The notes beneath the pieces are model-generated. The model was not told the DNA's origin. It ran no database searches and was given only the letters and a program-made list of their open reading frames with translations. Shown one piece after another: positions 1 to 54,063 of a DNA stretch of 54,063 bases (position 1 is its first letter; every line of letters begins with the position of its first letter). The stretch is from NCBI GenBank assembly GCA_036651955.1, contig JAVVWU010000006.1, positions 1 through 54,063 on the forward strand, written 5' to 3'. A program made the position numbers and the translations under genes. The stretch comes from Kiritimatiellia bacterium (GTDB lineage Bacteria; Verrucomicrobiota; Kiritimatiellia; RFP12; DVOR01).

Positions 1-1
1 T

Positions 2-400
2 GTTGGTAAGATCTATACGGTCGCTGTGGAATCTGGCACTCAATGGAAGGAGACTACCACGCCTGCTGATGCTACGGAATTTCCTGCGGGAACGATTTTT
101 TGGCTCAAAAACGGTTCTGCAGCGGATGCGCTTTTCTTTGGTGGTACGAGCGGACAGACGATTGCCGTTCCGGCTAGTGCGGGAATGTCCCCTACTGGAA
201 ATGCGGCGTCTGCCGCCGTTCAGATTAGTACTATTTCCGGTGCAGCGTATGATCGCTTGCTCGTGTTGGCAGCTAATAGTAATGAGTACGTCAACTATAC
301 GCATACAGGAACCGCATGGGTGAAAGGGACGTCGACTGTTGTTGGTTCGGACGCGATTGCTGCCGGAGAAGCGTTCTTCTACTACAAAGCGTCGCGCTAG
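2..400 (+). CDS. 5'-truncated hypothetical, probably exported, protein of a PVC-type family
   Basis: Frame is open from the window edge to TAG at 398-400. It is Ala/Gly/Thr-rich with an internal two-fold motif (FPAGTIFWLK / IAAGEAFFYY) and lies directly upstream of a PEP-CTERM gene. Confidence 0.6.
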   Translation, partial: VGKIYTVAVESGTQWKETTTPADATEFPAGTIFWLKNGSAADALFFGGTSGQTIAVPASAGMSPTGNAASAAVQISTISGAAYDRLLVLAANSNEYVNYTHTGTAWVKGTSTVVGSDAIAAGEAFFYYKASR

Positions 401-447
401 TCGCCGCATTGGAACGAATAGTATTAGCGAATAGAATAGGGAGAGAA

Positions 448-954
448 ATGAAAAAGTTCTTATTAGTAATGACCGTCGCCGTGATGGCATCGCTCTCGTC
501 GGCAGTGACATTGAGCTGGGAAGGTACGAATAGTGACACTTCTTGGACCGGTTCGATGACGACCGGATCGGTGGTTTATTCTGCGAGTGGTGACCTTGCC
601 GGTGCCGTTGCGTACGCCAAGAGTTCGACGAGTGGTGGTGACTATACCACCATCGGATTGACGGCTCTTAATGGGGGTTTGCTTACGGGTGACGTAACGG
701 CGGCGAGTGGCTCAGCGCCTTCTACTGAAAAAGGGAAATATTGGATCATCCTCTTTGATGCGACGAAGGAAACGTATGCGGTGATGGAAGTTGCGGCTAC
801 CGCGACAGATGGTAAGTGGAATGAGTCGGGAGTTTTCCCGGGGATACCGGTCCTTGGCGAGTTCGTGGGGACAGCGGTTGTTCCGGAGCCAACGATTTTG
901 GCACTGCTCGCTCTTGGAATTGCCGGCGTCGCACTCCGCCGTCGCGCACAGTAG
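448..954 (+). CDS. PEP-CTERM sorting domain-containing protein
   Basis: RBS-like GGGAGAG, signal peptide MKKFLLVMTVAVMASLSSA, and C-terminal VPEPTILALLALGIAGVALRRRAQ (PEP motif, TM helix, basic tail). Confidence 0.92.
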   Translation: MKKFLLVMTVAVMASLSSAVTLSWEGTNSDTSWTGSMTTGSVVYSASGDLAGAVAYAKSSTSGGDYTTIGLTALNGGLLTGDVTAASGSAPSTEKGKYWIILFDATKETYAVMEVAATATDGKWNESGVFPGIPVLGEFVGTAVVPEPTILALLALGIAGVALRRRAQ

Positions 955-980
955 CGCTCTCCTGCTACATCTTGACACTT

Positions 981-1006
981 AAGGGCGCGCTCCGGTGCGC
1001 CCTTTT
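981..1006 (+). terminator. Rho-independent terminator after the PEP-CTERM gene
   Basis: AAGGGCGCGC-TCCG-GTGCGCCCTT hairpin followed by TTGTT. Confidence 0.7.
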
Positions 1007-1047
1007 GTTGTGCAGTGCTGCCGACAACAATGTGCTAGAATAATGAA

Positions 1048-1191
1048 ATGAAGCGCGGGCAGACGTTAGTGGAATATGTCCTGGTGCTGGTGCTGCTCCT
1101 TGGAGCGGCGACGGCGGTCGGATTTGTCGCGAAAGCGGTGCGCGCGCAGTCTGCGCGGACGCAACTGTTGCTCGGATCAGATTATCCTTGA
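1048..1191 (+). CDS. Small Flp/TadE-like prepilin (47 aa, absent from the ORF track)
   Basis: MKRG|QTLVEYVLVLVLLLGAATAVGFVAKAVRAQSARTQLLLGSDYP*. Has the type IV prepilin cleavage motif G|Q-x3-E-Y and a hydrophobic helix. Its stop overlaps the GAGGAGG RBS of the next gene. Confidence 0.8.
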   Translation: MKRGQTLVEYVLVLVLLLGAATAVGFVAKAVRAQSARTQLLLGSDYP

Positions 1192-1201
1192 GGAGGCGGA
1201 A

Positions 1202-1435
1202 ATGAAGCTGAAGAATCGTCACGGTCAAACGATGGTGGAGTACATCATTATTGTGGTACTGATTGCAATTACGCTCTTGGCACTGGTCGGCTTTTTCGGC
1301 AAGGCGATTGCCAAGAAGTTCTCCGGCGCGACGTCGGCAATTGATGAAGATGTCGGCGCAGAAGCGCAAGGCGCCTATCAAGATATTGATGGTTCCAATA
1401 AGCTCAAATCGCTTGATGAATCGGGCAATCTGTAA
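1202..1435 (+). CDS. flp: Flp family type IVb/c pilin
   Basis: MKLKNRHG|QTMVEYIIIVVLIAI Flp motif (G|xxxxEY), 77 aa, strong RBS GAGGAGG. Confidence 0.88.
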   Translation: MKLKNRHGQTMVEYIIIVVLIAITLLALVGFFGKAIAKKFSGATSAIDEDVGAEAQGAYQDIDGSNKLKSLDESGNL

Positions 1436-1451
1436 CGGCTTGCCGAATCGG

Positions 1452-2012
1452 ATGAATCAACGGCGTCAGCGACACGCCGCTTTTCTGCGTGCACGCCGCG
1501 GGCAAGCGATGATTGAATCGCTGCTCGTGCTGATTGTCCTCGTGGCAGGCTTCTGTTTCTTCTTTGACTTTGCCTATGGCGCGGTGTCGCGGCTGCTCTT
1601 GAATCACGCGGCGGCGCGCGCCGCGCGCGCCGATACGGTCGGCTTCAATCATTTCCAACAGCTGAAAAATGCGCGTGTGGCGCTGATTCCCGTTTCGGGG
1701 AAGGGAACGGTGCCGGCAGGGCGGAAGCTTTCGGCGTCGTCGGAATTGGCGCTGATCCGAACGTATTTGCAGAGTGAAGGAGAGGCGGAAGCGTCGGGCA
1801 TTTTGAACTATGAACGGTGGGAACGGCTGACCTGTCAATCGCAGCGCAAAGGTCATGAGACGGCGGTGAAGCTGTCCATGGAGCTGCCGGCGCTCTTGCC
1901 ATGGAAATTGGGCGCGCTGTTGGGCGTTTCAGGCGCGGAGACGTTGACGTTGCAGACGGAGTGGCGGATGGAGCATCATGCGAAACTGTATTTGAAAGAG
2001 GCGCTGGAGTGA
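1452..2012 (+). CDS. TadE-like pseudopilin
   Basis: RRG|QAMIESLLVLIVL prepilin motif and TadE-like LNHAAARAARA segment. Confidence 0.8.
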   Translation: MNQRRQRHAAFLRARRGQAMIESLLVLIVLVAGFCFFFDFAYGAVSRLLLNHAAARAARADTVGFNHFQQLKNARVALIPVSGKGTVPAGRKLSASSELALIRTYLQSEGEAEASGILNYERWERLTCQSQRKGHETAVKLSMELPALLPWKLGALLGVSGAETLTLQTEWRMEHHAKLYLKEALE

Positions 2013-3346
2013 CGCGGCGCACGCGGCAAGCGCGGCGCACACGGCGTGTGGGGCGTGTGGGGCAGGCGGTCGTGCTGCTGCTCGCGGTGCTGGTGGCGAT
2101 GGCAGTTTTAGCGCTGTGGGCATTTGATATTCATCATTTCGTGATGGCGAAGCTGCGGGCGCAGGATGGCGGCGACAGTGCGGCATTGGCGGCGGCGCGT
2201 TGGCAGGCGGCAGGACTGAATCTCATCGGAGAGCTGAATCTCATCCACGCCTATATGCTCGCCGATCAGTCCTCGACGGTCATGGAGGCGTCGGCGCTTT
2301 CGGAATTGCAGCAGCGGATCGCTTTGACGACGCCGATGCTGGCGCTGCTCTCGGCGCAACGAATGGCAGAAAAGAATGGGATGGAAGCGCTCGAAGGTGC
2401 GGCGGACTATTTACGTGACGCCGGCGAACAGCTGACGTTTGACGATACGTATGAAGGCGCGAAAGAAGAGTTTCGGGCGATGTTGGCGCTGCTCTTGCGC
2501 GAACCGATTCGCGCCTTTCCATTGACATCGCTTCAAGATTCGTCGGAGGCGTCCTCGTGGCTGATGAATCAAGATTTTTATGAGGCGGTCTTAGCGCGCG
2601 ACTGGTGTTGGTTTTGGTTCAATGCTTATCCTTTTTTCCAGCGTTATGCCGGTCGCGGTGATTTCGGACAGATACCGAAAGTGAAATCGAAGCTTTTCTT
2701 TGATTTGAAGCTGTCGCGTGTCGCGTATTCGTTTGACGATTTGACGATCAGCGAGACGATGGATCAGCAGCTGGAAGCGCTCGGGCATCCGCCGCTTCCG
2801 TCGCCGCAGCAGTTCCCCGATCCGTCGCAGTGGAAACGGCAACAGTTGCAACGGTGGGCGACGTATGACGCGAAGGCGTGGGGCGCGTGGACGGCGATGC
2901 GGCGTTCGGAGCTGCCATTGCGTGCCGAGGTCAAAGACTGTTACGACTATGAAGGCGCGTCAGTGGCGCTCAGTGTGCTTCGCGACGGTTCGTCGTGGTT
3001 GGCGGCGGCGAAAGCGTTCGGAACGGTGGACGGAGCGAACCCGACGCAGCATGAGCTGCTCTTAGGCGGATTTAATGAGGTGCGGCTGATTCCGGTGGAT
3101 GCGGCAGATGCCGGACTGGTCGGATTTGATTTAGTGTGGCTACGGCATCTCCGCTATCATTTGGACGATTATCTCAATCGCGGACTGTATCGCGCCGGCT
3201 GTCGTTACTGTTCAGCGTTGGCGCAGTGGGATCAGCCGCATTTCCGTGAGCAGGGGCTGACATGGTTGCGGCTGTACGGGAATACGTGCCGCCGACCGAA
3301 GCCGGGATCGGGTGGCGGCGGTGGCGGCGCGCATTTCGGTCATTGA
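2009..3346 (+). CDS. TadG-like pilus assembly protein (N-terminal Tad domain)
   Basis: VG|QAVVLLLAVL...FD...AQDGGDSAALAAA matches the TadG-type Q-xx-(A/G)D-xAALAAA pattern. GTG start overlaps the upstream TGA. Confidence 0.75.
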   Translation: MTRRTRQARRTRRVGRVGQAVVLLLAVLVAMAVLALWAFDIHHFVMAKLRAQDGGDSAALAAARWQAAGLNLIGELNLIHAYMLADQSSTVMEASALSELQQRIALTTPMLALLSAQRMAEKNGMEALEGAADYLRDAGEQLTFDDTYEGAKEEFRAMLALLLREPIRAFPLTSLQDSSEASSWLMNQDFYEAVLARDWCWFWFNAYPFFQRYAGRGDFGQIPKVKSKLFFDLKLSRVAYSFDDLTISETMDQQLEALGHPPLPSPQQFPDPSQWKRQQLQRWATYDAKAWGAWTAMRRSELPLRAEVKDCYDYEGASVALSVLRDGSSWLAAAKAFGTVDGANPTQHELLLGGFNEVRLIPVDAADAGLVGFDLVWLRHLRYHLDDYLNRGLYRAGCRYCSALAQWDQPHFREQGLTWLRLYGNTCRRPKPGSGGGGGGAHFGH

Positions 3347-3462
3347 GTCTCGCCTTCTGTCGCTCTTCGCTCCTCTGTCGCTTTCGCTCCGCTTCGGCGC
3401 TCGCGCGTCTCGCGCTTCTGTCGTTCTTTTGCCACGGTTCGGCGGCTCGCGGTGTACGCTGA

Positions 3463-3523
3463 TTTGCCTCTTTTTGCCTCTTTTTGCCTCTTTTTCGCTT
3501 CTTTTTCGCTTTTTTTGCGCCTC
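3463..3523. repeat. 10-bp tandem repeat (TTTTTGCCTC)x3 plus degenerate copies within a pyrimidine-rich intergenic tract
   Basis: tttgcctc tttttgcctc tttttgcctc tttttcgctt ctttttcgct read directly from the sequence. Confidence 0.8.
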
Positions 3524-3663
3524 TTACCCTCCTTTTTCGTCGTTTCTCTGTCGCTTTGGCGTCGGCTTGTCGTGTCAAGATCTGCGATCGAAGAGATTCT
3601 ATTTCTCTCCGCATCGCGATATAATAGAGGACACATGATGAACTTATTACAGTAGGAGAAGAA

Positions 3664-4476
3664 ATGAGCCCAGCAACAGTTGAACCGGTCGTGTGGACGC
3701 TTCGCGCGCCACGTCGTTATCTTTGTTATGAACTTCCCGATGAATTTGTACCGCCGGAAACGGAGGAGGCGGTGGCACATCTGGGGGAAACGGTCGGCGA
3801 TATGCTCGGCGTGAAAGCGTTGACGCCGATGGTACGGAAATTGACCAGTATGCAGTGGATGGTCGTCTTTTTTCACGGCGCAGAGCGTTGTCATCGCGTG
3901 GCGACGTATGAGGACGGACGTTCGGGCAGCGTCGCCTATATTCCGCGGAGTGCCGAAGTCATCCTTTTTGACTGTCAGCACCACTTCCTGTACGGATCGT
4001 CGCCAACGATGGAGCGCGTCACGGATATTTTGGCGGCACTCGCCTCCTGTTTCCCTGAACGGCACCGCGCCCAGCCGTTCCAGCCGGTACGGTTCAATGT
4101 CCATCAACTGCGCCTCCTCTCCGCGGTGCATCGTCATCCGACGGCGCCGGCGTCACCGTGGAAGCATCTCACGCTGAAAAGTTTGGCGTGGAAAGAAGCC
4201 GGCGAAGATGGCACGGTGACGCGGCAACTGTATCCGACCGATGGATTTGAAGCGTTTGACTTCGCCGCCTGTGACTGGATGCCGCGAATGGTGAGTGTCG
4301 GGATGAAGCTGACGCCGCCGGCGAAAGATCAAGGCTATGTGGTGGAACTCTTTCATCAGACGTCCCTGTTTCGCGCGACACTGTCGCCGGTGACGCTTCC
4401 GGCAGTGGGCGCATTGCTTCGATTTTCCAAAGACGTGGCAAGGCAAGAAGGGGGGCGCTGTCGTCATGTTGGATAA
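3664..4476 (+). CDS. Hypothetical protein (270 aa)
   Basis: RBS AGGAG before ATG. Overlaps the next ORF by 11 bp. No confident family. Confidence 0.7.
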   Translation: MSPATVEPVVWTLRAPRRYLCYELPDEFVPPETEEAVAHLGETVGDMLGVKALTPMVRKLTSMQWMVVFFHGAERCHRVATYEDGRSGSVAYIPRSAEVILFDCQHHFLYGSSPTMERVTDILAALASCFPERHRAQPFQPVRFNVHQLRLLSAVHRHPTAPASPWKHLTLKSLAWKEAGEDGTVTRQLYPTDGFEAFDFAACDWMPRMVSVGMKLTPPAKDQGYVVELFHQTSLFRATLSPVTLPAVGALLRFSKDVARQEGGRCRHVG

Positions 4477-5134
4477 TCCGTATATGATCGAACGGGAAGA
4501 GCGCTGGCAGGCGCCGGAAGCGCTCCTTGAACCGCTACTCTGTCCCTATGCGACGGAGCAGGAGCGCGTCTTTCGTCTCTGTCCGCGCGGACGGATGGCG
4601 TGGCTGCGTGCGATTGCTCCGCTCCGTCATTCGACGGCGTGCCGTTGTCTCCTCTTGGGGCGCACCGCCGACGATGCGTTGACGACTGCCGATCTTGCCG
4701 TTTGGGCGGCAGAGGCGCAAACGTTGCTGCCGTGCGTGGTCGGACTGGTCGAGGAGGGCGAAACGTATCCGTGCGGGCATCAGCCTCGCTGCCGTGAGCG
4801 TCCACAAACGGCGGTGCGCGAGAGTGAAGAGCGGATGGCGATGCTCGGCTTGCGCGGAACGACACTGTCGGAAGCTTTGTCGGACGCCTTTCCGAAGCTC
4901 TCTTTGCGTAATCGGACGGTGCTTCAAGCGTGGGCGCATCAAGCGTCGCCCAAAAATCATCAGCACGCGATTGAGAATACGGAACTCGGCGAAATGTTTG
5001 GGCTTGACCGGCGGTCGATTCTGCGCATCTTAGCATCGGCACGTGATGACAATCCGCAACTGTTTCGTCGATTGGAAGCGCTTCGTACGCATCGTCTCTA
5101 TGAAAACAAAGGCTATGAAGTGCGAAGCGATTAA
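4466..5134 (+). CDS. Hypothetical protein with C-terminal helix-turn-helix
   Basis: NTELGEMFGLDRRSILRIL fits an HTH pattern. The N-terminal half is Cys-rich. Confidence 0.65.
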   Translation: MLDNPYMIEREERWQAPEALLEPLLCPYATEQERVFRLCPRGRMAWLRAIAPLRHSTACRCLLLGRTADDALTTADLAVWAAEAQTLLPCVVGLVEEGETYPCGHQPRCRERPQTAVRESEERMAMLGLRGTTLSEALSDAFPKLSLRNRTVLQAWAHQASPKNHQHAIENTELGEMFGLDRRSILRILASARDDNPQLFRRLEALRTHRLYENKGYEVRSD

Positions 5135-5218
5135 ATCCGATGCGCGCAGGAGGGCCCGCGGCGTATTGTGGTAAAATGTGCCTAATTCCAGCTTCACGAG
5201 AGATCCAGAGGAGAGAAA

Positions 5219-6706
5219 ATGGGCGGCTTTTTTGGCGTTGTTTCGCAGAATACCTGCGTATCCGATGTTTTTTTCGGAACCGATTACCATTCACATATGG
5301 GGACCGTGCGCGGTGGCATGGCGTTTTTCGCAGGAAACACCTTTCATCGTTCCATTCACAATATTCAGAATGCCCAATTTCGTGCGCGCTTTGAACGCGC
5401 GGCGAAACGTTTTTCTGCACTGAGCCCCAATTACGGGATCGGTGTCATCAGCGATCAAGACGATCAGCCGATTTTGGTGCGTTCGCATCTCGGGATGTAC
5501 GCTTTGTCATTGGTCGGACTCATTACCAACTTGCCGGAGCTTGTGGAGGAACTCATCCGCGAACGTCATGCGCACTTTTGCGAATTGGGTAAAGATGGCG
5601 AACTGAACGCATTGGAACTGTTCGCGATGCTCGTGAACTCGCAAGATACGGTCGAAGAAGGCTTGCAATATGCACAAAGCCGTGTCGAAGGTTCGGCATC
5701 GGTGCTTCTGCTCTCCGATCACGGCGTGCTGTATGCCGCGCGTGACCGATTCGGGCGCACGCCGGTCATTCTCGGGACGAAGCCGGACGGTTCGGTGGCA
5801 GTCACGATGGAGACGGCGGCATTCCCCAACTTAGGCTATACGCGTGAGCGTGATTTGAAGGCGGGAGAAATTGTCGCCTTGTCGCTGGAAGGCGCACGTA
5901 CCGTCGTCGAAGGACGGGAAGAACAGGCGATTTGCTCCTTTCTGTACGTCTATTACGGTTATCCGGCAAGCACGTATGAAGGCGTCGGTGTCGAACGGGT
6001 GCGTTATCGGAGCGGCGCCTATCTGGCACGGCGCAATCCCGTCGAAGCCGATCATGTGGCAGGGATTCCCGATTCCGGCGTGGCGCACGCCTTGGGTTAT
6101 GCCTTTGAAAGCGGTATCCGTTATGCGCGTCCTTTTGTGAAATATACGCCGACGTGGCCGCGAAGCTTTATGCCGCCCGATCCGAGCCTTCGCCAAAAGA
6201 TTGCCAATATGAAGCTCCTGCCGGTGCCGGAATTGATTGAAGGCAAGAAACTCATTTTTTGTGATGACTCCATTGTCCGCGGAACGCAGCTGCGCAATCA
6301 GGTGTCGCGTCTCTATGATGCCGGCGCGCAATCGATTCATGTGCGCATTGCCTGTCCGCCACTCCTGTACAAGTGCAAGTTCTTAACGTTCTCGCGGACG
6401 CAGAGTGTGATGGATCTTGCGACGCGTCGGGTGATTATGGAAACGGCAGGACCGACGGCAGATATTGAATCTTTCCGCGATCCGGACGGCGCGCCGTACA
6501 AGGCGATGGTGGAGGAACTCCGCCGCCGTCTGGGCATGACGTCGCTCGCGTTCCAACGGCTGGAAGATGTCGAGAAGGCGATTGGCATTGGCAAAAAGAT
6601 TTGCACGTACTGCTGGAGCGGCGAAGATATTTCGTTGAAGGGGCACGGCGGCTGCAATGGACAGTGCGCCTGCTGCGGTGATGTGTGCGCGATGAAGGGA
6701 AAGTAG
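5219..6706 (+). CDS. purF: Amidophosphoribosyltransferase (MGGFFG subtype lacking the Cys1 nucleophile)
   Basis: PRPP-binding loop CDDSIVRGT, GIPDSG, RDRFGRTP, and Fe-S Cys motifs (ICSF, IACPP, CTYC). Confidence 0.93.
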   Translation: MGGFFGVVSQNTCVSDVFFGTDYHSHMGTVRGGMAFFAGNTFHRSIHNIQNAQFRARFERAAKRFSALSPNYGIGVISDQDDQPILVRSHLGMYALSLVGLITNLPELVEELIRERHAHFCELGKDGELNALELFAMLVNSQDTVEEGLQYAQSRVEGSASVLLLSDHGVLYAARDRFGRTPVILGTKPDGSVAVTMETAAFPNLGYTRERDLKAGEIVALSLEGARTVVEGREEQAICSFLYVYYGYPASTYEGVGVERVRYRSGAYLARRNPVEADHVAGIPDSGVAHALGYAFESGIRYARPFVKYTPTWPRSFMPPDPSLRQKIANMKLLPVPELIEGKKLIFCDDSIVRGTQLRNQVSRLYDAGAQSIHVRIACPPLLYKCKFLTFSRTQSVMDLATRRVIMETAGPTADIESFRDPDGAPYKAMVEELRRRLGMTSLAFQRLEDVEKAIGIGKKICTYCWSGEDISLKGHGGCNGQCACCGDVCAMKGK

Positions 6707-6711
6707 TCGCT

Positions 6712-7965
6712 GTGGCGCGCAATAAAGTCCGAAATATTGAACGGTTGGAATCGTATGTGATTCCGCTCATTCAACAAGAAGGCGCGGATCAAAAGGTGAC
6801 CGACTTTTGGCCGCGCGTTTTGCTCGCCGTCTTGCGCGGTATTTCGCTCGTGTACGGCGTGGCGGTCTGGTTGCGAATGTATTTTTTCCGCGTGGGCGTC
6901 TTGCGCCGCTGGCCGCTCGGCTGTCAAGTCATCAGCGTGGGCAACGTCACCGCCGGCGGTACGGGCAAAACGCCGGTGGTGGAAATCTTCGCCCGTGAAT
7001 TGACGAAGGAAAACCGCAAGGTCGCCATTTTGTCGCGCGGCTATCGGCGCAAAGAAAAGCCTTTCTTTCAACGAATCTTCTCCGGCGAGATGGCGCCGAC
7101 ATTGGTCGTGAGCGATGGTCGGCGCGTTTTGCTGGATTCTGAAATCGGCGGCGATGAGCCGTATATGCTGGCGAGTAATCTGCCCGGCGTCGTGGTGCTG
7201 GTCGATCGCAATCGTGTGAAGTCGGGACGCTATGCCATTCGGAAATTCGGCTGCGATACGTTGATTCTCGACGACGGCTTCCAATATCAAAAGCTCAAAC
7301 ATTCGCACGATATCGTTCTCGTGGATCAAACCAATCCTTTTGGCAATGGAAACTTATTGCCGCGCGGCGTCTTGCGTGAAAGCATCAAGAATTTACGCCG
7401 CGCCGATTTCATCTTTATCACGAAGTCTCAAGGACATTCCGAAGCGTTGGAAGAGCGTATCCGGAAACTGAATCACCATGCGGAAATCATCGAATGCTGT
7501 CATGCGCCCAAAGCGCTGCGCAACGTTTACGGACAAGAGGTTAAACCGCTGGAGTGGCTCGCCGGCAAGAAGGTGTTAGCCCTTTCCGGTATCGCCGTGC
7601 CGCAAAGCTTTGAAGGCTTTTTGACGCGATATGGTGCGGAGCTGACAGAATGCGTGCGCTACGCCGATCATCACCGCTATGCGATGCAAGAGGTGATTAA
7701 CGTGGTGAACCGCGCCGCCGATTTAGGCTGTGACGCATTGATTACGACGGAAAAAGATGCGGTGCGTTTCCCCTTACTGGCGACAACGGCAGTCCCTGTT
7801 TATTATTTGCGTATTGAGATTGAAATTCTCAAAGGCGCTCAAAACTTTCGCGATGCCGTCTGTCATATTTGCTTCAAGCCGCCGCGGGAAGAAGGTGCGG
7901 ACGAAGCCGTTCAGAGTTCCGCGCGCGCCGCAGAAGCGGTGGAGTCGTATGCGACTGTTGAATAA
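6712..7965 (+). CDS. lpxK: Tetraacyldisaccharide 4'-kinase
   Basis: [46 protein letters not shown] motifs. Start codon is approximate. Confidence 0.95.
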
Positions 7966-9508
7966 AGTCGGGATCGTCAGTGCGATGACCGGCGTCAGTC
8001 GGCTGTTCGGTCTCGTGCGCGAAATCGTAATGGCGAACTTTTTCGGCACGAGTACGCTGCAAAGCGCCTTTGTCATTGCCTTTCGCATTCCGAATCTCTT
8101 TCGCCGGCTCTTTGGTGAAGGTGCGCTGGGGGCGGCGTTTATTCCGGTCTTTGTGGAAATTGAACGTGTCGAAGGCAAAGCGCGTGCGCAACTTTTTGTC
8201 GCGCGTATTTTAGGGCTGATGATTTGCGTCCTCGGCGCGTTGGTCGCGATCGGTATCGTGCTGAGTTTTGGTGTGGAGCGTTGGTGCGGACCGCTGTCGC
8301 GCTGGACCGAGGCGATGCCGCTGCTGCGGATTATGTTGCCTTATGCCGTGCTGATTTGTGTGGCGGCGATTCTATCGGCAATTCTCAATGTACATGACCG
8401 CTTCGCCATTTCTTCGCTGACGCCGGTACTCCTCAACATTGTTTGGATTCTGGTGCTTTTGGCAGTCTGTCCTTTTTTACCGGAAGAAGGCTATTGGCGC
8501 ATTGGCGCCGTCAGTGTCGGTATTCTTATCAGCGGATTTGTGCAAGTGCTGTTTCAACTGCCTGAATTGAAACGTGTCGGTTATCTCTTCCGGCTCAAAT
8601 TTTCGGGGTGGGGGAGTTCGCGATACGTTCGGCAAGTGTTGCTGCAAATGGGGCCGGCATCGCTCGGGATCGCCTTGGCGCAGATCAATATTTGCATGGA
8701 CGGCTGGCTCGCCTTTTATGGCGCGACGTGGGCGCCGTCGGCATTGGAATATGCCGATCGGATTATCTATCTGCCGCTGGGACTTTTCGCCACGGCGTTT
8801 GCCACCGTCTTACTGCCGACGTACAGTCGTCAGTATGCCGCCGGCGATCTTGCGGAAATGCGCGCCACGATGGATCGCGCCTTGAGCCATTTAATGCTGA
8901 TAATGATTCCGACCGCCGTCGGCTTAATGGTGCTCGCGCTTCCCTTGGTCGCTTTGATTTATCAGCGCGGCGCCTTCGGAGCGGATTCGACGCTGTGGAC
9001 GGCGCGCGCCGTTTTCGCCTATGCGCCGGGGCTGCTCGTCTTTTCCGTCAATAAAGCGGTGGTGCCGGTCTTTTATGCGCAGAAAGATTTACGTACGCCA
9101 GTCATCATTGCCTCGTGCTGTATCTTCGGGAATTTCGCGCTCAATGTGCTGTCGGTCCTTTTCCTGCCCGAAGGATGGCGTCATGTCGGCATTGCCGCGT
9201 CAACGGTCTTTAATTCGCTGCTCAATTCAATCATTCTGATTGCCGTGCTTCATCGTCGCGGATGTGCGCCCGATGTGCGCCGATTGGTCGTGGGCGGCGC
9301 GCAGGCATTGAGTGCTGCCGCGCTGATGGGCGTGGCGGTGTACGGAGCGTTCTCGTTGCTTTCGGCGCATCTTCATCTTCTTTTGAGCGTACCGCTCTGT
9401 ATTTTCGTCGGCGTCGCGGTCTATCTTTTCGCCGCCTTGCTTCTGGCGCCGGCGATGACACGCGATGCGCTCGCCAATCTGCCGCTCTTTCGCCGCCGGA
9501 AACATTAA
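7949..9508 (+). CDS. murJ: Lipid II flippase MurJ (MviN)
   Basis: SRLFGLVRE, AFRIPNLFRRLFGEGALGAAFIP, YADRIIYLPLG; about 14 TM segments. Confidence 0.95.
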   Translation: MRLLNKVGIVSAMTGVSRLFGLVREIVMANFFGTSTLQSAFVIAFRIPNLFRRLFGEGALGAAFIPVFVEIERVEGKARAQLFVARILGLMICVLGALVAIGIVLSFGVERWCGPLSRWTEAMPLLRIMLPYAVLICVAAILSAILNVHDRFAISSLTPVLLNIVWILVLLAVCPFLPEEGYWRIGAVSVGILISGFVQVLFQLPELKRVGYLFRLKFSGWGSSRYVRQVLLQMGPASLGIALAQINICMDGWLAFYGATWAPSALEYADRIIYLPLGLFATAFATVLLPTYSRQYAAGDLAEMRATMDRALSHLMLIMIPTAVGLMVLALPLVALIYQRGAFGADSTLWTARAVFAYAPGLLVFSVNKAVVPVFYAQKDLRTPVIIASCCIFGNFALNVLSVLFLPEGWRHVGIAASTVFNSLLNSIILIAVLHRRGCAPDVRRLVVGGAQALSAAALMGVAVYGAFSLLSAHLHLLLSVPLCIFVGVAVYLFAALLLAPAMTRDALANLPLFRRRKH

Positions 9509-9625
9509 GGCGCCGCCGACGCTCTCGGGCGCGCGCCTCCCGCAGTCGTCCGCCGCACCGCTTCGCCCGTGAGGCGGTGCGATATGGTAAAATTCGTTGA
9601 TTGCTTCTAAAGTAAAGGATCGATT

Positions 9626-10951
9626 ATGTCAGAACACATTCGCGTTCGTTTTGCGCCTTCACCTACGGGGAAAGTACATATCGGAAATATTCGTGCCGCC
9701 ATTTTTAATTGGCTGTATGCGCGCCACACCGGTGGTGAGTTTCTGCTGCGCGTGGAAGACACCGATTTGGAACGTTCGACACCGGAAGCCATTCAAACGC
9801 TCTTGGACTGTATGAAGTGGCTGAACCTGACGTGGGATGGCGAGATTATGTATCAGACGGCGCAACGCGCGCACCACCTCGAAGTGGCGCAGCAGTTGCT
9901 CGATAAAGGCTTCGCCTACAAAGACAATAAGGGCGGACAAGGCGAATGTATTATTTTCAGAATGCCGACCGAAGGGGCGATTGAGTACGACGATTTGGTC
10001 AAGGGGCATATGAAGAAGCAGGCGAAAGATACGCAGGACTTTGTCATTGTGCGCAGTGACGGTTCGCCTGTCTTTCACTTGGCGAATGTGCTCGATGATA
10101 TTACGCAAGGCGTGACGCATATTATTCGCGGCGACGACCATGTCGAAAACACCTTTAAGCATATTCAGCTGTTTAAGGCGATCGGTGCGCCCGTGCCGCA
10201 TTATGCGCATTTACCGATGATTGTGAATAATGCCGGCAAGCCTTATTCCAAACGGGACGGTTCGGCGTTCGTCGGCGAATTTCACGAATTGGGCTATTTG
10301 CCCGAAACGCTGTTCAACTATTTGGCACTGTTAGGATGGGCGCCCGGCGATGATCGTGAAATTATGACGCGCGAAGAAATGGTGGAAGCGTTCGCCTTTG
10401 AGAAATGCAAATCGTCCGCCGCGCGGTTTGATATGAAGAAGTTGACGTGGATGAATGGCGAGTATATTGCGCATCAGCCGGCAGCCGATTACGCCCGCGC
10501 CTTGGATGCGCGGTTGACCGCCGCCGCCCTTCCCACGGAGCCGCTCGGTGGCGCGCGTGCCGATCTTTTGAGCCAAATGCAGCCGCGTACCAAAACGTAT
10601 GCCGATCTCCCCGGGAACTTTACCTGTTTCTTTACGGAAGACTATGCGTATGACGAAAAAGCCGTTGCGAAGCGGTTGAAACCGGACGGCGTGGCGGCAT
10701 TGCTCGACGATCTGGCGGAACGTTTCGCGGCGTCACCGTGCTTTGAAGTGGCGCCATTGGAGGCGGAGATCAAGGCGTTGGGCGAAGCCAACGGAAGCGG
10801 TATGGGACCTTTAGTGCATCCGATCCGCGTGGCGGTGTCGGGCGTGATGGAAGGTCCCGGGCTGTTTGAAATGCTCGTTTTGCTCGGACGTGAACGAACC
10901 GTTGCCCGTTTGCACCGCACCGCAACGCGTTTGCGTGAAGGAACGCTTTAA
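9626..10951 (+). CDS. gltX: Glutamate--tRNA ligase
   Basis: RVRFAPSPTG, HIGN, RVEDTD, IIRGDDH, YSKR (KMSKS-like). Confidence 0.96.
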   Translation: MSEHIRVRFAPSPTGKVHIGNIRAAIFNWLYARHTGGEFLLRVEDTDLERSTPEAIQTLLDCMKWLNLTWDGEIMYQTAQRAHHLEVAQQLLDKGFAYKDNKGGQGECIIFRMPTEGAIEYDDLVKGHMKKQAKDTQDFVIVRSDGSPVFHLANVLDDITQGVTHIIRGDDHVENTFKHIQLFKAIGAPVPHYAHLPMIVNNAGKPYSKRDGSAFVGEFHELGYLPETLFNYLALLGWAPGDDREIMTREEMVEAFAFEKCKSSAARFDMKKLTWMNGEYIAHQPAADYARALDARLTAAALPTEPLGGARADLLSQMQPRTKTYADLPGNFTCFFTEDYAYDEKAVAKRLKPDGVAALLDDLAERFAASPCFEVAPLEAEIKALGEANGSGMGPLVHPIRVAVSGVMEGPGLFEMLVLLGRERTVARLHRTATRLREGTL

Positions 10952-10958
10952 GGAGCGC

Positions 10959-11537
10959 ATGAAGATTCTGATTGCTACACGTAATGCCCATAAGCTGACG
11001 GAGATTCGCGCACTGATGCCCGAAATCGATTGGATTGGCACCGACGCCTATCCGGACGTTCCCGATCCAGAGGAAAATGGCGAAACGTTTGAAGCCAATG
11101 CGCGCATTAAAGCGGAGGCGTGGCGCGACGCGACCGGATTGCCGGCGATTGCTGACGATTCGGGATTGTCGGTCGATGCGCTTTTGGGCGCGCCCGGCGT
11201 TTTCTCTGCACGCTATGCCGGCGTTCATGGCGATACGGAGGCGAATAATGCCAAAGTCCTCGCTGAACTTGCCGGCGTCGCACCGGCGCAGCGCAGCGCC
11301 CACTTCGTCTGTGCGCTCGCTTATGCTGTGCCGGGAAAGGTGACACGAACGGTGCGCGGCGAATGTTCGGGAACGCTCTTGGAACAGCCGAGAGGCGCGA
11401 ACGGCTTTGGCTACGATCCGCTGTTTGTTCCAAACGGTTATGAACAGACGTTCGGGGAACTGTCGGCGGACGTTAAAGCGAAATTGTCGCATCGCGCACG
11501 TGCGTTTGCGCAAGCGCGCGACGTATGGTTTCGTTAG
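10959..11537 (+). CDS. rdgB: Non-canonical purine NTP pyrophosphatase (RdgB/HAM1)
   Basis: ATRNAHK, ADDSGL, GAPGVFSARYAG, GFGYDPLF, SHRARA. Confidence 0.95.
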   Translation: MKILIATRNAHKLTEIRALMPEIDWIGTDAYPDVPDPEENGETFEANARIKAEAWRDATGLPAIADDSGLSVDALLGAPGVFSARYAGVHGDTEANNAKVLAELAGVAPAQRSAHFVCALAYAVPGKVTRTVRGECSGTLLEQPRGANGFGYDPLFVPNGYEQTFGELSADVKAKLSHRARAFAQARDVWFR

Positions 11538-11572
11538 GGACGCGCGCACATCTTTTGTTAAACTATTGCCTT

Positions 11573-12268
11573 ATGAAGCGTCCAACACAATTTGATTTTG
11601 CCTACGCCGTTCGGCATACGGAGATTCTCCGTAGCCCGAAGCAACTGTTGGATCCTTTCGATCAAACGGTGATTAACTATACGCTCCTCGCGCAGCCGAT
11701 GGACAATCCGCGGCAAACGCGTATCCGTGAAGGTAAATTGCAAACGCTTCCGCCGCGGCTTTTTCTTCCGGGAGAACTGTCGGTACAGGAATTGGAAGGC
11801 TTCGGTCCTCAATCGCAAAAGTATTTAGAGTTTCTCCACGCCCACGCCGCGTCGATTCGTGTCTTGCGCTATTCGTATCGGTTGCGGCGTGAAACGTTTT
11901 CGGAAACGCTTTTGAATGAACCTTTGGCGGAAGTTCGCGCCCGTGTAGAAAAAGCAACGGCCCTGCGCGCAGATCCGTATGGCGCCTTTGTCGTCGGTGT
12001 CGATGAACCGTGGGATGTCTGTTTATTACATCTCTTTATGCAGCTCGTGCAAGCCTCTGTCCCGAATACGATTCAAGCGCTCGAGGCGCGTTCCAAAGAG
12101 ACGCTCCGCGAAGCGATTCCGACCTCGGCACGTGCCGAAATAGAGGGCGCATTTTTGGCGGCTTCTAAAGATTCGTCCTTGCTCAAACCTTTGGGGAAAT
12201 TACTCAAGGACAAAGGGCTGTTTGAACTGTATCAAGATCGCTTCTTTGCACTCTTTGAAGCGCGTTAG
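11573..12268 (+). CDS. Conserved hypothetical protein
   Basis: Fills the gap between rdgB and rsmI with normal composition. An extended -10 sits just upstream of the ATG. Confidence 0.75.
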   Translation: MKRPTQFDFAYAVRHTEILRSPKQLLDPFDQTVINYTLLAQPMDNPRQTRIREGKLQTLPPRLFLPGELSVQELEGFGPQSQKYLEFLHAHAASIRVLRYSYRLRRETFSETLLNEPLAEVRARVEKATALRADPYGAFVVGVDEPWDVCLLHLFMQLVQASVPNTIQALEARSKETLREAIPTSARAEIEGAFLAASKDSSLLKPLGKLLKDKGLFELYQDRFFALFEAR

Positions 12269-12275
12269 GATTTGA

Positions 12276-13031
12276 ATGCCCATCGATGAAGAACTCCCCA
12301 AGCCTTTAGAACCGCAACTGTATGTAATTGCGACGCCGCTCGGTAATCTCGGCGACTTGACGCCGCGCGCACGGGAGGTGCTGTCGCGCATCTCTGTCAT
12401 CGCCTGTGAAGATACGCGGCGGACGTGGCAATTACTGTCGGCACTGGGCATTCCACGTCCTGAAATGTTTTCCTATCGTCAAGGCAATGAAGCAGGCGTT
12501 TCCAATCGTATCGCCGGCTTTGTCCGTACCGGCACGCCGGTGGCACTCTGCTCGGACGGCGGTTATCCCGGCATTAGTGATCCGGGCTATCGCGTGATTC
12601 GCACCTTTGCCGTCGAAGGACTTCCGTACACGGTGCTGCCGGGGCCGTGCAGCGTTGATTTGGCACTGCTTCTTTCCGGATTGCCGACGTCGAGTTACAC
12701 CTTTAAGGGCTTTCCGCCGCGCAAATCGGGACAGCTTCGGAAGTTCTTTGAACAGGAGAAAACGCTTCCGCATACGTTGATTTGTCTCGAATCGCCGTTT
12801 CGCGTTTCTGCCAGTTTGAAGGTCGCATTGGAAGTTCTCGGAAATCGTGAAGGCGCCGTTTGTCTGGAAATGACAAAATTGCACGAGCGCGTTTTGCGTG
12901 GTACACTTCTGTCCCTCATAGAACAATTAGGATCGCAACCGCCGAAAGGCGAGGTGACATATGTCATTGCCGGTGCGAATCCAAAGTTCGATCATACTCA
13001 CCCTACTGAAGAACCTGACGACCATGATTAA
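12276..13031 (+). CDS. rsmI: 16S rRNA (cytidine1402-2'-O)-methyltransferase
   Basis: LYVIATPLGNLGDLTPRA, ACEDTR, SDGGYPGISDPG, ESPFR, EMTKLHE, KGE. Confidence 0.95.
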   Translation: MPIDEELPKPLEPQLYVIATPLGNLGDLTPRAREVLSRISVIACEDTRRTWQLLSALGIPRPEMFSYRQGNEAGVSNRIAGFVRTGTPVALCSDGGYPGISDPGYRVIRTFAVEGLPYTVLPGPCSVDLALLLSGLPTSSYTFKGFPPRKSGQLRKFFEQEKTLPHTLICLESPFRVSASLKVALEVLGNREGAVCLEMTKLHERVLRGTLLSLIEQLGSQPPKGEVTYVIAGANPKFDHTHPTEEPDDHD

Positions 13032-14094
13032 GTCTCTTTTAATGACCTTCGCCTTCTTCCTTTGTGGAACGCTTCTTGCCGATACCATTACAACGACCGC
13101 CGGCGATACGATCAATGGTACGATTACGCAAATCAAAGGCGGCAAGATTGTCATTACGACGGCATTCGCAGGAGATTTAACGATTGACCGTGAAGTGATT
13201 GCGACGTTCGCCTATGCCGAACCGGGCAAACTTTATGCACGTACCGATGCCTCCAAACGCGAAAAAGAGGAAGTGACGATTTCCAAAGATGCGAGCGGTA
13301 ATTTACTCTTGATTCCTACTGAAAAAACGGCAGAAGCGTTGGCGCTTGACGATGTCTCCACCGTGTGGCTTGCCGATGGCGAAGATCCGGACTTCCCGCC
13401 GATTAAAGAGTGGGCTTACTCGTTTAGTATCGGGCTTTCAGGACATTCGGGCGGTTCGTCGGAAATGAATTTGTCGGCGTATGCCGATGCGGTGCGAACG
13501 ACTGAAAAAGAAACACTCAAGCTGTACGGCTCGATGAAACATACGCGCAGCGATCATGTCGATACGGCACGTCAATATATTGCCGGTCTTGATTTCGAAC
13601 GTCGCCCGTGGGAACATCATTCGTGGTATTTCCGCGATGAAGTGCAGAATAATCGCTTCTCTGATTATAAGCTACACAATGTCGTTGCCGCCGGTTACGG
13701 TTTCTATGTGTGGAAAACCAATACCGATGGACGCGTCTCGATGTTGCGTTTCCGTGCCGGTTTTGCGCAAATGCACATTGAGAAATATTCCAAGAAAAGT
13801 GGCGGCGATAGGAAAAATAAAACCGAAGATGAAACCAACTTGGACTTTGGCATTCTTTACCATTACGATTTTGCCTGTGGCGTAAAGTGGAATACGGAAA
13901 TCACCTATTCGCCCGAAGTCAGCGATTTGGCAAATGGCTACATTGTGCATGAATCAAAAGTCCAGTACACGTTGAACCATTTGTGGAATATCTCCTCCGA
14001 AGCGGGCGTGCGCAATGAATATCAGACGCAAACGGCTCCCGGTGTGGTGCATACCGATACAACGTGGTATGTGCGTCTCAAGAAAGCGTGGTAA
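13024..14094 (+). CDS. DUF481-like outer-membrane beta-barrel protein
   Basis: Signal peptide, ADTITTTAGDTINGTI N-terminal motif, alternating beta strands, C-terminal aromatic W. Confidence 0.7.
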   Translation: MIKSLLMTFAFFLCGTLLADTITTTAGDTINGTITQIKGGKIVITTAFAGDLTIDREVIATFAYAEPGKLYARTDASKREKEEVTISKDASGNLLLIPTEKTAEALALDDVSTVWLADGEDPDFPPIKEWAYSFSIGLSGHSGGSSEMNLSAYADAVRTTEKETLKLYGSMKHTRSDHVDTARQYIAGLDFERRPWEHHSWYFRDEVQNNRFSDYKLHNVVAAGYGFYVWKTNTDGRVSMLRFRAGFAQMHIEKYSKKSGGDRKNKTEDETNLDFGILYHYDFACGVKWNTEITYSPEVSDLANGYIVHESKVQYTLNHLWNISSEAGVRNEYQTQTAPGVVHTDTTWYVRLKKAW

Positions 14095-14097
14095 GGC

Positions 14098-14817
14098 ATG
14101 AACTCCGTTCGACTTGGTGTCAATATCGACCACGCCGCAACGCTTCGTCAAGCGCGCGGCGTTGACTATCCCGATCTGCGCGAAATTGCGCGTCTCGTCG
14201 AAGCTGCCGGAGCGGACGGAATCACGCTTCATCTACGCGAGGATCGTCGCCATATCCAAGACGCCGACGTTTTTACGCTGCGTCAAACGTTGACAACGCA
14301 AATGAATCTTGAAATGGCGAATGCCGCCGACATTGTCCGCATCGCCCTTGACGTTCATCCCGAGGATGTCTGTCTTGTCCCCGAACGTCGTCAAGAGCTG
14401 ACAACCGAAGGCGGACTGGATGCCGTCGCACAGTTTGACGCGCTTCTGCCAACGGTTAAAGCGCTGATGGCGAACGGTACGCGCGTTTCGCTCTTCATTG
14501 CGCCTGTTCAGAAACAGCTTGAAGCGGCGGCGCGTCTCGGTGCGCCGACGGTGGAGCTGCATACCGGCGCTTATGCCAATGCACACGGCGATCAGCGTCA
14601 ACGTGAATTGGACGCGCTTCACGCCGCCGCCGCCTATGGTGCGACGTTGGGACTGCAAGTGAATGCCGGACACGGATTGACCGTTGATAATGTATCGCCA
14701 CTGCTCGACATCCCCAATCTCGACATTCTTAATATTGGTCATAGCATTATGGCACGCGCACTGTTCGTCGGTGTCGCACAAGCTGTCAAAGAAATGCTCG
14801 CCGCGATTCGCCGTTAA
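14098..14817 (+). CDS. pdxJ: Pyridoxine 5'-phosphate synthase
   Basis: LGVNIDHAATLRQAR, HLREDRRHIQ, ELTTEGGLD, ELHTG, NAGHGL, NIGHS. Confidence 0.97.
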   Translation: MNSVRLGVNIDHAATLRQARGVDYPDLREIARLVEAAGADGITLHLREDRRHIQDADVFTLRQTLTTQMNLEMANAADIVRIALDVHPEDVCLVPERRQELTTEGGLDAVAQFDALLPTVKALMANGTRVSLFIAPVQKQLEAAARLGAPTVELHTGAYANAHGDQRQRELDALHAAAAYGATLGLQVNAGHGLTVDNVSPLLDIPNLDILNIGHSIMARALFVGVAQAVKEMLAAIRR

Positions 14818-14856
14818 TTTTCGTCTCAGCCTCCGAACGTGAGGTAAAGGAGCCGC

Positions 14857-16008
14857 ATGCCCGCTTGCCCGATTGGAACGTATGAAATTCTTCACGAAGA
14901 GGCGCACACGGGCGCACGTGTAGGCCGTCTGTGGACAAAGCACGGTCCGGTCGAAACGCCGGTCTTTATGCCGGTCGGTACACAAGCCACCGTTAAAACA
15001 CTGGCTGCCGACGATCTCGAAACGCTCGGCGCCTCCATCATTCTAGGCAATACGTATCATTTGATGTTGCGTCCCGGAATGGAAATTATGGAGCAGCTCG
15101 GCGGACTTCACGCTTTTCAAGATTGGAAGGGGCCGCTCCTCACCGATTCCGGCGGTTTTCAAGTCTTTTCGCTTTCCTCCTTGCGTAAAATTACCGAAGA
15201 CGGCGTTGCGTTCCAATCGCACATTGACGGCAAGCGCCTTTTTATGGGGCCGAAAGAATCAATGGCGGTTCAGCGTGTGCTGGGGTCGGATATCGCGATG
15301 CTCTTTGATGAGTGTATTCCATATCCTTCCGAAGAATCGTATGTGGCACGTTCGGTGGAGCAAACGTTGCGGTGGGCAAAGATTTGCCTTCAACAGCCGC
15401 GTGCGGAAGGGCAACTTTATTTTGGTATTGTCCAAGGTTCCGAATTTGGACATTTGCGTAAACATTGCGCGCTTGAACTCGCCGCGATGCGGAATGACGG
15501 GCTCGACGGTTTTGCCGTCGGCGGCGTCAGTGTCGGTGAACCGGAACCGTTCATCATGAAAGGGATTTCGGACTCTGTTCCTTTTCTGCCGCTTGATCGT
15601 CCGCGTTACGTAATGGGGCTTGGCGACCTGTGGCAAATGACGCAAGCGGTCGGGATGGGCTGCGATATGTTTGACTGTGTCATTCCGACGCGCAATGCGC
15701 GTAACGGTTCCGCCTTTACGAACGATGGCCCTTACCCTGTCAAAGCAGGCGCATGGAAAGCAAGCCCTCTCCCCGTGGAACCGGGCTGCACCTGTCCTTG
15801 CTGTAGCCGTTATTCGCGCGGCTATGTTCGGCACTTGCTCAATACGTCCGAACTCCTTGCATACCGTTTGCTGACGCTTCACAACATTCATTGTTACTTG
15901 CGCTTTATGGAACGAATGCGCGATGCAATCAAGTCCGATTGTTTCACGGAATTTAAGGCGGAAGCCTTTGCGCGTCTTCGGGAATCGCCTAAACGCGGTC
16001 ATTACTAA
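14857..16008 (+). CDS. tgt: tRNA-guanine transglycosylase
   Basis: TPVFMPVGT, NTYHL, TDSGGFQVFSL, DMFDCVIPTR, CTCPCC zinc site. Confidence 0.97.
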   Translation: MPACPIGTYEILHEEAHTGARVGRLWTKHGPVETPVFMPVGTQATVKTLAADDLETLGASIILGNTYHLMLRPGMEIMEQLGGLHAFQDWKGPLLTDSGGFQVFSLSSLRKITEDGVAFQSHIDGKRLFMGPKESMAVQRVLGSDIAMLFDECIPYPSEESYVARSVEQTLRWAKICLQQPRAEGQLYFGIVQGSEFGHLRKHCALELAAMRNDGLDGFAVGGVSVGEPEPFIMKGISDSVPFLPLDRPRYVMGLGDLWQMTQAVGMGCDMFDCVIPTRNARNGSAFTNDGPYPVKAGAWKASPLPVEPGCTCPCCSRYSRGYVRHLLNTSELLAYRLLTLHNIHCYLRFMERMRDAIKSDCFTEFKAEAFARLRESPKRGHY

Positions 16009-16182
16009 TGGCTGTCGCTCGCCGAACTGCTTACTGGTGTATGCCGCTCGGAACACGTGGCGCTTCTCGTTGCGGAAGCATAAAGAATATGGCTTTTTTA
16101 CTTGCGTTAAAGAAGTTGAACGCATATACTATGAATAGTGAAATGGTAAGAGGGCGAAGATCCTACACACAAGGAGCTTAAA

Positions 16183-17025
16183 ATGAAAGCTTGGATGATT
16201 TTTTTAATGGCGGCACTCGTTTCGAGTGGCGTAATGGCGCAAAGAGGCAGCCGGGTGACTTCCGGCGGTGCGGCGAAAAATGCCAAGGCGATGAAAGCCG
16301 AGCAGTACATTCGCATTACAGATGCGACAACGGTCGGTGGCGAGAATGAATATTCTGCCGTGCCGCCGCAGACTGCGGAAGATATTAAGACGAAAGTAAA
16401 ACATCGCGATTCGTGGAAAAAAGACGGTGTCAAAGGTTGGCACTATTTTGATATCGCCTATGAAGTGGCAGATCGTGGCGTTGATGCCTCCGGTAAGCTC
16501 CAGCCGATCTTAGTGCTTCCCGAAGTCGAAATTACCTATGCTTTGTTGTATGACATGAGCCGTTCTAAATTGGCAGGGCAAGTCTTGAAGAATGCGGCGA
16601 AGGCCGGCGGTGCGATTGGCTGGGAAGATGCCAAGGCGCAGCGTTTCGTTTTATTGACGGAGACCGTCACCTATCAGAACATTATTCCGAACCGCGAACA
16701 TTATGCCGCCGTCTGTGTGCCGCCCGCCTTTGTGGTGGCATTTGGCTTGCCCGTTTGTTTTTCCGCCGAAATCAAAGTCAACGGTGTGCGTCAAGGTGAG
16801 ATTATGACGCGGGCATCGAGTGGAACGAAGATTGGCGAAAACGAATTGGCGTCGCTGTTGGTTGAGAAGAGTGAAGGCGGGAAGCCCGTTCCATCCGCGT
16901 GGTGGGAGCGGATTCAAAACCTTTCTTCTGCCGTTGGTAAGCAGATGGGCGTATTGAAAGATCGCAGCGCAACGCCGTTTGCCTTAACCGGTGACTATTA
17001 TTACGATCAAGTGAAGAGCAAGTAA
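16183..17025 (+). CDS. Exported protein, first gene of the pilus-like cluster (Amuc_1102-like position)
   Basis: Signal peptide MKAWMIFLMAALVSSGVMA, beta-rich; ends with a TPF-x5-DYY motif; 11 bp upstream of pilM. Confidence 0.65.
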   Translation: MKAWMIFLMAALVSSGVMAQRGSRVTSGGAAKNAKAMKAEQYIRITDATTVGGENEYSAVPPQTAEDIKTKVKHRDSWKKDGVKGWHYFDIAYEVADRGVDASGKLQPILVLPEVEITYALLYDMSRSKLAGQVLKNAAKAGGAIGWEDAKAQRFVLLTETVTYQNIIPNREHYAAVCVPPAFVVAFGLPVCFSAEIKVNGVRQGEIMTRASSGTKIGENELASLLVEKSEGGKPVPSAWWERIQNLSSAVGKQMGVLKDRSATPFALTGDYYYDQVKSK

Positions 17026-17036
17026 CGGATTTTCTT

Positions 17037-18725
17037 ATGGAACGTATCCTCACACTCAACATTGGTGCGACGCGATTGGCTTTGGCGGAATTTGATGTCC
17101 GTCCGGGGCGTGGTCCGCGGTTGTTGCGTTATGTTTTCGGACCGTTGTCGGAGGGGCTTGATACCGCAGAGGCGTTAGGCGTAGAACTGGAACAGGTCGT
17201 TCGCGGGCTGCTGTCCTCTTCGGGGATTCGTCCGGGGCGTGTGATGGTGGCACTTTCCGGACAGATGGCGTTCCCGCGCTTTGTCAAAGTGTTGGCGGAC
17301 AGTCCAGAGAAAATGCGCGAGCAGATCCGCTTTGAAGTGGAGCAGAACGTTCCCTTCCCACTGAATGAAGCGATTTGGTCCGATGCGATTGTGGGAGCAC
17401 CCGATGTCGGTGGCGAACAGCACGTGATGATTGTCGCGGCGCGCAATGATATTGTGAGCGCCGTCACCAAGGCATTGCTGAATGTCGGGATGGAACCGGA
17501 AGTCGTCGATGTCGCGCCGGTGGCGCTGTATAATGCGGTGCGGTTTAACTATCCCGAAACGGATGATTGCACGCTGGTGATTGATATCGGCGCGAAATGC
17601 ACGAATCTCGTCTTTGTCGAGCAGAACCGTATTTTCTACCGCACCATTCCGGTGGCAGGAAATACGATTACGAGCGAAGTCGCAAAGACGTTCCAGCTGT
17701 CGCAGGAAGACGCAGAAGCGTTTAAGTGCGAGCATGGGCTTGTTGCGCAAGGTGGCGCTTTTGCCGTCGATGATCCAGAGGTGGATCGGTTGGCGAAAGT
17801 CATTCGCAATATTATGACGCGTCTCCACGCGGAAGTCTCGCGGTCGATTTCGTTCTATCGCAGTCAGCAGGAGGGGAAGGCGCCGACGCGTGTCCTTTTG
17901 ACTGGCGCCTCTGCACAGCTTCCGTATATGCAGAACTTCTTTGAAGAAAAGTTGCAGATTGAAGTTGATTTCCTCAATCCGTTCCAGACGGTCGCTTATC
18001 CGGAAAATATTGACACCGATAAATTTGGACGCGATGCGTTCGCACTGTCCGTGTTGGTCGGATTGGCACTGCGGCGCGGATTGACCTGTCCGGTGGAAGT
18101 GAATCTTGTTTCGGAAGAAATCGTTGCGCGTAAAGATTTGCGTAAACGTTTGCCTTTCTTTGCGATTGCGTTGGCAGGGCTGATCTTTATTACGGGGATT
18201 TGGCTGATTTACGTGGGCAATATGCGCAGTCTGTACGAGACGCAGTATGAAGCCACGCAAAGTCGTGTCGATGATTATTTGGAACAGAAAGAACTGTTTG
18301 ACACCGCAGAAGAAAAGGCGCAGCGCGCAGAAGCGCGTGCCAAGGACTATCAAATGCTGTTGGCAAAGCGTTTGGAGTGGACCGAAATGTTGGTCGCCGT
18401 CGATAGTGCTGTGCAAGAAGGAATGTGGGTTACATCGCTTAAAGCGCGTCGCAACGGAGCCGAATTGCAAGGGCTTGATTTGAGCGTGAGCGTTTGGAAA
18501 GATTTGGAGCCACGCTTACTTACTTCCGGAAAAACAATTGACGAAACGGTGGCGGCGCGTCTTGCGGCAACGTCGGTCTTTTCCGATGATGTGCGTAATA
18601 TCCCGATTAGTAAGAAAGATCAGAGTGTTTCGTGGATGACGTCGTTTAATATTACAGCCAAGCTCAAGAGTCTTGATACCGAGAAGCAATCGACACGGTC
18701 AACGCGTGGTCGGAGGGGAGAATAA
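17037..18725 (+). CDS. pilM: Type IV pilus assembly PilM fused to a PilN-like TM/periplasmic part
   Basis: Actin-fold motifs LNIGAT, VIDIGAKCTN, IPVAGNTIT, EVSRSISFY, LLTGASA, VGLALR; then a PilN-like VNL motif, TM helix and coiled coil. Confidence 0.88.
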   Translation: MERILTLNIGATRLALAEFDVRPGRGPRLLRYVFGPLSEGLDTAEALGVELEQVVRGLLSSSGIRPGRVMVALSGQMAFPRFVKVLADSPEKMREQIRFEVEQNVPFPLNEAIWSDAIVGAPDVGGEQHVMIVAARNDIVSAVTKALLNVGMEPEVVDVAPVALYNAVRFNYPETDDCTLVIDIGAKCTNLVFVEQNRIFYRTIPVAGNTITSEVAKTFQLSQEDAEAFKCEHGLVAQGGAFAVDDPEVDRLAKVIRNIMTRLHAEVSRSISFYRSQQEGKAPTRVLLTGASAQLPYMQNFFEEKLQIEVDFLNPFQTVAYPENIDTDKFGRDAFALSVLVGLALRRGLTCPVEVNLVSEEIVARKDLRKRLPFFAIALAGLIFITGIWLIYVGNMRSLYETQYEATQSRVDDYLEQKELFDTAEEKAQRAEARAKDYQMLLAKRLEWTEMLVAVDSAVQEGMWVTSLKARRNGAELQGLDLSVSVWKDLEPRLLTSGKTIDETVAARLAATSVFSDDVRNIPISKKDQSVSWMTSFNITAKLKSLDTEKQSTRSTRGRRGE

Positions 18726-18726
18726 G

Positions 18727-19800
18727 ATGGACTCGAAGCAGAAAATGATTTTTGCCGCGGGCGGCATCCTGTGCGGGCTGATTATTGTCGTCTTGGCAGT
18801 TTTCCTCGTCATTGAATTTGGTGCGATGGGTGCAGCAAAGGAAAATCGCAATCAGGCAGAGGCGTCTCTGACCGGATATTACGACGAGAAGCCTTATCCG
18901 AGCGAGGCGAATCGTAAGCTCCGTTTGGCAGATGTGAAAGTGTACGATGACTGGTCAACAAAAGTCCGTACGCTTTTGACGCATTCGCTGGACGTGACGG
19001 AAGAAACGCCGTCGCAGTTTGTCGATCGTTTGAATCGCACCGTGCGTTCACTCAATGAGCGGACCGATGGCACTTCGAGTTTCGTCGATCTGTCCAAAAA
19101 TCGCGACTCTAAAGCCGACGCCGCGATGGACTACAGCTTTGGACGTTATGTGACGCAAGGCGAGATGCCGAAAGAAGCGGACGTGCCACGTTTGTCGCGT
19201 CAATTTGCCATCATTGCTTACATTAGCAATTTACTGCTGGACAAAGGCGCCATAAGTATTTCAGAAGTTTCGCGTGAAGCCTTTGATCGAGGACAGGTCA
19301 AGACGGAAGAGGCGCCTCGGAGAAGTTCGCGCCGGCGGAGAACCGTAGAAGAAACGGCGCCCGTCGTTGCGGGAGAGACGGAGATTGCTCCTGCGCTTAA
19401 AAAAGATGGCGTGACGTGCGAAAGCTTTACGCTTAAATTCCGTGCACGTTATAACACGGTGGCGCAAATGCTCAATGCCTTAGCGCAAGATGAACTGTTT
19501 ATCGTGGTCACCGATGTTTCAATTATCAACCCTGTTTCGCTCAAGGAACGTGTTCTGGAGATGGGGAAGAAACGGGAAGCCGCACGCACAACGGTGCGTA
19601 ATCGTGCCGCGAAGCGTGGCGAAGCGGTGCGCGAAGAAGCGGAAGCGGCGTTAGGACTTTTCGAAAATGCGACAGCGACGGAACGTTTGGTTACAGATCC
19701 GGCACGTGGCGCACCTTTAGAGGTTATTTTGAAGATCGACGTTTATTCTGCACCGGCACCGGTAACCGTAGAGACTGCTGCCACCAAGGAGGGGGAGTAA
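18727..19800 (+). CDS. PilO-like / Amuc_1100-like pilus system protein
   Basis: N-terminal TM, coiled coil, PYPSEAN, FGRY, ferredoxin-like FTLKFRARYNTVAQMLNAL. Lies directly after pilM. Confidence 0.65.
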   Translation: MDSKQKMIFAAGGILCGLIIVVLAVFLVIEFGAMGAAKENRNQAEASLTGYYDEKPYPSEANRKLRLADVKVYDDWSTKVRTLLTHSLDVTEETPSQFVDRLNRTVRSLNERTDGTSSFVDLSKNRDSKADAAMDYSFGRYVTQGEMPKEADVPRLSRQFAIIAYISNLLLDKGAISISEVSREAFDRGQVKTEEAPRRSSRRRRTVEETAPVVAGETEIAPALKKDGVTCESFTLKFRARYNTVAQMLNALAQDELFIVVTDVSIINPVSLKERVLEMGKKREAARTTVRNRAAKRGEAVREEAEAALGLFENATATERLVTDPARGAPLEVILKIDVYSAPAPVTVETAATKEGE

Positions 19801-19803
19801 GCC

Positions 19804-20931
19804 ATGGCAAAGGAATCCTCATCTCTTCTGAAACAGTATGACCGTCTTGCGGCGGTGCTTGTTTTGGCGATTTTACTGATTTCTCTCTGTTACCTTGTCT
19901 TTGCCGGACTTGGACAGCAAAAGAAAGTCAGAACGTATGATGGCAGTTTAGAAAACCGGAAACCGTCCAACGCGCAGATTGACGCGGCAAATCTTTCCGA
20001 TGCGGAAATGGAATTTAAGAAAGTCCAGAATCCGGGCACTGCCAAGCTTCTCCTCAATGTAAAGTCCGATCCCGATGCGCCCAATCTCTGTACGCCGGAA
20101 CGTCGTTTGCTCTGTGTCGGCTGTGCGCAGCCGATTTCATGGAGTGCAAAAGTTTGCCTGACGTGCAAGGCGAAGCAGCCGGAAGAAAACAAGATTGATC
20201 TCTCAACGGTCGATTCCGATGGCGATGGAATGTTTGACCCGTGGGAAATCGAAAACGGACTGAATCACACCAACGAGAAAGATGCCGATCTCGACAATGA
20301 CAATGACGGGTTTACGAACCTTGAAGAGTTTGAAGCCAAAAGCAACCCTCGCGACCCGAAGAGCCATCCCGGTTATGAAACACGGATGAAGCTTGAAGGA
20401 ATTGTCGGTGACAAGCTTCCGCTTCGCGTCATTGATGTGATGGAATTGCCCTCGTCGAAAGATGAAAAAGGCACGATGGAGCGTCACTATCTGTTGACCT
20501 TTGTCAGTGTCGATGCCGATGGAAAGTCGGGGCAAAAGCCGTTACGCGTGAAGACGGGTGCAATGGTTGGAAATTCCGGTTTCCGCGTCGTTCGCTATCA
20601 CGATTTGCCGCTCAAGCAGATTAAAGTTGGCAAGCACGAACAAGTTCGCTTTGTCAAAGTTTCCACCATTGACTTGGAACGTGTGGCAGATCGTAAGAAA
20701 GCGACACTGACCTTCTTTGATGCTAAAAATCCCGATTGGCAGGGAGAGCCTTTGCTCGAACAAAAGGCAACGATTGCGATTGATTTACCGGAAGTGAAAC
20801 CGGTGACTGTTGCCGCTGGTGCAGGATTCACTGTAAAAGGTGAAAAGTACACCGTTCTCAGCGTGAATGCTGAGAAAAAGAAAGTCTTGATCGAGAAAGT
20901 TTCGGACAAGAAAAGTTTTGAGTTGAAGTAA
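19804..20931 (+). CDS. Amuc_1099-like pilus system protein with DxDxDG Ca-binding repeats and a Zn ribbon
   Basis: TM helix, CVGC-x10-CLTC, DSDGDGMFDPWE and DNDNDGFTNLEE...SNPRDPKSHP. Confidence 0.7.
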   Translation: MAKESSSLLKQYDRLAAVLVLAILLISLCYLVFAGLGQQKKVRTYDGSLENRKPSNAQIDAANLSDAEMEFKKVQNPGTAKLLLNVKSDPDAPNLCTPERRLLCVGCAQPISWSAKVCLTCKAKQPEENKIDLSTVDSDGDGMFDPWEIENGLNHTNEKDADLDNDNDGFTNLEEFEAKSNPRDPKSHPGYETRMKLEGIVGDKLPLRVIDVMELPSSKDEKGTMERHYLLTFVSVDADGKSGQKPLRVKTGAMVGNSGFRVVRYHDLPLKQIKVGKHEQVRFVKVSTIDLERVADRKKATLTFFDAKNPDWQGEPLLEQKATIAIDLPEVKPVTVAAGAGFTVKGEKYTVLSVNAEKKKVLIEKVSDKKSFELK

Positions 20932-21006
20932 CCGTTGTGTTGGTCTATACTAATTCAACGATTTAGGAACGGGCGAGTTGCCCGACAGTTGCGGAGAATA
21001 CGTGCT

Positions 21007-24000
21007 ATGACACACTTTGTGCGCTTGACAATACTCGGTGCTATGATCGCCGGAGCTTCTGTTTACGGACTTGCTCAAGACGATGATCTTGACGCCCTCC
21101 TTGGGGGACTTGCGGATGAGTCTGCCATTGAGCAAGCCGATACGCCGGAAAAAGCAGCTGACCCCGCAGCGGATGCCGATCCCGCGGTTGAGCCTGCTGT
21201 CGAGGAGCCAAAGGCGGAAGACGTTGCCGCAGAGGAGCCTTCAGTGGAAGCTGATGAGCCTGCGGTAGAGGAACCGGCGGCTGAAGAAGAACCGGCAACC
21301 GCTGAGACCGACGAAGGCAAGCCCGTCGGAGAAGAACCGAAGGCAGAAGAAGGAACGGCAGCGCCAGCGTCCGAAGCCGATAAATCTGCCCCGCTGATTG
21401 GTGATGCAAAGGTTGAAGATGTCCTCGGTGAAGATGAGCGTATGCAGAACGAACTTGATACGCTGGAACTGCTTCGCCAAAAAGGACTTGATATTCACGC
21501 GTATGCCTGTTTGGATACGGCGCGGAAATTGATGACGACGCCACCTCCTGCAGGGAAGGCGTTTGATCAATATAAAGAAGCCATTAAGATGTATTCTGAT
21601 GCGCAGCGTTTCTTCCGTCAGCGCGATGAAAACATTCCAGCTCAAGATGAATGTCGCAAAGGTATTCGTGAAGCCAAGTATCGTCAGGCAACTGCACTGT
21701 TCCTTGATAAGGAATACAAGAAGGCATTGGATCTTGCACAGCAAGTGGCAAAAGAAGGTCATGAATTTGGCGCACAGTTGGTGAAAGAAATCGAAGAGGC
21801 GATGAATAAGCCGATTGAAATCGTTCCGGAGCCCAAGTTGCCGACATATGCCACAGACGAATATAAGGCGTTGCGTGTCGAAATCAACGATCGTATGAAA
21901 CGCGCGACAACGTATTTCCATGTGGGGAACTACGATGCAGCACGTCAGCAGATTGAACTTATTCTTCGTGCCGATCCCGATAATGAATCTGCTATCAATT
22001 TGCGTGCTCGTATCGGTCGCTGGACGGCGGCGCGCTCGAATGAACTGAAGCTTGCAACGCACGATGTCCTGATTGATCAGGTCAATAAGAATTGGACACC
22101 GCGTGGACATTTGGGTGCCGATTCCGAAGAACTTTATGCACCTAAAGTTTCGACGAGTGGTCAACGCCCTGTCGTAGATGGTGGTAAAGTCGAAGAGCAG
22201 AAAATTCTTGCAAAGTTGAACTACATCCGTCTGCCTGAATTTTCTATCCGCCCGCCGAGTACATTGGCTGATGCGGTAGATCTTTTCTCGAATATGGCAA
22301 AAACGTACGATAAGCCCGAACTGGCACCGGAAGATAAAGGCGTATCGTTTGTTTTGAGCATGGGCAATGCGAAGCCGGCTGCAACGGAAGAGTCTGCCGA
22401 TCCGTTTGCGACTCCGGGTGCAACGGCGTCTGGACTTCCGCCCATTCAGAACATTTCGATGAACTGGGTGACGCTCAAAGAAGCACTTGATATGGTCTGT
22501 GAAGTGACCGGCTCCAAGTACGTCGTTAAGAATAAAACGGTCATGATTGTTCCTGCCAACTATGTTGACGGTAAGATGGAAACGCGTTCTTACAACGTAA
22601 TGTCCTCCTTCGTCGAAAAAGTCGGGCAAATGTCGGGCGAAATTGCATCGGGATCGTCGGCGAGTGATGCGTGGTCAACAACGTCCACAACGGAAGCCTC
22701 TACCGGTGGAACTTCTGATTCTGAATCGTGGAAAAAGCTGTTCACCGATCTTGGCGTTTCTTTTGAAGGTAAAGCCTCAATTGTTTATCTGCCGTCAATC
22801 GGCAAGCTTCGTGTGACGAATACGCCGGAAAACTTGGCACTCTTCGAGAATATCTTGGAAGAGTTGAACGTCACGCCGTATCAGATTGAAGTCGAAGCGC
22901 GTTTCGTTGAGGTCAGCCAAAACGACTTGAACTCTTTGGGATTTGAATGGCAGCTGAACCAGGACATCTCCGGCACGGTCGGTTCCGGTATCGACTGGAC
23001 TTCGCAAAAGATTTTGGGCAATACACACGGCGGTGAATCTGCCGGTGGCATCGGTGCGGGCGGTCGTCCAGTCTTCCGTAACGGAGCTACGGGCGGCACA
23101 GGCTCTGACAATGTCGTAATTCATGGTGGTGCATTGAATCAAGGTATGCGCTTCTTGGGTGATGGTGCTGCCGATGCCAGCCGTATCAACCTTGGAAATA
23201 GCGCACTTGCTCCGAATGACCAGTTTGCAACGTTCTCCGCGGTCTTTGGCAAGGTGGATATGACGATGATCCTTCATATGCTCGCTCAGCGTACTGATAC
23301 CGATATGTTGTCCAGCCCGAAGGTGCTCGCACGTCCCGGTCAGGAGGCGCTCATCCGTGTCGTCACGGAATGGATCTATCCGACCGAATTTGACGTTACC
23401 GAATTGGAAGAAGCCGATACGAATAATGACAATAACAATGCCGTTATTGGTGGCGGTGGCATTCAAGTCACGCCTCCGCCGGTTAAGTTTGCGGTAGAGC
23501 CTCAATCTTTTGAAAAGACTGATGTCGGTGTGACGCTCCAAGTCGTTCCGGAAGTCTCTCAGGAAGGTCAAATGATCAACCTGCTGGTGAATCCCAAAGT
23601 GGTGGAATACCTCGGTGACTTCGAGTATGGTATGAAAGTGCCTTACGTTGATTACTCCGTCGGTTTACTGGGTGTCACCGGCGCACAAATCGCCTACTAT
23701 CAAGTGTCGATGCCTCAGCCGAAGTTCCATTACCGTGAAATCTCCACCTATCTCTCGGTCTACAACGGTTCGACCGTGGTCATGGGCGGTCTCATTACGG
23801 AAAAGCGTAACTCCTTTGAAGACAAAGTGCCAATCTTGGGCGACCTTCCGTTCGTTGGCTTCCTCTTCCGTTCCAAAGGTGAATTTAGCGAGAAGCGCAA
23901 CCTCTTGATTTTCTTGACGGCGCGCCTTGTGGATCCGGCAGGTCGTCCGTTGAAGACGGCAACCGACGGGCGTACCGGTACGGCGGCAATCGATGCCGGA

Positions 24001-24054
24001 ACCGAATCGTCAACGACGATGGGCGCCACGGCGGCAACACCCACTGCGAACTAA
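21007..24054 (+). CDS. Secretin (PilQ/GspD family, Amuc_1098-like) with acidic N-terminal region and TPRs
   Basis: QIEVEARFVEV, LSSPKV, DVGVTLQVVP, TVVMGGLI, KVPILGDLPFVGFLFRS, NLLIFLTARLV; signal peptide. Confidence 0.9.
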   Translation: MTHFVRLTILGAMIAGASVYGLAQDDDLDALLGGLADESAIEQADTPEKAADPAADADPAVEPAVEEPKAEDVAAEEPSVEADEPAVEEPAAEEEPATAETDEGKPVGEEPKAEEGTAAPASEADKSAPLIGDAKVEDVLGEDERMQNELDTLELLRQKGLDIHAYACLDTARKLMTTPPPAGKAFDQYKEAIKMYSDAQRFFRQRDENIPAQDECRKGIREAKYRQATALFLDKEYKKALDLAQQVAKEGHEFGAQLVKEIEEAMNKPIEIVPEPKLPTYATDEYKALRVEINDRMKRATTYFHVGNYDAARQQIELILRADPDNESAINLRARIGRWTAARSNELKLATHDVLIDQVNKNWTPRGHLGADSEELYAPKVSTSGQRPVVDGGKVEEQKILAKLNYIRLPEFSIRPPSTLADAVDLFSNMAKTYDKPELAPEDKGVSFVLSMGNAKPAATEESADPFATPGATASGLPPIQNISMNWVTLKEALDMVCEVTGSKYVVKNKTVMIVPANYVDGKMETRSYNVMSSFVEKVGQMSGEIASGSSASDAWSTTSTTEASTGGTSDSESWKKLFTDLGVSFEGKASIVYLPSIGKLRVTNTPENLALFENILEELNVTPYQIEVEARFVEVSQNDLNSLGFEWQLNQDISGTVGSGIDWTSQKILGNTHGGESAGGIGAGGRPVFRNGATGGTGSDNVVIHGGALNQGMRFLGDGAADASRINLGNSALAPNDQFATFSAVFGKVDMTMILHMLAQRTDTDMLSSPKVLARPGQEALIRVVTEWIYPTEFDVTELEEADTNNDNNNAVIGGGGIQVTPPPVKFAVEPQSFEKTDVGVTLQVVPEVSQEGQMINLLVNPKVVEYLGDFEYGMKVPYVDYSVGLLGVTGAQIAYYQVSMPQPKFHYREISTYLSVYNGSTVVMGGLITEKRNSFEDKVPILGDLPFVGFLFRSKGEFSEKRNLLIFLTARLVDPAGRPLKTATDGRTGTAAIDAGTESSTTMGATAATPTAN

Positions 24055-24075
24055 GAGCGCCTCTCTTCTCTTCTC

Positions 24076-24100
24076 AAAGCCACCTTCGGGTGGCTTTTTT
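24076..24100 (+). terminator. Rho-independent terminator of the pilus-like operon
   Basis: AAAGCCACC-TTCG-GGTGGCTTT followed by TTT (UUCG loop). Confidence 0.88.
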
Positions 24101-24330
24101 AATTGGGAGCTCTTGGGCTAGAGTAGCGTGCGAAGGCGACGATGGGGATGAGGCGCCTCGCGTAGTGGCGACAGTTTGTCGTTCGTATGGACCTCTCTTT
24201 CACCATCTTGCATCGGCGGCAATCGGCATAGCCTATCAGCCGACGCGAGTGCGCGCCCAATCTCGCCTCTTTTTCCCGATTCTGCCATTCCAACTTGCTC
24301 ATCGCGAGTACGCCAACGGCGAGTCGTAAC

Positions 24331-24580
24331 GCTTGCCGCGCGCTCCACCTAATCTCCTTTGCAGTGCAACTCATATCTGTTGACCTTTCCTTGCCAAACT
24401 TCACGGAGCGCGGGAGTAGGGCGGCGTTTATCGCCCTTGCAATCGCGCTCGCTTGCCGCGCGTTCTCGTCTTGCCTCCTTTACTGTGCAACGCTCTTCTA
24501 TTGACCTTCGCTTGTCAGAGTTCACGGAGCGCGGGAGTAGGGCGACTTTTATCCTCTTTGCAGTCGCGCCCGCTTGCCGC
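24331..24580. repeat. Diverged ~121-bp tandem duplication
   Basis: GCTTGCCGC at 24331, 24451 and 24572. Identical 24-bp core TTCACGGAGCGCGGGAGTAGGGCG at 24400 and 24521. Confidence 0.85.
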
Positions 24581-24663
24581 ACGTAACGTGAGGCGCAGAT
24601 GCTCTTGTTAAAAATTTGCTATACTTTATTTAGTTAACGGAGTGCTTAAAGAAAGGATATACG

Positions 24664-25641
24664 ATGAAAGTTTTTAATCTGATCGGATGTTTTTTTGCTG
24701 GACCGGTGAAGTTAATCGGTCGAGGGCTTGCCTGCTGTTTTTGTTGGCTCGGTTGGCTTTGGAACTTACTTCCTTGCATACTCCGTCGTCCGTTTGCGAT
24801 GCTTTATGGTTGTTTGCCTGTACGCATTCTGCGTAAGACGCTGTTTGTTGTCATTTGTTTCCTCTTTTGGTTCATTCTCTTTGTTCTCGCAGGAGGATTG
24901 GGACCGACCGTGCGTTATGCGGTGCCACCGATTGCGAAGATGTTTCATGTGCCGTTGACCATTGATCGTTGCGTCATCCTTCCGTTGGGTGGTTACGTGA
25001 ACATTGAAGGGGTAACGGTGGCGAATCCGAAGTTTTTCCTCGAACAGAAGCCTCGTGTGTATGCCGAGACGCCGTTGGTAAAGTTGGGACAGGTGAAGTT
25101 TGACTTTGCAATGCGTTCGCTTTTCACGAGCGAACTGCAAGTGGATGAGATTCTTTTGACCGGATTGGATGCGCTCTATGCGTGCGATCTTGATACGACC
25201 AACGTGGATCAGCTGATTAAAGAAATTGTCGGCGAACCGTCTGCCGAGGCTCCGGCGCCAGCGCCGGAAGAAGCGCCAACAGCGGAAGAACCGGTTGCAA
25301 AGAATCAAGCGCCGGCGCCGAAAATCAACATTGCCTATGTTCATCTTGAGAACAATCGCGTGGAGTTTCGTAAGTTTATAACGATTCCTTTGCCGTTGCC
25401 GCCTTTGACGCTTCACAATGTGGACAACCATTCATTGAAGGAGCATATTGACGGCGTGGTGAAACCAATTGTTTCGACTTATCAGACGTTTTCCAAAGGT
25501 TTCGGTAAGGGGTTGACGACGGCTGAAGAGGATGCGAAAGCGGTCGGGAAAGAAATCTCCGAAGATGCCGCCGCGATGGAAGAAGGCGTTGTCCATGGCG
25601 CAGAAGCTACCGTTGAAGGAATTAAAAATCTCTTTCGATAA
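24664..25641 (+). CDS. AsmA-like membrane-anchored protein
   Basis: Hydrophobic Cys-rich N-terminus and AsmA-type V(A)NP-x-F...SLF-x3-(L)QVDEI-L pattern. Confidence 0.6.
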   Translation: MKVFNLIGCFFAGPVKLIGRGLACCFCWLGWLWNLLPCILRRPFAMLYGCLPVRILRKTLFVVICFLFWFILFVLAGGLGPTVRYAVPPIAKMFHVPLTIDRCVILPLGGYVNIEGVTVANPKFFLEQKPRVYAETPLVKLGQVKFDFAMRSLFTSELQVDEILLTGLDALYACDLDTTNVDQLIKEIVGEPSAEAPAPAPEEAPTAEEPVAKNQAPAPKINIAYVHLENNRVEFRKFITIPLPLPPLTLHNVDNHSLKEHIDGVVKPIVSTYQTFSKGFGKGLTTAEEDAKAVGKEISEDAAAMEEGVVHGAEATVEGIKNLFR

Positions 25642-25659
25642 GCTCCTGAGGAGTAAAGG

Positions 25660-25696
25660 AGGCGCTTCGTCGTAACGACGGGGCGCCTTTTGTTTT
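25660..25696 (+). terminator. Rho-independent terminator
   Basis: AGGCGCTTCGTCG-TAA-CGACGGGGCGCCT followed by TTTGTTTT. Confidence 0.8.
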
Positions 25697-25987
25697 GCGG
25701 ACTACGACTGCGCCGCCTGCTTTTAGAAAAGCGGAGGGAGCACTTTTCATTGACAATTCAAGGGCGCGGTGCTACTTTATGTCATCCATTGAGTTCTCGT
25801 AGCTCCGTGGAGGTGAGCACCTCTTTGATAAGGAGGGCGCTCGGATTGATTCGTTCGCAGGATGGGCAAAAGTTTCAGATTGACCTCATGCTGGGGTTGT
25901 GCTATATTTGCTCGACTTTCTTATGGAGAATTGTCTCTGCGACCGTTCAATATGAGAGAAGGAAAGGGCGCATTTGTGCGCATTTGT

Positions 25988-26063
<76 letters not shown>

Positions 26064-26108
26064 TTACACAGGCAACCACAGAACTTCTGTTCACAGGAGA
26101 AGAAGAAA

Positions 26109-27314
26109 ATGGCTAAAGAAAACTTTGAACGCGGCGATAAAGTCCACGTCAATGTCGGCACGATCGGCCACGTCGACCATGGTAAGACCACGTTGACCGC
26201 CGCTATCACACATGTGCAGGCTCTTAAGGGGCTCAGCACTGAAATCAAGTATGACGAAGTCGCCAAAGCCTCTGAGTCTGCTGGTCGCCGCGATGCGAAG
26301 AAGATTGTTACGATCGCCACGGCACACGTTGAATACTGCACCCCCGTCCGTCACTATGCACACGTTGACTGCCCCGGCCATGCTGACTATGTGAAGAACA
26401 TGATCACAGGCGCGGCACAGATGGATGCTGCAATCCTTCTCTGCGCGGCAGATACAGGTGTGATGCCTCAGACGCGTGAGCACGTGTTGCTCGCCCGCCA
26501 GGTCGGCGTTCCCCGCATTATCGTTTTCATGAACAAGATTGACCTTGTTGATGACGCAGAACTTCTCGACCTCGTCGAAATGGAAGTTCAAGAGCTTCTC
26601 GAAAAGTATGGTTACGAAGGCTGCCCCATTATCCGTGGCTGCGCGTATCCTGCGACCCAAGCCAAGACGGTTGATGATCCGGCGTGCAAGTGCATCGACG
26701 AGCTCATGAATACGCTTGACACCTACATTCCTGATCCGGTTCGTTTGATTGACCAGGCTTTCCTGTTGCCGATCGAAGACGTGTTCTCCATCGAAGGTCG
26801 TGGCACCGTTGTGACCGGCCGTGTCGAACGTGGCATCATCAAGGTTGGCGAAGATGTCGAAATCATCGGCATTCACCCCACCCAGAAGACGACCGTTACC
26901 GGTGTTGAAATGTTCCGTAAGCTTCTGGATCAAGGCCAGGCGGGCGACAATGTCGGCTGCTTGCTCCGTGGTACGAAGAAGGAAGATGTTGAGCGCGGCA
27001 TGGTTCTCGCCAAGCCCGGTTCCATCACGCCTCATACGGACTTCACGGGTAACGTTTACGTCCTCACCAAAGAAGAAGGTGGTCGTCATACGCCGTTCTT
27101 CAAGGGCTATCGTCCCCAGTTCTACATTCGTACGACAGACGTCACCGGTGACATTACGCTTCCTGAAGGCACCGAGATGGTCATGCCGGGCGACAACATT
27201 GCAATCTCCGTCACGTTGATTGCACCTGTTGCTCTCGAAGAAAAGATGCGCTTCGCCATTCGCGAAGGTGGCAAGACGGTCGGCGCCGGTACGGTCGACA
27301 AGATTACCAAGTAA
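26109..27314 (+). CDS. tuf: Elongation factor Tu
   Basis: [43 protein letters not shown]. Confidence 0.99.
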
Positions 27315-27397
27315 GTAGTCCGCTCCTGTGAATAGCCGCGCCCCGGGGCGGAAGCCCTGCCTCGGGGCGGTTCTTTCAGGAAGAAAGGGTTCATAAA

Positions 27398-27550
27398 ATG
27401 TCTCGCGAACTCGCAATTTTGGCTTGCACTGAATGCAAGCGCCGCAACTATACGACGACACGCAACAAGAAGACGCAGACCGAACGCGTTGAACTTCTGA
27501 AGTTCTGCCCGTTTGAGAAGAAGCGTACCTTGCACCGCGAAACGAAGTAA
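27398..27550 (+). CDS. rpmG: 50S ribosomal protein L33 (absent from the ORF track)
   Basis: [50 protein letters not shown]. Confidence 0.96.
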
Positions 27551-27568
27551 CATTAGCGGTTCAGCCAT

Positions 27569-27642
27569 AGGGTAGTAGTTCAATGGCAGAGCAGCAGTCT
27601 CCAAAACTGCCTATGGGGGTTCGACTCCCTCCTACCCTGCCA
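27569..27642 (+). tRNA. tRNA-Trp(CCA)
   Basis: Acceptor AGGGTAG/CTACCCT, anticodon arm GCAGT-CTCCAAA-ACTGC, GGTTCGACTCC, CCA end; lies between rpmG and secE. Confidence 0.96.
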
Positions 27643-27663
27643 TACAAGAAACCGGATAACAAT

Positions 27664-27858
27664 ATGTTTGATAAAGTAAAACGATTCCTCGGCGATGTGG
27701 GGTTGGAAGGCAAGCGAATCACTTGGCCCAGCCGTCATGAATTGGTCGACTCGACCTTCGTGGTAATCGTCTTTATTGTGTTACTCGCCATTGTCATCAT
27801 GGCGTGCGACGAAGTCATCCGGACCGCTCTTAAGATGATTTTGGGCGGTCAGGCGTAA
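27664..27858 (+). CDS. secE: Preprotein translocase subunit SecE
   Basis: EGKRITWPSRHEL motif, single TM, canonical synteny. Confidence 0.94.
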   Translation: MFDKVKRFLGDVGLEGKRITWPSRHELVDSTFVVIVFIVLLAIVIMACDEVIRTALKMILGGQA

Positions 27859-27885
27859 GCCTCCACCCCACCAAGGACGCGCGCA

Positions 27886-28521
27886 ATGGCAGAGATGCAG
27901 AAGCAATGGTATGTGCTCCAAACCCTTACAGGGCAAGAGCAAAAGGCGCAGCGTCAGATTGTCGCCCAAGCACGCAGCGCAGGAATGTTTGAATATTTCG
28001 ATATTCCTGCTGAGCCGACGAGAAATGAAGTCCTCAACGACTTGAATGTCGTCGTTCCTACCGAAAAAGTAGCCGAAGTTAAGGATGGCAAGAAGCGCGT
28101 GATTACACGCAAGTTGTGCCCCGGCTACGTGCTGGCGCATATGGCGTTGTATCTCGACGATGCACAGAAGCAAATCAATCAAGAGCTTTGGCAGTTCGTC
28201 CAAGCGATTCCCGGTGTGATCGGGTTTTTGGGCGGCACGAGTACCAAACCTCGTCCCATTAGTGATGCCGAAGCGTCAGATCTTCTGCACCGCGTGGCGG
28301 CTGAGGAAAACAAGCCCAAGCTCAAAGTTATTTTCCAGATCGGTGAAACCGTACGTATCGTTGATGGTCCATTTATGAACTTCAATGGCACGGTGGATCA
28401 GATCGATCCTGATAGTGGACGTTTGCAGATTTCCGTTTCTATTTTCGGACGCAGCGCCCCTGTCACGCTTGAATACTGGCAAGTGGAGCGATTCACTGAC
28501 CACCCCGAAGGCGTCCTTTAA
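27886..28521 (+). CDS. nusG: Transcription termination/antitermination factor NusG
   Basis: WYVLQT..GQE, PGYVL, PGVIGFLG, KOW motif GETVRIVDGPF, IFGR. Confidence 0.97.
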   Translation: MAEMQKQWYVLQTLTGQEQKAQRQIVAQARSAGMFEYFDIPAEPTRNEVLNDLNVVVPTEKVAEVKDGKKRVITRKLCPGYVLAHMALYLDDAQKQINQELWQFVQAIPGVIGFLGGTSTKPRPISDAEASDLLHRVAAEENKPKLKVIFQIGETVRIVDGPFMNFNGTVDQIDPDSGRLQISVSIFGRSAPVTLEYWQVERFTDHPEGVL

Positions 28522-28579
28522 CGCATTCGGTTGTATTCAAACGTCTCGTTGACGGTCGTGCGTTTGTACCGGGCAAGGA

Positions 28580-28605
28580 TCCCCGGGAGCGCGGCATAAA
28601 ACACA
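28580..28605 (+). promoter_or_regulatory. Possible L1-binding autoregulatory site in the rplK leader
   Basis: GGGAG...TAAAAC motif just upstream of the rplK RBS resembles L1 kink-turn targets. Structure not verified. Confidence 0.3.
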
Positions 28606-28617
28606 AAGGACCCGCAC

Positions 28618-29043
28618 ATGGCTAAGAAAGTCACTGGGATGGTCAAGCTCCAGATTCCTGCCGGAGCAGCAAATCCCGCACCGCCCGTTGGACCTGCATT
28701 AGGTTCACAAGGCGTGAACATTATGGCGTTCTGCAAAGAATTTAACGCCAAGACGCAAGATAAGGGCGGCATGGTAATTCCCGTGGTCATCACGGTTTAT
28801 GCCGATCGCTCCTTCACCTTCATTTTGAAGAGCCCACCTGCTTCCGCGCTCATCAAGAAATATGCTAATGCCGCCAAAGGTTCGGGAAAGCCGAACGTTG
28901 ACAAAGTTGGCAAAATTACGCGCGCCCAAATTGCCGAAATCATCAAGATTAAGGCTGAGGACCTCAACGCCACCGATCCCGCCGCCGCTGCGCGCATGAT
29001 CGAAGGCACCGCACGCCAAATGGGCGTGGATGTCATTGACTAA
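28618..29043 (+). CDS. rplK: 50S ribosomal protein L11
   Basis: [29 protein letters not shown]. Confidence 0.98.
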
Positions 29044-29057
29044 GGAGCGCGACTATT

Positions 29058-29741
29058 ATGGCTAAACACAGTAAGAAATATCAGGATGCCCTCAAGAAAG
29101 CCCCTCATGGAGCCGTTGCTCTCACTGAAGCGGTCGCTTTCATCAAGGCACATCCGGGTGCAAAATTTGACGAAACCGTCGATGTGGGTCTCCGCCTTGG
29201 CGTGGATGCTGCAAAGAGTGACCAAGCCGTTCGCGGTGTGGTGCATTTACCTCACGGTACCGGTAAGCACGTGCGTGTCATCGTTTTCGCCGCTGGCGAT
29301 ATGGCGGATGCCGCAAAGGCTGCTGGCGCTGATCAAGTCGGTCTCGAAGACCTTCTCGAAAAGGTCAAGGGCGGTTGGACAGATTTTGACGTTGCGATTG
29401 CTACCATCGATGCGATGAAGCAAGTTCGTACCGTCGCCCGTGTCCTCGGACCGCGTGGTTTGATGCCGAACCCCAAGACGGGAACGGTTACCGACGATGT
29501 TGCTGCTGCCGTTAAGGCTGCGCAGGCTGGTAAAGTGGACTTCCGTATGGATCGCAGCGGCAACGTTTGCGTCCCTGCTGGCAAGCTCAGCTTCTCCGCC
29601 GACCAACTCGTTGACAATCTGACCGCCATTATTGAGGCTGTTCGTCATGAGCGTCCTGCCGCCGCGAAGGGCGTCTTCCTCCGCAGTTGCACCGTTAGCC
29701 CCTCCATGGGTGTTGGCGTGCGCGTCCTCGTGAAGGAGTAA
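29058..29741 (+). CDS. rplA: 50S ribosomal protein L1
   Basis: [30 protein letters not shown]. Confidence 0.98.
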
Positions 29742-29745
29742 CACA

Positions 29746-30309
29746 ATGTCCAATCAGAAAAAACGCCCGGAAGTCATCGCCATCTACAAGGAAGTCACCG
29801 ACTTTCTGACCGGTAAAGACTTTGCCTTTTTGCTGAACTTTGGTGGTTTGACCGTGACGCAAATCGCGGACTTACGTCGCCAGTTGGCTCCTAAGCAAGC
29901 CGAAATGATGGTGATTAAGAATACCTTTATCACCAAGATTCTTGGCGAACAGGGAATCACTTTCGCTGAAGGCATTCTCACCGGACCGACGGCAGTCATC
30001 ACCGGCTGTGGTGATATCGCCGAAACGGCAAAGATCGTTGTTGATTTTGTGAAAGCCAATGAGCTTGCCTCTATCAAGGCAGGACTTTTGGAGAAGAACG
30101 TTCTCAGCGTCGCTGAGATTACGACACTCTCCGAACTCATTTCGCTCGCAGCCCAGCAGGCGCGCCTCCTCGGCACCTTGCAGGCTCCTGCTTCACAAAT
30201 GGCGCGTGTGCTTCAAGCCAAGGTCGACAAGGCCAGCGAAGAAGAAGCTCCCGCACCTACACCCCCTCCCGCCGAAGGCACTCCTGCCGAAGGCACCCCT
30301 GCGGTCTAA
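29746..30309 (+). CDS. rplJ: 50S ribosomal protein L10
   Basis: GLTV..I..LRRQL, VIKNT, LTGPTA; synteny between rplA and rplL. Confidence 0.93.
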   Translation: MSNQKKRPEVIAIYKEVTDFLTGKDFAFLLNFGGLTVTQIADLRRQLAPKQAEMMVIKNTFITKILGEQGITFAEGILTGPTAVITGCGDIAETAKIVVDFVKANELASIKAGLLEKNVLSVAEITTLSELISLAAQQARLLGTLQAPASQMARVLQAKVDKASEEEAPAPTPPPAEGTPAEGTPAV

Positions 30310-30383
30310 CCGCAGTGTCGTAAAAGCAAGAATCCTCCCAACGCTTGACGTTGGGCGGTTGCACAAACAGAAAGAACAAAGAA

Positions 30384-30746
30384 ATGACCCAGGAAGAAAT
30401 TATTGACGCTCTCTCCGGCATGACCGTGCTGCAGGTAGCTGAACTCGTGAAGGCCCTCGAAGAAAAGTGGGGCGTTTCCGCCGCTGCTCCTGTCGCCGCC
30501 GCCGCTGGTGCTGCTGTCGCCGCTGTCGAAGAGAAGACTGAATTTGATGTCATGCTCCTCGAAGTGGGTGCCAACAAGATCGCTGTCATCAAAGAAGTCC
30601 GTACCATCACCGGTCTCGGCCTCAAGGATGCCAAGGATCTCGTCGAAGGTGCTCCTAAGCCCGTCAAGCATGGCGTGGATAAGGCTGAAGCTGCCAAGAT
30701 CAAGGAAGCTCTTGAGAAGGCCGGCGCAAAGGCTGAAATCAAGTAA
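30384..30746 (+). CDS. rplL: 50S ribosomal protein L7/L12
   Basis: [45 protein letters not shown]. Confidence 0.98.
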
Positions 30747-30760
30747 GATCTCTTACTTGC

Positions 30761-30793
30761 AAAAGGAGAGCCCCTCGTGGGCTCTCTTTTTTT
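30761..30793 (+). terminator. Rho-independent terminator after rplL
   Basis: AAAAGGAGAGCCC-CTCGT-GGGCTCTCTTTTTTT. Confidence 0.88.
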
Positions 30794-30940
30794 GTGCCTT
30801 GTATCTTCTGGCGTACCTCGAGGCTTCGGCGCGCGCGGGTAGGGGCACTGAGAGAGAGGGCGAGGCGAATGCAATTCGTTCGCCTGCGCAGGCTTGTAGG
30901 AGAGGACGAAGCCTCTTTGCGGAGTGTCGTGCGCCCATTA

Positions 30941-30975
30941 CACAAGAAAGCCACGGAGACCGTGGCTTTCTTGTG
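30941..30975 (-). terminator. Terminator downstream of pnp
   Basis: CACAAGAAAGCCACGG-AGA-CCGTGGCTTTCTTGTG inverted repeat. Confidence 0.8.
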
Positions 30976-30994
30976 AGCTTTAGACGTTAGAAGC

Positions 30995-33151
30995 TTACGC
31001 TTCAACGGTCGGAGCTTGTTCTTCCTGATGCTGTTGGTCGAGATCAGCCATAGCTTCGCGACGGGAAAGCTTAATGCGCCCGCGTTCGTCAATGCCGATG
31101 ACTTTAACCATAATCTTGTCGCCCACGGCGCAGACGCTTTCCACGGAGGGAATGCGGCGATCCGAGAGTTCGGAGATGTGGCAGAGACCATCTTTGCCGG
31201 GGAGGATTTCAACGAAGCAACCAAATTCCTTGATACCGGTAATGGTGCCTTCGTAGATGCGTCCTTCTTCGGCTTCGGCGGTGATGGCTTCGACTTCGCG
31301 CTTGGCATTGTTCATTGCTTCTTCGCTGACGGCGAAGATCGAGACGGTGCCATCTTCTTGAATGTCGATTTGTGCGCCAGTGCCATCGGTGATGCGGCGA
31401 ATGTTCTTACCGCCGGGGCCGATGAGTTCACCAATCTTGTCTGCCGGAATCTGCAGCGTGGTGATACGCGGTGCATAAGGCGACAGTTCTGCGCGCGGCG
31501 CCGGAATGACGGTGGCCATAAAGTCGAGAATGTGCAGACGTCCGACTTTCGCCGCGGCGAGTGCTTCTTCGACGAGATCCCACGTTAAGCCACGAAGCTT
31601 AAGATCGACCTGGAAGCCGGTAATTCCCTTGCGTGTACCGCCGACTTTGAAGTCCATATCGCCGCAATGATCTTCAGAACCGAGAATGTCGGTAATGAGG
31701 ATGCGCTTGCTCAGATCGGGCGTGGTGAAGAGTCCGATTGAAATGCCTGCAACGGGACTGGTCAAAGGAACGCCAGCATCCATGAGTGCCAAACATCCAC
31801 CGCAAATGGATGCCATGGAGGAAGATCCGTTGGAACCCATAATTTCGCTGACGACACGCACGGAGTAAGGATAGTCCTGCGGAATGACTTCGGCGAGGGA
31901 ACGTTCGGCGAGTGCGCCGTGACCGATTTCGCGACGACCGGTCGAACCGAGGCGGCCGACTTCACCGGTGCAATAGGGAGGGAAGTTATAGTGGAGGATG
32001 AAGCGTTTGTTCTTCTGTCCGCCTGTGACGGAGTCGAGATCTTGGCTGTCCTTGGTGGTGCCGAGGGTGACGGTCGCAAGGTTTTGCGTTTCGCCACGGT
32101 TGAACACTGCCGAGCCGTGCGTGCGAGCCAATACGCCGACTTGAGCTGCAAGCGGACGAATTTCGTGCTGTGCACGACCGTCAATGCGTTTGCCCTTGTC
32201 CAAGAAGTTATTGCGAACGGTTTCGATTTCCAATGCGTCAAACAGATGAACGAACGAAATCTCATCAATGACCCAACGGCCGTTTGCATCTTTGCCATAC
32301 TTTTCCTGACAAGCGGCGAGGAGTTCGGCTTTCACCGCACTGACCGTCTCTTGACGGGTGAGCTTGTCGGCAATGAGGAGCGCATCAGCGAGCTTGGCAC
32401 CGCCTAAGGTGCGAATAAAGCCCATCTTCTCCGGATCCTGAGGCTGATCGGCAATGACCTTGTCGGGCTTGCCTAATGCGCGGCGCAGTTCGATTTGGAG
32501 GTCGACAATTTTAACGACTTCTTCGTGTGCGCGCTTCATCGCCGCCAAAAATTCTTCTTCGGAGATTTCCTTTGCGGAACCTTCCATCATGAGGAACTTG
32601 TCGCGGAGACCGGCATAGAGAAGATCCAAGTCGGACTGTTCACGCTGCGCGTGGGTGGGGTTGATAATCCATTCACCTTTGATACGTCCGATACGAACGC
32701 ATCCAATCGGTCCCATGAAAGGAACATCTGAAATGTGAAGTGCGGCAGAGGCGGCATTGACTGCCAAAACATCGCCTTCATATTGACCATCGCAGCTGAC
32801 GAGCATGGAGTTGACCTGCACGTCATTGTAATAGCCTTCAGGGAAAAGCGGACGAATGGGGCGATCGCACATACGTGCGGTCAGAATTTCTTTTTCGGAG
32901 GGACGCTGTTCGCGTTTGAAGAAACCGCCGGGGAAGCGACCTGCGGCATAAAATTTCTCGCGATATTCGACTTGCAACGGGAAGAAGTCGATTCCTTCAC
33001 GCGGCTTGTCGGTATTGGTAACGGCGGTGAATACGGTCGTTTCACCTAAAGAGACGGAGACCGCACCAGCGGCCTGTTGTGCCAAGAGACCTGTTTCAAT
33101 CGTGAACTTACGACCTGCGATGTCCACGGAGAACGATTTTGCATTCTGCAT
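30995..33151 (-). CDS. pnp: Polyribonucleotide nucleotidyltransferase
   Basis: DFFPLQVEYREK, RREIGHGALAERSL, SNGSSSMASICG, GDMDFKV, KH and S1 domains. Confidence 0.98.
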   Translation of the reverse strand: MQNAKSFSVDIAGRKFTIETGLLAQQAAGAVSVSLGETTVFTAVTNTDKPREGIDFFPLQVEYREKFYAAGRFPGGFFKREQRPSEKEILTARMCDRPIRPLFPEGYYNDVQVNSMLVSCDGQYEGDVLAVNAASAALHISDVPFMGPIGCVRIGRIKGEWIINPTHAQREQSDLDLLYAGLRDKFLMMEGSAKEISEEEFLAAMKRAHEEVVKIVDLQIELRRALGKPDKVIADQPQDPEKMGFIRTLGGAKLADALLIADKLTRQETVSAVKAELLAACQEKYGKDANGRWVIDEISFVHLFDALEIETVRNNFLDKGKRIDGRAQHEIRPLAAQVGVLARTHGSAVFNRGETQNLATVTLGTTKDSQDLDSVTGGQKNKRFILHYNFPPYCTGEVGRLGSTGRREIGHGALAERSLAEVIPQDYPYSVRVVSEIMGSNGSSSMASICGGCLALMDAGVPLTSPVAGISIGLFTTPDLSKRILITDILGSEDHCGDMDFKVGGTRKGITGFQVDLKLRGLTWDLVEEALAAAKVGRLHILDFMATVIPAPRAELSPYAPRITTLQIPADKIGELIGPGGKNIRRITDGTGAQIDIQEDGTVSIFAVSEEAMNNAKREVEAITAEAEEGRIYEGTITGIKEFGCFVEILPGKDGLCHISELSDRRIPSVESVCAVGDKIMVKVIGIDERGRIKLSRREAMADLDQQHQEEQAPTVEA

Positions 33152-33492
33152 CTGTTTCTATCCTCATAATCTGCGGGTCGTGGCCGGAAAGAACATTTGC
33201 CACCCTGTCCGCAGTCCTGTTTTAACCATTTCTTTCCACCGTGAAAGTACCACAACCCGTTCATCTTTCGCAAGTTTCTTTTTGTTGGAGTAAGGTCTGA
33301 CGCGTGTCGTGGAAGTCGGCAAAAGAGGCGCGTGGGGCAGGCGCGCCTTACGATGTGTCGCGGTGGCGTAGACTTACCGCAGAGCGTTGACAGGGGGGCG
33401 CTCGCTTACGATGCGAACGCGTGCCGTGGGAGAAGCGCCTCTGTGGCGGGCGAATTATGAATTTTAGCGCGTGTCTGTTATACTTCCCTCGC

Positions 33493-34350
33493 ATGAAGAG
33501 GGAATGTTACCCGTGGTTTTGTGGTCAACGGCACGTCGTATTAGATACGCCGTGGGTGATGGGTATTGTGAATGTGACGCCCGATTCTTTTTACGGCGGA
33601 AGTCGTGTCCCCGAATGCTCTGCGGCGGTGAGCCGAGGACTGCAAATGGTGGCAGACGGTGCGAAGATTTTAGACATTGGCGGAGAATCGACACGTCCCG
33701 GGGCAACGCCCGTGACGCAAGCCGAGGAATGCGCACGCGTGATTCCTGTGATTGAAGCGTTGCGCTCCGCCTGTCCTCAGCTGATTTTGTCAGTGGATAC
33801 GCGCCATACCGCTACGGCGGCGGCGGCGATTGCGGCAGGGGCGGATGTGATTAACGATGTGGCAGCGTGTACGCCTGACGCCGGAATGTGGGAGTTGATC
33901 GCGTCCTCGGGCGCCGGTTATATTTTAATGCACGCACGCGGAACACCGCAAACGATGGATCGGCTTGTGACGTATGAGGATGTGGTGGCGTCGGTGTTGA
34001 ATACGTTGGTGGATCGTGCGCAAACGTGTATGGCGTTGGGCGTGAAACGTGAACAGATTGTTTTAGACCCCGGCTTGGGATTTGCAAAGACGGCGCATGA
34101 TTCGCTTGTTTTGTTGGCGTCCACGGCACAATTTGCGGCGTGGGGACCGACACTGATTGCCGCTTCACGGAAACGGTTTTTGGGTGACCTTACGCGGCGC
34201 GCAGTGGCGGAGGAACGTCAGGCGGCGAGTGTGGGCGCGGCGTTGGCGGCGGTGGCACAGGGGGCGGCTCTTGTGCGCGTACACGATGTGCGTGAAACGG
34301 TCGATGCGCTGAACGTCTTTCTTGCAGTACAGGAGGTGGCACAATGCTAG
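33493..34350 (+). CDS. folP: Dihydropteroate synthase
   Basis: MGIVNVTPDSF, DIGGESTRPG, DPGLGFAK, SRKRF, RVHDV. Confidence 0.97.
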   Translation: MKRECYPWFCGQRHVVLDTPWVMGIVNVTPDSFYGGSRVPECSAAVSRGLQMVADGAKILDIGGESTRPGATPVTQAEECARVIPVIEALRSACPQLILSVDTRHTATAAAAIAAGADVINDVAACTPDAGMWELIASSGAGYILMHARGTPQTMDRLVTYEDVVASVLNTLVDRAQTCMALGVKREQIVLDPGLGFAKTAHDSLVLLASTAQFAAWGPTLIAASRKRFLGDLTRRAVAEERQAASVGAALAAVAQGAALVRVHDVRETVDALNVFLAVQEVAQC

Positions 34351-35207
34351 AAACTTGGTGGCCCAACGTCCTCGATCTCTTTCAAATTTATTTGTTAACG
34401 GTAGGCTTTTACTACGTGTTGCGTTTTCTTAAAGGAACGCGTGCGGCGCAAATGCTAATCGGAGTGGCCTCCATCTTTCTTATGTTTTTTCTCGTCACCG
34501 TGATCTTCCAATTGGATGTGGTGAACGTGGTGTTGCGGTGGATTTCCGTTTTTCTTTTCCTGGCATTACTGGTCGTCTTTCATCCGGAAATTCGTCGCGC
34601 GTTGGCGATGTTGGGACGGCAGGCGTTTATTCAACTCTTGCAGGGACGTATTCCGGAAACGCAACCGGAGAAGCTGGTGCGTGCGGCACGCAGTCTTGCG
34701 GTTCGACGGTTGGGTGCTTTGATTGCGGTGGAACGTGCGGTGATTATGGATCGCTGGTGCGAGACGGGGATCGCGCTGGATGCTCTAATCAGTGAAGAAC
34801 TGTTGATCTCGATTTTTACGCCGCCACTACCGTTGCACGATGGCGCGGTAATTCTGCGGAACGATCGCATTCGTGCGGCGCATTGTATTTTTCCGATTGA
34901 CAATGAATTGCGGATTGAAGGCGCCGGCACACGTCACCGTGCGGCGGTCACATTGTCATCGGAATGTGACGCATTGATTCTCGTCGTTTCGGAGGAACGC
35001 GGAGAAGTGTCGGTGGCACGCGATGGTAATTTAATGCGTAATCTTTCTGACCGCCAGCTGGAACGTCTTTTGCGTGCGGCATTTGTTCCACGTTCGGAAC
35101 AGCATAAGTTTTATCATGCCGTCTTTGGTTCGCGTCGTTCGTTGCCGTGGTTTGTGCGAATCTTTGTTTCAAAATCGCCGTCGTCACGGAGGACGAAACA
35201 TGCGTAA
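34344..35207 (+). CDS. cdaA: Diadenylate cyclase CdaA/DacA (c-di-AMP synthase)
   Basis: Three N-terminal TMs, FHPEIRRAL, GALI, LHDGA and GTRHRAA catalytic motifs, VSEERG. Confidence 0.93.
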   Translation: MLETWWPNVLDLFQIYLLTVGFYYVLRFLKGTRAAQMLIGVASIFLMFFLVTVIFQLDVVNVVLRWISVFLFLALLVVFHPEIRRALAMLGRQAFIQLLQGRIPETQPEKLVRAARSLAVRRLGALIAVERAVIMDRWCETGIALDALISEELLISIFTPPLPLHDGAVILRNDRIRAAHCIFPIDNELRIEGAGTRHRAAVTLSSECDALILVVSEERGEVSVARDGNLMRNLSDRQLERLLRAAFVPRSEQHKFYHAVFGSRRSLPWFVRIFVSKSPSSRRTKHA

Positions 35208-36183
35208 TCCTTTTCGCTTCATCACGCACGACTGGCCGTGGAAAATTGCGGCAGCGGTCTTTGCTCTCTTTGTTTTCTTGGGTGTTCGTAAATCTTTTAG
35301 TTATACGCAAACGATGATGTTGCCGGTGGAAGCGGTCACGATGGATGGCGCGCAGGCGTTGACTGGCTTTGATCCGGGCGTTGTGGCTGTGACCTTTCGC
35401 GGATCGGAGCAAGATATTCGCGGGCTTTCCTTCCCCGGGCGTGAACCGCCACGCGTACGTGTGACACTGCGTCAACCTTCGGGGGGAGCGTTTGCCGTAC
35501 GCGTGAAGTTGTCACATCGTGATGTGGAGCGAGAAGGCGATGTGCGTATCATTTCGATTGAGCCGAATAAAGTGCTCGCTTCCTTCGATACGAGTGATAC
35601 GCAGACGTTGCCGATTGCCGAACCGATTATCAAAGGCGCGCCAGAAGTCGGCGCCGTTAAGCTTTCCTTTACACCGCAGACCGTTGAAGTGACAGGATCG
35701 AAGGCGCGATTGGCGGAATTGCTGAAACAGAAGGTGCGGTTGGATACGGCGATTGTGGATGTGTCGAATCGGCGTGAAGGTTTTCGAACGGCGGTGCGTG
35801 TCTTGCCGCCCGACAACAAAGGCGGATGGACGCTTCGTCCCGATACGGTGCAGGTGGACGTGCAATTCGTCCGTGAAGACATTCGTCGTGTCTTTCCGAA
35901 CTTACCGGTATCGGTTCTTCAATCGCGCAATTCGTCTATTTATTATGAGCCGGAAGTTCGGACGGTGGCGGTGACGGTACACGGTACGAAACGCGAAGTG
36001 GAAGCGTTGGATGCGAGCGATCTTCGCGTGTGGGTTTCAGAGCTTCGCGCCGGCAGTAGAGCGAATGGCGGACGGCAAAGAGTCGTGCCACACGTGGTGC
36101 TGCCGTATACCAATCGTGTTGAACGTATCAGCGTTGAGCCGAGCGAGTTTTTTATTCGACCTGTGACGGGACGGAGGCGGTAA
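35200..36183 (+). CDS. cdaR: CdaR/YbbR-like regulator of diadenylate cyclase
   Basis: DWPWKIAAAVFALFVF N-terminal anchor and three P-x-(T/V)V-x-V-x-G repeats; overlaps cdaA. Confidence 0.78.
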   Translation: MRNPFRFITHDWPWKIAAAVFALFVFLGVRKSFSYTQTMMLPVEAVTMDGAQALTGFDPGVVAVTFRGSEQDIRGLSFPGREPPRVRVTLRQPSGGAFAVRVKLSHRDVEREGDVRIISIEPNKVLASFDTSDTQTLPIAEPIIKGAPEVGAVKLSFTPQTVEVTGSKARLAELLKQKVRLDTAIVDVSNRREGFRTAVRVLPPDNKGGWTLRPDTVQVDVQFVREDIRRVFPNLPVSVLQSRNSSIYYEPEVRTVAVTVHGTKREVEALDASDLRVWVSELRAGSRANGGRQRVVPHVVLPYTNRVERISVEPSEFFIRPVTGRRR

Positions 36184-37577
36184 TGGAATTATCACGTTCA
36201 CAACGAAAATGGTTTCTAGGTGCAGCGGCGAGCCTTGCGCTTGCCGTTTTATCGGCGCTTCTACTGGACGCGCTTTTTGCCTCATGGTCTCCGGTGGCAG
36301 ATTTTTCGGAATGGGGGACGCCTGTCTTGTCCGAACGCAGTCGTGCCACGCTTTCAGAAACGTCTGGCAAAATTACGGTGACGTGTATTTTGCCACCAGA
36401 TGCAGCGGTCGCATTGCCGGTCGGAAGGCTTCTACGCACCTTTGCGCAAGCTTCGCGTGCCGTGGTGGGCGCCTCGATTGAAATTGTTTACGTTGATCCG
36501 CGCTTAGAGGTGACGCGCAGTGCGGCGTTGATGGAGCAGGGGGCGCAAGGGGCAGGATTACTTTTCCGGCAGGCGCACCGTCACGTTTTTGTCCCTGAAA
36601 GATCGCTGTTGACGGTGGCGGAGGAGTTTGATCCGGTGGAAGCCGAAAATGTAATTGCCGCCGCGCTTGCGCGATTGTCCCGCGTCGATGGTGTGGCGAT
36701 TGGCTGGCTGGTGGGGCACGGAGAAGAATCGTTTGATACGACCGATCCGCTGACTGGATTTTCAGGACTTCGCCGTGCGCTTGAGAATGAAGGATGCCGT
36801 TTGCGTGCGGTGAATTTAACGCACGAAGCCGATGGCATCGCAACGATTCCGCCCGATATTTGCCTGCTGCTGATTGTGAATCCGCGCTACCCGATTACCG
36901 TTCCCGAACGTGCGCGTTTGAGTGATTGGCTGGATCGTGGCGGACGCTTGCTGTATGCACTTCCGGTGAACGGTGAGGCGGGATTGGGACCGCTTTTGGA
37001 ACGGTGGGGGATTCACGTGGGGCTTCGTCCGCGGATACCGTCGCGATTGATTGATGGTACGTTTGGACTTGCCGATGCACTGTCGCCCGATCATGTGGTG
37101 ACACGTGATTTGGCGCATCGTGCGACACTGACGATGAGCGCACCGCGGGCATTGATGCGGTCGATGGAACTACCTGCCGGAACGGAAGTGACGCCGTTGG
37201 TGAGAATGAACGTTGCGCCGTTGCCGGGCGCCGTTGCGCAAACGAATGAGGTTGTCACGTTGATTGCCGCCGCGGAGCGTGGCGGACGTACGGGAGAAGA
37301 TTTGGCGTTTCGTCCGGGACGCATGGTGATTGCCGCCGGATCGGCGTTTGCTGAGAACCGTTACGTGCTGAATCACGGCTCTGCTAATCGCGACTTTATC
37401 GTGAATGTTGTTCAGTGGCTCATTGGCGTTTCAGGGAGTGGTGGGCGCAGTGGTGCGAATGTCATTCGGATTGAACAGGATCAACGCGAATGGCGGAAAG
37501 ATTTTGTCGTTGCAGCAGTACTCATACCCTTTTTCTTCTGCGGATTTCTCTGGCTCTTAACGCGGAGGCGGTCATGA
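36183..37577 (+). CDS. GldG-like ABC-type auxiliary component
   Basis: N- and C-terminal TMs, VDP, WLVGHGE, LDRGGRLL, NRDFIVNVVQWL. Confidence 0.8.
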   Translation: MELSRSQRKWFLGAAASLALAVLSALLLDALFASWSPVADFSEWGTPVLSERSRATLSETSGKITVTCILPPDAAVALPVGRLLRTFAQASRAVVGASIEIVYVDPRLEVTRSAALMEQGAQGAGLLFRQAHRHVFVPERSLLTVAEEFDPVEAENVIAAALARLSRVDGVAIGWLVGHGEESFDTTDPLTGFSGLRRALENEGCRLRAVNLTHEADGIATIPPDICLLLIVNPRYPITVPERARLSDWLDRGGRLLYALPVNGEAGLGPLLERWGIHVGLRPRIPSRLIDGTFGLADALSPDHVVTRDLAHRATLTMSAPRALMRSMELPAGTEVTPLVRMNVAPLPGAVAQTNEVVTLIAAAERGGRTGEDLAFRPGRMVIAAGSAFAENRYVLNHGSANRDFIVNVVQWLIGVSGSGGRSGANVIRIEQDQREWRKDFVVAAVLIPFFFCGFLWLLTRRRS

Positions 37578-39391
37578 ATTTTCGCCGTTCCATTTTAGTG
37601 TTGTTGAGCCTCGTGATTCTCTTGGCGGCGGCGTTGGTGGCGGCGCGTTGGTATCATCCTGCCGATCCTTATGCGCGTGGCAGTCGGCTGTTCCCCGTGG
37701 CACCGGAATCGGTGGTTGGCGTTGAGCTTGAATTTGGCACGGCGATTCCGCGTGCGGTTTTGGTGCGTTCGGGAGAGCTGTGGCGGATGAAGGAACCGTT
37801 CCCCGGTGCGCTTTGCGGTGCGGCGGAAATGGCGGCGCTTTTGGATGCTTGCCAAGGGATGAAAATCCTCAACGACCTTGGACGGCGTGCTGAACGTCTG
37901 CCGGAACGTGCGGTGACGCTTCGTGTGCCGGATGCAAGCTGGACGTGCCGATTTGGTGAACGGCTTCCGATGCGTTTGTCTGAAACGTTGGCGGAGGTGG
38001 ACGGCGAATGGGTGTCGCTGGCGACAGAAAACCTTGCGAATTTACCGCAGTCGGCGGCGGCATTGCGCACGAAAGTTCTACTGCCCGTTTTGCCTGAAAC
38101 GATTACCGCGTTGGAATGGCGCGCTCCGGGAATTTCATTTACACGTGCCGTGCGCGTGAGCAATGGTAATTGGAGTGTGACGCAACCGCTCCCCTTTGAG
38201 GTGACGCGGACTGCGGTGCGACCGGTTTTGGAGGCGCTTTGTGTCGATCCGTTGACGGCGTATGTACGCCCTTCGGATACGCCTTCTGCCGATTTGACCG
38301 AACTGCTCTCATCGCTTCATAGCGAAACGACGTTGGCGGAATATGGGCTGGATGAAGAAACTGCGGTGCGTGTGACGATTTATCTTCTCGGGATGACCGA
38401 CCCGATGACACTTCGTATTGGGAAAGCCGATCCGGAACGTGCCGGCAATGTGTTCTGCCTGATGGATCGTTATCAGTCGATTGTTTCAGTACCGGCGAAA
38501 CTCCGTGAACTCTTTAGTGCGAAAGGTCCTTTTGTGACGGACTATTGCAATGTGCCGGTCTTGGGCGATTTGACGGAGCCGGTGCGCTTGCTGCTGCGTC
38601 CGCAGGGCGGTGTCATTTCGACGGAACTTGCACGCGTCAATGGCGTTTGGACGCTTGTCCTGCCGGCGCCGCTTCCTGCCGATGGTGCGGTGGTGGCGGC
38701 GATGAATCGCCAACTGTTTACGCTCACCGGCGACTTGCTCGGAACGACTGCTCCCGCCGGCGATCCGCTCTGTGAACTTTCATTGCTGTGGGACGGCGGA
38801 CGTGCTCCGGTGGAGCTTGCCTTTTATGCCGGCGAAGCGGTGGGGACGCGGCTTGTGTTTCGGCGTGATACCGGTCGCGTTTATCGTGTCAAGACGGCAG
38901 ATTTGCCACTGGCAATGATTGAGTCGGACTTTGACTATGCGCTGGTCGATCGTACGGTGCTCTCGCTTCCAGCGGCGAATATTCGCCGCATCACGGTGCG
39001 CCGGAAACACGCGGCGATGGACGTCACCGTAGGACATCGTGACGGTTCGCTCGCGTGGGAAACCGATCGTCCGCGCGGCGCCTATATCAATCAAGCCGCC
39101 GTCGATGCGTGGTTGACACTTTTTGCTGATTTACGTGCGGTGCGCGTGATTCGTTACATCTCTGCTTCACGCGAAGATTTGAACGCCTACGGACTGGATT
39201 CGCCGGAGCTTTCAATCGTCCTTGATTTGGAAGGCGAAGAAGGCCTTCGCCGTGTGCTCCTCGTCGGAACGCCGCACCCGGTGACCGGTAATGCGCCACT
39301 GCTGATACAGGGGCGCCCGATGGTTTACGAAATTGATGCAAAGACGTTGGAAATCTTACGCCGAATGTTAGTTGAACCGTTGGGAAAGTAA
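37574..39391 (+). CDS. DUF4340-like repeat membrane-anchored protein
   Basis: N-terminal TM, repeated W-x3-P and YGLD-x-P motifs typical of GldG partners; ATGA overlap with the upstream gene. Confidence 0.72.
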   Translation: MNFRRSILVLLSLVILLAAALVAARWYHPADPYARGSRLFPVAPESVVGVELEFGTAIPRAVLVRSGELWRMKEPFPGALCGAAEMAALLDACQGMKILNDLGRRAERLPERAVTLRVPDASWTCRFGERLPMRLSETLAEVDGEWVSLATENLANLPQSAAALRTKVLLPVLPETITALEWRAPGISFTRAVRVSNGNWSVTQPLPFEVTRTAVRPVLEALCVDPLTAYVRPSDTPSADLTELLSSLHSETTLAEYGLDEETAVRVTIYLLGMTDPMTLRIGKADPERAGNVFCLMDRYQSIVSVPAKLRELFSAKGPFVTDYCNVPVLGDLTEPVRLLLRPQGGVISTELARVNGVWTLVLPAPLPADGAVVAAMNRQLFTLTGDLLGTTAPAGDPLCELSLLWDGGRAPVELAFYAGEAVGTRLVFRRDTGRVYRVKTADLPLAMIESDFDYALVDRTVLSLPAANIRRITVRRKHAAMDVTVGHRDGSLAWETDRPRGAYINQAAVDAWLTLFADLRAVRVIRYISASREDLNAYGLDSPELSIVLDLEGEEGLRRVLLVGTPHPVTGNAPLLIQGRPMVYEIDAKTLEILRRMLVEPLGK

Positions 39392-39411
39392 CGGTGCGAA
39401 AGGAGGAGCTG

Positions 39412-40830
39412 ATGAATCGTTCTGCGCCTTTGGATGCTTTTTATGAAGCCGTGTTTCTAACGGATGCTCAATTTCGTATTGTCGGCTGTAATGCACGCGC
39501 GATTGAAATCTTTCGGATGCCGTCACAGGAGGCACTTCTCGGACGTGACATTGGCGAATTGTCGCCCGAAGGGCTGATGCGTTTCTCCGAAGGCTTTCGT
39601 AAGCGGCTCGATTCGGAAACGTTTATCGTCGTTGAATGCCGTGCCGTACGTGGTGACGGTACGGAGTTTATTGTGGAAGCTGCCATTCGGCATATTTCGG
39701 AAGAAACGTGCCTCTTTACGCTGCGTGATGTCACCACCCGCGTGGAGGCGCTGCATCGTCTCGAGGCGGCGAATGAAAGACTTCGCGCACAGGATCGTGA
39801 CCGGTTGAAATTTGTATCAAACGTTTCACACGAACTGCGTACGCCGTTGACCTCTATGTCGTATGCCATTACGAATATGCTTCGCGGACTTTGCGGCGAA
39901 TTGCCCGAAAAGGCGATGACCTATCTCGAACATCTCCAAGTCGATGCCAAACGGCTGATGACGACGGTGAACGATATTTTGGATCTTCGGCAGATTGAGA
40001 ATCATACGATTACGATGCGCAAAACGTTGGAACCGTTGACGCACTTGCTCAGCGAAGTTGCCGCCGCGCTCATCATTCAAGCTGAAACGAAAAAGCAGAC
40101 GCTCATCGTACGCCCCTCTCCGCGAGAAATCTATTCTGAAGTTGATCGCCACAAGCTCGAACGCGTCTTTTTCAATATTCTGTCCAACGCCGTGAAGTAC
40201 ACGCCGGAGGGCGGTAAAATTCACGGCTCTGTAAAGGAAGAAAATGGACGCGCATGGATTGTCGTGGAAGATAATGGCATCGGTATTCCGCCGGAGGCGT
40301 TGCCGCGCGTTTCGCAACGTTACTTCCGTGTCGGCGATCAGGTGACCGGAACGGGGCTGGGGCTGTCCATCGTGCGTGAAATCATCGAATTGCATCATGG
40401 ACAGTTGCGAATCGAATCGCCAGTTCCCGGGAGCGATTGCGGTACACGTGTCACCATTGAGCTTGCGATTGCCACCGGTCCGCTGCTTGTCATTGTGTCG
40501 GGCGATGAGGAATTTATCGCCCATGTGCAAAACGATGCCCAGGCGTTAGGAAATAGCGTTCGCATTGATCGCGAAGCGTTGCATCTTGTCGCGGCGTGCC
40601 ACGGCGTACCGCCGGCGCGCTTTATCTTTGACGGTTCACTTCCGGAATCTTACTTAGGCGATTTGATTGTTCAAATTCGTGAAGATCCCAAAGTCGCGCT
40701 GACACCGATCCTCGTGCTTACGCCTGAAGACATTGACCTTGCCCGTAAGGCGGAATCGGCGCGGATGCACGTTGAGGTGCAAAAGTATCCGTTGCCGCTT
40801 GAAGCCTTTCGTACGCTGCTTCAAGCTTAG
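39412..40830 (+). CDS. Cytoplasmic PAS sensor histidine kinase with degenerate C-terminal receiver domain
   Basis: PAS (CNARA...LLGR), H-box SHELRTPL, N-box NILSNAVKY, DNGIGI, GTGLGL; RBS AGGAGG. Confidence 0.9.
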   Translation: MNRSAPLDAFYEAVFLTDAQFRIVGCNARAIEIFRMPSQEALLGRDIGELSPEGLMRFSEGFRKRLDSETFIVVECRAVRGDGTEFIVEAAIRHISEETCLFTLRDVTTRVEALHRLEAANERLRAQDRDRLKFVSNVSHELRTPLTSMSYAITNMLRGLCGELPEKAMTYLEHLQVDAKRLMTTVNDILDLRQIENHTITMRKTLEPLTHLLSEVAAALIIQAETKKQTLIVRPSPREIYSEVDRHKLERVFFNILSNAVKYTPEGGKIHGSVKEENGRAWIVVEDNGIGIPPEALPRVSQRYFRVGDQVTGTGLGLSIVREIIELHHGQLRIESPVPGSDCGTRVTIELAIATGPLLVIVSGDEEFIAHVQNDAQALGNSVRIDREALHLVAACHGVPPARFIFDGSLPESYLGDLIVQIREDPKVALTPILVLTPEDIDLARKAESARMHVEVQKYPLPLEAFRTLLQA

Positions 40831-40954
40831 CGCTGCCGCCCACCGCTGCTGATAGAAGTTTGCGTGGCGTGCGCTGCGGCGATTGTGCTGTGCAGAAAGC
40901 ACAGCTTTGTTATACTGCAACTGTCTTAAAATGAGACTTATTAAAGGAGTTACT

Positions 40955-42127
40955 ATGGCTCGGTTTACACTTCCACGTGATATTTATTTTGGTGCTGGCG
41001 CGATGAAGGAGCTTGCCGTATTGGGCAAGTCGCGTAAGCGTGCATTCATCGTTACGGGCGGAACGTCGATGCAGAAGTTTGGCTTCTTGGATCAGCTCGA
41101 GAAGATTTTGAAAGATGCTGGCTTGAAGGTGAAGCTGTTTGAAGGCGTTGAGCCAGATCCCAGTGTTGAAACGGTGATGAAGGGTGCGAAGGCGATGTTG
41201 GACTTCAAGCCGGATGTCATTGTTGCCATTGGTGGCGGTTCGCCGATTGATGCCGCAAAGGCGATGTGGGTCTTTTACGAACATCCGGAGAAAACGTTTG
41301 ACGATATCAAGACGCCGTTTACAATGCCGATGCTTCGGCAGAAGTCCATCTTTGTGGCGGTGGCATCCACTTCGGGTACGGCAACGGAAGTCACGGCGTT
41401 CGCTGTGATTACCGACTATTCCACAAAGGTCAAATATCCGCTGGCGGACTTTGAAATCACCCCCGATATTGCCGTCGTCGATAGCGATCTTGCTGAAACG
41501 ATGCCGCCGAAATTGACGGCGCACACCGGCTTAGACGCTTTGACGCACGCGATTGAAGCCTATGTGGCGTTGCCGCATTCTGAATTTTCAGATGCGCTTG
41601 CAATCAAATCTATTCAGATGATTGACGATGATTTGTATGCGAGCTATGTCGGAGACAAAGGCGCGCGCGGGCGGATGCACATTGCGCAATGTCTCGCCGG
41701 AATGGCGTTCTCCAATGCACTGTTGGGCATTACGCATTCGATTGCGCACAAGATTGGCGCACAGTTCAATCTGCCTCACGGACTGTGCAATGCGATTCTT
41801 CAGCCTTATGTCATTACGTTCAACCGCAAGGCGTGTGAAACGCGTTATGCCGAGATTGCCCGTGCGCTAGGCTTGCCGGGAGCGACGGAGAAGCAGTTGG
41901 TGAACGTGTTGATTGACAAGATTCGCGCATTGAACGAGTCGTTGGCAATTCCTGCGACATTGGAAGCTGCCGGCGTTTCGGATGAACTCTTTAACACGCA
42001 TATTGATTTCATTGCGAAGCAAGCGAAGATGGATCCTTGCACCGGATGCAATCCGCGTAAGACGACGGCGGCAGACATAAAGAAGATTCTCGTGTGCGCT
42101 TTCAATGGCACCGATGTGAATTGGTAG
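40955..42127 (+). CDS. Iron-containing alcohol dehydrogenase (NADPH-dependent butanol dehydrogenase-like)
   Basis: GGGSPIDAAK, TSGTATEVT, DALTHAIEAY, GITHSIAH, HGLCNA. Confidence 0.93.
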   Translation: MARFTLPRDIYFGAGAMKELAVLGKSRKRAFIVTGGTSMQKFGFLDQLEKILKDAGLKVKLFEGVEPDPSVETVMKGAKAMLDFKPDVIVAIGGGSPIDAAKAMWVFYEHPEKTFDDIKTPFTMPMLRQKSIFVAVASTSGTATEVTAFAVITDYSTKVKYPLADFEITPDIAVVDSDLAETMPPKLTAHTGLDALTHAIEAYVALPHSEFSDALAIKSIQMIDDDLYASYVGDKGARGRMHIAQCLAGMAFSNALLGITHSIAHKIGAQFNLPHGLCNAILQPYVITFNRKACETRYAEIARALGLPGATEKQLVNVLIDKIRALNESLAIPATLEAAGVSDELFNTHIDFIAKQAKMDPCTGCNPRKTTAADIKKILVCAFNGTDVNW

Positions 42128-42142
42128 TCTTCTTCTTTATTC

Positions 42143-42180
42143 AAAAGAGACCGCCGCGCTTCTGCGCGGCGGTCTCTTTT
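42143..42180. terminator. Bidirectional Rho-independent terminator
   Basis: AAAAGAGACCGCCGCGC-TTCT-GCGCGGCGGTCTCTTTT between convergent genes. Confidence 0.9.
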
Positions 42181-42183
42181 GCG

Positions 42184-43056
42184 CTAGGGATTCGCGTCGC
42201 GGAGCGCTTCCATGCGATCCCACTCGGTCAAGTAAGCTTCGACAAACGCCGTTTCCGGTCGTTCGCATAGATCCATGAGATGTTGACGCAAAAGTTCTTG
42301 TTCGGCTTCGTATTCATCGGCGGTGAAGCGTCCGCTGACAAAGGCAAGGCGAAGCCACAGGAGATAGGTGGTGAGGGCGTCAAAGCAATTATACTGGACG
42401 ATTTCCCTGTATTTTCCGGCGTTCCAAAGTTCGTATACATCATCGCCGTGGGCGTCGAATTTCCCCGGAATGCCACAGAGCGTAGCCGCTTCGTGTAAGT
42501 TGACGGCGGCATTGCGACCTGAAAAGCCGCCGGCAATAAGATCCATAAGGTCAATCGAACATTCGGTGTCACGGGCGAGGTAGTCCATGCCTTCCCACGG
42601 TTTGTTGGGCTTATTGAGAAAGCCTTTGGCGGGGATTCCCATGGCGAGGGCGCGTTGAGCAAGAATGCGCAGATCGGAGTTGCGGGAGTTGAACCCGACG
42701 AGTTGCGGGAGTTTGTTGCCAATGGCGGCGATAAAGTTGCCAACGACTTTACGTTCGGAACGCGCCGTTGCCTCTTCCGGTTCTTTGGGCAACCAGACAA
42801 GGCGCAGTTCGGCATTGTCGCCCGGCTTCTTCGGCGCCAAACGCATTACCATCGCAATCGAGACGACACGGCTTTGCATGAGACGTACAAAGGGATGCGG
42901 ATCTTCGGCGGTGGCACCGTTGTAGAGCCAGAGCTTTTCCATGACTTGCTCATCGGTTACGGACGCATCGGCGCCGAAGAGCAAGCGTGCCGAATGGAGG
43001 TCGGGAATCCATTCGCAGTCAAACGCAATGACCGTTTCACCGACGGTTCGTATCAT
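42184..43056 (-). CDS. Stand-alone 3'-5' exonuclease, PolB-like (DEDDy, DNA_pol_B_exo2 type)
   Basis: ExoI FDCEWIPD, ExoII GFNSRNSDL, GIPGK, ExoIII YNCFD. Confidence 0.85.
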   Translation of the reverse strand: MIRTVGETVIAFDCEWIPDLHSARLLFGADASVTDEQVMEKLWLYNGATAEDPHPFVRLMQSRVVSIAMVMRLAPKKPGDNAELRLVWLPKEPEEATARSERKVVGNFIAAIGNKLPQLVGFNSRNSDLRILAQRALAMGIPAKGFLNKPNKPWEGMDYLARDTECSIDLMDLIAGGFSGRNAAVNLHEAATLCGIPGKFDAHGDDVYELWNAGKYREIVQYNCFDALTTYLLWLRLAFVSGRFTADEYEAEQELLRQHLMDLCERPETAFVEAYLTEWDRMEALRDANP

Positions 43057-43852
43057 GGTGGATCTCCTTTAGAAACGTAATGAGTTCGGGGGAAGAGTGC
43101 TGTTGGGCAAAGTCTTGTGCAAAGGCATGAACCTGTTCGCGCTGTTGCGGTGGAAGCGTGCGGAGTTGCGCGCGTGCAGTGGCTATAAAGGCAGGCACGA
43201 GGCTGTCATTGTCCGTCGCGACGAGGAGCGCAATCAGTGTGCGGAGGACGGGGTAAGTGTCGCCGGAACGTTCGTACCAGTAGAGTGCGTGCGTGTGCGG
43301 AACGGTCCAGTCGAGCGTGGCACCGAGACGGCGCGCAAAGGCGTCCGCATCGGCAGGCACGCGCAGTTCGGAGAGGTGGGCGCGATAGTAGGGCGCGCAA
43401 GGATCAAGCCGACCGCCGATTTTGTCCTCGTAGATCCAGCCCATCTGTTGAAGCAGCGGCGATGCTTGTGGCGTGATACGAAGCCCACGTTCCAAGAGCG
43501 CAAGTCCGCGTTTAATCCAGCTCCATCGTTCCGGTGCGTCGTGGTGCATGACGCTGACATTATAGGCGAGGTTCCACGCGTTGTACGTCCAGACGTCGGG
43601 CGTAGAGGGCTCTAGTGTGACGAGTAACGTGGTGAGCGGAATCAGTTCGCGGTAACGGTTTTCTTTCTGCAATTCACCGATACGCCACCAGAGGATTTCC
43701 GATAAGATGCCGCGGCTTCCTCCGAGTGCGACCAAGAGCGCGGCGAGTGCGGGGGAATCGCTTCCGAGTGTCGGCGGTACTGCCGCGCGCGTCGCGAATC
43801 CCGAGCCGATGAGCGCAGCGAAGAGGAAGGCGCCAACCATCAAACGTTTCAT
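43037..43852 (-). CDS. Exported helical (TPR-like) protein of a PVC-type family
   Basis: Signal/TM, LGG.RG...W, VWTYNAWNLAYNVSV, RW.WI.RG...L.RG; overlaps both neighbours. Confidence 0.65.
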   Translation of the reverse strand: MKRLMVGAFLFAALIGSGFATRAAVPPTLGSDSPALAALLVALGGSRGILSEILWWRIGELQKENRYRELIPLTTLLVTLEPSTPDVWTYNAWNLAYNVSVMHHDAPERWSWIKRGLALLERGLRITPQASPLLQQMGWIYEDKIGGRLDPCAPYYRAHLSELRVPADADAFARRLGATLDWTVPHTHALYWYERSGDTYPVLRTLIALLVATDNDSLVPAFIATARAQLRTLPPQQREQVHAFAQDFAQQHSSPELITFLKEIHHDTNRR

Positions 43853-44505
43853 AACGTCTTTCGCAAAAACGCGGCAAACTCGCGTAAGTCGTGAATTTCG
43901 ACATCGAATCGTTCGCCGCGCGGTTGACCGAAACCGTAAGCGCAATGACACACTTTAATACCGGCATGACGTCCCACTTCCAAATCGGTGTAATGGTCGC
44001 CAATGACCCAGTCGGTCGGGCGGACTTCCACACCCATTTTTTGAGCGGCAAGGTAGAGTAACGCCGGATCCGGTTTGAGCACGGCGACATCGCCACCGCC
44101 GACCGTCACATCGAAAAAGTTGAGAATGCCTAACGTTTCGAGAATGTGTGGAATGAGTTCTGCGGTCTTGTTGGACGTGACTGCCATTTTGCAACCGAGG
44201 GCGCGGAGCTCTGCCAATCCCTCCGGCACGCCCGGATAGGCAAAGGTATGCACGACGAGATGTTCGGCATATTGACGTTTATTGTTAGCGACTAATTCAT
44301 CAAGGATTGCGGCATGCTCTGGCATTGCGCGTAAAATGAGCTGTCGGGCGCCATTCCCGACCATCGAGGTGATTTCCGCAAGCGGAAGTGGCGGCAATCC
44401 GTAATCGGCACGCGTAAGGTTGACACTGTTGGCAATATCGCCGCGGGAATCAATCAATGTTCCGTCTAAATCAAAGAAAAGAGCTGGTACTTGCATAGCT
44501 TCCAT
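43849..44505 (-). CDS. HAD hydrolase, phosphoglycolate phosphatase-like
   Basis: FDLDGTLIDS, VTSNK, KPDP, IGDHYTDL. The true start may be the ATG at 44496. Confidence 0.9.
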   Translation of the reverse strand: MEAMQVPALFFDLDGTLIDSRGDIANSVNLTRADYGLPPLPLAEITSMVGNGARQLILRAMPEHAAILDELVANNKRQYAEHLVVHTFAYPGVPEGLAELRALGCKMAVTSNKTAELIPHILETLGILNFFDVTVGGGDVAVLKPDPALLYLAAQKMGVEVRPTDWVIGDHYTDLEVGRHAGIKVCHCAYGFGQPRGERFDVEIHDLREFAAFLRKTL

Positions 44506-44513
44506 AGTCTAGC

Positions 44514-44546
44514 AAAAAGGACAGGAGCTTCGCCCCTGTCCTCTTT
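44514..44546 (-). terminator. Terminator after the DUF1097 gene
   Basis: AAAAAGGACAGGAGC-TTC-GCCCCTGTCCT hairpin with an A/T tail. Confidence 0.7.
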
Positions 44547-44567
44547 ATTTCAGTGCGGAGCGGCGTG

Positions 44568-45086
44568 CTACTTTTTGGCAGTTGCGGCTTCAAGCTTCTT
44601 GCCATACGCCGTGCGAAGCGTCACCGTCAAGAATCCCCAAACCTGTCCGATGACAAGAGAGATGAGGTAAATCGGAACCGACTTGTGATAGTCACCACCG
44701 ACGGCATTATTGACGGCAAAGAAACAGGCAGCGCCAACAAACCATGCCGGAATAAACGCCAAAACGGGAACTTTTTCACAGAGAATGACGAGCGTGGCAA
44801 TGATTAAAACGGAAACGGGGAAACCAATGGTGGCGGCGCCGCTGAGTCCTGTGAGATAGTTGCCGAGTTCAATAATCAGAATGGAAGCAATCAATCCTGC
44901 CACCCAACAGCCCGAAGCTTTCGCGCCGCCTTTGGGCGTACATCCGCCGAGGAAGTAGCACGCCCATGAAGCGAAGCCAATCCATGAATAGAAATAGCCG
45001 TGGGACATCAGATCCATCCATTGCATAATTCCGGCGAGGATACCAATAATGAGGGCGTGCGGTAAGAATTGAATCAAAGCTTTCAT
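44568..45086 (-). CDS. DUF1097 family membrane protein
   Basis: W.GF.SWACYF, FIPAWFVGAACFFA, about 6 TMs; RBS GAAGGAG. Confidence 0.8.
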   Translation of the reverse strand: MKALIQFLPHALIIGILAGIMQWMDLMSHGYFYSWIGFASWACYFLGGCTPKGGAKASGCWVAGLIASILIIELGNYLTGLSGAATIGFPVSVLIIATLVILCEKVPVLAFIPAWFVGAACFFAVNNAVGGDYHKSVPIYLISLVIGQVWGFLTVTLRTAYGKKLEAATAKK

Positions 45087-45206
45087 CTCATCTCCTTCAA
45101 ATGTACTGTACAAAGTTATCAAGAACACTCTTTTCACTATAAGCTATTTTCAGATAAAAGACAACCGATATTACGAAGCGGTGCGCTCGGCGCTCACTCC
45201 AAACCG

Positions 45207-45250
45207 ACCGTGCCATACTGTGCCACGGACTGTGCCACGAACCGTGCCAT
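45207..45250. repeat. Four direct repeats ACYGTGCCA
   Basis: Copies start at 45207, 45217, 45229 and 45241. Confidence 0.75.
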
Positions 45251-45330
45251 TCGGCATAAGTCTACATCTGAGTCTGTTCGAAAAGACCTACTTATGCAGA
45301 ATAGTAGCGTGCGTGGCGTGGCGAGCGCTC

Positions 45331-45418
45331 GATGAGCCTCAGTGAGGCGGCTCCTCTACCTCACTGAGGTAGAGGTCGAGGGTCAATGAGGTACGCGCTC
45401 TACCTCAGTGAGGTACGA
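45331..45418. repeat. 4 x 22-bp phased array with palindromic core CCTCA(N)TGAGG
   Basis: TGAGG at 45343, 45365, 45387 and 45409, an exact 22-bp period. Confidence 0.85.
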
Positions 45419-45692
45419 ACGCTGACCTTTTGCGATATCTCTTGAAATTTGTAGGGAGTATGACTAAAGGCGGAAAATGAACGCGTAATGTCGCCGCTTT
45501 GAGCCGCGCTTTGTTCAACGCTATGCGTGACGGCTTATCGACTTATGAGCGGCGTATGATTCTCGTCTAATTCCTGCATAAGTGTCGTAAGAATTTACAA
45601 CCTCTATTTGAAATGTGAATTAGGCGTGAGGCGTAAAATTGGAAGAGCGGAGGGAAGGAGTGGAGAGCGTGGCGAAGGCGCGCGCACGTGGA

Positions 45693-45962
45693 CTAGAAGA
45701 GATCGCTATGGGTACCCGTACGTACGAAAATAAGGAATGGCGCACGAAACATATAAATCAAGAGCCAGTCCGGCGCAATATGACATTCATGCGTGTTAAC
45801 ATAATCGCCTGTCAGCACATGGTCTCGGTAAGCAAGGGGGAGTGGATCACCTTGGTGTAAAAGTGTCATCACCCGATCAAGCTTCTCAAGATCCAATCCG
45901 CGCTTCTTTGCTATTTTGTAGTCTTTCCTGAAGCGCGCGGTGACCTTCATTTCGAAGGTCAT
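45693..45962 (-). CDS. yafQ: Type II toxin, YafQ family mRNA interferase
   Basis: FRKDYK, YRDHVLTGDY, ECHIAPDWLLIY, RTGTHSDLF; ATGA overlap with the antitoxin. Confidence 0.93.
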   Translation of the reverse strand: MTFEMKVTARFRKDYKIAKKRGLDLEKLDRVMTLLHQGDPLPLAYRDHVLTGDYVNTHECHIAPDWLLIYMFRAPFLIFVRTGTHSDLF

Positions 45963-46231
45963 TGTCGAAGACTCTTAAGTAAACTTTTCATATTCTTAAC
46001 CGCTTTCACGTCGTCGGTTTTCGCAATTTGATCGGCTTCTTGAAGTGCGGCGACGGTTTCTTTGTTCGGTGTGTCTCGGGTGACAGTAAAGGGTAACCCT
46101 TGCACTCGAATCGCTTGTCGGATGAATACCATAAATGCCGTGGATAAATTCATACCCAAATCTGAAAATAAAGCATTGGCTTCGTGCTTTAATTCTTCTT
46201 CAATGCGTATCGTTAAATTTGTACTTGCCAT
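45959..46231 (-). CDS. dinJ: Type II antitoxin, RelB/DinJ family
   Basis: RHH N-terminus NLTIRIEEELK.EA..LF..LGMNLSTAF.VF..QA...GLPF, then PNKET. Confidence 0.92.
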   Translation of the reverse strand: MASTNLTIRIEEELKHEANALFSDLGMNLSTAFMVFIRQAIRVQGLPFTVTRDTPNKETVAALQEADQIAKTDDVKAVKNMKSLLKSLRQ

Positions 46232-46250
46232 AAGTCCTCTTCCTCTCTTT

Positions 46251-46287
46251 TGCACATGATTATAGCAAGATTGCACAGGAATGCACA
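46251..46287 (-). promoter_or_regulatory. TA promoter (extended -10 TGcTATAAT) with three TGTGCA boxes, a candidate operator
   Basis: Minus-strand TGCTATAAT at 46259-46267; TGCACA at 46251, 46272 and 46282. Confidence 0.55.
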
Positions 46288-46400
46288 TAAATATTATGAT
46301 GGCTGAGCGGAAGAGCGCGGCGCGCGCTCCGTTCGGAGGGCGTGGCGATGAGGAGGGAGCTATTGGTACAGTGGTCGGACGGCAGGGAGGCGTTCGGCAC

Positions 46401-47828
46401 CTATTCGGTGGCGAACGCTGTTTGACCGAGGATATCGTAAACTTGAATGAGACGCGAAATAGGGAGCAAATGTGCGCGGTAAAGTTCCATCACACGTGCC
46501 GCTTGTTCCGGCGTTGCCCCTTCGGCGGCGCAGAAGTCGGCGGCACGCGCAAGGACTTTTTCTTCTACCGCGACATTGAGCAACGAGGCTTCCACCTTTT
46601 CCGGATCGTTGGTTCGTACGGCGGCACGCAGTTCGGGCGCAAGTTCAATGCGTTTGCGGGCAACGACTTTGGAGGCAAAACGGAAGCGGCGATCGAGTGC
46701 CGCCATCGCATCGGCATCGGCATGAAGGGCAGGGCGCGGTTCATTGTCGGCGCCTGTTTCAGCGAGTACCGGAATAACGGTGGTGAGGTAGAAGCGGCGC
46801 AGGAGGCGTGTACGCTCGGTGGCATCGCCATGGACAAACGCCTTTGCGAGCGCTTCGTGCGTCACCGGTTCGACATGAACGTAAAGGGCGCTGTTGGAAT
46901 GGAAGTCGGCGCGTTTGCCAAAGGCTTTGACGAGGTTGCCGTCAAGCGTTGCAATCATTGCGCGTAAGTTGGAGAGTGTCGTGGTTACGGTGCCGGCGAC
47001 CGGTGCCGGCTGCGTGGTAATGGAGTAGGAACCTAAAAGGCGCACTTCGCGAACGAAGGGACGCAGTCCGCCGAGGACTGCCGCCAATGGCAGGGCGCCG
47101 GCGCCAACAAGCAGTTCGAGGAAGAAGGCATATTTCCACTTTTCGCCGGCAATGGGACGACTTTGGATAAAGGTTAAATCAATGTCGCGCAACGTTTCAA
47201 GTACGGAGAGCAACGCTCCCGGACGGTCGTCAATGATGACATAGAGGAGCGCGTGCGTCGGTGGTAATCCAATGGCGGCGACAGGCAAGCGGTGATGTTC
47301 GAGACGGAAAAAGCGCGTGGTGTTTCCTTGCACGTCCTGCACTTCGGGACGGCGGAGACAAAGCCCGTAACGTTCGGCAGTCGTTTCTCCTGCCACGGCG
47401 GCAATGGCGGAATCCAATGAGGCTTGCCGTGCCGCTTCGGCGGTGGAGGAAACAGCTTCTTGCGGAATGTTCGGGTAAATCTTACGGAGCGTTGTCCGGC
47501 ATTGAGAGAGTGCTTCCGCCTTTGACAGAATGAGGGCGATCGGCGTCGTCATATCGCGCGTGAGCAAATGATGATGCACCGGAACGGTACGACATTCCAC
47601 AATCGTCAGAGACGGATAGTCGGCAAGCAAATCCATGACTTCGGTGACCGGACCATGGGTGCTATTTTCAAACGGAATAACGGCGCTACCTTCGGAATCG
47701 CGTGCCACCGAAGCAAAAACGGTGGAGAAATCGGTACACGGCACGAGCATCTCACCGGACAGCGCCATACGGGTGGCGGTGCGGTGCGAAAAGGTTTCTT
47801 CAGGTCCGAGGTAGTAAAGATTCGGCAT
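46401..47828 (-). CDS. pheA: Prephenate dehydratase-ACT fused to a C-terminal eukaryote-type chorismate mutase
   Basis: YLGPEETFS, PFENSTHG, NTTRF, ACT (DDRPGAL...IQSRP...YAFFLE); the C-terminal ~190 aa resemble AroQ-beta. Confidence 0.85.
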   Translation of the reverse strand: MPNLYYLGPEETFSHRTATRMALSGEMLVPCTDFSTVFASVARDSEGSAVIPFENSTHGPVTEVMDLLADYPSLTIVECRTVPVHHHLLTRDMTTPIALILSKAEALSQCRTTLRKIYPNIPQEAVSSTAEAARQASLDSAIAAVAGETTAERYGLCLRRPEVQDVQGNTTRFFRLEHHRLPVAAIGLPPTHALLYVIIDDRPGALLSVLETLRDIDLTFIQSRPIAGEKWKYAFFLELLVGAGALPLAAVLGGLRPFVREVRLLGSYSITTQPAPVAGTVTTTLSNLRAMIATLDGNLVKAFGKRADFHSNSALYVHVEPVTHEALAKAFVHGDATERTRLLRRFYLTTVIPVLAETGADNEPRPALHADADAMAALDRRFRFASKVVARKRIELAPELRAAVRTNDPEKVEASLLNVAVEEKVLARAADFCAAEGATPEQAARVMELYRAHLLPISRLIQVYDILGQTAFATE

Positions 47829-47889
47829 AAGGTCTCCGGCGGCGCGTCGAGAAAGGAGCGGAAGCTCGCGCGAGCTTCCGCTCACTCAA

Positions 47890-48912
47890 TTACTGACGCA
47901 CGGCAACAGCCAAATCATGCCAAGGCGCGATCGCCTTGAGATATTCGCCGAACGTTGCGGAAGGAATCTGCTGCGCGGCATCAGAGAAGGCGTGCTTCGG
48001 ATCGGGATGCGTTTCCACGAGCAATCCGTCACATCCGGCGCCGAGTGCGGCACGCGACAGCGGAACGACGAGTTCCAACTTGCCACCGCCATGGCTCGGG
48101 TCCGCGACGATGGGCAAATGGGTGAGACGCTTCGTTGCGGCGAGTGCGCCCAAATCGAGGCAGTTGCGCGTAATCGTCTCATAGGTGCGGATACCGCGTT
48201 CGCACAAAATGACATCGTTGCATCCGTTCGCCATCAGATATTCGGCACTCTGGAGCCATTCCTCGACCGTTCCGGCGATGCCGCGTTTGAGGATGATTGG
48301 CTTTCCTGCTTTGCCGAGGTATTCGAGTAAATCGTAGTTCTGCGAATTACGTGCGCCGACTTGAAAGACGTCGGTGACATCCATCAGTCCTTCAATTTGA
48401 TTGGGTCCCGGAACTTCGGTGATGAAAGCGACCATGGGGAAGTCTTTCTTCACTTCGCGCATCACACGGATACCTTCTTCCTTGAGTCCTTGGAAGTCGT
48501 ACGTTGACGTCCGCGGCTTGTAGACCATGGCGCGAATGACGTGAATGTTGAGCGCGACAAGATCGGCGACAACGGCGTGGAATTGGTCGTAACTTTCGAC
48601 GGCGCACGGTCCTGCCATAATCGGAATGTTGCCACCGCCGATTTTGGTTCCTTTGATATCAATGATCGTGTCTTCTTTTTTGAAGTCGCGAGAGACGAGT
48701 TTGTACTTTTTACTCACGTGAATGATTTCCTGTACGGTTTCGAGTGTTTCGAGTTGAGCCACAGTTTGTGGATTGACTTCGCTGCCGATACAGGCGATGA
48801 CGGTCTGCTCGGCACCAGTGGTGACGCGCGGTTGATATCGAAGCGAGGAAATCCAATCGCAAATGGTTTGAACGTCTGCTTGTGTTGCTGTCGGTTTCAT
48901 TACGATAATCAT
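47890..48912 (-). CDS. aroF: DAHP synthase type I-beta with N-terminal regulatory domain
   Basis: MIIVMK N-domain, AGPCAVES, KPRTS, QVGARNSQN, ILKRG, CERGIRT, DPSHG. Confidence 0.95.
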   Translation of the reverse strand: MIIVMKPTATQADVQTICDWISSLRYQPRVTTGAEQTVIACIGSEVNPQTVAQLETLETVQEIIHVSKKYKLVSRDFKKEDTIIDIKGTKIGGGNIPIMAGPCAVESYDQFHAVVADLVALNIHVIRAMVYKPRTSTYDFQGLKEEGIRVMREVKKDFPMVAFITEVPGPNQIEGLMDVTDVFQVGARNSQNYDLLEYLGKAGKPIILKRGIAGTVEEWLQSAEYLMANGCNDVILCERGIRTYETITRNCLDLGALAATKRLTHLPIVADPSHGGGKLELVVPLSRAALGAGCDGLLVETHPDPKHAFSDAAQQIPSATFGEYLKAIAPWHDLAVAVRQ

Positions 48913-48936
48913 CGTCGTGTTCTTTCTGTGTTAACG

Positions 48937-48968
48937 AAAAGCCGCACCCCTGTGATTGGGAGCGCGGC
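48937..48968 (-). terminator. Attenuator terminator upstream of aroF
   Basis: Minus strand GCCGCGCTCC-CAATCACA-GGGGTGCGGC-TTTT, ending 24 nt before the aroF ATG. Confidence 0.75.
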
Positions 48969-49001
48969 CGTTCAAACTGTCATCCTTGTTCGCTTTAGCA
49001 A

Positions 49002-49070
49002 TCAGCGGATGACCGGAGCGGCGCGCCGGGTTCCAAAATAAAGGCTAAAGTAAAAGGCTTTTGTGTTCAC
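49002..49070 (-). CDS. Phe/Tyr-rich attenuator leader peptide (22 aa)
   Basis: GTG AAC ACA AAA GCC TTT TAC TTT AGC CTT TAT TTT ... TGA = MNTKAFYFSLYFGTRRAAPVIR*. Confidence 0.78.
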   Translation of the reverse strand: MNTKAFYFSLYFGTRRAAPVIR

Positions 49071-49076
49071 GCGGCT

Positions 49077-49106
49077 ACAATAACAAAGCGTCTCTTGCGC
49101 TGTCAA
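49077..49106 (-). promoter_or_regulatory. Sigma70-type promoter of the aroF-pheA leader
   Basis: TTGACA-18 nt-(TGT)TATTGT, 6 nt upstream of the leader GTG. Confidence 0.7.
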
Positions 49107-49121
49107 CGCTTTTTTCATCGG

Positions 49122-49511
49122 TTAATCGCAATCGAAGGGAATAAATTCCCACACCGGTGCTTTATCGCCGACCGCGTACGCGGCGCGTAAACGTCCGTCA
49201 GCGGTAAAGAGCAAGCGCATACCACGAATCGCTGTTTGCGTACGTCCCAAACGAAAGTTCAGTCCGGAATAGCCTAAGAGAAGTTCACCGCCTGCCGTTT
49301 CAGTTCCCGACCATACGGCGTCAAAACCTCCTTGCGGCAAGGGGCGTACAGCGGTAGGATTGCCGAGACGGGCGACCGTATCAAAGTAGGTCGTGCCTTT
49401 GGCAGGGATTGTCGCATCGACGGCGAAGCCTGACTTGCGCGTCAAACAGCCGCTGCCGAGAAGGCAGGCGAGGAGAAAAAGAAGCGCGTACAGCGGGCAA
49501 CGGCGACTCAT
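49122..49511 (-). CDS. Lipoprotein, BamE/SmpA-like
   Basis: Lipobox LGSG|C; KGTTYFDTVARLGNP. Confidence 0.65.
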   Translation of the reverse strand: MSRRCPLYALLFLLACLLGSGCLTRKSGFAVDATIPAKGTTYFDTVARLGNPTAVRPLPQGGFDAVWSGTETAGGELLLGYSGLNFRLGRTQTAIRGMRLLFTADGRLRAAYAVGDKAPVWEFIPFDCD

Positions 49512-49930
49512 GGCGTTACCTCGCGGAATTCCAAAATCTCCGGCGCACCCAAAGCGCGACGGCGCACGCGTGAGATTTGCGTCACGATACCGTCTTTGAA
49601 ACGAATCGAAATATCATGCGCAATCACCGTATTCGTCTGTTCAAAAATCGGCGTGAGAATATAGCCGAGCTGCAATTTCCAAATGCGCGTATCTTGTGAA
49701 CAGTACCGTAACGATTCGGCGGAGAGATAGGCAGGCGAATCGTCCGCTCTTCCGACCGGTGGCGGCAGACCGAGCTTTTGTAGGACTTCGCGATCGGTCG
49801 TGACGCCCGGCACAATCCATGAAGTCTCAAGCTTTTCGATGCGCTCATTCGACTTCACGCGACTAATGGAGCAGCCGCTACCGAGAAGGCAGAGACATAA
49901 ACAGGTGAAAATTATCCAAAGCTTAGACAC
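49508..49930 (-). CDS. Lipoprotein, BamE/SmpA-like
   Basis: Lipobox LGSG|C; IVPGVTTDREVLQKLGLP. Confidence 0.7.
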   Translation of the reverse strand: MSKLWIIFTCLCLCLLGSGCSISRVKSNERIEKLETSWIVPGVTTDREVLQKLGLPPPVGRADDSPAYLSAESLRYCSQDTRIWKLQLGYILTPIFEQTNTVIAHDISIRFKDGIVTQISRVRRRALGAPEILEFREVTP

Positions 49931-49933
49931 AGA

Positions 49934-50320
49934 TTAGTCCCCAAACGGCCACGTTTCCCATTCGACTTCTTGTTGCGGTGCCGAATGAACGGCTTGCACG
50001 ATACCGTTGGCATCTGCCAACGCATAAACGGCAGAGAAATACGAATTGGTTTTGGTAAAGGTGACAAGAATCAGCGAGAAGCCTTCCGTCTTGGCGTCAC
50101 CATAGGCAAACGAATAAACGACACGTCCATCTTTGAGCGGAATAATGGCGGTCGGCATCGTTCCGAAAAGTTTGGGAAGCGTGTCGGCGCGCGTTTGACC
50201 GAGGACAATATTAGCGGTTCGTGTCCGCACCGCTACGTCATTGATTTTCCCGCGCGTCCAAATACAGCCGGGCGCAACGATTAAAAGTGCGAGAAGTAAA
50301 ACTGGAAGAAAGAAACGCAT
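49934..50320 (-). CDS. Lipoprotein, BamE/SmpA-like
   Basis: Lipobox VAPG|C; IVLGQTRADTLPKLFGTMP. Confidence 0.7.
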   Translation of the reverse strand: MRFFLPVLLLALLIVAPGCIWTRGKINDVAVRTRTANIVLGQTRADTLPKLFGTMPTAIIPLKDGRVVYSFAYGDAKTEGFSLILVTFTKTNSYFSAVYALADANGIVQAVHSAPQQEVEWETWPFGD

Positions 50321-50331
50321 CGCCCACCTCG

Positions 50332-51594
50332 TTAAATAAGTTTCAAAATACGAACATCGCGCGTTTCCAAATGCTTGACGTGCGCTTCGCCGGCGACAAC
50401 GTCGTCCGGTCCGAGATAGATCGCCTCAAGGGCGGAAGAAGCGCCTGCTTTGGAAAAGAACTGTTTCGGCTTCTGCGCGACGATCGACAGATCGACGGCG
50501 TGCCCTTCGGCACGCAGCTGTGCGGCAAGAGCAATCGCCGCGTCACGCTGTTCAATCGCCATATAGCCGAGAATGAACCCTTTGCGCGTGACAGGACAGC
50601 TTTCGCCTAAAAGGTCGTGGAGCAGCTCGGCGACGACGACATCGCCGAAGCCCATCCCCACTGCCGCCGTCGGCGCACCGCCGACGCGTTCCAATAGCGA
50701 ATCGTAACGTCCGCCGCCGAAGAGCGCACGGAATTTACGCTGCACGTCAAATGCTTCAAACACAATGCCGGTGTAATAAGAAAGACCGCGAATAATCGCA
50801 ATGTCAAACTGTAATAAAGCGTGGTATCCCATCGATGCCGCGATGGTGAAGAGGGCGCGCAAGTTTGCGAGCGCCGCGCTGTCGGGCGCGACGAGCGCCG
50901 CCACTTCTTCTAACGTCGTGACCGAGAGCAGTTCAAACGTCTTGGCGACTGCCGTCTCGTTCAATCCTTCGGCGCGGAGCAAAGCGCCAATTTCTTCATC
51001 GGAAATCTTGCCGCGTTTATCGAGCGCGATAAAGACTGCGCTATGCTGTGCTGCCGGAATCCCGCTGCCGGCGAGAAGTTCGCCGAGAAGTGCGCGACTG
51101 CTGACGTGAATCCGCCATGCCGGATCGGGCATTCCCATCGTGCGCATCGCCTCGACGGCGGCGCCGAGGAGCTCCGCTTCGCACAAGACCTCTTCCGACC
51201 CGATGATGTCCATATTGAGCTGATAATGTTCACGCTTGCGCCCGCGCGTCATCCGTTCGTAACGGAAACACTGAGCCACGGTGAACCACTTGATCGGGAA
51301 TGGCATCCGGCTTTGACGCGCCGCCACCATTCGTGCAAGCGTCGGCGTCATTTCCGGACGGAGTGCAAGCTTGCGTCCTGATTTATCTTCAAAGGCATAA
51401 ATTTGTTCAGAGACTTCTTCACCGCTTTTGCGTTGAAGCAGCTCGAGCGATTCGACGACACAGGCATCGTACGGTTGGAATCCAAACCGTTCGGCGGCGG
51501 CACGCCACGCATCAAAAATGCGGTTGCGCCAAACCATATCTTCCGGATAGAAGTCGCGCATTCCACGCGGTGCTTCAAAAGTATTTTCGCTCAT
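50332..51594 (-). CDS. hisS: Histidine--tRNA ligase
   Basis: PRGMRDFYP, LRPEMTPTLAR, FRYER, REHYQ, RGLSYYTG, GGGRYD. Confidence 0.97.
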   Translation of the reverse strand: MSENTFEAPRGMRDFYPEDMVWRNRIFDAWRAAAERFGFQPYDACVVESLELLQRKSGEEVSEQIYAFEDKSGRKLALRPEMTPTLARMVAARQSRMPFPIKWFTVAQCFRYERMTRGRKREHYQLNMDIIGSEEVLCEAELLGAAVEAMRTMGMPDPAWRIHVSSRALLGELLAGSGIPAAQHSAVFIALDKRGKISDEEIGALLRAEGLNETAVAKTFELLSVTTLEEVAALVAPDSAALANLRALFTIAASMGYHALLQFDIAIIRGLSYYTGIVFEAFDVQRKFRALFGGGRYDSLLERVGGAPTAAVGMGFGDVVVAELLHDLLGESCPVTRKGFILGYMAIEQRDAAIALAAQLRAEGHAVDLSIVAQKPKQFFSKAGASSALEAIYLGPDDVVAGEAHVKHLETRDVRILKLI

Positions 51595-51702
51595 CGCTGC
51601 TCCTCGCTATGCTTTATGTGCCGGCGCTTGAAGCGTCGCCGCGTCGCCCACCGAAGCGCTCCTCCTTGCTGAGGATTGAACTTCGGCGGCTTCGGGGAGA
51701 GA

Positions 51703-52032
51703 CTACTTCTTGTCGGAAATCTTGGCATCGACCAAGTCGGCACGAAGCAGACGCGATGCTTTGAACTTCATCGACTTGCGCGCCGGAATCCAAACTTCCT
51801 GTTCCGGCTTCTTCGGGTTGCGGCCTTTGCGACCTTTGCGCTCTACGACTTCAAAAACGCCGAATCCGCGAAGTTCTACATGGCCATTCTCAACCAAATT
51901 TGCCAACAGCGCCTCAAAGGTGGTGTCAATAATCTGATAAGCCAAAGACTGCGGAATCTTGTGCGTCTTGGAAATCACCATTGAAATGTCACGCCGTGTG
52001 CTCGTGGACGGGATTTTCTTGTCGAGGTTCAT
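51703..52032 (-). CDS. HU/IHF family DNA-binding protein
   Basis: VELRGFGVF, GRNPK, V.IPAR...KFK. Confidence 0.93.
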   Translation of the reverse strand: MNLDKKIPSTSTRRDISMVISKTHKIPQSLAYQIIDTTFEALLANLVENGHVELRGFGVFEVVERKGRKGRNPKKPEQEVWIPARKSMKFKASRLLRADLVDAKISDKK

Positions 52033-52051
52033 GGACTATTCCTTTTCTGTG

Positions 52052-53749
52052 TTATTTCAATAAATTGACAATCGCCGCCGCCGCCGTTTCCGGAGACCGT
52101 ATGACGGCGTCGGCATCGGTGCGCCGCCGCACTTCAAAGCCGCCTTTTTCAAATGATTTGGCGCCTGCGACCACGCGCACCGGCAATCCGATTAAATCGG
52201 CATCTTTGAACTTGATACCGGGGCGTTCGGCACGGTCATCGACAAAGACATCGACGCCCAACGCTTCCAATTCGCTTCCCAAAGCTTCCGCACGGGCGAC
52301 AACGTCGCGATTGTCCGGATCGAGAATCAGTAAATTCACTTGGTACGGTGCGATGGCTGCCGGCCATACAATGCCATTGGCATCGTTGCTCTGCTCGACA
52401 ATCGCCTGCAAGGTACGCGTCACGCCGATACCGTAGCAACCCATGACCATGGTTTGCGCCGCGCCGGCTTCATCGAGATACGTCGCATTAAATGCCTGCG
52501 TGTACTTCATCCCGAGTTTGAACACGTGCCCCACTTCAATCCCGCGACGAACTGCCAACGGCTTTCCGCAGCGCGGACAGTGATCGCCTTCGCTGACCAC
52601 CACGAGATCTTCATAGGCAAGCACGTGAGCATCGCGTGCCAGTGAGACGTGAAGCAGATGTTTGCCTGCTTGATTCGCCCCTGTCACGACGTCTGCCGCC
52701 CCTTCCAACGAACGATCGGCGTAGACTGGAATCGTGACGCCGACCGGTCCGATGCTGCCGACCGGTCCGACCGCTGCGGCAACCGCTTCTGCCGACGCTT
52801 CGCTGATTTTCGCACCACCGAGAATGCGCTTGAGTTTCAGCTCATTCAGTTCACGATCGCCCGGCACCAAGACCATCACCGGCTGCCCATTGGCAAGCAC
52901 GACCAGCGACTTCACAATTTGATTGACCGCGACGTTCAAAAAGGCTGCCACCGCGACGCACGTTTCCTGTCCCGGCGTATCGACGACTTCCGCCGCCGCG
53001 ACTTCCTGCTGATACGGTACCGGCATCGACTGCCGCTCCGCACGCTCCTGATTCGCCGCATATCCGCACGCCGCGCAATCTAAAATGCTGTCTTCGCCGC
53101 TCGGCGCCAACACCATAAATTCGTGTGACGAACTGCCGCCGATATCGCCGGTATCCGCTTCGACCGGCTTCGCCGCCAAGCCGCAACGCTTGAAAATACG
53201 GACATACGCATCAAACATCGCCTGATAACTTTTGTCGGCGGCGTCCATCGTCGTATCGAAGCTGTAAGCGTCTTTCATGATAAATTCTTTTCCGCGCATC
53301 AAACCGAAACGCGGACGAATTTCATCACGGAACTTTGTTTGAATCTGATAGACCGTCTTAGGCAACTGACGATAAGAGGAGACTTCCCCTTTAAGAAGAG
53401 CGGTTACAACTTCTTCTGCCGTCGGTGCAAGCGCATATTTCGCCTCTTTTCGATCGGTCACCTTAAACATTCCGGCGCCCATCGACTCCCACCGACCGGT
53501 GGTGCGCCACAGTTCTGCCGGTTGAAGTGCCGGCATTAGAATTTCCTGCGCGCCGGCGCGATCCATTTCCTCGCGGATAATCTGCTCCACCTTCCGTAAA
53601 GCACGCATTCCCAACGGCATAAAGGTATACAATCCGCCGCCGACTTTCCGCAACATTCCGGCACGAATGAGAAGTTTGTGACTGATAATTTCTGCATCTT
53701 GTGGCGCTTCGCGTAACGTCGCGAGCAATGCCTGTGTCCAACGCATCAT
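52052..53749 (-). CDS. proS: Proline--tRNA ligase (bacterial type with INS editing domain)
   Basis: SHKLLIRAG, FRDEIRPRFGLMRGKEFIMKDAYSF, GIEVGHVFKLG, MGCYGIG. Confidence 0.98.
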   Translation of the reverse strand: MMRWTQALLATLREAPQDAEIISHKLLIRAGMLRKVGGGLYTFMPLGMRALRKVEQIIREEMDRAGAQEILMPALQPAELWRTTGRWESMGAGMFKVTDRKEAKYALAPTAEEVVTALLKGEVSSYRQLPKTVYQIQTKFRDEIRPRFGLMRGKEFIMKDAYSFDTTMDAADKSYQAMFDAYVRIFKRCGLAAKPVEADTGDIGGSSSHEFMVLAPSGEDSILDCAACGYAANQERAERQSMPVPYQQEVAAAEVVDTPGQETCVAVAAFLNVAVNQIVKSLVVLANGQPVMVLVPGDRELNELKLKRILGGAKISEASAEAVAAAVGPVGSIGPVGVTIPVYADRSLEGAADVVTGANQAGKHLLHVSLARDAHVLAYEDLVVVSEGDHCPRCGKPLAVRRGIEVGHVFKLGMKYTQAFNATYLDEAGAAQTMVMGCYGIGVTRTLQAIVEQSNDANGIVWPAAIAPYQVNLLILDPDNRDVVARAEALGSELEALGVDVFVDDRAERPGIKFKDADLIGLPVRVVAGAKSFEKGGFEVRRRTDADAVIRSPETAAAAIVNLLK

Positions 53750-54063
53750 AATAATCCCTTTACAGCATTTTGATAAACGCGGATAAGTGTCTCAAATGAC
53801 TAACGAAAACGCAACTATTTTCTGCCTCCGAACGTCGCGGCGCGGCGCACTTGCCTCTTGTAGAGAGCAGCGCAGAAAGGAGGAGAGGAAGAGGGGAAAG
53901 GCGAAGGCGGAACGCGTGCCGGAGCTGGCAAGGGTCGCTACACCGCCCTGTAAATAGGGGGATATGCCGCTCGAAATGAGAGGGCGGGAAGTGGCACGCT
54001 TGCAAAGAGTTGACGGGGGGGGTACTTTTAGTAGATTAACGATGGTGCGGGTCGTTCTCACAC

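Follow-up and report, generated by a model that had tools for sequence, protein, structure and literature searches.

The window analysed here, a stretch of 54,063 nucleotides from a Kiritimatiellia bacterium (contig JAVVWU010000006.1), carries on its minus strand a two-gene operon for aromatic amino acid synthesis. The first gene, aroF (47890-48912, with its ATG start codon at 48912), encodes a DAHP synthase of type I-beta whose N-terminus carries a ferredoxin-like regulatory domain, as identified by matches to DAHP_synth_1 (6.5e-63), DAHP_snth_FXD (2.8e-16) and NF006421 (397.5 bits, cut-off 335). The operon ends with pheA (46401-47885), which encodes a prephenate dehydratase (PDT, 6.4e-44) with a C-terminal extension that is weakly chorismate-mutase-like (CM_2, 23.4 bits, under the cut-off of 27). 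This domain content, an FXD-domain DAHP synthase together with a prephenate dehydratase in one operon, fits the attenuator reading discussed below. One contig run (X1) over the stretch contained 43 differences (43 in 5.4 kb), none of them between 48628 and 49152, where about four are expected by chance. Three RNA runs with a matching species label contained 0 reads on 46300-51700, a count that is no measure of expression.

Upstream of aroF, on the same strand, a sigma-70-type promoter was located by motif scanning at 49077-49106, consisting of TTGACA (49106-49101), a spacer of 18 nt and TGnTATTGT (-10 hexamer at 49082-49077). It scores 10 of 12 matches and has a TG one base before the -10 box (extended -10). 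Six nucleotides (AGCCGC) separate the -10 box from a GTG codon, and the motifs GGAG, GAGG, AGGA and AAGG are absent between the two in the window. The GTG (49070-49068) opens a leader ORF of 22 codons that ends with a TGA stop codon (49004-49002), spans 49002-49070 and was assigned from its reading frame and its homologues. Its translation is MNTKAFYFSLYFGTRRAAPVIR. Codons 6-12 (49035-49055), the putative regulatory codons, read TTT TAC TTT AGC CTT TAT TTT (F Y F S L Y F), and five of these seven specify Phe or Tyr, the end products of the pathway to which the operon belongs. The promoter, the closely placed GTG without a Shine-Dalgarno sequence and the Phe/Tyr run had all been claimed in the original prediction for this DNA, and each was found as described.

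Further downstream, terminator scanning and folding both identified a predicted intrinsic terminator at 48933-48969 on the minus strand, with an 11-pair stem that includes 8 G-C pairs and an 8-nt loop, followed by UUUUCGUU. When the transcript is numbered from the G of the GTG, so that nucleotide n is window position 49071 minus n, the stem-loop occupies n102-131 (48969-48940) and is followed by TTTCGTT. It is the only terminator-like site in 2 kb. Motif frequencies in the same 2 kb were also compared with those in shuffled sequences, resulting in two promoter-like sites against 1.2 expected and one terminator-like site against 2.7 expected. As these counts are no higher than in shuffles, the promoter and terminator motifs alone prove nothing; at the level of sequence, it is conservation, and not motif counts, that is the real proof that the layout exceeds chance.

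Conservation of the leader upstream of aroF

Forty relatives were searched with AroF, and 29 upstream regions were evaluated, 23 of them congeneric. In 27 of the 29 regions, including all 23 from the genus, a short Phe/Tyr-rich ORF (at least four of seven codons) was found 82-117 nt before aroF; no such ORF was found in the remaining two, L025 and L029. A class-wide sample contributed two further congeners and one sister genus that carry the leader, so that it is present in 25 of 25 congeneric genomes in which the region is assembled. Within the genus, the length of the leader ORF is constant at 20-22 codons, all 19 distinct peptides have at least three Phe and at least one Tyr in the first 13 codons, and TTT/TTC as well as TAC/TAT are exchanged synonymously. 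All 21 aligned genus sequences keep the terminator stem. Of seven leader-bearing relatives that were checked, six have a prephenate dehydratase gene after aroF (the exception is L023), and the two checked loci that lack a convincing leader, L025 and L029, have none there.

In BLAST comparisons, matches to the window begin at or just after the leader start codon (query positions 57-70 for 18 of the 22 matches, further along for three) and continue at the DNA level through the terminator. Upstream of the promoter, different loci have unrelated sequence. What is conserved is therefore the leader, which travels with aroF and not with the upstream gene. In other families of the same order and class, the nucleotides can no longer be aligned and the same layout is found; examples are MNSWHQTNVYFYFRLPDTRFRSVR, MNLPRYYFSFIFRSPGARSGTTR, MNHNNSYFYYFSFTKPSQAWSFCRG and MYSRTNAAYFYFWYFAPDPG, each followed by a hairpin and a T-run. 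Some of the leaders from other families also include Trp (...AWFYFYF..., ...SYWFGYF..., ...AAYFYFWYF...), and in some relatives the Phe/Tyr run reaches seven of seven codons.

The class-wide sample consisted of 95 aroF upstream regions, 85 of them analysable, with reverse complements and shuffled sequences as controls. Short ORFs with at least five of seven codons for F, Y or W were found in eight cases, against none in either control, and at a threshold of four of seven there were 13, against three in the reverse complements and one in the shuffled sequences. In addition, 80 type I-beta aroF loci from many phyla were sampled, with 39-48% identity to AroF and no close relatives among them, and 24 of these have an aromatic-rich short ORF upstream, compared with seven and nine in the controls. 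Among 17 leaders inspected from this broad sample, there are some with Shine-Dalgarno-like motifs and some in which 7-11 nt separate the -10 box from the ATG. The broad samples suggest that type I-beta aroF genes often have an aromatic leader in front of them, of a kind not covered by Rfam. It is tentatively proposed that the leader described here represents, within the Kiritimatiellia, a very large superfamily of aromatic (Phe/Tyr/Trp) leader-peptide attenuators that is uncatalogued and attached to type I-beta DAHP synthase genes of many phyla; in the Kiritimatiellia branch, the sensor ORF would be obligately leaderless. A curated family of aromatic leaders would improve genome annotation.

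The position of the promoter is also conserved. In all 24 genus loci with upstream sequence, a promoter of the form TTGAC-17/18-TATnnT ends 6-11 nt before the leader start, often after an A-run. The distance from the -10 box to the start is 6 nt at one locus, 7 nt at four, 8 nt at seven, 9 nt at two, 10 nt at six and 11 nt at four. A second family has cttgaca-N18/19-gattNt, with a GTG 5 nt further on. With the promoter this close to the start, a transcript from it has no space for a Shine-Dalgarno sequence, and the conserved distance supports the leaderless start that was originally predicted; judged by this geometry, the position of the leader promoter is under selection. A leaderless transcript, or one whose 5' UTR does not exceed 5 nt, is considered probable for the leader ORF, with some reservation. 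At 10 of the 24 genus loci, a distance of 10-11 nt between the -10 box and the ATG suggests a 5' UTR of 3-5 nt rather than a strictly leaderless transcript.

Start signals were also surveyed in 1171 long ORFs of this genome. Shine-Dalgarno-like motifs are concentrated in a sharp peak 5-10 nt upstream of the first ATG, and TANNNT shows a small excess exactly 6 nt upstream of the ATG (44 against about 20). Since this excess is small and the Shine-Dalgarno peak is strong, leaderless starts appear to exist in the genome but to be exceptional, and on these counts the leader is of a minority start type.

Competing RNA structures and their co-variation

Folding of the leader RNA points to four segments that form mutually exclusive pairings. 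Segment 1 (49032-49058), which contains the Phe/Tyr codons, is able to pair with segment 2 (48983-49010) if it is free of ribosomes. The antiterminator (2:3), supported by folding and co-variation, spans 48961-49027. Its 5' arm is formed by the last 15 leader codons and its 3' arm by GGAUGAC and CGGCCGCGCU, the latter from the 5' arm of the terminator (3:4); in transcript coordinates, the end of the ORF (n44-64) pairs with n86-110. GTCATCC (49013-49007) and GGATGAC (48985-48979) are exactly complementary, and the GC-rich GGCGCGCCG (49027-49019) pairs with CGG-C-CGCGCU (48970-48961). In the window, the antiterminator is predicted at -31.2 kcal/mol (z -2.16) and ties up 8 of the 11 nt of the terminator 5' arm, which agrees with the overlap between the leader-end pairing and the terminator that had been predicted. 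The leader stop codon (n67-69) falls within the antiterminator helix. The 1:2 pairing in the window is predicted at -15.0 kcal/mol (z -1.79). Compared with shuffled sequences, the leader RNA folds with a z of -2.5 over 141 nt, where 2 of 200 shuffles were as good, and with a z of -3.5 over the 3' 101 nt, where none of 200 were.

The original prediction had also suggested folding the leader with and without masking of codons 13-22 as a check. For the full leader at equilibrium, no switch is visible, as the terminator has a probability of 0.92-0.94 in all five modelled ribosome states of the window. Because the terminator wins in every state, the model needs kinetic, co-transcriptional folding, on which trp attenuation also rests. 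The antiterminator was therefore assessed on transcripts ending before the terminator 3' arm. A ribosome modelled at the stop codon abolishes the antiterminator of the window and leaves -2.2 kcal/mol of structure; in the 7 of 25 sequences displayed, -1 to -5 kcal/mol are left. From geometry and pairing probabilities, a ribosome with codons 6-11 in the A site would leave the antiterminator free, and at codon 12 it would clip the first two or three pairs. In the ribosome-free shortened transcript of the window, the antiterminator still forms (0.79 paired) and the 1:2 pairing thermodynamically loses. According to this model, untranslated window RNA might read through rather than terminate.

The same structures were predicted across relatives. 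Every leader in a set of 35 has a predicted antiterminator (mean energy -29.9 kcal/mol; z on average -2.28, and below -2 in 21), which sequesters on average 69% of the terminator 5' arm. The terminator, a G+C-rich hairpin followed by a T-run in all 35, has a mean energy of -21.0 kcal/mol. The 1:2 pairing has a mean z of -2.07 in this set, and a z below -1.64 in 20 of the 35.

Co-variation was analysed within the genus and between families. In 21 genus sequences, the outer helix of the antiterminator is 93.6% paired, compared with 33-42% for partners shifted by 1-3 columns. Five of the 12 outer-helix pairs never vary, and the GC-rich arms are nearly invariant in the genus, wobble positions included; this near-invariance points to a constraint on the RNA, yet it leaves few informative pairs. 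One informative exchange separates L011, L017 and L027, which combine GCGCGGCG with CGCCGCGC, from the others, which combine GCGCGCCG with CGGCCGCGC. The words of the 1:2 pairing also change in a compensatory manner among subgroups, from CUUUAGC:GCUAAAG in the window to CUUCUAC:GUAGAAG in L002 and GCUUUGGC:GCCAAGGC. On a MAFFT alignment, RNAalifold recovered only the terminator and a small GC hairpin; in this alignment, the subgroups do not line up at the inner antiterminator helix (63-68% paired).

Between families, the antiterminator arms are very different, for example CCGGACAC-CGGUUC with GAACCG-GUGUCCGG. An alignment-free swap test was applied to the leader 3' end and the terminator 5' arm, in which a sequence's own pairs have a mean of -20.6 kcal/mol and cross-group pairs one of -13.3 kcal/mol. 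With one representative for each of seven groups, none of 1854 derangements attains the observed sum, in a test with a fixed sequence window that fits L123 and L138 poorly. Both conserved Phe/Tyr clusters and co-varying stems, which had been suggested as a check on the prediction, were thus found upstream of aroF in related genomes.

Attenuation model and its alternatives

Taken together, the leader is very likely a ribosome-mediated (leader-peptide) transcription attenuator. The explanation as a whole, attenuation of aroF-pheA through a leader peptide and an antiterminator that competes with a terminator, is given a probability of about 0.82. In this model, the RNA would start at, or a few bases from, the GTG of the 22-codon ORF, which would be translated without a Shine-Dalgarno sequence. 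When charged tRNA-Phe, and probably also tRNA-Tyr, is scarce, the ribosome would stall at codons 6-12 and leave the end of the ORF (49027-49007) naked. This region would then pair with 48985-48961 and capture the terminator 5' arm, so that RNA polymerase would continue into aroF and pheA. When the tRNAs are charged, the ribosome would reach the stop codon inside the antiterminator and cover the antiterminator 5' arm. With the antiterminator blocked, the terminator (48969-48940) and its U-tract would form and transcription would stop about 20 nt before aroF. The third pairing, between the Phe/Tyr codons and the stretch past the stop codon, could hold segment 2 in the absence of translation. The operon would most likely be switched on as Phe/Tyr run short; whether Tyr is sensed as well as Phe is evenly balanced. 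The four-segment design, as modelled, is the classical one, and the originally proposed logic, in which stalling frees the antiterminator, is strongly supported by the conservation of the ORF, the Phe/Tyr run, the terminator and the competing helix in the genus and beyond, and by the co-variation of the arms; the in-silico tests applied here agree with it.

The attenuator could also operate in the same way from a transcript that starts further upstream, either from another promoter or by read-through from the ORF at 49122-49511, and would then not be leaderless. In this genome, such a variant could involve re-initiation at an in-frame ATG at 49118, which lies 3 nt past the stop codon of the co-directional upstream ORF (ending at 49122) and extends the frame to 38 codons, possibly resulting in a 38-residue peptide with the same Phe/Tyr codons. 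The GTG is also unusual, since ATG opens each of the 24 other leaders examined from the genus. In E. coli, leaderless translation starts poorly from a 5'-terminal GUG, though such starts are used in mycobacteria and Deinococcus. However, the ATG at 49118 is not common to the relatives, whose own ATG aligns with the GTG of the window and whose sequence upstream of the promoter is unrelated. In addition, the strong promoter is held at 6-11 nt from the start throughout the genus loci, and no Shine-Dalgarno-like motif precedes the GTG in a genome in which most genes have one. A start further upstream is therefore regarded as unlikely, and the leaderless or near-leaderless attenuator is preferred. 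A much smaller chance is given to translational control, in which access to the aroF start would be regulated and the hairpin would not be a terminator. Leaderless attenuators published for mycobacteria do act by sequestering the ribosome-binding site, according to the account in 10.1101/834739. Against this stand the T-run that follows the G+C-rich hairpin in every one of the 35 leaders and the position of the hairpin, which in the genus ends about 20-30 nt before the aroF ATG and does not reach the ribosome-binding region of aroF.

Terminator and antiterminator pairs are common to all mechanisms of this kind, and the structures themselves are silent on the trigger, which could in principle be a ligand, a tRNA or an RNA-binding protein (a riboswitch, a T-box or a TRAP/PyrR-like system), with the ORF being incidental. 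A search of 48000-50000 with 4227 Rfam models at E <=10 matched only two unrelated sRNA models (E 1.1 and 1.8), so no family reached E < 1 on the window leader; no model matched the leaders of 11 relatives, and no T-box match was found in either set. The ORF, its frame, its length and above all its Phe/Tyr run are kept where the nucleotides are unalignable, which a non-coding switch would not need, and the stop codon always lies inside the antiterminator. Such a switch is accordingly considered very unlikely. Least probable of all, with a chance that is practically negligible, is a fortuitous ORF beside the ordinary terminator of the upstream gene. For the window alone, the promoter- and terminator-like sites, no commoner than in shuffles, would be compatible with it. 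However, the arrangement is conserved in at least 25 genomes of the genus and in several families, the upstream neighbour varies between loci while the leader stays attached to aroF, and among 872 terminator-like sites in a crude genome scan, one other short ORF with five of seven F/Y codons was found. The conservation counts and the swap test already contradict a chance origin. In the same crude scan, no other convincing attenuator was found in the genome; of three Trp-, Cys- and Thr-rich candidates, two seem by eye to be parts of longer reading frames, and the third resembles a terminator at the end of a gene.

The mechanism of the preferred attenuator model is textbook, and the probable leaderless start is its most interesting feature. 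If the sensor ORF is indeed obligately leaderless, the first ribosome would bind the 5'-terminal AUG/GUG upon its emergence from the polymerase, and transcription and translation would be coupled by construction. Leaderless initiation would then be a selected design feature of attenuators and not a habit of the lineage, in which nearly all other genes use Shine-Dalgarno sequences. A leaderless leader in a genome that otherwise relies on Shine-Dalgarno sequences would bear on the coupling between the pioneer ribosome and RNA polymerase. In addition, the locus offers a concrete and testable regulatory element for aromatic amino acid synthesis in an uncultured gut lineage, and a well-conserved addition to the small set of leader peptides apparently translated from leaderless RNA.

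Comparison with known attenuators

The original prediction had described the leader as novel for PVC bacteria. A full-text literature search combining Kiritimatiell* or Verrucomicrobi* with leader peptide or attenuation found no described cis-regulatory RNA of this type, which fits this part of the claim; from other bacteria, leaderless leader peptides as well as an aroF leader with a Phe-Tyr-Phe motif have already been published, and to that extent the novelty is reduced. In the account given in PMC1262725, no Phe/Tyr RNA elements were found in Actinobacteria in 2005.

In work attributed to Morbach in 2000, the leader peptide of ilvB in Corynebacterium glutamicum is reportedly made without a ribosome-binding site. 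The aroR leader of C. glutamicum, a Phe-Tyr-Phe leader peptide before aroF, is known from Neshat 2014 as related in PMC4046766 and PMC11802643, and according to the same two accounts transcription is raised by ribosome stalling under Phe limitation. As presented in PMC11802643, Phe limitation altered transcription and Tyr availability did not. Since aroR, in that account, answers to Phe rather than Tyr, the leader described here should not be taken to sense both. As far as these accounts describe aroR, the two share a short leader ORF of the Phe-Tyr-Phe type before a DAHP synthase gene. They differ in phylum, in the longer run here (five of seven codons), in the aroF-pheA operon here and in the enzyme, which is here of type I-beta with an FXD domain.

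The arrangement of the leader resembles that of the enterobacterial pheL-pheA attenuator and the trpL class, with the codons in segment 1, a stop codon next to or inside segment 2, a 2:3 antiterminator and a 3:4 terminator. As in pheL-pheA, a prephenate dehydratase gene would be controlled. No similarity in sequence or to a covariance model links the leader to pheL or trpL, as no Rfam leader family was matched, and the Phe and Tyr codons are mixed, unlike the pure Phe run of pheL. Also unlike pheL and trpL, aroF is the first gene, the leader has no Shine-Dalgarno sequence and the promoter abuts the start codon.

Leaderless leader peptides have been described in other lineages. In Deinococcus deserti, 14 predicted leader peptides on leaderless transcripts with mapped starts are reported in PMC4007540, and in mycobacteria leaderless polycysteine short ORFs are described in 10.1101/834739 as attenuators acting via sequestration of the ribosome-binding site. 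Going by these sources, the leader described here would share with them an amino-acid-rich sensor ORF at the 5' end of the transcript, which needs no ribosome-binding site and governs downstream biosynthetic genes. Deinococcus and mycobacteria use leaderless mRNAs very widely, whereas this genome mostly uses Shine-Dalgarno sequences. The mycobacterial elements, on the same description, act on translation, while the leader of aroF-pheA would act on transcription via its terminator.

Start codons of the leader and candidate leaderless-type promoters

The 22-codon Phe/Tyr-rich leader upstream of aroF (minus strand) opens with a GTG at 49070. GTG starts are recurrent in this class of leaders, because they are also found at the aroF loci of other genomes: in three of the four aromatic leaders of family f40 (L124-L126, with an ATG in the fourth, L127), and in the aromatic leader of a Verrucomicrobiota MAG (L117), which reads MNNAAWSQYFFYWFSLSAHLRLR.

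A second possible start, an ATG at 49118 on the minus strand, lies in frame with the leader, 3 nt past the TAA of the upstream ORF at 49122-49511. From this ATG, the leader frame (49002-49118, minus strand) comprises 38 codons, consisting of MKKALTAQETLCYCSR followed by the leader. On read-through transcripts, re-initiation at this codon would bring ribosomes onto the same Phe/Tyr codons of the leader. No conservation of this ATG was observed among relatives.

In the genome to which the window belongs, the majority of long ORFs carry a Shine-Dalgarno-like motif at 5-10 nt, and in approximately 24 long ORFs above background, a TANNNT ends exactly 6 nt before the first ATG. The latter are candidates for a small set of leaderless genes. 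A -10-like box just 7-11 nt from the ATG, without a Shine-Dalgarno-like motif, is also found in aromatic-rich aroF leaders from other phyla, namely those of Brachyspira (L089), Acidobacteriota (L105 and L054), Geomonas (L091) and Clostridiales (L050). Several clostridial aromatic-rich aroF leaders (L100, L103 and L108) possess a Shine-Dalgarno-like motif.

Other short upstream ORFs

In further families of the class (L129, L130, L141, L143, L152 and L153), aroF is preceded by a distinct conserved ORF of approximately 32-45 codons. It contains an EFYRFNRVT- or HFYQFNRSL-like motif followed by a hydrophobic tail, and aroF starts 0-24 nt after its end. No terminator accompanies this ORF at these loci, and it could encode a small membrane protein or act as a different type of aromatic sensor that works by translational coupling.

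A scan of the genome of the window for short ORFs with 5/7 Phe/Tyr before a terminator-like hairpin returned a single other case, on contig C28 at a T-run near 9103 (plus strand). This short ORF has 36 codons and a GTG start, and a 152-aa ORF lies downstream of it.

Neighboring genes and the pheA product

Three successive, tightly packed ORFs of 129, 140 and 128 aa on the minus strand (49122-50320) separate hisS (50332-51594) from the aroF leader. None of the three has a match in Pfam, and the 129-aa ORF has none in NCBIfam. Immediately 3' of pheA, a toxin-antitoxin pair composed of YafQ and RelB, respectively, is present (45693-46288, minus strand).

The prephenate dehydratase encoded by pheA (46401-47885, minus strand) is 494 aa long, with the prephenate dehydratase and ACT-like part at residues 22-290. 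Its C-terminal stretch (approximately 362-482) has a weak likeness to chorismate mutase (CM_2, 23.4 bits, below the cut-off; TIGR01802, 27 bits), and the same weak match is observed in two congeners (L002 and L021). If this match is real, the domain order is reversed compared with the P-protein of Escherichia coli.
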